A DNA stretch of 62,522 bases, filler included, from Bipalium vagum (taxonomy: Eukaryota): NCBI GenBank assembly GCA_037834085.1. It is 3 parts of 3 records of this genome, joined end to end, with 100 filler letters (N's around TTAATTAATTAA, not from the genome) between each part and the next. Parts side by side here need not be neighbours in the genome. Positions count along the whole stretch, not along the records: positions 20,739 to 43,449 come from JBBMKC010217688.1; 2 more parts are not named here. One strand, written 5' to 3'. Positions 1 to 62,522 of this stretch are shown here, piece after piece. The notes beneath the pieces were generated by a model. It searched no databases and had not been told where the DNA came from. It was given only the letters and a program-made list of their open reading frames with translations. How positions within the stretch are numbered: position 1 is the first letter of the stretch; each line of letters opens with the position of its first letter. The position numbers and the translations under genes are program-made.

Positions 1-12378: not shown

Positions 12379-15300
12379 TTATCTCTCATAAACCAATTTG
12401 TGCTCATGCTTGGGATCATGGATGTACTCATAATCCAAATGAACAAAGCACCGTTCCACTTCTGCCAGACATTCGATTCTTTTTTGCAATGATTCGCCGA
12501 TATCATGAGCATATTTCAGAGGCATAAGTTCATCGAGAACGATATCAATCTCCACCAGAAAATTGGTACCGAAATGAAATGCTCTAACAGTGTCCACAAA
12601 TTTGATGTCCGGATGGTGATTGACAGCAATGAAAGTCATTTTCTGCAAAAATTCCGACGAGGCTGTGATACCAGTCAAAGTTTTGACGTTTTCTAGTTAA
12701 ATAATTTCAAGGTGAAAAGAAAATTGCATTCCAATCATCTTACCGTATCCAGTTTTAATCCATCCCACCAATATGTAAATAGCAATCAATATTCCTCCGC
12801 AAGGGTCCAAATATTTCAGATAGTCGAATCCTATTTGAAAGGTTTAGATCATTATAATAAAATAGAGAATGGATTAACAATGTCAAAATCAAAAATCGTC
12901 AATTCACAAACATTAAATATAAATTGATTCTGATTTATTAAATTATTATTTAATTTTGCCGTTTTTGAACTTGAAAGTCATCATTAAAATTATTGAAAAA
13001 ACTTTTCTATAATTTTCAAAACAGCACAAGTCTCGTGGAAATGACTTTGGAAAAGATAAAAGTATATTTAATGATCATTTAATATGGAATGGTAATGTCG
13101 ATGTTGGTTGTCACAGAAAAAGACGATCCTCATGATACTATCGATGCTTGAAAGCAGTCAGTAACAAAATTCTGTTTGATCAATGGCCATAAATATATTT
13201 GCTAAGAAAATTGTTGATCCGGGTACCAAACGATCAAAGAACAATATGTATTTAGATAATAATTCGAACAATTATTTTCATGTTTCATTATTCAAATATA
13301 TTCATTGATTTTTTTTAATTTTATAAAGACAAATTAATATTTATTAAACTTAAATCAATTTTAATTTAAAATTAATTATCATAAATTATTAATAATTGAC
13401 AAGTAATCAATTAAAGAGATTTCGATTTGGTCAACAGAATATTTCAACATAAGACTTATTTTATCAATGGAATAAAACCTAACCAAGTCTACTACTCAAA
13501 GCAGCGCATACAATGACAATAGAATTAGTAAAGACATCGTTTCTACTGTCTTGAGCTAAGGCAGCTGATCCCTCAGATTTACCGAAACGTCGGCAAACAA
13601 TCCACAATATAATTTTCAGGCCTACAGAAATGTCAATTTTAATTAAATCCGCTTTCACCATAGACTCAGATATACCGATTGTCACTCCAATAATTCCAAT
13701 GGAGATATCATTGACATTGGGCGCTTTCTGTTGTGCCGTTGCCATGTTTATTATTGTAGTCACAGATTCACGTAATAACTGTATCGATACAACCGCCATT
13801 ATTACAGATAAGACAATAACGGATATCGGTTCAAGTCTCTGACGACCTATTATTTTATATTATTTCATATTGCTTTCGATTAAAACCACCAAACCTTGTG
13901 GATAAAGATATGGATTGAACTGTTTCATTCTATTTGCGGCAAGCCACATTATTAGACCACTTACCAAATCGAAAATACTGTCAAGCAGTGATGATATAAT
14001 TGAAAGAGAGCCGGTCATGCCAGCGGCAGCTGCTTTGGCGATCATGAGAATCTATATTATTAAAAAAACAAAGCATTTTCATAAAATGAATTAATTCATT
14101 GAAATCAATATTAATTAATTGATCGCTTCAATGATATACGATTACTTGTTTATTTAGCAAATTATAACTTTTTGTTCAGTTTTTAAAGTGGGTGATGAGA
14201 AGCTGCTTCAACTTGTAACAATCATTTATTAACATTGTATTAGTATTATAAATGATATTATTATTACTATTATTATGAAAACCTAATTTTATTTGGATAG
14301 TCAATTAACAGATGGATTTCAACAATTGGCGATAAAAAATAATGGAATAATAAACCTGTGATTACTCCAGTTCGTAGATAAACAAAATTATAGTTCTCAT
14401 AAAAAACTGTATGTGAATTTATATAATAATAATATATTAATAATAAAGCCTAATTATTATAATTTACAATAGCAGTGGAATTCGCACTGAAATACGATCG
14501 ACCTTTAGGTCAAGCACTTATTTTTAGTTTATCAAACAATTTAAAAGATCACTCGAGCTTCATTGAAGCAGCGTAAATTGTGAAGAATTAATAATTTAAA
14601 CAGTGAAATATTTATGATACAAATTTCAGCTGAGATACTATTTAAAGGACAAAATTAACGATTATTTTATCACATCAACTAAATATTTGTGTTCTTGGCG
14701 AACTTGTTATAGTACCAAGACTCCAGAGAGCGGAGGACAGATAACCTTACACAGAAATATTAAAGTAATTAAAATTTAAAGTAGGTCAGATTTTCATTGG
14801 CCGCAACATTTATCTTATATATAAAGGTTAATATCAGTTATCACACTGGACGGTGTACCTTCAGAGGATATTGACCAGTATTAACAAGCCAGCAACGTTT
14901 TCAGATATTTATATTTAAAATATATTCCAATTAAAAATGTCATCACTCCACTAAATAGAAAACTAATAAGATTAAACAAATCCGAAATCATCAATATTAT
15001 GTTAAAGTCAAACCAATGCACACACCCCATGACTTTTAGTTTAGTAATGAAAATTATAATAATAATAATAAAAAAAATAATTGATTAGAGTCAGGAAGAA
15101 CAGGAAAAAATGATGATTGGCCAATAATATCATTTCTCAAATCGATTTGTATCACAATTACGAATTTGCTATTTAAAAAATTTTATTCAAAATGGAATAT
15201 TTATTTGTACAGATCACAAAAGTTGATTTACATAATTTTAAAAATGATCTAATTAAAGATAAGTTAAATATCTTAAGTAAGCCAAAAAATTCCAAGATAG

Positions 15301-15905
15301 ATGGGATATTTAGAAGTTATTAAATGAAAAGAAATTAGCTCCTTTTCCTTTACAAATTTTGTTAATATTTGCTGACAATCGTTAAAATTTTTGCTCTCTT
15401 GAATAACAATAATAATAAAGGTAAAAGTGACAATAGATTGAAGAGCTCACCAGATTTATTACAAAAACTGATTTGGCCAAAGTTTCATCAATATCCATTT
15501 TTTTCGAAACGCTATTTTTCTTTGTCAAATGACAATGGTCTATTTGAATAACTGTGCCATTTATTATGTCCACATCGTTCTCTAATACTTTTTCATCATA
15601 TTTATCGACTTTTATCAACTCATTTATCAATTCATTTTGATTTTTGTAAAAAGATCTGGAAAATAAGTACGATTTTTAGAATATTTTCAAAATAAAAACT
15701 AACTTTACTGAGCCTCTGAATTGTTTTATAGATTCATCAGACATTAATTTACTTTCAAAGCTGGAAATCGGATGTTTTTTCCATTCATTGTTTAGATCTA
15801 AGAAAAAATAATGTACATAACACAAAAAATCGTATTACCAATGTTAGTCACAATGTTTTTGTTTAATAATTTAGAATCAGCAAAATGTTTATCGTCTGAA
15901 TCCAT
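12379..15905 (-). CDS. Cation diffusion facilitator, Mn-CDF / metal tolerance protein (MTP8-11-like); exons 15905-15839, 15797-15704, 15655-15451, 14051-13895, 13846-13676, 13621-13484, 12830-12744, 12692-12379
   Basis: Motifs FYKNQNEL, SLSIISSLLDSIFDLVSG, YPQGRQRLEP, AQDSRNDVFTN, YLDPCGGILIA, DTVRAFHFG, AHDIGESLQ..IE.L.EVERCFVHLDYE. DxxxD in both TM2 and TM5. GT-AG introns with consistent phases. Confidence 0.92.
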
Positions 15906-17335
15906 CTATATAAATAACAAAACAATTGTCAATTCATGATAAAAATGGATGGAAAAAAATCATGATAAAATATTGTGAAAAATATCAGTAATGAAAATTA
16001 AAATGAATAAATAAGTAAAATATTTAATCCTTTAAAATAAAAACTCCATCAAGGTTAGGATAAATATTTATTAAAACAATCACAAATAATAAGTTATTTA
16101 AATGCTATTTTAATTGAAATAAATAGTTACTCGTTGCGCATGTTCTAATATATTTTTACTTTAAAATTTTTTGAGTAAACTGAAAATAAAAATAAGTAAA
16201 GATAGTCCAGCAATTACTTCAGTTGTCGAATTTATATGGAGTACGCTGCAGTGCACATCAAATTTCATTTCACAAATATTTAGATTGTGATTAATGGAAA
16301 TAGTAAATTTCGATTAAGAAAAATCTGAATTTCGTGATTTACATTCTTTTTATGATTTATTGATTTTATTACAAAAATTATATATTATATTTTTATAACA
16401 AAATATTTACCACAGTTTGATCCTTATTTTTAGAATTAAAAAATTTTTTTTAGTAATGCTTTTGAAAAAATGATCATTATCTGACTCCCAGTTTCATGTT
16501 TTAATACGTTTCCTGGGAATATTTATTGAGCAGAGCTCTGTCTTAAATAGTGTTTGTTATCATTTTCTGTCACATTAGTATTCAAGTTATATTTTAGAAT
16601 CAAAGGGGATACCGGAATATCGTCTTATTACTATAATTATCATAAAGATTTAGAAGACTACACACATAAAATATTTATTTCTAAAGGCCTATAACAACAC
16701 ATCTTTGTTAAGGATTATTATTATTTTAGGTATTTCCTTAATAGAATTCTGATATTAATAATATAGTTCTCATATAAATATTAATATTAATAAAGTCAAA
16801 AAACAGAAACTAACTTCTTGTATTTCTTTACTTTTCAGAAACTATATTTATGATTTTGAATAAATTTTGATTCTGATACTATTTTGTAGAATCAGGAAAT
16901 TTTTATTGAATTGTAATTGCCAGTAAGATCATTGTTGTCGCGATATTTTATATGCGTAGAAAATTGCTTCTAAGTTAGTATAGTGGCAAGTGAAAAATAG
17001 TTTTCTCGTTTAAAAGAGAGAGGCTTATACACCTATTCTAGTGCTATGTAAATTTTATATCATTATAGGAAAGCTTCTGGAGACCTCAATGTTTTATATT
17101 TAACTTTTTTGATTCATTTCCATAATCCTAACAACATTAAAGTTTTTTATAATCTTCATAATAAATTGTGTTTAATACCTTTGATAATAAAACTATATTT
17201 GTGCTGGTTTTAACCGCAACCTTACATAGGATTATCATTGTAATATTAGATATTTATTAGGATGTGTAGTATGAAATGTCCGATTATACAATAAGTTTTA
17301 AAATTGATAAAAAGTACAACTAAATAAATTTTATT

Positions 17336-17600
17336 TAACTAACATAGTCGCCATTGGCTGTGCAACATTTCTTGCAATGATATACAAGTTTCCGGATTCC
17401 ATTTGCAAAAAAATCTTCGTCTTTGGAATTAATGAAGCCCAATATGGCCTTTTTTACACCTTCATGGTTTGCGAAAGTTTTTTGAAATAAGACATGATCT
17501 CAATGCTTGAAGAGATGAAAATTCGTCTAACGAATGTCTGACAAATATGAAGTGTTTCAAAACCTCATAATTTAATTCAGATAACCTTTGTAAGAGCTTT
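17336..17600 (-). mobile_element. Mariner transposase C-terminal fragment
   Basis: Minus strand: FHLFKH*DHVLFQKTFANHEGVKKAILGFINSKDEDFFANGIRKLVYHCKKCCTANGDYV. Confidence 0.75.
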
Positions 17601-20600
17601 TTTATAATATAGAATTTCCGTATTAAGTAAATTCTTATTTTTATATTGAAATTTTTTTAGTTTTTTTATTTGTAGCATTATAAATACACATTCATAGTTA
17701 ATTGATTTTAAACCAAGGCACTCAAAATATCAAAAATCTGAAAAGTTAGAAAAAATTCTGTCAAAAATAGAAAAGTACGCGTGAAATGATAAAATTAAAA
17801 TTTTGGAAGCAATTTGGAAATTGACAAAGATTTTAAAACGAAAAAATGAAAGCCAGGACGTACAATTGTTTAATCAAATCAAATATAAATAGGGAAAATA
17901 CACAGGTATTTAAACGCAACCACTTTTTGGAAATCGATTACAGCAGCAATAAAAACACAGCACAACACAACACAAAAGAAGCTAACAAAAATCATTATAC
18001 AGACATCATTACCGAAGCACCATTCGAGAACCATCATCAAGCACCATCATCTGATCATCTGAAAATATTGACGTCAAAACATTCAAGCTAAAGAAGCTGC
18101 ATCTATTTATTTAAATAATTTTATAATGTTATTTGTATGAAGGATTCTGTATTATATTATATATATTAATATATCCTGGACTGATCGACGGGATTCTATT
18201 TTCATGAAAATATATTCCTTTTAAGAGTATCACGTATGCATGATGATTATTGCACACAGTTGATTAGATCTGATGTTTGAAACCTTCCATAATCAGTATA
18301 AGAATGAAAAGGCTCAAACTTTCAAAAGAAAATGAGAAAACAGTCCTTAAAATAGTGCACTAAAAATAAGGGTGGCACTATCTAATTTTATTTAGATGAC
18401 CGGAAGATGGAGAACTATACAATAAACAACCTAATAATATAGTGGTTTCCCTTTCAAATTTTATTTTTTCTCCTACCATCTAAGTGTCAATTTTTTATTC
18501 TTATTTTAAACTGAGAGAGCAAGGATAATTGATCAACTGAAACAACTTTTCGTTCTGTTACACTTTCAATTGAATTTTATTCCTGTGGTTATTATAGTAT
18601 GCCAGTAGTAGTAGTAGGTATTTTATTAACCTAAATTTCTTGAAATGATGATAGAAAATCGATGCAATGTTGTTTAATGATATAAGTTTCGTTTAATAAA
18701 TAAACCGTTTCACTCATTAAATGACAATGATATTAATTTTGGGATATTTGACGATGGTCGATTGATGATAAAGTAACTCACATTATTAAATATAAATCAG
18801 ATGTATAACATCATTTGTTATAATATTAGTCACATTGTCAGAGGATATCAAGATGTTTGATGTAACAAAGTAACTTCTAGACTCACCAGGATTGAACCAT
18901 CACCAACTTGAGGGAGCCATCGGATCAGAATTCGAACACAATTATGAAAATTAATTAATTTGATTTAGACCCAAAGAGTATGAGATTCAACCAGACGAAC
19001 AATGAGGTCATGAAAATTTTCTAATGAAGAATCATTCGACGGTTCCACGCCGCATTTCAAGGACAAATTGTTCAGCAGCTCACGTCAGTCTTAAATCATT
19101 CTTAAAATCAATCATAGATATTGGGAAACTTCGAATAAACCTTTATTTAAAGTTAAATAAATCGATCAAAATCAGAATTTTAAGACTTAATTAGAACTAT
19201 ATAATAGTAATTAATTGATTTTACGAAAAGATCAATCTGACCAGAATAGTGAAGAAAACTATTTTAAAGATTATATGAAAATAAAAAAATTAACCGAGAA
19301 TATAAATACTGCTGTATTTTATTATTAATAGTTGGTCGTACATAGATCAAACGATTATTCTAAGAATAGGATTACAACAAATTCCTGGTTAATTTAGCGC
19401 CGAAGTAATTAATATGAAGAGAGACCGAGGCATTTGGAGATTGCGAAAGTAGATATTCAGAGCGTGAAGACTTGTTACTCAAACAGTATTTTAAGATGAA
19501 GCGTAAAAAATGAGTCTTCATACTCACGATGTATCAAAACCTTTAATGATACGTAGAAATCTGCAGTAACCAGATACTCTGACAATACTAGTGTGTACTC
19601 TGAAGAGAGTGTCATCCTGAACATGTATTCCAGAGTGACATATTTTCTGAACGGAGGCTCCACGATCACAACACCATTCATTTGTGGATCATCATTGATC
19701 ATCTTCTACATTTGGATAAACATTTAAATTATTCAATGTCAGCAAATGTGGAATGTTAAAATTTTATTAAAAATCAAAAAAGAATTGCTGTAAAAGTACT
19801 TGCAGTATTGAGAATATATAGAAGTTCAAAGGGAATTCAGTACTTATCTATTTGGTAAAGTATAAATGGGATAAATAATTGTACCTACACACAATTTAAC
19901 TTAGAAATATTAATAATATTATTTGTGTATGGGGAGGACAAATTACCATCTGAATTTATTATTTTTATTTTTCGAACAAATTTATTTATTCCCCTTTGTT
20001 TTGAAAAATATTTTATTTTTTTAAGGATTGATTATTTGCAACCAATTTGTTTTGACTGTAGTTATATTTGAGCTAATGAATTATATTTTCTAATTAACAC
20101 GGAGGCGAAATATCATGAAAGTAACATTGTAAAATTCTAATTATCTTTCGAAGTAATTAGCCGTTGTCTGAAACTAAGAAGTGGCTTCTTTCGTAATCGT
20201 CTGAAACTGGAAACTAACAGGATTGAATTTCTCGATCAAACACCCGTTATATTTTCATCTTAAGATCTGATCACATTAATAAACTCATTTGTTTCGCAAA
20301 ATTTTTCAAGCTTTAACTAATTAATATTTTTAAATTTTTTTTTATTGGACAAATAAAAAAAGATTTAAAATCAAAAATAAAAATAATTTGAAAAACATGA
20401 CAATATGTTTTATAAAAATACTACTACTAGTACTGATAATAATAATAAAAAAAATAAAAATAAAAAAAAATAATAAAATTAAAAAAATATATTAATAAAT
20501 AATAATAATTAATACTATTACTACTCTAATAATAATAATATTAAAAAAAAAATAATAATAAAAATAATAAATAATAATAAAAAAAATAATAAAATAAGAA

Positions 20601-20638
20601 TATTACTACTACAACTACTACTAATAATAAATAATAAA

Positions 20639-20738
20639 NNNNNNNNNNNNNNNNNNNNNNNNNNNNNNNNNNNNNNNNNNNNTTAATTAATTAANNNNNN
20701 NNNNNNNNNNNNNNNNNNNNNNNNNNNNNNNNNNNNNN
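20639..20738. other. Assembly gap spacer (44N + TTAATTAATTAA + 44N)
   Basis: Artificial linker with stops in all six frames; an identical copy lies at 43450. Confidence 0.97.
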
Positions 20739-21719
20739 AACAAATTTTTTATTTTGTAATGGATTTTTGTAATACATACTTTTCTTTATATAAAACTGAT
20801 TTAAATTTTTAATGACAAAATTGGCAGGTATGAGTTTGATAATTTTATTTTTGCTGAGTAGGGTTTTCCCTGGCACATCTTTTTAATTAAGAGTGACTGC
20901 CTTGCAGTTTGTTTGTTTATTAGACGGTTTTATTAAAAGGGTCTTACCCTTATTTTATTAATATATTTTTGGAGTTATTTTTGTGTTTTTGGGTGCGAGC
21001 TCAATAGTTAAGCCCATAGCAACCTTAGTTAGGTCAGATACGCTAAGGGGTAGGTTTGCGCCAACACTTGGAACATTCTTTATTGCGAAGTAGCTAGGCA
21101 ATATTATATTTTTATATTTGTATGATATTTTTTGGTTACTTTTCATTTTGAAAAAATAATATACCAAATTATTATTAGAAAAGATTATCAAAATTTGTTA
21201 AAAATAATAATAATTTCATTTTTTTACATGAAATTATCGGGAAATAAGATAATTACAAAATTGTGGTCTAAATGTAGAAGTTGGTCAGATTATAGAAGTG
21301 GCCCAAATCATAAATTGATCCAAATTATAAGTTCGATTGTATATTAAGAAAAATTTTTTTATCCTTTTGTAATTTTACTTTGTATTAAGAATTTAGAAAA
21401 AGGCATAAATTAGAGAGTTTGTGATTGTATCTTATTTAATTTTGAATATTTTAATCTGTATTTATTATTGATTATAACTTCAAATATATTTTACTTGTAA
21501 AATTCAATATATCAATATTCAGTTATTATCATTATTATTTTAGTTATTCAATTTTTAAAAATTCATTCTTAAATATTTATATTTAGGAATTATTATTCAA
21601 ATAAGTCTTGTTTAAATATTTCAAATAAAATTTTAAAGCTATAATAAGTTTTAAAAAAATACTTATAATTGAATTATTATTTTTAGATTTAATTTTTAAG
21701 TCAACGTTTTCATTCCTAT

Positions 21720-24599
21720 ATGACAAATATAGATTCATTGTTTAAGCAATTAATATCTAAAGTAACTGGTTTCCCAGAGCAAACTTATCAAAATAAAACT
21801 AATTTTAAAAAATGTCAATCATTTTTAAAACAATATCATTCATTAGAAGTAAATCCTAAATACATAGAAAATGAATTGGAAGATTTATGTTTTAAATTAA
21901 ATGTGCATTCTTTAGAATTTAAAGCAGCCTGCTTGAAAAATTTATACCGAAAGCTACTTAGAACAGTTGATAATTTATCATTTAATGAAGATATTGTTCA
22001 ACTAACATATGGAATTATTTTGTTTCTTCTGGACCTAAGTGGTTCTTTAGTAAATTCTTATGATTATCAGGAAATTGTAGAAAAAGATGAATTAATAAAG
22101 AAGGAAGTTAATATTGATTGGGGTGAAATACTAACAAATTCAGAAGATATTCTAGCGTTAACTCGATTAGATTATGAATCTGACGTATCTTCAGATTATT
22201 CTTTTTGTGAAAAGGACGAAGTAGATAATGGTGGGGTAGAACAAATAGAACCAGTAAAGGATGTAGGTGAAATCCAAACAAACCAGCTTGAACAATACAG
22301 CTTGATAAGATCGGAGACATGGAACGAATGTGAATTATTTGACAACTGCTTGACAAATTTGCAATCTGAATATTGGCGAGACAGTTTCGATACTCGACCT
22401 TTGAGTCGAAATTTACCAGTTAGAAATATTCTTAAATCAGATTTTGATAATTACATAAAATCTGTGAATCCAGATTATCACTTTAGCGAATCCAGAAACC
22501 GAATAGAATTGTCCGAGTATCAAGTTGTCAGAGAATGTATTGATGTTCTTTTAGGAGCCTTTTCATCTTTTGCTTTTTGCGTAGAGTTTGATCCAAATGT
22601 GATAACGAAAAATCGTGTGAAGATCGCAAAGTCTGTGAAATTAATCAATTTATCGTGGAAGGCGGTCGATAATATATTGACTCAATTGGCAAATCTTGCT
22701 TCGGACTGTTTGGGTATTCGAGTCGTTTGTGCATATATTTTGCGAAATACATCTCTCACCGTCTTCCCTGGTCCAGTTGTTGCTCTTGGAACGTGTTTGC
22801 ACAAATGCATGAACGAGTTCTGCACTGTAATCAGTAAACTGGAAGCGTCTGCACGTGATGGTATTGGATTAACATTGATTGAACTTCTTCATAATCTTGT
22901 ACCATTGTGGAGTATCAGAATGAAATATCTGCTCGGTCTCATTTTATGTTCCACTGCTAACAATCTTTCAGTTTTGTCCTATTCAACGACTTCCATATCT
23001 ATTTTGAATTTGACTCAAAAAATGCACGACGAAACACGCTTCGTTGACATCGATTCGTGGATTGTTAATTGCACTCTTGACCTGTTTACCAATGTTTTTC
23101 AGCCATATTTACATTCGTTGAATGCTCTGTTATCCGGCCAGGTCCAACTGGAAGCAGACATGTTCCTAAAATCGCATAACTCACAGTTCCATCGCTCAGA
23201 TATCGCGGGGTACTGGAACAATAATTTCTCGCTGCTTAAAAAAGCCACTTCGTCAAACAATCCTTCCAGTACCCGGGTGCTGCATGATGTTCCCATTCTG
23301 CTGCATCCCTGGTTGACAGAATTGGTCAGCACAACCAAAGCCATAGATTTGCTTCGACAGTTATCCATTGAATTAACCCGACCGACCATTTTAAATCCAA
23401 TATTATCGGAACAGATAGAGCTCTTTGATAGGAAATTGTCAAGTCACAAAACGGAAGTTAAATGGATTTGTTTGCACGAGTACCTTGTGCCTGAAAATTT
23501 CTTTCCCTCGGTGCCATCGAATCCAATTTTGAATAGTATTCGAAACAATATTGTCACTAGCATGTCCCGAATGCACGCAGTGGAACTGTTCAACAACGAC
23601 ATGAGACTTAATGATTGTAACCGTGATTGCTTGCAAGAAGCTCGACAACAGTCTCATGCAAATTTTGTCAAAAACATTCTCAATCGATATTTGGTGATCA
23701 ATTCTCATTTGATTTCGGTTTTCATTAATGATTTGCAATTGAAACGTGCTTTACATGCTCTCAAATCCGTCTACTTTTTTCAGGCAGGCATGGAGATGCA
23801 CGAGTTTTGTGAGCACGTGTTCCATCTACTGCTCAATTTCTCGTACGAAGCACCTGATTTAGTGCTCATCTGCAACTTGAAACTTCAAAACGTGCTCACA
23901 GAATCGTCGAGCAGGGAATTACGACAAGAAGCCAGGCGGTTCAGTGTTTCCGTCAGTTCCGAGACTCAGTTCGATAGCGAATCGACCACAATCAATACTG
24001 TTGTGTTGCCGTGTTTCACAGTCGACTATCGAGTAAAATGGAGCCTCAGTCTCATAATCACTCCGGAAATTGTTTCCATTGCCAACAAATGTCTCCAGTT
24101 TCTTTTGAATCTTAAATTTGCCAAACATTGTCTGGAAACGAAAATCCATCGCGATCGAAACGGTCGCAGTCGTTGGAATGGTTTGTCAAATCGCGTGTGC
24201 AGCTTGCAGCTGAAATTGTTGCAGATAATCGGCAATTTTTACGCCTATGTCATGAACACTTTTATCGTTCCATCGTGCGGCTTGTTGCAAAAGGCTGTAG
24301 ATGAGCCCGACAAAATTGGCGACTTCGCTGATTTCATTCAAACCGTAACGGACCCTTTCAGAGTCATGGCTCGTGGTTGTTTGCAGACGGCGGAACTGAA
24401 TACCATTGAAAAAGCAGTCAACAAGGTTGTTCTGCTGGGCATTGAGAGTTCTCAATTGGAATTCGGAGCGAATCAAGCTCTGGTGCAGAATGTCGAGGAA
24501 AAATATCGACGTCTCATCGTCTTTATTTCTGCAATGTTTAAGAGCTTATCACATTTGGGTATTTCTATTATCGAACTGGACATGTCGGCCTTTAAGTGA
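21720..24599 (+). CDS. TUBGCP5: Gamma-tubulin complex component 5 (intronless, 959 aa)
   Basis: GCP5-type N-terminus (HSLEVN, KLNVHS..KA..LK.L, YGIILFLL.LS, IDWGEIL), SEYQVVRECIDVLLG, LHALKSVYFFQAG.EM.EF, and YRVKWSLSLII..LLNLKFAKHCL. Confidence 0.85.
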   Translation: MTNIDSLFKQLISKVTGFPEQTYQNKTNFKKCQSFLKQYHSLEVNPKYIENELEDLCFKLNVHSLEFKAACLKNLYRKLLRTVDNLSFNEDIVQLTYGIILFLLDLSGSLVNSYDYQEIVEKDELIKKEVNIDWGEILTNSEDILALTRLDYESDVSSDYSFCEKDEVDNGGVEQIEPVKDVGEIQTNQLEQYSLIRSETWNECELFDNCLTNLQSEYWRDSFDTRPLSRNLPVRNILKSDFDNYIKSVNPDYHFSESRNRIELSEYQVVRECIDVLLGAFSSFAFCVEFDPNVITKNRVKIAKSVKLINLSWKAVDNILTQLANLASDCLGIRVVCAYILRNTSLTVFPGPVVALGTCLHKCMNEFCTVISKLEASARDGIGLTLIELLHNLVPLWSIRMKYLLGLILCSTANNLSVLSYSTTSISILNLTQKMHDETRFVDIDSWIVNCTLDLFTNVFQPYLHSLNALLSGQVQLEADMFLKSHNSQFHRSDIAGYWNNNFSLLKKATSSNNPSSTRVLHDVPILLHPWLTELVSTTKAIDLLRQLSIELTRPTILNPILSEQIELFDRKLSSHKTEVKWICLHEYLVPENFFPSVPSNPILNSIRNNIVTSMSRMHAVELFNNDMRLNDCNRDCLQEARQQSHANFVKNILNRYLVINSHLISVFINDLQLKRALHALKSVYFFQAGMEMHEFCEHVFHLLLNFSYEAPDLVLICNLKLQNVLTESSSRELRQEARRFSVSVSSETQFDSESTTINTVVLPCFTVDYRVKWSLSLIITPEIVSIANKCLQFLLNLKFAKHCLETKIHRDRNGRSRWNGLSNRVCSLQLKLLQIIGNFYAYVMNTFIVPSCGLLQKAVDEPDKIGDFADFIQTVTDPFRVMARGCLQTAELNTIEKAVNKVVLLGIESSQLEFGANQALVQNVEEKYRRLIVFISAMFKSLSHLGISIIELDMSAFK

Positions 24600-27406
24600 A
24601 AGATTTATTTCGTTTTATTTTAATTAAGAATTGTACATAAATATAAATTGATTTTTATACTTTTATTTGTATCGATTCTTATTTTTATATCAATTTTGAA
24701 ATATTTTTTTCGTGTGGTTTGATTTATTAAAAATTCTCTTTTGTTTTTGATGGATGGAATTCTTTTTTAAAGTTGTGCCTAATTTAAATATTCATTTATA
24801 TGATTTAGTTTGCATTGTTCTTTTTAAAATAATGAATTAATATGATTGCGTTAAATTTAAATGTGGTTATTAACTCTTATTAAACCTTATTATGACTCCC
24901 AAGTAATGTTATCGTTGGGTCTCTAATAATAAAATAATTAAATCAAAAATCACAAACTTTATTCAATAAATATTTAACAATGAAAAAATCATGAAAGAAA
25001 ATCAGAAGTTAAAATAATTCAGTCTAAAAATAGAAAAAATCAGTTGGACCAAAACCGTAATTATATTTAAATTATCTTGAGGAGAAAAAACTATTCTTAA
25101 TTGAATCCGTAATTGTGGGCTTACACAGATTTTATGTTTAATTATCTATTATTAATATTATCTTAAATATAGTATTATAATTACAATTGGTGAATTTTTA
25201 TTATTAATGTTATGTTCTTATTATTAATCAATAATGATCAGTACCTGTCATATAATACAATCGTATTGGGTCATCGGTAGGCCTTAACATTGATCTCTTG
25301 GTTAATGTCTTTAGAGAACCAAAAATTCATTGATTTTAATAAGTAATCAATAAAGTTCTTGCGGTTTTTCTCATACAGCCTATGATTATATATTTCTTTG
25401 ATTTCTTATTGATAATAAATAATAAATTGTCAAGTCACAAAACGGAAGTTAAATGGATTTGTTTGCACGAGTACCTTGTGCCTGAAAATTTCTTTCCCTC
25501 GGTGCCATCGAATCCAATTTTGAATAGTATTCGAAACAATATTGTCACTAGCATGTCCCGAATGCACGCAGTGGAACTGTTCAACAACGACATGAGACTT
25601 AATGATTGTAACCGTGATTGCTTGCAAGAAGCTCGACAACAGTCTCATGCAAATTTTGTCAAAAACATTCTCAATCGATATTTGGTGATCAATTCTCATT
25701 TGATTTCGGTTTTCATTAATGATTTGCAATTGAAACGTGCTTTACATGCTCTCAAATCCGTCTACTTTTTTCAGGCAGGCATGGAGATGCACGAGTTTTG
25801 TGAGCACGTGTTCCATCTACTGCTCAATTTCTCGTACGAAGCACCTGATTTAGTGCTCATCTGCAACTTGAAACTTCAAAACGTGCTCACAGAATCGTCG
25901 AGCAGGGAATTACGACAAGAAGCCAGGCGGTTCAGTGTTTCCGTCAGTTCCGAGACTCAGTTCGATAGCGAATCGACCACAATCAATACTGTTGTGTTGC
26001 CGTGTTTCACAGTCGACTATCGAGTAAAATGGAGCCTCAGTCTCATAATCACTCCGGAAATTGTTTCCATTGCCAACAAATGTCTCCAGTTTCTTTTGAA
26101 TCTTAAATTTGCCAAACATTGTCTGGAAACGAAAATCCATCGCGATCGAAACGGTCGCAGTCGTTGGAATGGTTTGTCAAATCGCGTGTGCAGCTTGCAG
26201 CTGAAATTGTTGCAGATAATCGGCAATTTTTACGCCTATGTCATGAACACTTTTATCGTTCCATCGTGCGGCTTGTTGCAAAAGGCTGTAGATGAGCCCG
26301 ACAAAATTGGCGACTTCGCTGATTTCATTCAAACCGTAACGGACCCTTTCAGAGTCATGGCTCGTGGTTGTTTGCAGACGGCGGAACTGAATACCATTGA
26401 AAAAGCAGTCAACAAGGTTGTTCTGCTGGGCATTGAGAGTTCTCAATTGGAATTCGGAGCGAATCAAGCTCTGGTGCAGAATGTCGAGGAAAAATATCGA
26501 CGTCTCATCGTCTTTATTTCTGCAATGTTTAAGAGCTTATCACATTTGGGTATTTCTATTATCGAACTGGACATGTCGGCCTTTAAGTGAAAGATTTATT
26601 TCGTTTTATTTTAATTAAGAATTGTACATAAATATAAATTGATTTTTATACTTTTATTTGTATCGATTCTTATTTTTATATCAATTTTGAAATATTTTTT
26701 TCGTGTGGTTTGATTTATTAAAAATTCTCTTTTGTTTTTGATGGATGGAATTCTTTTTTAAAGTTGTGCCTAATTTAAATATTCATTTATATGATTTAGT
26801 TTGCATTGTTCTTTTTAAAATAATGAATTAATATGATTGCGTTAAATTTAAATGTGGTTATTAACTCTTATTAAACCTTATTATGACTCCCAAGTAATGT
26901 TATCGTTGGGTCTCTAATAATAAAATAATTAAATCAAAAATCACAAACTTTATTCAATAAATATTTAACAATGAAAAAATCATGAAAGAAAATCAGAAGT
27001 TAAAATAATTCAGTCTAAAAATAGAAAAAATCAGTTGGACCAAAACCGTAATTATATTTAAATTATCTTGAGGAGAAAAAACTATTCTTAATTGAATCCG
27101 TAATTGTGGGCTTACACAGATTTTATGTTTAATTATCTATTATTAATATTATCTTAAATATAGTATTATAATTACAATTGGTGAATTTTTATTATTAATG
27201 TTATGTTCTTATTATTAATCAATAATGATCAGTACCTGTCATATAATACAATCGTATTGGGTCATCGGTAGGCCTTAACATTGATCTCTTGGTTAATGTC
27301 TTTAGAGAACCAAAAATTCATTGATTTTAATAAGTAATCAATAAAGTTCTTGCGGTTTTTCTCATACAGCCTATGATTATATATTTCTTTGATTTCTTAT
27401 TGATAA
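23433..27406 (+). repeat. Tandem duplication: 1983-bp unit (23433..25415 and 25424..27406) separated by 8 bp TAAATAAT
   Basis: Constant offset of 1991. The copies look identical by eye and all ORF-track peptides are duplicated. Confidence 0.95.
25382..26590 (+). pseudogene. Truncated duplicate of the TUBGCP5 C-terminal (GRIP2) region with a chance in-frame ATG leader
   Basis: Identical to the C-terminal 388 aa of GCP5; the first 14 aa come from 3' flank and junction sequence. Confidence 0.7.
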
Positions 27407-27699
27407 GGCTTATATTCTATTATTTTGGTTAGGTAATATTTTTTCTTTCAATTGATTTATAAAAAATTATTAATACTAGTTTAAAGCGCTCAATTACAGT
27501 GTGTGTAAAAAGTTCGTTCACCCCATATAAAAATACAACTTCTAATTGAAAATAATATTTTAAGTAACGAAATTTTTTAAATACACAAGTTTTAATATTA
27601 AATAGGATATTCATTTGATTTTTTAAAAATTCTAATCTTTTGGGCATCGAGAACACAATTTTCTGGTATAGATTAATAATAATTCTTGAGCAGAATTGT

Positions 27700-28114
27700 G
27701 TTATATTGGTCTTAGTTGCCGTTTAATGAAACCCCAGATATTCTCTATGAGATTTAGATCAGGAGATATCAATATTCTTATTTTTTAAAAGTCAAAAGCC
27801 ATATACGAATAGTGTTGCGAGCTAATGTCGTGACCCAATTTACATGTCATGGATGTAATAATCTATACATAGGAGAGACACAGCGTCATCTCAGAACACG
27901 CATTAGCGAGCATTCACAACCAAGCAGAACAAGCAAGGTGTTGGATCATTTAGTAAACTGCGGTGAAAGAAAAAGCAAAGTTAAAGAGAACGAATTCGGA
28001 ATAATTATGGGAAACTTTCATAATAATGATGAACGAAAGATCTGTGAGTCATTATTAATCAAAGAAAGGAAACCAAATATTGACATCCAAATTGGAGAGA
28101 GTAAGAATCAATAG
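27700..28114 (+). mobile_element. Penelope-like retroelement GIY-YIG endonuclease fragment
   Basis: VVTQFTCHGCNNLYIGETQRHLRTRISEH..S.V.DH...C..ESLLIKERKPNI is the PLE GIY-YIG signature with its C-C-H-H zinc motif. Confidence 0.88.
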
Positions 28115-28779
28115 ATCGTTAATGTTTTCTGTGATTAATTTTTTTTAATTTTTATTTTTAAAAAAAAATTATTTTATCCAATAATAATTAAGAAAAATAA
28201 TTTTTAATTTTTAGATACCGTTATTTAGCGATTTAAAATGTAAATATCAAAAACATTGACTGATGAAAAACTGAAAAATAAAAGTTCAAAACAAGTTTCA
28301 TGAAAATATATATTTGAATAAATTTTGTATTTATTTAATAAAAGACGTATATTCAAAAAATACATTTATATTTTTCACAAAATTAAGATTAATTTAATAA
28401 ATATATAGATTTTAAGAGTTTCACGCCGTGGAATTATTTTGGTACATGCGTCTTAAACTTCTTGTAGTATACTATTGTAAATTATTATTTTACTGCATTA
28501 ACAATAACATTTTTGATTTTACAAAATATATGAGAACATTTTTTTATCTTTATTTTCTATTTAAAAAAAACTGACTGAATCATTTTTGTGAAATTTGTAA
28601 TAAAAGTACTTCCAAATATAATAAAAATTTAAATTCAAACATACATTTTAAAAAGTACTAATGAAAGTACTAAAAAAGGGTACTATTGAAAAAATAAAAG
28701 AAAAATATCCAAAAGAATATCCACGACACCTCAAAGAGGCAGCTACATTCAACAAACTGTTATAAATAGTAATTTTTAA

Positions 28780-29180
28780 AATAAATTTACAGCAGGGAAA
28801 TGTCCAGGAGAATTACATTTAAAATCTTTAAATCCTTTTAACAAAACAAATGTGAACCAAATTTCTGTGGACCAGGGTTGCATATTTATAAAAGATTAGA
28901 AAACTATAATGAAATAATAGAAAATTACAATGAAACTGGAAAACTAGATAAACCTCCAATTCCAAAACCTGATTCAACTCCAACGAATAGAGTTGATCAA
29001 GCTGCAATGAAACATGATGTAAAATATATTTCAAAAAATTACAAAGATAGACAGATGTTGAAATGATTTATGAAATGAACAATATTCAAAATCCAACTCC
29101 TAGGGAAAAACTTGAAAGAGCAATAATAAAATTAATTATGTAAGTCTTAAAGCAACTTTCAGACTAGGTTTACCAAGATA
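28780..29180 (+). mobile_element. Polinton/adintovirus-like parvo-type phospholipase A2 (PLA2X) pseudogene
   Basis: PGELHL..NFCGPG.HIYKRL....PTNRVDQAAMKHDVKY..DR, followed by NPTPREKLERAIIKLIM. Contains the Ca-loop GPG and the catalytic HD..Y. Frameshifted. Confidence 0.8.
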
Positions 29181-29729
29181 ATTTAATATATAGATAGATA
29201 ATTTAAGCTATATTTCTTTAAAATCCGTTAAGTGGTTCTAAAGTTATTAAAGATTGAAAGTTATTAAAAAAGATTATTCTGTTTAAATGTTACACATTAC
29301 ATTAAAACACTTAGTTATGTTTTTATAAAAATAAAAATATTATTTTCTTTATTTTTTAATTTTATATATAATTATTTTATACATTATATTTCATTATTTT
29401 ATTATTTAATAAAAGCTATATAACTAACTGTTTTCATTGGTTAATTTTGCTTATCTCTGATGATAGTGGTAAGTAGGACAAATGCTGGCAAACGGTTTTC
29501 AACATATGTCCCATTTACCAACATAGCAGAAGTAGTAGTAATGATAATAACCAGAGAAATATAATAATAACCAGGGAAATAATAATAATAATAATAATTT
29601 GAAATAATAATAAAAAATATTAATTTGAAATAATAATAATAATAATAATAACAATAATGCAAAATAATAATGATAATTATTATTATATATAAAATGTTAA
29701 TACTTATATAAAATAATACAATTTCATAC

Positions 29730-30165
29730 ACACATACACAAAACTTCAACGCTTAGTAACTTTGAACCCTTCAAATATTCTCAAGTTTTTATTTCAAAGT
29801 TATCGAGAACATGTATGTGCTCTATCTAACCGTATAAATTTTATTCTTGTAGATCCATTATTTGTGCATCTTGAGTTTTATATATACACATATAGAATTT
29901 CTCCCTTTTATATAAATCCGCTATCCAAGTATAAATTGAAGTGGAGCAAAATTAAAAGGTTTGAAATTGTGATGTCATGTAGTGGCAGCTTGGATAGACA
30001 TACATTGTGCAAGTTTACAAGGGTCTAAAACCTTCAAAATATTCAACCCTTTACAACTTTCGATCTGCTGAACCGATTTTGACATATATATATATATATA
30101 TATATCAAATTAAAGCTAATGAAAACATTTATTATACTACATATGTATACACACAAAATAAAAAT
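29730..30165. repeat. Putative non-autonomous repeat (Helentron/DINE-like)
   Basis: Repeated (c)ccttcaaa(a)tattc motifs, a tgaaccgattttgaca motif and an internal (TA)n. No ORF. Confidence 0.3.
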
Positions 30166-30220
30166 TAATTATTTTCCTAAAAATTGGTTGAATTAACTGA
30201 ACTAACATTACAAAATATTA

Positions 30221-31080
30221 TTGAAGTTGGTAAACCAAAATATAACTTTTAATGGTGAAAAATATTATTTAAGTAAAAAAATAATAATTGAACTTAAAGA
30301 TAAAGTTGAAAAAAAAGAAGGCGATGTACTTCCACTGATTACAATTCTTGGAACAATCTTTGCGCGTTTAGGCTCAGCTGGTGGTGTTGCAGATAGAGTT
30401 GCAACAGTTGTTCAAAAAGCAAAAGAATCACAAAAAAACAGATTTAGAAAATAAAAATAGAAATAGAAATTGAGAAACTTATCAAAACTGATAAAACCGA
30501 AGGTAAACTGAAATGATGCGAAGCTCTCAACAATAAAGGTGTACCAAAAGAAGTATCAACTTGAGCTGGACTTTACTTTGATCCACCTTTTTGGAAAGGG
30601 ATTAAGAGATTCAATTGATAATTTATGATATGATGATACAAATATGATAATTTAGATAAATCTGAGAAAAAGAATTAAAAGAATTATTATAAAAATGGAG
30701 TAAGAATAAAATTAAAATAATGAAACAACGAAATGGTTTATATTTTGACACAAGCAAAGCTCTAGAGAAGAAAGATAAAGGTCTTTACTTTGACCGTTAC
30801 AAAAAGAGTAAAAAGATGTTTCTAAATTTTATTTTTAAAAATGATTTTAAATTTAATTGAATTCTTCTGTAAATATGGAATTAATATAACTTCAAATTTT
30901 AAGTTAATAGATATTGGGGAAGATTTAGAGATGCAAGGCTAATACCAAAGACCTAATACAAAAGGTATGCCCTTAAAAATTTTAATGTGGGATGAATTCA
31001 AAGAGATTCGTATAAAATCTGAGAAACTATTAATTATTAATTATCAAAATGAAGGATGAATAAGTATTTACCCTATATGA
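30221..31080 (+). mobile_element. Polinton-like virion core/membrane-lytic protein remnant, possibly followed by an adenain-like protease remnant
   Basis: KKEGDVLPLITILGTIFARLGSAGGVADRVATVVQKAK plus two GLYFD motifs (about 30568 and 30780) resemble Polinton GGFLPL..LG.AGG / G.GLYL proteins. LMWDEF..LIINYQN is only weakly protease-like. Confidence 0.6.
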
Positions 31081-31219
31081 ATGATTTTGGAGATTACTAA
31101 ATATAATAAAAATTTATTATCTTTGTTCTTTATATTAACTATGTATTGTGACTTTTTTGGTATTTCTATATATAGTAGTGGGAAATATTTTTCTGACACT
31201 TGTAATTTTTGTGATAAAA

Positions 31220-31772
31220 GATGAATTTATAACCTCATTTCAAATATTTGTAAGTTCATTTCAAATTTTTGTAAATCAATTTCAAAAATAAATAAATTTC
31301 AAAAAATAAAAATAAGAAAATGTATTACATATATTTATATATAAACAATACATTTTGTTAGGAATTTAAACATTTGTCTGTAAAAAGAATTACAATCATC
31401 AGCGCCTATCAAATTTCCTACATTGTCGATCAATCCAAATAAATCTTTTTCATTTTCAGGACGAGTTGTCTGATTTTTTGAGAATAAGTTCTCAATATGA
31501 TTTAGAGACGGAGAATAAGCAGGCAAAAACAATACCCTATGACTCCCTTCTTCTACCATTTCACGTATAACTGTCGATTTGTGGAATGAAACATTGTTCA
31601 TTATGATTACCACAGATCCATGTTCTCGAATTAAATCTTTTGCTATTAATTCGGTTAAAAACGCTCGAAATGTAATCGTTAAATAATGTAGCTGAGAAAA
31701 TATGTATTTGAAATAAGATTACAAAAATTTGAAATTGAATTACAAAAATTTGAAATGAAGTTATAAACCCTG
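31220..31772 (-). mobile_element. Short IS630/Tc1-like element with sub-repeated TIRs and a DDE_3 C-terminus
   Basis: ORF 31335..31613 VIIMNNVSFHKS..HRVLFLPAYSPSLNHIENLFSK. 31226-31287 is the imperfect inverse of 31707-31767, both built from ~20-bp tttcaaa(t)ttttgtaa units. The right end is ...ccctg|ta. Confidence 0.85.
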
Positions 31773-32234
31773 TAATTCATATTTTCGATTCCTGTCATAC
31801 CATTACAAGTGAAATTAAAAATTATTTTCAGACTTATTTCGAGTAAAAGTAATTTCTTCCTTTACTTTATTTTTATTTTTATAATCATCATGAAAAAGGA
31901 GATATAAAATACTTAAAATTATTATAATTTTTTATTTTAATTTTTAAAAATAACATGTTTTACATCTTCTAAAATATTTTGAAAGATATAACTGAACAAC
32001 TTCCAATTTTCTCTTCATTAAAAAGTTTTAAACAATTTTTTTACCTATTGCAATATTGTAGGTCAAAGTATACACATTGGGTGATGAGCACGTCATTTTT
32101 CATACATGGGCAAATGAAATGTCATTTATCACACATTGCATAAATTTAACTTATATTATAATATCAATGATTATATATTAATGAAAAAAGCATATTATTG
32201 TACAATTTTTAGATAAAACCTTTGTATTAGAAAA

Positions 32235-32510
32235 AATATTGGGCTATAATATGAGTCTTAAATTGCATTTTTGCATAGTCACTTTGACTATTTCCCGAAA
32301 GATCTTTACGGTTAATGGTAAAAAAAAATACTCAACAATGCAATATAATAAAATATGTTTTCATTTAAAATATTATTTCATAAAATATTATTTCATAAAA
32401 TATTATTTCATATATATACAGCTACATAGAGTTCTTATCAAATTTCAAGTCAAACTAATAGAGAATATAAAAAATATTTTGATAAAAACCCTATTTTTGG
32501 TGATCCACAT
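32235..32510 (+). mobile_element. Chapaev3/CMC-like transposase fragment
   Basis: LGYNMSLKLHF, then a frameshift, then LHSHFDYFPKDL, matching the LGCNMSLKIHFLHSHLDFFP motif. Confidence 0.6.
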
Positions 32511-32511
32511 A

Positions 32512-32700
32512 AAATAGTTCTGTTGACGAAACGATGTTAAACCATAGGGCTAAAGCTCATCGAGAAGGTGTCCATCTAAGCAATGCTGGGCCTTAGTATA
32601 AACAAAAATTATATCTTTCCAATTATATACAGAAAAGTTAGACAAGGCAACACAGTATACAGTGATGACGCATAATAGCTTTAAATAAACTATGAATAAT
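32512..32700 (+). mobile_element. Merlin/ISXO2 (IS1595-type) transposase fragment
   Basis: VDETMLNHRAKAHR..WAL and FPIIYRKVRQGNTVYSDD match the IDET..K.HRGR..W and LPII..V..G..I.TD motifs. Confidence 0.6.
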
Positions 32701-33389
32701 TGTTGGTTGTCAATTTTATCTTTCTTGTTATTATTAACATTGATTTTTCATTGTAAGTAAACAAAACCACATAGGTTATCTTGTAGGTCAGAAAAATACT
32801 TGATATTTCTGTAGATCATTAAAAAACATTTTCCAAAGTTTCCATAAAACAAATATAGTTAATTGTACACAATAACCTAAATCCGTTTCACTTTGCAGAT
32901 CAAATTTGTTATACTCTTTCACATACTCTTAATTTTTCAAATGGAGGTAAGCCATAAGAGTCAAAAGAAAAGTTTTGATAATATCCAACCCAATGAACTC
33001 CTTTTTGATTTTTATTTTGATAATTAATTAGTGGGTTTTTTTAGTTATCTCATCTTTCATCAAAACTTTTAAAGGAATTACGAAATCTTCAGCAATATTT
33101 ATTAAATCAAAATTTGTAGCTGTATTAATTCCATATTTACAGAAAAATTCTAAAAGTAAATTTATTTTTAAATTTTAAATCGAGACATTTTTTATTTAAA
33201 ATGTTATGTAATGAAAATATATTTTACTTTTTTAAAATAATATTTATAAATGGAAAGTTATTGATACAACAGCAATTACTTTTATATATTTCGAGTTACA
33301 TCATACATTATTTGAAAATTTTTATTAAAATATAGAAAAATACTAATAGATATAAAATACATATTTTTAAAATATTTTTTTGATTTTTT

Positions 33390-34068
33390 TCAGAAAGTTA
33401 TCTTCAGTGATGAAGCTGATTTTTGATTCAACAGCTTTTTGAATACGCCAAACTGCATGATTTGGTCAAACTCATACCCAAAAGTGATGTACGAGATGCT
33501 ATTATATTCACAAAAAATCACTGCCTTTTGCAATTTTTATGCTGGAGGCGTCTTCATTCATCCTGAAAAACCAATTAAGGTAAATGGGGAAAGATATCAC
33601 TGCAATTTTTTCTGCGATTTGAAGATCTTCAGTTAGATGACATGTGGTTTTAACAAGCCACGCTATTTGCAACAAATCTGATCAAACTATACAATTATTG
33701 AATTCAAAGGTTGATGAGAGTCTTACTTCAAGAAATTGACCAATCAATTGACAGCATCGTTCGTGCGACTTGATTCCCTTTTGTGGGTTATGTCAAATCA
33801 TTCGTCAACAGCAAAAAGTCAGACACTTTGGATGTTCTCAAAACCAATATTGAACACGAAATTTGTGGAATTTCATCTGATTTGTGTAAAAGAGTAATGG
33901 AAAATTGAATCTACAATCGTGATCTAGGATTATACATGAGTTCCATAATTAATGGTAATCCACGTATTTAAGCTTGAAATAAAAATTTTATTTATATATC
34001 TAAAACAAATATAAAATTTAATGTCTTTATTTCATACAAAACGCGTCATCTTTAATGGAACAACTTAT
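33390..34068 (+). mobile_element. DD41D (rosa-like) Tc1/mariner remnant
   Basis: KVIFSDEADF, NCMIWS, KITAFC, VNGERY, MWF*Q, RSCDL..LWGYVKS; TIR-like end ..aatggaacaacttata. Confidence 0.8.
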
Positions 34069-34474
34069 ATTATAATGTTTAATTATAAATTTTATATTTT
34101 ATATTGGTTTAATAAAAAAAACCGGCTTCAAGTATATGTAGTCCCACAATTTGAGTATTTAAAAATAGTTATATTTAAATTACATATATTGTAAAATCAT
34201 TATAGAATATCATAAAATTAAAATAAATGAATTTTATATAATTAAAATTTTACATAACGATTAAATTAAAGTAAATATTTAATTAACAATTTTTCTACAA
34301 ATCATATTTCTAAAATTACATTTGAAAGTCATTTTAAAATTTAAGAAAGTATGCATTATTTCTTTAAGTCTACCATTTTCTTCATTTATTTAATTTATTT
34401 CACGTTTGTTTGAATATATAAGAATATTTATCATTTTTGCATTAAGTCCAAATTTTTTGATTTATTAAAAGAAT

Positions 34475-36170
34475 ATGCAAGGAATTCCTAGATATAATGT
34501 GACAAACAAATCAAAGAAAGATGGTTATTAAATTGAGATCTCTAATTTTTAAAAATAATTTATATTAGATGAAGATAGTTTTAAATTTAGTAACAGACCT
34601 CCTTTGGCGTCATCAACTTTTCTAAGTAACGGAAGTACCAGGGTAATTTGATTATTTTTTGATATGAAATATATGTGTGTGTTTTGACAATTAATATATT
34701 AGCAGTATTTTGTGTAAATTTTTAAAACAATTTGTTCAATTTAAGGAAAATAATAAATTCTTTTAGACAGATGAATTGAAGTTGGGATTTGCAAATTTAC
34801 CAGAACAAATGCAACGTAAGGCTGTCAAGAAAGGATTTAATTTTACTTTGATGATTGTTGGAGAAAGTGGTCTTGGAAAAAGCACATTTATAAACAGCTT
34901 ACTAAACCAAAGTATATATACAGAGTCTAGTCGTGATATTTCCAGTCAAGAGATGATTCAATCTACTACCAAGATTGAAAAACATTTTATTGAACTTGAT
35001 GAAAAAGGAGTGAAATTGAGGTTAACAATTGTTGACACGCCTGGGTTTGGTGATAGCTTGGACTGCTCTGAATGGTAATTTTTGAAAATTATATAAATAA
35101 AAAAGTAAATAAATTTCCAGTTGGAAGCCAATAGTTGAATATATAGACGAAACATTTTATCAGTATTTCAAGGACGAGTGTGCCATTAATCGTAAAAATA
35201 TTCAAGATAATCGTGTCCACTGTTGTCTGTATTTTATTTCACCTGTGGGTCATAGTCTTAAACCGGTCGACGTTGAATTAATGAGGATCCTGCACACAAA
35301 AGTAAATATTATTCCAATAATCGCCAAAGCCGATACGTTAACCGAATCGGAACTACTATCGTTCAAGCAAAAATTGATAGGGGATTTCGAAAAATACCAA
35401 ATTAATTTCTATCAACCACCGATTTGTGGTAGTGACGAGGAAGACGAATTTATAGGCCAAGATGCCGAAATAAGAGCCTCGATGCCGTTTTCCGTTATCG
35501 GTAGTAACGTAACAATTGAAAACGAGAATGGTCGCAAATTCCGTGGTCGTCAATATCCGTGGGGTGTGGCGGAAGTGGAGAACAGTAAACATTGCAATTT
35601 CAACATTTTACGAACTTTTATTCTCCGGTAACACTTATCAATGAAAACAAATTCTAATCGATTTTACATTCTTTTTACGCAAACAGAACCCATATGCAAG
35701 ATCTGAAAGACATCACCAGTGATTTATTGTACGAAAATTATCGCGGCCAAATTATCCAGGTTCGCATGAATCGGCGAAACAACGATCGTTATGCTACGAT
35801 GAACAGGTGGCTTTTTTTCTGTTCGTTGAATTCCAATAATCAATATCCATATTCAGTAAGACAGAATCCACTGCTTCCTCTATTGATGACATTGTCGACA
35901 CAAGCAATCTTTTGCAAGAAAAGGATGAAGAGGTTTGTTATAAAACAAATTGTTTTTTTCTGATTAAAATCAGTTAAGTAATATTGTTATTGATTTCATT
36001 TTTTCTTTAAGATCCAACGCTTTCCGACTGTCCATTCAAAAGTGCTTGGTTCGGTCAGCAATGGTTCAGTCGGCAGTGGCTCGTCCAGTAACTTAAGCAG
36101 ACCTCCACCAGGCGGAGGAATGGGTTCCGCTATTGTCAACAATTCTCCGACGGCGTCTGTTAAATCGTGA
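34475..36170 (+). CDS. Septin, SEPT2 group (SEPT1/2/4/5-like); exons 34475-34523, 34569-34642, 34767-35074, 35121-35627, 35687-35806, 35857-35932, 36012-36170
   Basis: [93 protein letters not shown] introns are phase-consistent. The first two and the last exon are less certain. Confidence 0.93.
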
Positions 36171-39100
36171 ACACTCCGAATCTCGTGCCAAACATTATCT
36201 CATTTCAATCAAAAGCTTTTTAGTGCATGTGTGTGTCTTTTACGAAAAATAAACTATTCATTAAAACAGATTTTTTTTTAATTTATCTGCCTGGCCGTGA
36301 AGATTATTATTTACGTCGTTTATTAATTATTTCATCAAAAGTGAAATGAAACCAGTGACTGGAAAATCTTTTTTTTTTGAAAGTCGATTAAACAGAATGG
36401 AAATATTAAATTAATGTTAAGCGAATTTCGTGGATACAAGTACTTAAATTGATAGTCACAAAACGGATTCAGAAAAAATAAACTATTCTTTCATATATTA
36501 AAGTTTATTGATTTGGCTCTAATTTATTTTATCCATGCATTACAACAAAAAACGATGTCTATTTGTGTGATGAAATTTGTTTTTGTCGTTTTCCACCCCC
36601 ATCAACATCGATTATGAATGGTGGTTATTGCTGACAGAAATTTTCAGCGGCATTGACTAATTCGGCTGCGTTGATCGAATGATTTTTTAGTTTTAAAGTT
36701 ATGATTCATTTAGGTTTTTCAGTGTTGTATGAATAATAATAATTACTGATGTTCCAAATTTCAATTTGTTATTTTTACTTACTGCATTAAGTTGTTACTT
36801 TTTGGAAATGGTTTTAGTATTTTGATTTGTTTTTATTTCAAATTAATTATAGCACTGATTAACTTTTGAAATTTAAGACTATTTTAATTTTTTGGGTCTT
36901 AATATAAAAATTAATCATAGAATTTTATGGACATAAACTATATAGAGGAACAAGTTTTCTTTTTTTTCCAGTGAGAATTATTAAATTAATTAATCCTAAA
37001 TAGAAAAATTAGTGTTCTAAACAAAAGGGCACACAATAAGGCACCTATGCAGTTGACATCTCACAGATTATACAATGACTCAGTTTTCATAAGGGACAAT
37101 CAATAGCAAGATGAACTAACATTTTAACTCGACATGGCAAGCGATTCTACAATTCTCGATATGCAGAGAATTCATAGTAGAGCATTTCTTAAAAAATTCA
37201 GAAAAAAAGTGGAGAAATTAACCATTGAAACGTAAAAGAATATATCGTTCGATTCTCGATCTTCAATTTGTATATCACCACGAATTACACAAGTATGTAG
37301 CAAAAATTGAAACAGGCTAACAAAACAAGATACGGAACTTTAATTTATGTTAGAATAACATCTGTTCCATCAAAAAATTGTCCCTTTTAAAAATATATTT
37401 ATTTACAAAATCGATGAAGTGTTAACTGCATAAGTGCCAAAATTAAATTATATTAGATAAAAATACTCTTTCGTATTCAGAATAAGAATATTCATAAAAC
37501 TTCTAAACCTTATCTTCTATATTATTAACATATCAATTACTTAAGCAGTGTAGCTGGTTGTGTGCCTGATCAGGAATTTACAATTTCGTGCTTCCGTTTT
37601 AAATAATTCTGAATTTAGCGGATGTATAGAAGTCATTCTTATTCAAGATAAAGAGGAAGGTATAATAAATTTGATTATACTTTTACTACAAATTGATATG
37701 ACAATTGCATTAATTAATTGGCAAATTATTATTTAACATTTTATGAACATTGCTATACTTAGTGTTCTCAAATGAAGTAGTAGTTTAGATAAAAAATACA
37801 TCAAAAGTCAAGTAACAAGTTTCGTGCTCATCTGATAGATAAATTGTGAATAAGCATAAAATTACTTTTTAATGAATTATAAAGGAAATATAATATATAA
37901 AATCAACGTTCTGCATATTTAAATTAATTGGAATTTGTCAAAATAATAATTCACTTAAGCTTTATTGTTTTTGCTTTACTAATGAAGTGTGAGAAGCCTA
38001 ATACTTTTTTTTAATTCTAAAAAACTTATTTGAACTTAGTTATTATAAACTAATTGTTAAGTTTGTAAAAGGCAAAATTATGATTTTCGATCGTATATTT
38101 AATCCATTTTTTATTTTCATTTATTTCTAATTGACCATAAACTTTATTTTTGAGGTTTATGATGTCATTGGTTTTTTCTTAAAGTATTTAATTTATAACA
38201 CTAAAAAAACCATGTTTATGATTTTTTTAAAGGTTAAAAACTTGTAATATTTTTTCTGGATTTTATGCGATATAGGTGCAGCATTTTGCTTTCGTTTTAA
38301 ATGATTAATTTAATCTCAAAGTATAGTGCGACTATAATTAATTGCCGCACTTTGTAAAATTAGGAAATCTTTATTATTTCTATTGAAAATTTAACTTTTC
38401 ATTTATTTTAAGGTAATAAAAGATATAAAGGTATGTTTTAACAAAATTTTAAGTTTATTTTATTTTACTTATAATTAAATTAAATTTGTAAAAAGCATAT
38501 GTTAGAGACCTCAAGGGTCTAGATTAGTTATTATAAATTAATTATTTAGACCACAAAAGGGTCAGAAATAAAATAATAATAAATTAATTAAAAAGTACAA
38601 CATTAATTAAAACAAAAAAGGAGTAATTAATTATTTCCTAAAAGCGATTTAATCTTGACAATATTGAACCTAAATTGCCAAGATTAGATTAGGGTCCGCA
38701 AGGAGGGACCGATTTAGAATTAACGAGCTATAAAGGGAATTGAAATTGATTGACCGTATCACCAGAATAGTATATAAGGAGTTGGAATCCACAGTGGATT
38801 GCCACAAAATTCTACGAGACATTGGAAGAAACCGAACTCTACGAGACGTTGGAAGCCTTTAACAGTTAATATTGTACTTATGCGACAGGAGCTCACAATG
38901 GGTCCTGTGCTGTTAGGGGGTTTCTGAGCGAACCGGATTTGGCTCAGCAAACCACCATTTGGACCTGTCGTCGACACAGCTGTTGAGAGTATTTTGTTTT
39001 CTTGTTTTTTAAAAAATTAATTGACATTTAATTATTTGATTGATATTTGATTTAATTATTCAATTGATTATTATTGTCTGATTTTTAGTGTGATTGACTA

Positions 39101-39286
39101 TTGAACATTTAATAGAAGACATTTTTATTGATTATTTGATACATTGCGTTTGTTATTGTTATTTTAGTAATTAAGTTATTTCATATTTTCATTTATTTGC
39201 TGTATTGAGAAAAGTGAAGGAGTCAGTAAACGTTGCTAGCTAAGTGTTACGACGTTGTTCATAGCCACCTTATTGAAGGAATACAC

Positions 39287-39382
39287 CAAACCCAACAATG
39301 TCAATAAATCCGACAACAAATCCGAATACAAACCCGACAATGTCAATAAATCCGACAACAAATCCGAAGACAAACCCGACAA
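39287..39382. repeat. 42-bp tandem repeat (about 2.3 copies)
   Basis: caaaccc(a/g)acaatgtcaataaatccgacaacaaatccgaa(t/g)a repeated. Confidence 0.85.
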
Positions 39383-39751
39383 GGAGGCCGATAGAATAAC
39401 AATTGATTGTGAATATTATATAATATAAACCTTTTTGTGATTTAATGACAAACATTTATAATGCATGAAATATGTATATCTGTTAATCTGTAATCTTTAT
39501 ATAAACCTTTGTGATCATAATGTATGAAATATTTTAGTTTTTATATAAAATATAAAAATAATAAATAAATAAAATAAGATTTTTTTTATTCTTCTTAATT
39601 AAATGTTATCCTTCTTAATTAAATTCATAAAACATTAATAATATGTAAAAAAGGCATATTTATCAAAAATAAATAAAAGATAAAAATATATATATATATT
39701 TGCCTAAAATAAATATTCGCTAGCAAGCGAATAAATAAATAAAAAATTAAA

Positions 39752-39816
39752 CCAATCAGGAACGTCAAAGGCTATATAAACCCCTGTTTTCAGTCAAAAA
39801 ACCAGACAAAATTATG
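39752..39816 (+). promoter_or_regulatory. Compact promoter-like cluster (CCAAT, ACGTCA, TATATAAA, CAGT, ATG)
   Basis: CCAAT 39752, ACGTCA 39762, TATATAAA 39773, CAGT 39791, ATG 39814. Confidence 0.4.
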
Positions 39817-40329
39817 AAGTTGAGAGAAGACTCTTATACGATTATATTTGGTAACAAAAAATTTTTGATTTCAATTATAAAAGGTGAATTAAAACAACAA
39901 TTAATAATTATTATTCGAAAAATTTAATAAAATTAATAAAAACTAGTAACTAATATAATCAAAAAAATCGAAAATTAAAGAAAATCTTTTACATTGTCGA
40001 TTCTTTCACACATTTTCGATTTTCTTTTTTCTTGTACACTTGTGCAACCTGATCTACTAGAATTAGAGTAAGACTTTTAAAACAAAGGAACTCTTCTATT
40101 TTTCGATAATCAAGAGTAATCATAATAATTTTTCTAAATAATAATAATAATAATATAAAAAAATTGTGTTGGTGTTGTTTTCAAAAGATTTGTAAATAAT
40201 TTGTGATAAAACAAATACATATTTTCAAAGAGAAAATGTTAATTTGGTTTTCTCAAAATCTCTTATTAATTTCACTTTCTTCAGAGGTTGATGAGCCACA
40301 TTAACTAACAGCTTGATTAAGCAAATAAG

Positions 40330-40495
40330 TCGAGGCTATATAACCCAAACATTATTCACTTGATCTAAACCCCATAGAACATTTATGGGGAATGTTGGTT
40401 CATCGTGTTTATAGTAGTGGAAGGCAATTTATTTCCATTGAAGAGCTTCAATTCATGATCATTAGCTGTTGAGAAGAAGTCGATAAATCCGCACT
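40330..40495 (+). mobile_element. Tc3-like transposase C-terminal fragment
   Basis: YSLDLNPIEHLWGMLVHRVYSSGRQFISIEELQ. Confidence 0.8.
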
Positions 40496-40500
40496 CGAAA

Positions 40501-40756
40501 ATACAATTATGGTTGAATATAATATTGTAAGTGGATTATATTTTAATAATAAAAAACAACTCTTATTTATGATTTTCCCGCAAATACTAAGAAAAGAGGA
40601 TATAAAATTAATAAAGAACCAAATTTTCCGATTAATTTTCCTGTGATTACAAAAAATAATGATGTAATAATTTTTAGAATAAATGATGATAACAGAGAAT
40701 TAAAAGACTTTAATGGAGAATAAATTAGTTTTAAAATTCACCTCAAGAAAGTCTAA
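40501..40756 (+). pseudogene. Polinton-like minor capsid (penton) C-terminal fragment
   Basis: TIMVEYNIVSGLYFN..IYDFP...GYKINKEPNFP.NFPV....I.FRINDD.RELKDFNGE*ISFKIHLK matches the penton GYKI.E.P / DF.GE...LHL motifs. Confidence 0.75.
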
Positions 40757-40814
40757 ATAAAAGAAATTTATAAAAACAAGTTTTAAATAATAAGTCAAAT
40801 TTTTTATAAAAAAA

Positions 40815-41500
40815 ATGGAATTTTATTGTGATGATTTCTTAAATAATAATTCTGTAAATTTAATCATAATTCTAATTTACCTTCAATTTTAGAATGTTAA
40901 TAACTTTTCTTTCTGGTTCAGGAAAAACAATGTTAGTATATAATATTTTATTAAAAAATATTATATTGATTATAACAAATTGATTATTTTTTCTGAAACC
41001 GCTTTTCTTCAACCAACATTAAAATATATTTAAGATTGTTTTGATTATGGTATATCAAAGAAGAAATTTGTCAAATTCTTAAAAAGGAAAAAATAAATAA
41101 GTTTGATGAAGAAAACTACGAATATAAAGAAAGAGAAATTAAAGTAACATTATCTGACAAAGCTAATGAAAATCTACCATCTGATAAATTAAAAAATCTA
41201 ATTATTTTTGATGATGTAATAAATGAAAAAATCAACATATTATGGAAATGTATTTCGCTAGAGGAAGATATAATAAATTTTCAGTAATAAATTTATCTCA
41301 ATCATTTTTTGATTTCCTTTAAGAAGTATAAGAAATAATTCCAATCTTTTAATTTCATTTAAATTTCAAAAAATGACAAATCTCAAATTTATTCAAAAAT
41401 TTTATCTCATCTTGTTGAAAAAGAAGAATTTGATTATTTATTTAATTTTGATATGAATAAAAAATATGATTACTATTTTTATAAATTAAGAAACTAAAAA
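40815..41500 (+). pseudogene. Polinton-like A32/FtsK packaging ATPase pseudogene
   Basis: Walker A SGSGKT (about 40912-40929), Walker B NLIIFDDV, YFARGR.N..VINLSQSFF, and SIRNNSN. Frameshifted. Confidence 0.85.
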
Positions 41501-41559
41501 ATAATGCTATCAGCATTTGAATAAAAAACTTTGTATATTTTTTCTAAAAACTGGAAGAA

Positions 41560-42245
41560 GTGTTGACTTACAATAAAATTACTATTATCGAAAGACAGCC
41601 TATGAGAAAACAGATTATTATGATGTAAGCTTAGATTCAGAAAAAATAACAAATTTAAATGACACAGGAAATTTAACATTTACAATAACACCTAAAACAA
41701 ATCCTTTAGATATATGTAATCCTTTCAAATTCAAAAATTGATATAAAAATTTTAAAGAAAAAGAAAATATTACATTACAGAATAACTATTTTCCTTTATT
41801 AATTTTCAAATGTATCATTAAAATTAGGATCAACAGAAATAGAAAATATTCAAAAATTAGGTCCATCAAATTCTATAACAAATTTTGTAATGATTGATAA
41901 AAATAATAATGGAGAATTATTTATATGAATTCCTGATAAAATTAAAGAGGATGAAACAAAAAATAACAAAGGTTTTAAATCTATAAAAAGTCTATATTCA
42001 AATAATAAAACTAGAGGAAGATTTCTCTTGAAATTAATGTTTGAATTTTTGCAATATTTTAGAAAAGCTTTATATGATATTCATGGAGAAATAACATTAG
42101 TAAGAAAATTAGGTAATTTAAAAAAATATTTTATGGAACACATAAAGTTTTTGACAATCAGCAACCAAGAATAAGATTGAAAAAACTTTCATTATTTATT
42201 CCATCATTAAAATTAAATAATAAGGCAAGATTAAATCTTAGTAAT
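41560..42245 (+). pseudogene. Polinton-like double-jelly-roll major capsid protein N-terminal part, pseudogene
   Basis: NLNDTGNLTFTI, TLQNNYFP..FSNVSLKLGSTEIENI..LG, FLLKLMFEFLQYFRK..EITLVR, KLSLFIPSLKL. Confidence 0.7.
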
Positions 42246-42281
42246 AATTATTAAATAATTAAATTTTTTTAGTTTTATGTT

Positions 42282-43440
42282 ATTTATCAGGTGGTTGAAT
42301 TTCATTTGCTTTATAATTCAATGTTACTTTAATTTCTCTTTCTTTATATTTGTAGTTGTCTTCATAAAATTTATGTATTTTTTCATTTTTAAAAGTTTGA
42401 AAAATTTATTTTTATAATCCATAATCAAAACAATCTTAAATATATTTTAATGCTGGTTGAAGAAAAGCAGTTTCATAAAAAATAATCAAATTTTTATAAT
42501 CAATATAATTTTTTTTAATAATATTACATAATAACTTTGTTTTTCCTGAACCAGAAGGGCCAATTATTAAAATTCTAAAAATTGAAGATAAATACGAATT
42601 ATGATTAAATTTACAGAATTATTTAAGAAATCATCATAATAAAATTCAATTTTTTAAAATATAATTTGATTTACTATTTAAACTTGCTTGAGGTGAATTT
42701 TAAAGCCTATTTCTTCTCCATTAGAATCATTTATTTCTCTGATATCATCAATTATTCTAAAATTTACTACATCAATATTTTTTGTAATCACAGGATAATA
42801 AATCGGAAATTTGGTTCTTTATTAATTTTATATCCTCTTTTTATAGTATTTGTAGGAAAATCATAAATAATATGTTTTTTTCATTATTTAATTATAATCC
42901 ACTTACATTATCATTCAACCATAATTGTATATATATCTGAAATAATAACTTTTTTTTAGAATAATGAACTCCTTCTTCATAAGATTTTTTAACTTCAAAT
43001 CCTAAAAAAATTGCTCTTGAATTTATTTTGAAAATAATGAAAATAGTTTGCAACCTTTACATATTTCCATTGTACAGTTTCCAGAAATGGGATTAGCAGT
43101 AATCTTAAAATAAAATTTATCTTTTTCTAAAGGTACTAACTCTTTGTCATAAATTGGTACTCAATTGAATTATATATTTCTAAAAATTTATATGCCCCAG
43201 GAGTTAGTTTGAAATTTACTTTTTTTATTTTTTCCTTTTGAATCTGTAATTTCTAAATCAATTCTATTATTTGATTCTATTTATTTGATTCTATTATTTG
43301 ATTCTATTTTAATTATATCTATAATCTATAGCTCCAAAAATTCCAGTACCAACGGGTATAAAACTTGATTAGCCAACTCCTAAAGTTGATAAGCCTGTTA
43401 AAGCTGCTTTTTTCATTCCTAAAACACCTCCAATACAAAT
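42282..43440 (-). mobile_element. Second, inverted Polinton-like copy: lytic/core protein remnant, penton and ATPase N-terminus
   Basis: Minus strand: GGVLGMKKAALTGLSTLGVG (about 43370-43432), penton LTPGAY..ITANP..LGFE..EPNFR, ATPase RILIIGPSGSGKTK. 42282-42930 is the diverged reverse complement of 40501-41190. Confidence 0.8.
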
Positions 43441-43449
43441 ACATATATA

Positions 43450-43549
43450 NNNNNNNNNNNNNNNNNNNNNNNNNNNNNNNNNNNNNNNNNNNNTTAATTA
43501 ATTAANNNNNNNNNNNNNNNNNNNNNNNNNNNNNNNNNNNNNNNNNNNN
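43450..43549. other. Assembly gap spacer (44N + TTAATTAATTAA + 44N)
   Basis: Same artificial linker as at 20639. Confidence 0.97.
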
Positions 43550-43572
43550 ATATAATAATATAATAATATAAT

Positions 43573-43816
43573 TGTTAGATAAATTGAAAATAAATCCCGG
43601 GATCTCCGCATAATTTTCAACTAACATGGCGACCATATCAGGACACCAACCATCGGACGAGGTCTCGAAAGTGAAAAAGCAAAGGAATGGAAAGGAAATA
43701 GAACTAAGAAACTTGGTGCGGTTAAGATTATGAATGTGAGCTTAAAAGAAGAGGGGTGTGAGATAAAATTGAAAATTACTCAGAGATACCGAGACTAATT
43801 CTCAATTTATCTCACA
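43573..43816 (+). mobile_element. 244-bp miniature LTR retroelement (TRIM-like): LTR 43573-43626, PBS 43627-43644, PPT 43744-43756, LTR 43757-43816
   Basis: Both repeats run TG...CA and are alignable. TGGCGACCATATCAGGAC abuts the first LTR and AAAAGAAGAGGGG abuts the second. Confidence 0.75.
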
Positions 43817-44129
43817 ATTATATTATAATATTATAATACATTACATATTATAATATAATGATTTAAAATATAATATTAAAATTTAAAGTGTTCATGAGAA
43901 AAAGATAAAATAAACAAAAAAAAAGAATCTTTTCAAAATAATTTTTCCGAAAAAAATTCTGATAAATAAATGAAAATATATAAAAAATAAAGGGAAATCA
44001 ATGAAATGAGCTCTAAAGTCATCGAATATATTGATTTATTTTTAATATTCACAAACGGAGATTAACTAAAATGTGGTCAATAATAAATTTGATAAAGATA
44101 AAAAAGAAAAAATTGAATGATGAAGAATT

Positions 44130-45672
44130 TCAAATTTTCAGGGACCAGTTTGATTGACTCATGACCAGAGGCAAAATCTGCTGGGTCTTGAAATCTAACA
44201 ATTGATTAGCCTTCAGCTCTTGATTCGAGGGGAATTTAGACATATTATGCATCTGAACCTCTGAGGTAACGGCGCTATCTGTCAATTGATGGGTCTTCTG
44301 GAAAATGGATGGCAGAAATTGTCTTTTGCAAAGCAGATAAAAGCATAATGTGGACAGGAAACTCGTCACTATCAACGTTGCCATCATGGACAACAAGAGT
44401 TCGAATAGTGAAAACTGTTTCTTCATGAAATATTTCTCAAAGTAATTGTTATTGATGTTCAATTGATTACTATCGTACAGTCTTGGATAGATATATCTGA
44501 CATCATAAGAATGTGGAACATTGTCAGAAGCATTCAACAAAGGCCACATAATGTTGACGTCGATGCTCACTTTTCCCTTCGTGTTTTGTACATAACATGA
44601 ATATTGATCGATTGTGTTTTGGCTTTGTATCGAAATGAAAGACCTTCCCAGCTTCTGAGAATAGTCGAGAAAACGGTAAAAGTTTTCCAGTGAATATAGT
44701 TTATGTCGCCATTTAACGGTGGTTTCCAACGTATTCATTGCTTCACAAGAGAGAATAGCCGAGTTGTTATTGAATAGGAGGATATCTATCTCTTTCACCA
44801 CAGGGGGCTTACATATCAGATTAGACTCATCGAGAGAAATCAATGTTCGACCTTTGAGTTCTGTAGGTTGAGAACAACGAGGTTCGTAAAGTGCCGAAAC
44901 CTGTCTATGTTTCTGATAGCGCCTTGATTTCAGCAATTTTGTTAACCATCTAAGCAGACATGTGCAGTAAAACGGATTTTCGTTCATATCGATTTCATCT
45001 AAACGTTGGAATAATAGTTCAAACCTTTTATCAATTCTCTTCAAGTTATTATTGGAAATGTAAAGCTTTGTCAAATGACCCGACACTTCCTTTATGACAT
45101 TGTAGCTAAGGTTTTTTAACAAACAATTTTTTAAAGAAAGGCTTGATACAACAAGGCCACTGAAAGAGCCTTCTTGAAGAATGAGATTTTCATTATTGTC
45201 TAATCGAAGAAAATCAAGACTCAAACCTTTAAATATTCCACCATGAAGAAATTTAAGGCGGTTATTTGACAGATCCAACGATTTCAGAGCAATAAGGTGG
45301 GAAAATGCTTCAGGCTCTATGTTCTCAATATTGGTGAAGGTCAACTGAAGAATTCGTAGATTTATTTGCTCTGGACCATAATGCGACAAAGATTGATAAG
45401 ACAATGTTGTGTTGATGAAATTTTGACCGGAAATGGATATGTGATAAATATTCTTAGGAATGTTATAAGGAAGGGTTCTCAGCTTGGAAGGTTCTATACA
45501 AATCAATTTCCCTATTAGGCAAGGTTGCTTTTGACAATACGATGGACATTCCGATGACAATTCCGAGGAGCCGGAAAGGTGTTGAGTCTGAAAACAATTG
45601 AAAAAGAGAGGAACAATGATCGAATAAATTCGGACGATGGGAAAATTTATGATCTCCAGATTGGATTTAGTC
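44130..45672 (-). CDS. LRR-LRRCT-Ig-transmembrane cell-surface protein (large terminal exon; start exon not identified)
   Basis: Cys-rich LRRNT (CPSYC..C..C), LRRs (LKSLDLSNNRL, LRLDNN, LYISNNNL), LRRCT NPFYCTCLLRWL..CSQPTELKG, Ig domain (LSC..W..YSC), TM helix and cytoplasmic tail. The frame stays open up to an AG acceptor at 45673. Confidence 0.85.
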
Positions 45673-48639
45673 CTGAAAAAAGACTCTTTATTTCGAGAAG
45701 TAATTTAATCATTTAATATTATTTTATCATTAGTTTTAATAATAATTTATTTTGAAAACAATTATCACCTATGTTTATATTAATAAAGAAATAAATAATT
45801 ATATACTCAACCCAGTTGAAAGTATTTCTCGTGGAAACAAATTAACTAATAAAACAGTTTCTTTGATCATTGTCTCTTTTCCTTTTTTCTATTCAACCTA
45901 TTTAATTATTACCCATCGTTTGGTGAGAAAATATACAGACCTTTACGGTTTTGCTGAGAGTTGGTAAAATGTTCAATTTAGCACAGATAGGCAAAATGAG
46001 GAGAACGCCGAACGCTTTAACTTTGAGTTTGTAATGAGCTTGGTGATGGCAACTGTCTGCCATTCTTTTCTTACAAAACTACTTCTCTTTATTATGTATC
46101 ATTATTGAATACTGTGGTCCCAGGATTTCTGTTTATTGTATGCAAGGACCAAAGAATAATACCAATATTCTAAACAGAAGTGGAAAGAAAAAAAATACCC
46201 ACAATATCCCCATTTGTTTAAATTTCTAAATTCAATTGATTTCCAATAATCAAAGTATAATTGAACGATTTTAAAATGTGATGTGAAGTAAACATGTAGG
46301 GAAATCGAAATCTGGGAGTTTTGTATTTTGCAAAATAAGAAGAAAAATTTTAATTTAAAATTCGTTACTAATTTCGGTAAAAAAAATTGATTTTCCGCAA
46401 TAATATATTCGCAAATTTTAATTTTGGAAATTTCTAGTAAATATAAAATATAAAGTAATATATAATATATAATATAATATATAATGTAATATAATGTAAT
46501 ATAATATATAATAAGATATAAAATATAAAATATAAAATAAATAGCATTACACTTTAAATAGAGTTAAAAGATTTATTACAAAAGATTAAGAATGTATAAT
46601 CGTGTAAAGTAATAGAGATAAGTATAATAACTATATTATCATAAATCTAATTCCATTTTTGTCTATCTATAGAAATATCTTTTTAATATTTTCAATTTAT
46701 TGTTTATAACATATTATAAACTTTCTTCTTCGTGCAATCCTTCGTGTACCTCAAAATCCAGGCATAATTATTTTATTTTATTAATAATTTAATAACACAT
46801 TTATATTTGCAATCCCCATTTATGTTTTTAAAAGCTTTTTAAATATTTTGTACATATAATGAATTTTATTATGAACATTATTTTGATAATTTAAATTTCA
46901 TTAATCAAGATAAAAATTTTAAAAATTGATTCCATTTTTATTTTGACTATCAAACTGTGTTTGGAAATTATGTCTAAATTAACCAACAATTACTTAAAAC
47001 ATTAATAATATTATGATTTTTTTAATAACTATAAATTAAAAACTTTTATTAATCTCTATTAGCAAAATATTATTTAAATATTTCCAGACTGGATAATTAA
47101 TAAATCTGAAGTGATTATATGTTAAGAAATAACCAATAATTAATTGACATTTAAACGGATCGAATTAATGCACACATTTAAGATTTTCGAAGATTAGTCC
47201 GATTAAGCTACGTGCTTCTATATATAGATTAATCTATGATTATTGGATTTTTTAACACTTGGCCAAATAATACTGGAAGACCTGTAAGTCTTTAAGAAAA
47301 AGCTAAATATAACCTTTGTTAAAATGGTATGTTGACCATAATGGGAAAATAGATTGCATTTCAAACTCATAACAAAAGTAAATACTTTATGTTAAATGAT
47401 CAGCCTATTGAAACAAGTTCTTCAAAGAATCTATCTAAGAAAAATGATATAAGTAGTGTCCAGTAAAAAATTGAAATGGTAGTTCGAGTTTGTACTTCTG
47501 GGACGTTTCTTGGATGCTGAACTCTACATTGAACAGCTTTACAAAGTTTAAAAAAACTTTAAAAGAAAAATAACAGCTTACGATAATTTTCTTCAAACTT
47601 ACACTAGGTTTCCTGGAAAGTTTTACACAGTACACTTAATATAATCGGTACGATTAAACTTTTGTCTTATTTCTCTTCACGATTAAAACAGATCAATAGA
47701 TACAGATCAATAGATACAGATCAATACCCACAAATAAGCTAGGGGTCCGTAATCTTTAAAAAGTATAGGTATTTTCACTGAATTCTTTGCTTCACTTTCT
47801 ATAGAATGGTATTATGAATAAAAAGCAAATTACCCGAGAGACGGAAAAATATTTATCGTAATAACGGTTAGAGCTATTTTTGAAATACAATAATCATATT
47901 AATATTGGCATTATAATTGTATTCATATAATTATATATTAGCATTATAATTATTAGGATTTTGATTTAACAGGAACTTAAAAACAATCAGATATTTTTTA
48001 TTAAAAATATATTAAATTTGCTTCAAAAAAGGTTCTCATTGGTAAACCCTATTGTAATAATTCATTTCCAGATTATCCCACCACATAATCGCACTATCTT
48101 CAATTAATGATAATTTTTGATAATTGAGGAAAAATTAATTACTGAAAAAGTTGAAATGTGTTTAATAAGGAGGAATAAAAGTAGATTAAGAAATGGTATA
48201 ATTAAATATTTCTAACAATTTTGATTTGTGAATTTACAAATATTATTATTGGGGAAATAATATATACTGTTATTAGAATAAAAAGTGGCGGTTGATAATA
48301 AAAGTTTTATTATTGTTTAAATAATTCAAATATTTTCAATACCAGGTGATTATTTTAAGTACTAGGTTAGATACTTTTAATAATACACAATCATTTTAAA
48401 TTTAACTTTATAATGACAATTATTTTGATAATTCTCTTAGATTAATTATCCAAAATGAAGACCACTCATTTCCAAATAAGTTTTTATTATTTTATTATAA
48501 ACAAAGCTGAATGAGTTCCATGAAAGACTTATCAAACCAATTAAAATCAGTAATATTTTGGTTCATAATGAATGCAGTTTTCTACATAGTTGAATTTGTG
48601 CGTGTATTGTTTGTTTATTTATTTCAATATTTACATCCG

Positions 48640-49770
48640 TATTGTATATCAAGTTAAACACTGCATCTAATACTGTGATTTGAAAACAAATTTCATGACC
48701 AGATCGTTAATATTTATATTATTTAAGGTAATTAATCAATTATGAACACTAACGAAATCCAGGTAATTTTTCTTTACTTTAATAAATAATTTTACTTCTT
48801 TAATAAATGAGGCCTGAAGTTCTCATACAAAAAAACCATATAAACGAGGTATGTGCTGAAAGTACAGTTAACAAAAGTTCAAATAAGAAAACGAAAGACT
48901 TTAAGATCAACGGCATGATAACCGATCATCAGCCTTTGGCAAGAATAAATCAATGGCATTTGTCAAAATTGATCCACTAACAACATCCAGACAACTTACC
49001 AAAAAATTGGACGAAGGTTTTTGAACAATTCCGAGCTATAAGTTATATCTTAAAACAATAAAAAACGAAGAAACTCAGCTAATATGAATTTAAAGAAAAA
49101 AAGAAAATAGAGTTATGAATGTGGTTTGGGCTGCTTATTAGTAACAGAAACGACTCCTTTCTCAACTGTATATTGACCTGGATTAGAAATGGATAATCTA
49201 AAACAAATGACAGCAGTCTAATCAGTTGTTGAATTAATACGAAGCACTGAAAACTTTCCACAACAGAAATTGCCTAAAGAAGGTAATGTTGATCATTTGG
49301 TGGTCAGAATTCGGTCTTATTTATCACAGTTTCTTGAAATCAGATATCACGGTAACGGCGAAGAAATACATTCAAAAAATGGAAGACCAGCATTGGTCAT
49401 CAATACTGTTCAAATACTCTTACACAACCCTTGCTCAAACGTCTCAAAATGACTGCAAAAATCTATTATGAAAACTTGCCTCATCCCATTTATTCCCAGA
49501 CTCTGAGACTACAGATTACTCTTTCTTCAAGCATCTTAGCAATTTTCTTAACCAGAAATGCTTCAAAAACTAAAGTGTTACCGAGACGGCCTTCACAGGA
49601 GCTCTAGAATTCTTGCTCTTTATGTTGAGGGAATTAACAAATCTGTTTCTAAATGCCCGAATTTTATGAATAGTAAAGAATATTGTTTTAAATGATACAT
49701 TTCACTATGAAATATTATGAATACTCTTGTTTTAAAATCAGCCAGTAAAAATTGATATATTTTCTTTATA
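48640..49770 (+). mobile_element. Near full-length degenerate mariner (cecropia/Hsmar1-like)
   Basis: MNTNEIQVIFLY start at 48742, KWII region, K.MLIIWWS..GLI, and HP.YS...TDYSFFKHLSNFL. Many stops and frameshifts. Confidence 0.75.
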
Positions 49771-49929
49771 ATCCAAACAGTAACTTAAAAACAAATATTT
49801 TTGTATAATTTAAAATGTTTTTATACTGATAATTTTTTTTTATTATTTTCATATAAAAATAAACAAAATAAATTTTAAAATGATTCATTAAAATGATAAT
49901 TATTAATAAAATTTTGAATGGGAAACATC

Positions 49930-50453
49930 ATTATTGAAAAGGCACACATTTTCCTTCCTTCTGAATCTTTCCCATATCACTCAAACGCCTTGAAATAGCT
50001 TGTTGAGTAACATTCAGTGATCAGCTAATTGTATTTGAGATTGGGCATCACTTTCATCCAACAATGCTTGCAAATCATGGTCTTTAAAGTTTTTTGGCTG
50101 GTGTCCGTGGGGTTTGTCGTTCAAATCAAAGCTACAGTCCTTGAATCGTTTAAACCAGTGCGACATGTTCTTTCTGCTACAAATAACTACCATAAGCCTC
50201 TATCATTAGTTTATGCGTATCACTAGCATTTTTCTTTAAATGAAATAGAAAAAGCAATGCTTCCCGCATGTATTGTTTATCAGGTACAAATGACGTCATC
50301 TAAAATGAAAATTATTACATTATTTAAAAACGTGTTTACAAATTCTTACACTATTATAGATAGCGCTTAAAATGCATATTATTTAGACAACAATTTACAT
50401 TATTTAAATTATAACTAAAAATGTATACAAAAAAATCAAGGTTGTAGACCTAA
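49930..50453 (-). mobile_element. Mos1-like mariner 5' half
   Basis: MTSFVPDKQYMREALLFLFHLKKNA..WFKRFK..FDLNDKP..LQALLDESDAQSQ..LNVTQQAISRRL, with TIR ttaggtctacaac on the minus strand. Confidence 0.85.
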
Positions 50454-51266
50454 TAATTTTAATGGATTAAAACAAATGACATTTAAACATAATTTAAAAT
50501 TAATAATGAAGAAAATATAAAATATTATCAACTTAATAATCATTGCCTTAATAAATTATTTTTCATTTAAAAATTCAATTCATTTTTAAATACTCTAAAA
50601 CTGCTCAATGCTCTTTTCCGTGTACATTAAAACAATAATGAACAATTTTCTTAGATCTCATTTGCTTAAATGATATGGAACGAAGAATAAGGTTAGAACT
50701 GAAGCATATTTTAAGATTTATTTATGGTTGATAAAATTTATATTTTCTTCAAATTAATTTGTTTTAATGGACCATATTTTCTAATATACTTCAGATTGAG
50801 AAAATAGAACAGAAAAATTAGTCAGCTTTGAAAAAATTAAATGAAACCGAAATTCGTTATTCAATCCTCCAAATTCGTTATTTATATTCATTTCTTAATT
50901 TGCACCGGAATTTGATCTTTGGATGTCTTTCAATGATATTTCGATAACGATTTAATACATCTTTTAATTATTATCAGTTACCATGTTTCAGAGAACTGAA
51001 GAAAAAGAGTGAAATTATTGAAATAATTTCTAAATTATAAAACGAGAAAATATTAAAGTTAAAATAATTATCCGGAAAGAGTTTATTATGAAAAAAATTA
51101 TTTTCCACTGTTGAATAGATTGAATAAAATTTTATTATTTTCAACAATTATTCCAGCTTCCTTTGTAACCGAACAGATTTATCTCTATTTAAAATAAAAC
51201 AAATCTTAAAAATTTTCAATTATAAAAAAAAGATTTATAAAAATATTTATAAATATTATTATTATA

Positions 51267-51900
51267 TTAGGTGTACAACTATGACTCTGGCTGTTTTCTA
51301 AAATGATAATAAAAATTTCTTTTGCATATAAATCTAAATTATATTGAATTGATTTATAAACAAAAAACGTACCGTTTGCTTCGAGATACCTATGAAGAAC
51401 GTGCTCCTTCGATGACCACATGAAAAGATTGGTTTTGCCGTTTTAGAAATGACCAATATGATACGAACGACAAGGAGGATGGGAAGGCACAAAAACAATG
51501 TGAAGATAGAGATTTGAGAAGACTGCTGGAGGCAGACCCATGCCAAACATAATCTGATCTGGCTATTGCATTAAATGTGACTCAACAATGCATTTCAAAA
51601 AGTCTGGCAGCTTTAGGAATTACTCAAAAATTAGGAATTTGGATTGCACATGAATTGACAGAAAGATGTATTGACCAGCGAAAAACAATTTGTGATGTCC
51701 TTCTTCAGAGACAAAAAAGGAAGTTTTTTGCATCGAATTATCACAGGAGACGAAAAATGGATTCATTATGACAATCCAAAACGCAAAGCAGCTGTGGTGA
51801 TGCCAGGTGAACCTGGTCCATCAACACCGAAACAAAATATCCACGATTTAAAAGTTATGCTGTGATCCGGATCAGAAAGGAGTGATCTATTATTCGTTCC
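51267..51900 (+). mobile_element. Mos1-like mariner, 3'-truncated
   Basis: TIR ttaggtgtacaact; NVTQQCISK..GIWIAHELT; FLHRIITGDEKWIHYDNPKRK..PGEPGPSTPKQNIH..KVML. Confidence 0.9.
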
Positions 51901-54244
51901 TATTATTTACAAATTGCTTCAACAATTAATTTTGAATAACAATTTCCTCATTATACTTTTTGATGATTTGAAAGGTTATCATAAGTATCAGGAAGCCTTC
52001 ATTGTTTTTTTTAAATGAGTATTTTTAATATTGAAACAGGTTTTTTATTTTGACCATCAGTAAGTCCGTGAAGCGACCATATTTTTATCTTTCCTTCCTT
52101 ACCCATCTGTATTAAATGTCGATTAATTGTTTACCTGTTAATTCATAATCGTGAACTAATCCTATTAAGTGTTTCACATAAACTTTTCTATATTTTAAAG
52201 ATTCCTATTCAGATTCATAATCCATATTATGCAACCTGCTAGAACTAGTTAGGAGTGTCTGATAAATAAAGTCTCAGACATTTTCTGACATCAACAGCAT
52301 CCGGATAGATTTCGTTAATTGATCATACAGCGTCTGATGCCATTATACAATAATGATAGTCGCAAATCATCTTGTAATCTGCATCAAGCACTTTCTCTAA
52401 CATGTACATATATACATATTTTTTTCAGAAAATATGCAAAGATTAAATTCAATTCAAAAATCGCCAAAAAGTAAACGATTTTGATATATTTAAACAATTT
52501 ATTAATTGATCGAATATGAATTATTAAAAACATTACTTGTCTGTCGACTTAATAAAAACAGTAATAATAGCTATTTTAAAAAAACTCAAAGTAAATAAAA
52601 ATGGAAAACTAATTTGAACACTGTTCCATATAAATAATATCAGCTGTAATTTAAAAGTCAGCAAAAATAACAAATAAATTATTATTAAAAGAAGTATATT
52701 CAATTTAATAATCTTTAACCTGTATAAGCACAGATTAATCGTCAATTTACAACGAGGTATTTCGTGTTAGGCTCAAGTCAGATAATTCTTATTCAGGTTT
52801 TGAGCTTAACGGAATTAACTTTCATTAAAGATCAGAAATTCAATCAACTTTTATCCTTTCCAAAGAGAATTATTTTCAAATTAAAATATTATTTATTTTT
52901 GCCAAAAAATTACAGAATGAAATTGTTTTATTAATATGGCCAAATCGTTTTTATTGAGTCAAATATTTCAGAAATTCGTTGTTAGAGCTTTTACAATAAA
53001 AATGATTATAATAAAAATATAATTATGAAAATATAAATTGATATGGTGATTATATTATGGGGATGAAGAATCGGAAAATGAAATCGATATGATTCTAATG
53101 TGATTTCTTTCCATCAATCCAGTACGATTATCGAAGAAAGAAACCTTCACTTAGTACACATGTCCATGTGATAACTTTCTTCGTTATGAGCGCTGTCTGA
53201 AGACAAAAGAGATGACAACCTCGCCATTCCCATGTTTCAATCATTTCTTCAGTACAATACTGAGATTGAGTCAGTCTCATTCCATTTCTAATTTCCAATC
53301 TTCCAATCTCAAATCATATAATTTATTGAAAAGTATGCTTGATAGTGCAAAATCACATTTTAATTTATAATTTTATTTGTGTAATAATGTATATATTATA
53401 TTTTTATATATTTCTATGTATGTTCTTGTGTTCAACAGTCCCAATAGGACAATAATTATTTTTATTTTGTTTTTTGTTTTCCTTTCTTTTAAGTAAATAA
53501 TAATAATTATTATTATAATAATAAAAAACAAAAAAAATAATAATAAAATAGTCATAATATTAATAAGTTATTATTATTATTTAATTTTAAAAATAAATAA
53601 TAAAATAATAATTCTCGTGAACTCTACTTTGCTTACATGAGATATTATTACATATATAACATTATATATTACCAGTACTTTCATACTGTTTTTCTTATCC
53701 TTCAATAATTAATATTTCTTAACGAATAAAATGAAATAAGCTAAAATTTTTCATAGTTCCATATTAAAATATTTATTTTATTTATTTCAATTAAAAAATA
53801 ATAAAATAATTTATTTACATTTTTTATAAATGATTAATGTTTATGGTAACGGGCATGATTTTAATGAAACGGTATTAATTATAGATAGAAAGTATGAGAA
53901 GTGCAGGGAATGTGATTACAAGCTGAGTTATTTCTCCTACTTCAAGGGAATAAAAATCAATTAAATTTTAAATTCAGAAATAATACTTAATAATTAATGA
54001 GAATATCCTCCATAACGATGCTTAAAATTTTCTTTTTCATCAATTTTATTTTGAATATTATAAGAACAAGAGAAAATATTTTTTACAACTTATCGTGGTT
54101 TGAGAAAAATTTAAATATTAATAAAAGAGCGTAATTCTTTTTATTGTGTAAATAAATAAAATGTTAAAATGAAGAGACAGACTCAATAATATTTTTTAAA
54201 AATTTGGAACTATTTATATTGATGAAATTTATTAGGAATGGATC

Positions 54245-54580
54245 GAATTACTGAGCTTAGAGTGTGATGTTTTGTTTCATCCACGATACTCACTTGACGT
54301 GGCTCCTAACGACAACCATTTATTTTGTCATTGCAAAAGTCTTTGTACGGGAAATCTTGCAGTGATGATGATTCATTTAAAACGCACTTTGATTCGTTTT
54401 TTTGAAAAAAGCTCAAGGCGTTCTGCGAATGGGGAATAATGACATTGGTGAAAAGATGGGTGGAGGTCATTAATCAAAATTGACAATACAGAATTGATTA
54501 AATTTACTTTTTATCAATAAATATTTTGAAGGTTTTATTCTTCATTAAAACCGGAAACGGACTTATTTCCCAATTCAATA
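54245..54580 (+). mobile_element. Mariner 3' fragment with TIR (mellifera-like)
   Basis: DVLFHPRYSLDVAPNDNHLF..GIMTLVKRWVEVINQN; terminal aacggacttatttcccaattcaata. Confidence 0.8.
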
Positions 54581-56232
54581 CAGAAAATATACAGAAAAGT
54601 GACCTATACACACATACGAATGAATACGTGAAATTCAATAATACAACAATAATTTTAAAGTAATAAAATTTTTTCAATCAATGTCTACACCTTTACTTTT
54701 CTTAACTTTAAGACTACTACCAGCAAAAGAAAAATTCTATCTCGAAAAAATGTTCCAAGTCTTAAATGACCACATATTAAATAAAAGAGTTTTGGTAGAG
54801 ATTTTTTGTAGAGAGATATTGTTGAATGTCAAAAGTGAAATTCAAAAGGAACACAGGGTATACCCTATCTTTTGTCATTTTTGACAATTTAAATCTAGGT
54901 ATTAACTTGGCTTAAAAGAATGCCAAGCATCCATTTAATAGTTAATGCTGAAATTCCCGACTTTGTTTGTTTTTATCTTAATTTACAAAACACATCAATG
55001 ATATCTCTGATTTACAAACCAACCAATTATAATTATTATTAAAATACGAATTTATCTCGAAAAAATACTTATTGGTCATCTGACCAAAATACCAATTATT
55101 ATATTAAAATTACATTCCTGTGTTGTCATTTTTAATAATAATATAAGATCAAAGCAATACTAATTTGTTTCATTAAATCCGATTACTTAGACAAACTTTT
55201 AAAACATGGACCTCACCTTTTTTAAAAACTAAATTATTTACTTTATAAAAATTTACCAACAATTATTTAAAATATTAAAAAACTGTAACTTAATAATTTT
55301 TTAAAAATTTAAATTATAAACATTTAAAAATTGTTAATTTAGGCGTGAGGTCCTTATTTAAAAATTTCAAGCAAACTTATTGTTCGAACCACTCCTTACA
55401 ATTAATATAATAATAATATACGACTATTCTATGTAGACCAGACGCTTAAATCTCACGATCTTAATCTAAACGTAACAAAATGTATTTAAGAATGTGCCAG
55501 GACACATCAGAGATGATTTTTGAAAGGTTTAACGAATTGAGCTGGTAACGCATACCTAATACACTGTGCAACCCTAACTTGGAGACCCTAACTAATACTG
55601 ATACAAAGTTTTAATCATGGGAACGGTCGATATTTTACTGTTATTACCCCAAATGATGGGTGAAAAAATCTAACTGAAAATCACTCAGAATCACTAACGG
55701 ATTAATCAGATTTCCTTTAACCCCATTTTTGTTTTAACGAACAGTTAAATATAACGACTTTATTGAATATTCAAACAAATGTGACGGAATTTACCATAAT
55801 TTGCCCAGTCTAAAAAACGAGCCAAAAATAATTTTCGTCTGCAAAATGAATATTTTCCTTTCGACGTGAATTCGACTTGAATGAAAAAAAGTTTTTTTTA
55901 TTTCTTCGGGATTTCAAATACCAAAAGCAAAAACTGAACAGAATTTTTATTTTTAATCACGTAAAAATATCTCAGGTAAAGTCACATGGAAAATAATCTT
56001 GTGAAAATATAAAAAATATTTACCCCATTCCCTGTGCGCATTCCTCGACCTATTTGTCGAATGGAGATGAAATTATATAAAAATTATCGCAACTTTTTAA
56101 GGTCTCCTTCATGGTGGACCCGATTCAGATGAGGCAGGAAATTTCAATAACAAAAATAATCAAAGACGAAGAAGAAGAAACATCACAAAAATGTTGACAT
56201 TACATAAATTAGTATCATCTCTTCGAAACTTA

Positions 56233-56233
<1 letters not shown>

Positions 56234-56307
<74 letters not shown>
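56234..56307. repeat. (ATT)n microsatellite
   Basis: Perfect ATT run; it is the source of the spurious poly-Asn ORF. Confidence 0.95.
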
Positions 56308-56308
<1 letters not shown>

Positions 56309-58758
56309 AAATTGTGTAGTTTTTAATATTAAATACACATTTGTATCAGATGTCTTTTTAAGCACTTTTTAATTAATTTTATTGATATTTTTCGAGTTAT
56401 TCTTAACTTATTATTTATATTATCTTTAATAAAATAATAATAAAATTAAAAATAAAATTAAAATTATATAATAAATAAATAATAATAAAAAATAAAATAA
56501 TATATAAATAATAAAAGTAACCATAAAATAATTATAATATTAAAATATAAATTAAAAATTAAGAAAAATAATTTTAAAAAATAAATAAAAAATAAACATT
56601 AAATAATATAATAAAAAATAATATTAATAATATTAATAATATCAATAGTTAAAGAAAAATTGTAATTAATGTCAAATTACTTAATATTAAATTTTTCTGT
56701 TGTAAAGAAAATGATCATCTCAAAATGTTAACGTAAATGGCTTTCCACCATAAAATTATAATGAGAGATAAATTATTGATCAATACCATACTTAGAGTTC
56801 AGTATGACCTGGTTAAGTTAATTTAATAAGCCTTTGATGAAACTAAGACCCTTATTCGAAGACATCTAATGTCATCAAGACAAACCCATGTTCTCTCTCA
56901 TCATCAAGTGTTTCATGCAGATCTTGGTGATTGAAGAGAAATTCATACAACATTAAAGTTTAATTAATAATATAGTCGTACGATACAGCGATATAACAAA
57001 ACGTCCTGAAGCTTTCAAGTCTTAAAATATCATTAAAAATCCGGATATCAATTTGCACACAAATGACATTGAATTTTTCGATTAACCTGAGATCTTTAGA
57101 CTTTCCAATAAAATGAACCTTTTAATTCTTTCCAGGTCGAAATATTGACCTCCTGAATATGAAAAGTGCAGGTTAATTTGGTTTAGTGATTTTCGATAAT
57201 GGACCCGATTATTTCATATTATATTATTTGATAAAACATTCTTCGAAGTATGCTAAAATACTTAATTATACAACCCCTCCATGAGACCCTATCTTTCATT
57301 GGTAAATGAAATCAAATGGAGTTTTATAAAATCCTTCGTAAAATTAAATGGGAATCATATTTTGATTCATTTAAGAAATGTAACGAATTTTATTTGATTT
57401 AAATTTCATTCGATTGCGATATTGCCAAATTCATCAATTAAAACAATCATAATTTTAACATTTTAGATGGAAATGTCTGGTAAATTTCTTTATGAAGTCA
57501 AAATTAATTTAATAAAAGTATTGGATTGGTACACATATGATTGGAGATTTTTTTACCAAAGTCTTTGAAGTTCAAAAACCCTTTCAAAAATTTATTAATC
57601 AAAAATATAATCTTTTGGATTTTAGACAAATCTGTCAATAAGAATAGCTTAGACAAGGAAGAGTTGAATATTGAAAACTAATTTTATCATTCAGTGTGAC
57701 ACTTCTTAAGATCAATACATTTGCTCAAATCTATTTAAGCCAAAACCATGATTTTTGTTTTCTTTTTCATTATAGGGATCAGGATTTACAATGATTCTTA
57801 TAAAAAGAAGACGTTGTAGTTGGATTTCTTTGTGCTAAAAATTGATAAATCGAATAGACGTTATCCTTGTGCATGTAGTCCAGAATTTGTGGTCATATGA
57901 GAAAAAACTGTTCCTATTGGTTAAAATGTGTTGTCACACCCATCACAGTCGAGACATAGAACCAATCGCTTATCATTTATTTTTTTCTATTATAAAATAC
58001 TGTAAACATTAATGCTAAAATAGTAAAAACAGTGTAGACTTTCTGAAAAATTACAAAATATTATTAATAACATTTATCACCATAGAAATTTAATTAGTTA
58101 AATTTATTTATTATATTAAACGTTTTGTAAATTTACATAAGTACAATAAATGATTCACGTTTTCATTAACACAAACTTATCAAAATCAAAGTGACATTTG
58201 ATTTTTCATTTATTAAAATTATTTATTTTCCTCTTTAATCGAGTTCATAATGATATCCTCAGACCTTTTTAATTAAAAATTAATAATAATATTTGATAAT
58301 AATTATCTAAATCTTCGAAGTGGTCTCATTTTCAATTGACAGTTTATTTCAAGTAAGAAAGAGAGAAACGTCTTACATTTTTAAAAAACCACAACCTTCA
58401 CTTTTATAGAGAAAATATCAGGAAAAAGATTCTATAAAGACTTATAGATATAAAATGAATTAAATTAATTTGAATCATTTTAATTAATTTAATGAACCTT
58501 TAATAATTTCCCAACATTGTCATGATCACAACGAAAACAGTTTTCACATGAATGAAACTCCAATGAAAACACTTTTGTAAATTTGAATGAAGAAAAACGT
58601 ATAAAAATTAAGTGACAGATTAATTATTTTATTAATAAAATTTGACTTTTAACAATTTAATTATAATAAAATATTTTTATATTTACAATTATTAATTAAT
58701 ACTAATATCATGGTCACGTCTTCTCGATACTATAAGCGATTCCTTTAAGAATTAATCT

Positions 58759-58794
<36 letters not shown>

Positions 58795-60200
58795 TTTATT
58801 GTGATTAATTAAATATAATTAGTTTAAAATGATTTTCAAAAATAATCGTTAATTATTTATATATCCTGCATTAATTATCGTGGCTGTAAATTAACACCCA
58901 AGGAATTTTAATCCATAATTATGAACAATATTAAGACGTGATTCTGCCGTTCATTGTACCGGGCTGTGGGACACGTTTTCATACATTGACCAAATGACAA
59001 GATAAAATAAAGCAATTATATTTGACATTTTCGGATAATTTTTTCTGAAACATGCCACCCAGGGATTTATTTTTCCCGTTTTAGTTTTGAATTGACCAAG
59101 GGTGGTGGTTGCCAATAAAAACACAAATTCAAGATATATATCAAACGTCGATAAATCTTCATTTTGCCATCAAATTGCATTATGGGATGGCCCGGCCTCA
59201 TCAACATCCATCGAATTAGGAAAATTGAACAATTCGAATAAATTATTGAGACGAAGCCAACAAAGAGCCAAAAGGGAAGCGTAAAACGACGTTGTCCTTG
59301 CATTGAAACCAATTTTCCCAGTGAACCGTGAGAGGCAACGAATTCGTACAGCTTTCATTTATCAAGCATTGTTGACAATCGGTGGCAATGTTTATTGGTA
59401 ATGTTTTGAAAAATTAATATCAATTTACTCTGATCAGTTCATATTCGCTGCTGAAGAAATGAGAGTCATTAGGAATCCTTAATTAGTATTGATTTGATCT
59501 CTCATATTTCCTTTCTCCAGCATGAGACTGCAAATTGGATTTGGGTTCTTGTTTGCCGGTTTTGGCAATAATACTTCGACAAGGAGTCCATTTAGGCTGG
59601 TAGTCTTTTTTCGCAAGACCAACGCTCTTGCTTTTGTTTTTGATAATTTTTAACAAGAAAAATAGTTCCAGGAATTATTATCAGTTTTCGGGAATCAATT
59701 TTTTTGTTTTAATCGATATTTGTTTATTTATTTTTGAAAGGTTGGAATAATTTCGAAATATTTTTTAGGTAATTTTTTTCACTTTTAAATATATTAAGTT
59801 CTTTCCAGAGAACAGGATAAATATAACTTTATAAATAAAATTATTTATTATTATTTTATTTTATTATTACTATTATTCTATTAATATTATTTTTTATTAT
59901 TTTATTATTTTATTATTATAAAAATTTATAAGTCACGATCTATATATTTAATTTTTTATAAATTATTTATATATTAAGTAAAAACGAAAATAATAAAATT
60001 ATTATTATTAATGAAACATGAAACATTTTATTATTATTATATTAATTTAATTTATTTATTTATATTTACTTTTGTTTATATTTAGTTCTCTGAATTTATT
60101 AATAAAAGTAAATTATTAAAAATGCTTCTCATTTAATGTTTTATTTCGAATGAAAATATTAAATTAATTAATTAAATAAATTAAAAAATATATTTCTTTA

Positions 60201-60830
60201 CCACATTTTTCGGAATGTAAGGTGCACTTAAAATCATTATATTTGCCAGAAAATCGACATTTTGCCTTATGTATGAATTCTAAAATTATATTTTTAAAAA
60301 ATTTGGTTTTAAAATAAGCAAGGCAAATTATATTAATTTATCGAATAAAACGTTTTTGTTTAAATAACTGGCATGTTTTTAAAAAATAAATATTATTATA
60401 AGAATGTCTCTTTATATTGCAGGAGACAACTGATTCGAGCTTTTCTGGGGAAGATGAGGTCTTCAAATTTAAATCCCTCAAAAGACATTCTTATGCAGTG
60501 AATTGCAAAGTTTTAATCAGCCACGCGGTACATGGGAATAGAGCAGTTGTGAAAAAATTGAACGTTAATGATTCAATAGTTTTGAATTAGAGAGAAGTAA
60601 GAAGATGCCTTGCGCCTAGTAGGGAAAACAAGAAAGCTTCCAAAGCAAATTGATTAGTTGATTGCTAAAGAGAGAACATCAGGTAGGAGTGTCTCGATTT
60701 AAGATATCAGTAATAGCATGTGATATAACGATCAATTAGGTCCTTATTGGTGATTCCGTTTTATGACCTCACAACAACTACCTAAAGTTTACGAAGAAAA
60801 GTAAACGATTAATGATTAGGAACATTTTTA
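60201..60830 (+). mobile_element. Pogo-like (Brinker DNA-binding, POGK/Passer-type) transposon remnant
   Basis: Terminal ccacatttttcggaatgtaaggtgcacttaaaatc after TA resembles CCGTATTTTTCGGACTATAAG.CGCAC. KRHSYAVNCKVLISHAVHGNRAVVKKLNVNDSIV resembles the BrkDBD domain. Confidence 0.7.
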
Positions 60831-62447
60831 AATTCGTCCTGATTAATTTTATTTAAATTAAAAAAGAAATTATAATTATCCAAATCTCAATAAAAAGTTC
60901 ATATAATACATGACTTTAAAACACATAAAAATCAATAAAAATTGATCAAAAACATTTGAGCATTATTAATTATTAACAATCATTTACTTTTCTTTTTATA
61001 CTATTACTGTTATTGTCATTATTATTACTTTATATTCTCAATATTCTTGATATTCTTATCAATATTTACTCTGATTATACTTATAATCTTTACTATATTC
61101 GTCATTACTACTTACTCTCTCGCTCTTTCTCCTCTCACAACACCTCTGCTTCCTCTCTCATTGGATGAATTTTCAGGGCATATTAACAGATGAGCTGAGG
61201 CGACCAAAAACAAAAAGAATACACAAATCAAAAGAAGAATATAAAAATCAATGAAGAAGATGGTACTAAATTCATATTTTCCTCGAAAGAGGTGTTTTCC
61301 ATAAATAAATTTTTATTAAATTGCTTTTATTATAACATTAATATTACACATGTACCATTTTCATTTCAAGTTCAACAATTGTTCCTGTACGTTAAATTGT
61401 AATCGTGAAAAGTCAATTATATTTACAATTCAAAAATGAATGATAGGGAAAGACGCAACGAATATTATATTAATGATAATATAATATGATAATATAAATT
61501 TTTCCTATGGTAATATTATACAAAATTAGAGTAACATTTTGCAGAGGAAAAACAATTCGATTAAATTTGAAATAAAAATAAAACAAAATTATTATTTAAA
61601 TTTAATTTAAATTAAGGGTGATAATCGATTAATTTTTTAATTCAAATATATTTATATAAATAAATAATAATTATAATTATTACTCGTTAGTAATGATATT
61701 TAAGATGATTATTTATTATATAAAAATAATATAATATTTCTTCAAATATTTTATAAATGTTTTTTATAAGTGTAAAAATTTTCTATTTTATTTTTTCCAA
61801 TTTAGAATTTTTATTATTCGTCCATTTTTGTTAATTTTATCTTAGAAATCGCTGATTTATTTATTTAAGTATTCACAGCAGAATTGATAATTAAATTTAT
61901 TAACCAAGAAGCAAAGTTAAATTTTTCACCATTCATGGAAAATATAAAACAAAATAAAAAATAAAATAATCGAAAGAGAATAATCATTAACCGAATTCAG
62001 GAATAAAAGTTGGGTTTGCCATAAAACCCAGCGAAACTCTCATCTGATTTTATTTAAATATTTATTTGCCATTTTCGTTCATAAAATCAGTGAAAATTTA
62101 TCAGAATTTATTTCAAAAATACGAATAAATAAAATAAAATCTCCGAAACAATTTTTCGTTTTAAGGAACATAAAATTTGTACATTGATTTTTATTAGCTT
62201 CATCTAAAAGGCCCTAATTGATATTTGGAAATGAATTTTGAAATGTGAAGTTCATCTTTCGCCGTAATTTCTGACATTACTTCACCACACTTTACTTTGT
62301 TTATGTTTATGAAAGAAAATATTGGAAGAATGTCGATAATTGCCAAAATATATTTTTAATGTATTAATTTATTAAATAAAAATAATATATATGAATGATT
62401 AATAAAGATAATTATTGAATTTAGATCAATACTTCTTTTAAAGATAA

Positions 62448-62450
<3 letters not shown>

Positions 62451-62522
<72 letters not shown>
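62451..62522. repeat. (ATT)n microsatellite
   Basis: Perfect ATT run to the window end. Confidence 0.95.

Follow-up and report, generated by a model that had tools for sequence, protein, structure and literature searches.

Genes and features of the locus

Remnants of a penton gene, an A32-type packaging ATPase gene, and a double-jelly-roll major capsid gene lie on the plus strand from position 40499 of the window, which is the complete stretch of 62,522 nucleotides from Bipalium vagum that was analyzed, and a second set of remnants on the minus strand points toward them. Self-blastn aligned 40501-41222 with 42930-42248 as inverted arms (82.3% identity over 724 columns, 719 bits; 86.9-87.8% ungapped) and, simple repeats aside, found no other strong inverted repeat there; a separate repeat search recovered these arms as several pieces, each with 81-95% identity. 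The loop between the arms, 41223-42247, is about 1.0 kb long and consists mostly of the capsid pseudogene. The inverted arms around a loop described in the sequence-only reading were therefore recovered by the self-comparison, with a loop slightly shorter than the 1.1 kb given there. The GC content of the region is 19-20%, that of most of the window 20-36%. Every module gene at the locus is disrupted by stops and frame changes, none is intact, and the longest stop-free frame between 40499 and 43449 has 81 amino acids, which agrees with the earlier remark that the ORF track misses these genes. The genes were mapped by tblastn; the probes were natural open frames taken from sister copies, which are L-numbered loci of the same genome. 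P0153 and P0154 in the following list are outside proteins.

28590-29180, plus strand: remnant of an integrase gene from this Maverick family (tblastn with L078:1109-2008, E = 1e-28; 69-80% to sister loci by blastn)
40302-40498, plus strand: cut-off C-terminal remnant of a Tc1/IS630-type transposase, abutting the left arm (Pfam DDE_3 at about 40353-40451, under the cut-off with E = 0.0013; frame read)
40499-40753, plus strand: 3' part of the penton (minor capsid) gene, frameshifted, at the start of the left arm (tblastn with P0153, E = 1.5e-17)
40812 to about 41500, plus strand: A32-type packaging ATPase pseudogene, near full length, with stops and in all three frames (tblastn with sister ATPase frames, E = 1e-19 to 1e-28)
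41523-42240, plus strand: 5' part of the double-jelly-roll major capsid pseudogene, ending at the central junction (tblastn, E down to 7e-48 with L006)
42241-42252, no strand: AT-rich filler of 12 bp at the tail-to-tail junction (sister alignments stop at 42240 or 42238 and resume at 42253)
42253-42653, minus strand: 5' half of an ATPase pseudogene with the Walker A motif, right arm (Pox_A32, E = 1.5e-6; tblastn, 73% to the L046 frame)
42681-43298, minus strand: penton pseudogene without its 5' end, 42681-42930 being within the right arm (tblastn, E = 4e-19 with P0153 and 4e-18 with P0154)
43261-43323, no strand: short tandem repeat at the joint of an internal deletion (sequence; positions in L041 and L047)
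43324-43449, minus strand: hydrophobic-ORF remnant, to the contig end (tblastn, E = 2e-5 to L045:1963-2430; blastn, 68-80% to L041, L047, L045, and L086)

The plus strand thus carries the 3' part of the penton gene, the ATPase gene, and the 5' part of the capsid gene, and the minus copy a scrap of the hydrophobic ORF, an internal deletion, the penton gene, and the 5' half of the ATPase gene. At the joint of this deletion, about 1.5-1.7 kb present in the sister copies L047 and L041 is absent. Both copies are cut in mid-gene at the central junction, and the two sides have no common sequence there. Matches to the family begin at 40499 in 57 alignments, directly beside the Tc1 remnant. At the other end, the minus copy reaches the end of its contig, C217688 (JBBMKC010217688.1), the entirety of which forms positions 20739-43449; what had been taken for a gap at 43450 is the joint between two stitched parts of the window and not an assembly gap. 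The outer ends of the locus are consequently an internal cut and a contig end, with neither a terminal inverted repeat (TIR) nor a 6-bp target site duplication (TSD) at the fragment. An interpretation of the arms as Maverick TIRs was rejected since they are coding sequence and not termini. The locus is a fragment of a Maverick family and not a whole element.

Other repeats flank the locus. Two further dispersed families of 0.7-0.8 kb, at 38486-39264 and 39620-40350, precede the left arm. Pieces of the Maverick family itself also occur at 30167-31050 and, in reverse orientation, at 32835-33206, with a Tc1-like element (31226-31767) between them. A host septin gene, of the SEPT2/4/5 kind, is located at 34767-35963; gaps of about 26-35 bases between its frames suggest very short introns. 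Its ten leading matches are for the most part insect and fish proteins that are long or align in several stretches, and the next best are flatworm septins (60-64%), which makes a flatworm host probable as far as one gene can show. A single paralog (72-77%) and no multicopy signal were found in the genome, and the septin was rejected as Maverick cargo.

The gene assignments rest on Pfam, tblastn, and the structure of an outside penton relative, which together bear out the penton, A32 ATPase, and major capsid remnants named in the sequence-only reading. When 18 frame pieces (with X at stops) were compared with Pfam, one exceeded the cut-off, the minus-strand piece 42250-42669 with Pox_A32 (E = 1.5e-6), which supplies the A32/FtsK-type packaging ATPase expected of a Polinton/Maverick. 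The probe from L025 that located the plus-strand ATPase is itself a Pox_A32 protein (E = 5.2e-11). The double-jelly-roll major capsid protein, likewise expected, was recognized via sister capsid frames that map to 41523-42239 and match PF21738 (DJR-like_dom) with E values of 1.1e-18, 1.6e-16, and 4e-10; outside capsids match 41523-42240 at E = 1e-20. In the ESM Atlas, the sister capsid frames went to jelly-roll and Preplasmiviricota clusters at 0.96, the recognition value being low. The predicted fold of a sister capsid frame was poor (pLDDT of 42) and not used as evidence, and searching the PDB by sequence with the capsid alignment returned nothing relevant.

The penton had no Pfam match. Its outside relative P0153, however, has a predicted fold with a pLDDT of 89.6, which Foldseek aligned to the mavirus penton (E = 9.1e-12) and then to adenovirus and Sputnik capsid chains. 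The single-jelly-roll penton of a Polinton/Maverick is accordingly represented, as judged from the modeled relative rather than from the broken gene in the window. The label "lytic protein" did not hold up for the piece at the contig end, which is a hydrophobic ORF located upstream of the penton gene in sister copies (E = 2e-5). No Pfam family over the cut-off was assigned to this ORF, and it may resemble the GasderminX gene of adintoviruses. Together, these data support the identification of the genes at the locus as a Polinton/Maverick morphogenesis module.

The family in the genome and its outside relatives

The family is abundant. A 3-kb query from the locus had at least 92 matches (40 scored of 3265 candidates), the capsid probe at least 151 (150 scored of 2522 candidates), most of them with stops, and the Pox_A32 profile at least 26; all of these numbers are lower bounds and not copy numbers. 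In the longer sister loci, the integrase gene is followed in order by hydrophobic ORFs, an unnamed ORF, and the penton, ATPase, and capsid genes, with an HNH-like ORF (a label assigned by eye) and the protein-primed DNA polymerase gene pPolB converging on them. L042 and L043 deviate from this usual order in that their ATPase-capsid block is inverted. Stop-free A32 ATPase frames exist in L021, L023, and L027, on short contigs with 28-50% GC that belong to different Polinton-like lineages; L027, with 50% GC, may derive from another organism.

Neither pPolB nor integrase is present between 40499 and 43449, as had been noted before. This absence does not extend to the contig, which carries the integrase remnant at 28590-29180, nor to the family, since both genes are found in longer sister loci. 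Their absence from the locus is therefore the result of truncation. The integrase remnant is separated from the inverted pair by the septin gene and other repeats and is probably a separate fragment. The probe that located it, L078:1109-2008, matched the Pfam rve family at E = 2.3e-7, just under the cut-off, and integrase remnants also occur in the sister loci L092, L094, and L080. At least 75 matches to PF03175 (pPolB) were present in the genome, and several sister loci, among them L035, L039, L044, and L088, have pPolB remnants next to the capsid gene.

Two very different types of pPolB, in L035, L044, and L091 on the one hand and in L039 and L042 on the other, lie beside capsid DNA that is 83-85% identical to that of the window, and the only cross-match between the two types has 24% identity. 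Judged from these sequences, two polymerase types beside near-identical capsids would fit an Alpha/Beta module swapping within one host. Alternatively, pPolB and capsid may have become neighbors by chance juxtaposition, the polymerases being truncated.

The adenain-like cysteine protease profile PF00770 had no match in the genome, and neither had its controls. The accessory genes PLA2X, GasderminX, and Cupiennin gave no Pfam match over the cut-off in the sister frames, and the adintovirus accessory-gene labels on sister ORFs are presumed resemblances. The N-terminal part of L078:1109-2008, before the rve domain, may correspond to the parvovirus-like PLA2 domain of Polintons; Pfam gave no PLA2 match for it.

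A HMMER search for capsid homologues yielded 573 at E <= 0.001; an earlier search among longer proteins had yielded none in 1216 candidates. In a FastTree phylogeny with 45 outside capsids, picked by length from the best 150, the five capsid frames from this genome formed one clade (98) with the unnamed protein P0001 as sister (99). P0001 is also the nearest outside capsid, with 45-53% identity. Informative names were attached to none of the 30 outside proteins looked up (29 capsids and 1 penton), which are "hypothetical protein" or nameless, and no related locus was confirmed in viral and metagenome contigs. The capsid tree that had been proposed to place the lineage resolved a single clade with its sister, and among nameless relatives it neither assigned the lineage to a named group nor showed it to be new. 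On the strength of these comparisons, the capsid lineage, without a named close relative in the searches, may be an undescribed one.

Origin of the inverted arrangement

In life, the element would have been a self-replicating, integrating DNA virus-like element with pPolB, an integrase, the A32 ATPase, and two jelly-roll capsid proteins. The locus comprises two dead fragments of one such high-copy Polinton/Maverick family that were likely inserted separately and then joined tail-to-tail. Two copies would have been inserted in opposite orientation, in a nested or adjacent position; these insertions, followed by a deletion, would have brought them tail-to-tail, and both fragments have likely decayed neutrally since then. 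We infer the order of these events and the neutrality as parts of the best explanation. The inverted repeat would be a by-product, the penton-ATPase boundary having happened to survive in both fragments. The contig, which ends in the element, shows neither a duplication of the insertion site nor the second junction that a nested insertion would have. Module genes on both strands were present in 4 of 40 longer sister loci and a gene occurred twice in 3 of the 40, these loci having been picked by family matches and length and not at random; the ATPase gene was on both strands in one, L035, with 207-bp arms of 83.6% identity. The central junction was shared by none of the 39 other places among the 40 scored with a junction query and spanned only in the window itself, and a mobile inverted subfamily was rejected on this ground. 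A copy-back defective genome was also rejected, since it would begin with identical arms, but the arms differ in the haplotype of the penton-ATPase spacer.

This difference also bears on a distinctly less probable origin, a local duplication and inversion of one copy shortly after it was inserted, through fold-back repair or template switching, or a later gene conversion of the arms, again with subsequent decay. The arms were indeed weakly grouped as sisters in two trees (95/71 with 35 rows and 90/58 with 27 rows, neither starred, branch of 0.005-0.006), which left out copies with fewer than about 500-560 aligned bases and, in the second tree, also those below 74.5% identity. They share one private gap of 1-2 bases and two fully private substitutions, 12 minority states in all, and, when pairs are ranked from the fewest polymorphic-site differences upward, stand 17th among 136. 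The 12-bp filler, moreover, carries a 10-bp AT palindrome at the junction. As many shared private states exist, however, in 15 of 120 pairs. The spacer form of arm A is common to L047, L041, L040, and L003 and that of arm B to L103, L038, L018, L004, and L107, so that each form is found in 4-5 dispersed copies. The arms differ in 13 columns in which each state occurs in at least three other copies, and 2.8-4.3 would be expected from random mutation after a duplication, an expectation that ignores hotspots; 4 of the 13 lie clustered in the spacer. Between the two arms, identity (87-88%) is also no higher than between the arms and dispersed copies (86-89%), and the mean identity in the subfamily is 86.0 +/- 2.4% over 120 pairs. 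With respect to sister copies, the mean identity was 87.5% for arm A (n = 11), 86.7% for the loop (n = 7), 87.3% for arm B (n = 11), and 86.2% outside the arm (n = 9). These values argue for two copies with separate histories.

Only a slight chance is left that the assembly fused two unrelated repeat copies into a chimera. The assembly is fragmented into 272,664 contigs made from short reads, the contig ends within the element, and it bears a 1983-bp tandem duplicate of 100% identity that resembles an assembly error. The arms, however, are 12-18% apart and no fold-back read artifact, and the junction lies in mid-gene with 12 filler bases and flanks without common sequence. A contig of run X1 bridges the left, Tc1-penton junction at a depth of 21, although X1 may be the source data and is then not independent; the central junction was spanned by none of the 8 pieces listed among 881 from X1 contigs. 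Slimmer still is the chance that the host keeps the inverted capsid-module pair as a source of hairpin RNA or piRNA silencing its own flatworm-specific polintovirus lineage. A plus-strand transcript of 40940-42420 would fold with its arms paired at -290 kcal/mol, a value that comes with no shuffle control at such a length, and with four perfectly paired runs of at least 21 bases, the longest of 34, and many potential target copies have about 85-89% identity. Any inverted pair would fold likewise, however, and the arms are neither better conserved nor more alike than the loop or the dispersed copies, that is, without homogenization. Truncation has left the junction and both ends ragged, opposite-strand juxtapositions recur among the sister loci, stops interrupt most scored capsid matches, and the junction is private to this locus among the scored places. 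A Maverick-derived hairpin locus was not found in the portion of the literature searched. Small RNAs specific to the inverted arms, if they existed, would make this a testable case of host silencing via a DNA-virus fossil. Most likely, the arrangement came about incidentally and is debris of a decayed family of very high abundance, and the locus itself, one rearranged fossil among many, is of little consequence.

The tandem duplicate on the same contig comprises 23433-25415 and 25424-27406 and contains the 3' part of a gene for a gamma-tubulin complex component, the first copy of which is a single open frame of 968 amino acids. Either the duplication happened very recently or the assembly is in error here.

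Comparison with known systems

Inverted tandems of transposable elements with internal-to-internal junctions are described as products of nested insertion in opposite orientation or of fragmentation (McGurk and Barbash 2018, PMC5932611), and inversions at eri-6/7 of C. elegans are linked to Polintons, multiple copies of which at a single locus can cause them (PMC11414722). In the parts of these sources considered, the former concerns transposable elements of Drosophila and the latter the inversion of a host gene, whereas the locus in B. vagum contains only remnants of viral structural genes.

Vertebrate Mavericks are mostly mutationally degraded fossils with the core genes int, ppolb, atp, and those of the major and minor capsid proteins (Barreat and Katzourakis 2021, PMC8097293). 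As presented in that source, the ATPase gene belongs to their polymerase module, whereas the sister copies here lead from the integrase to penton-ATPase-capsid, with the HNH-like ORF and pPolB converging. Planarians of the genus Dugesia show a large DNA/Maverick expansion (bioRxiv 10.64898/2025.12.11.693146), and the family here is also abundant in what is probably a flatworm genome, a likeness by description and not by sequence. The Maverick family of B. vagum is one more host-specific family and adds a likely flatworm lineage to the Mavericks.

Degraded endogenous copies of animal Polintons/Mavericks, the "adintoviruses," are widespread in animals (Starrett et al. 2021, PMC8502044); a keyword search of one supplementary file of that study did not retrieve flatworm terms. 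As far as the sections considered describe them, adintoviruses unite the penton, the A32/FtsK ATPase, and the double-jelly-roll capsid in one module, as does the locus, and possess an rve integrase and pPolB, as do the sister copies in this genome. The locus itself differs from them as a doubly truncated pair of fragments. Module swapping, as proposed for adintoviruses, would be in keeping with the near-identical capsids associated with two polymerase types.
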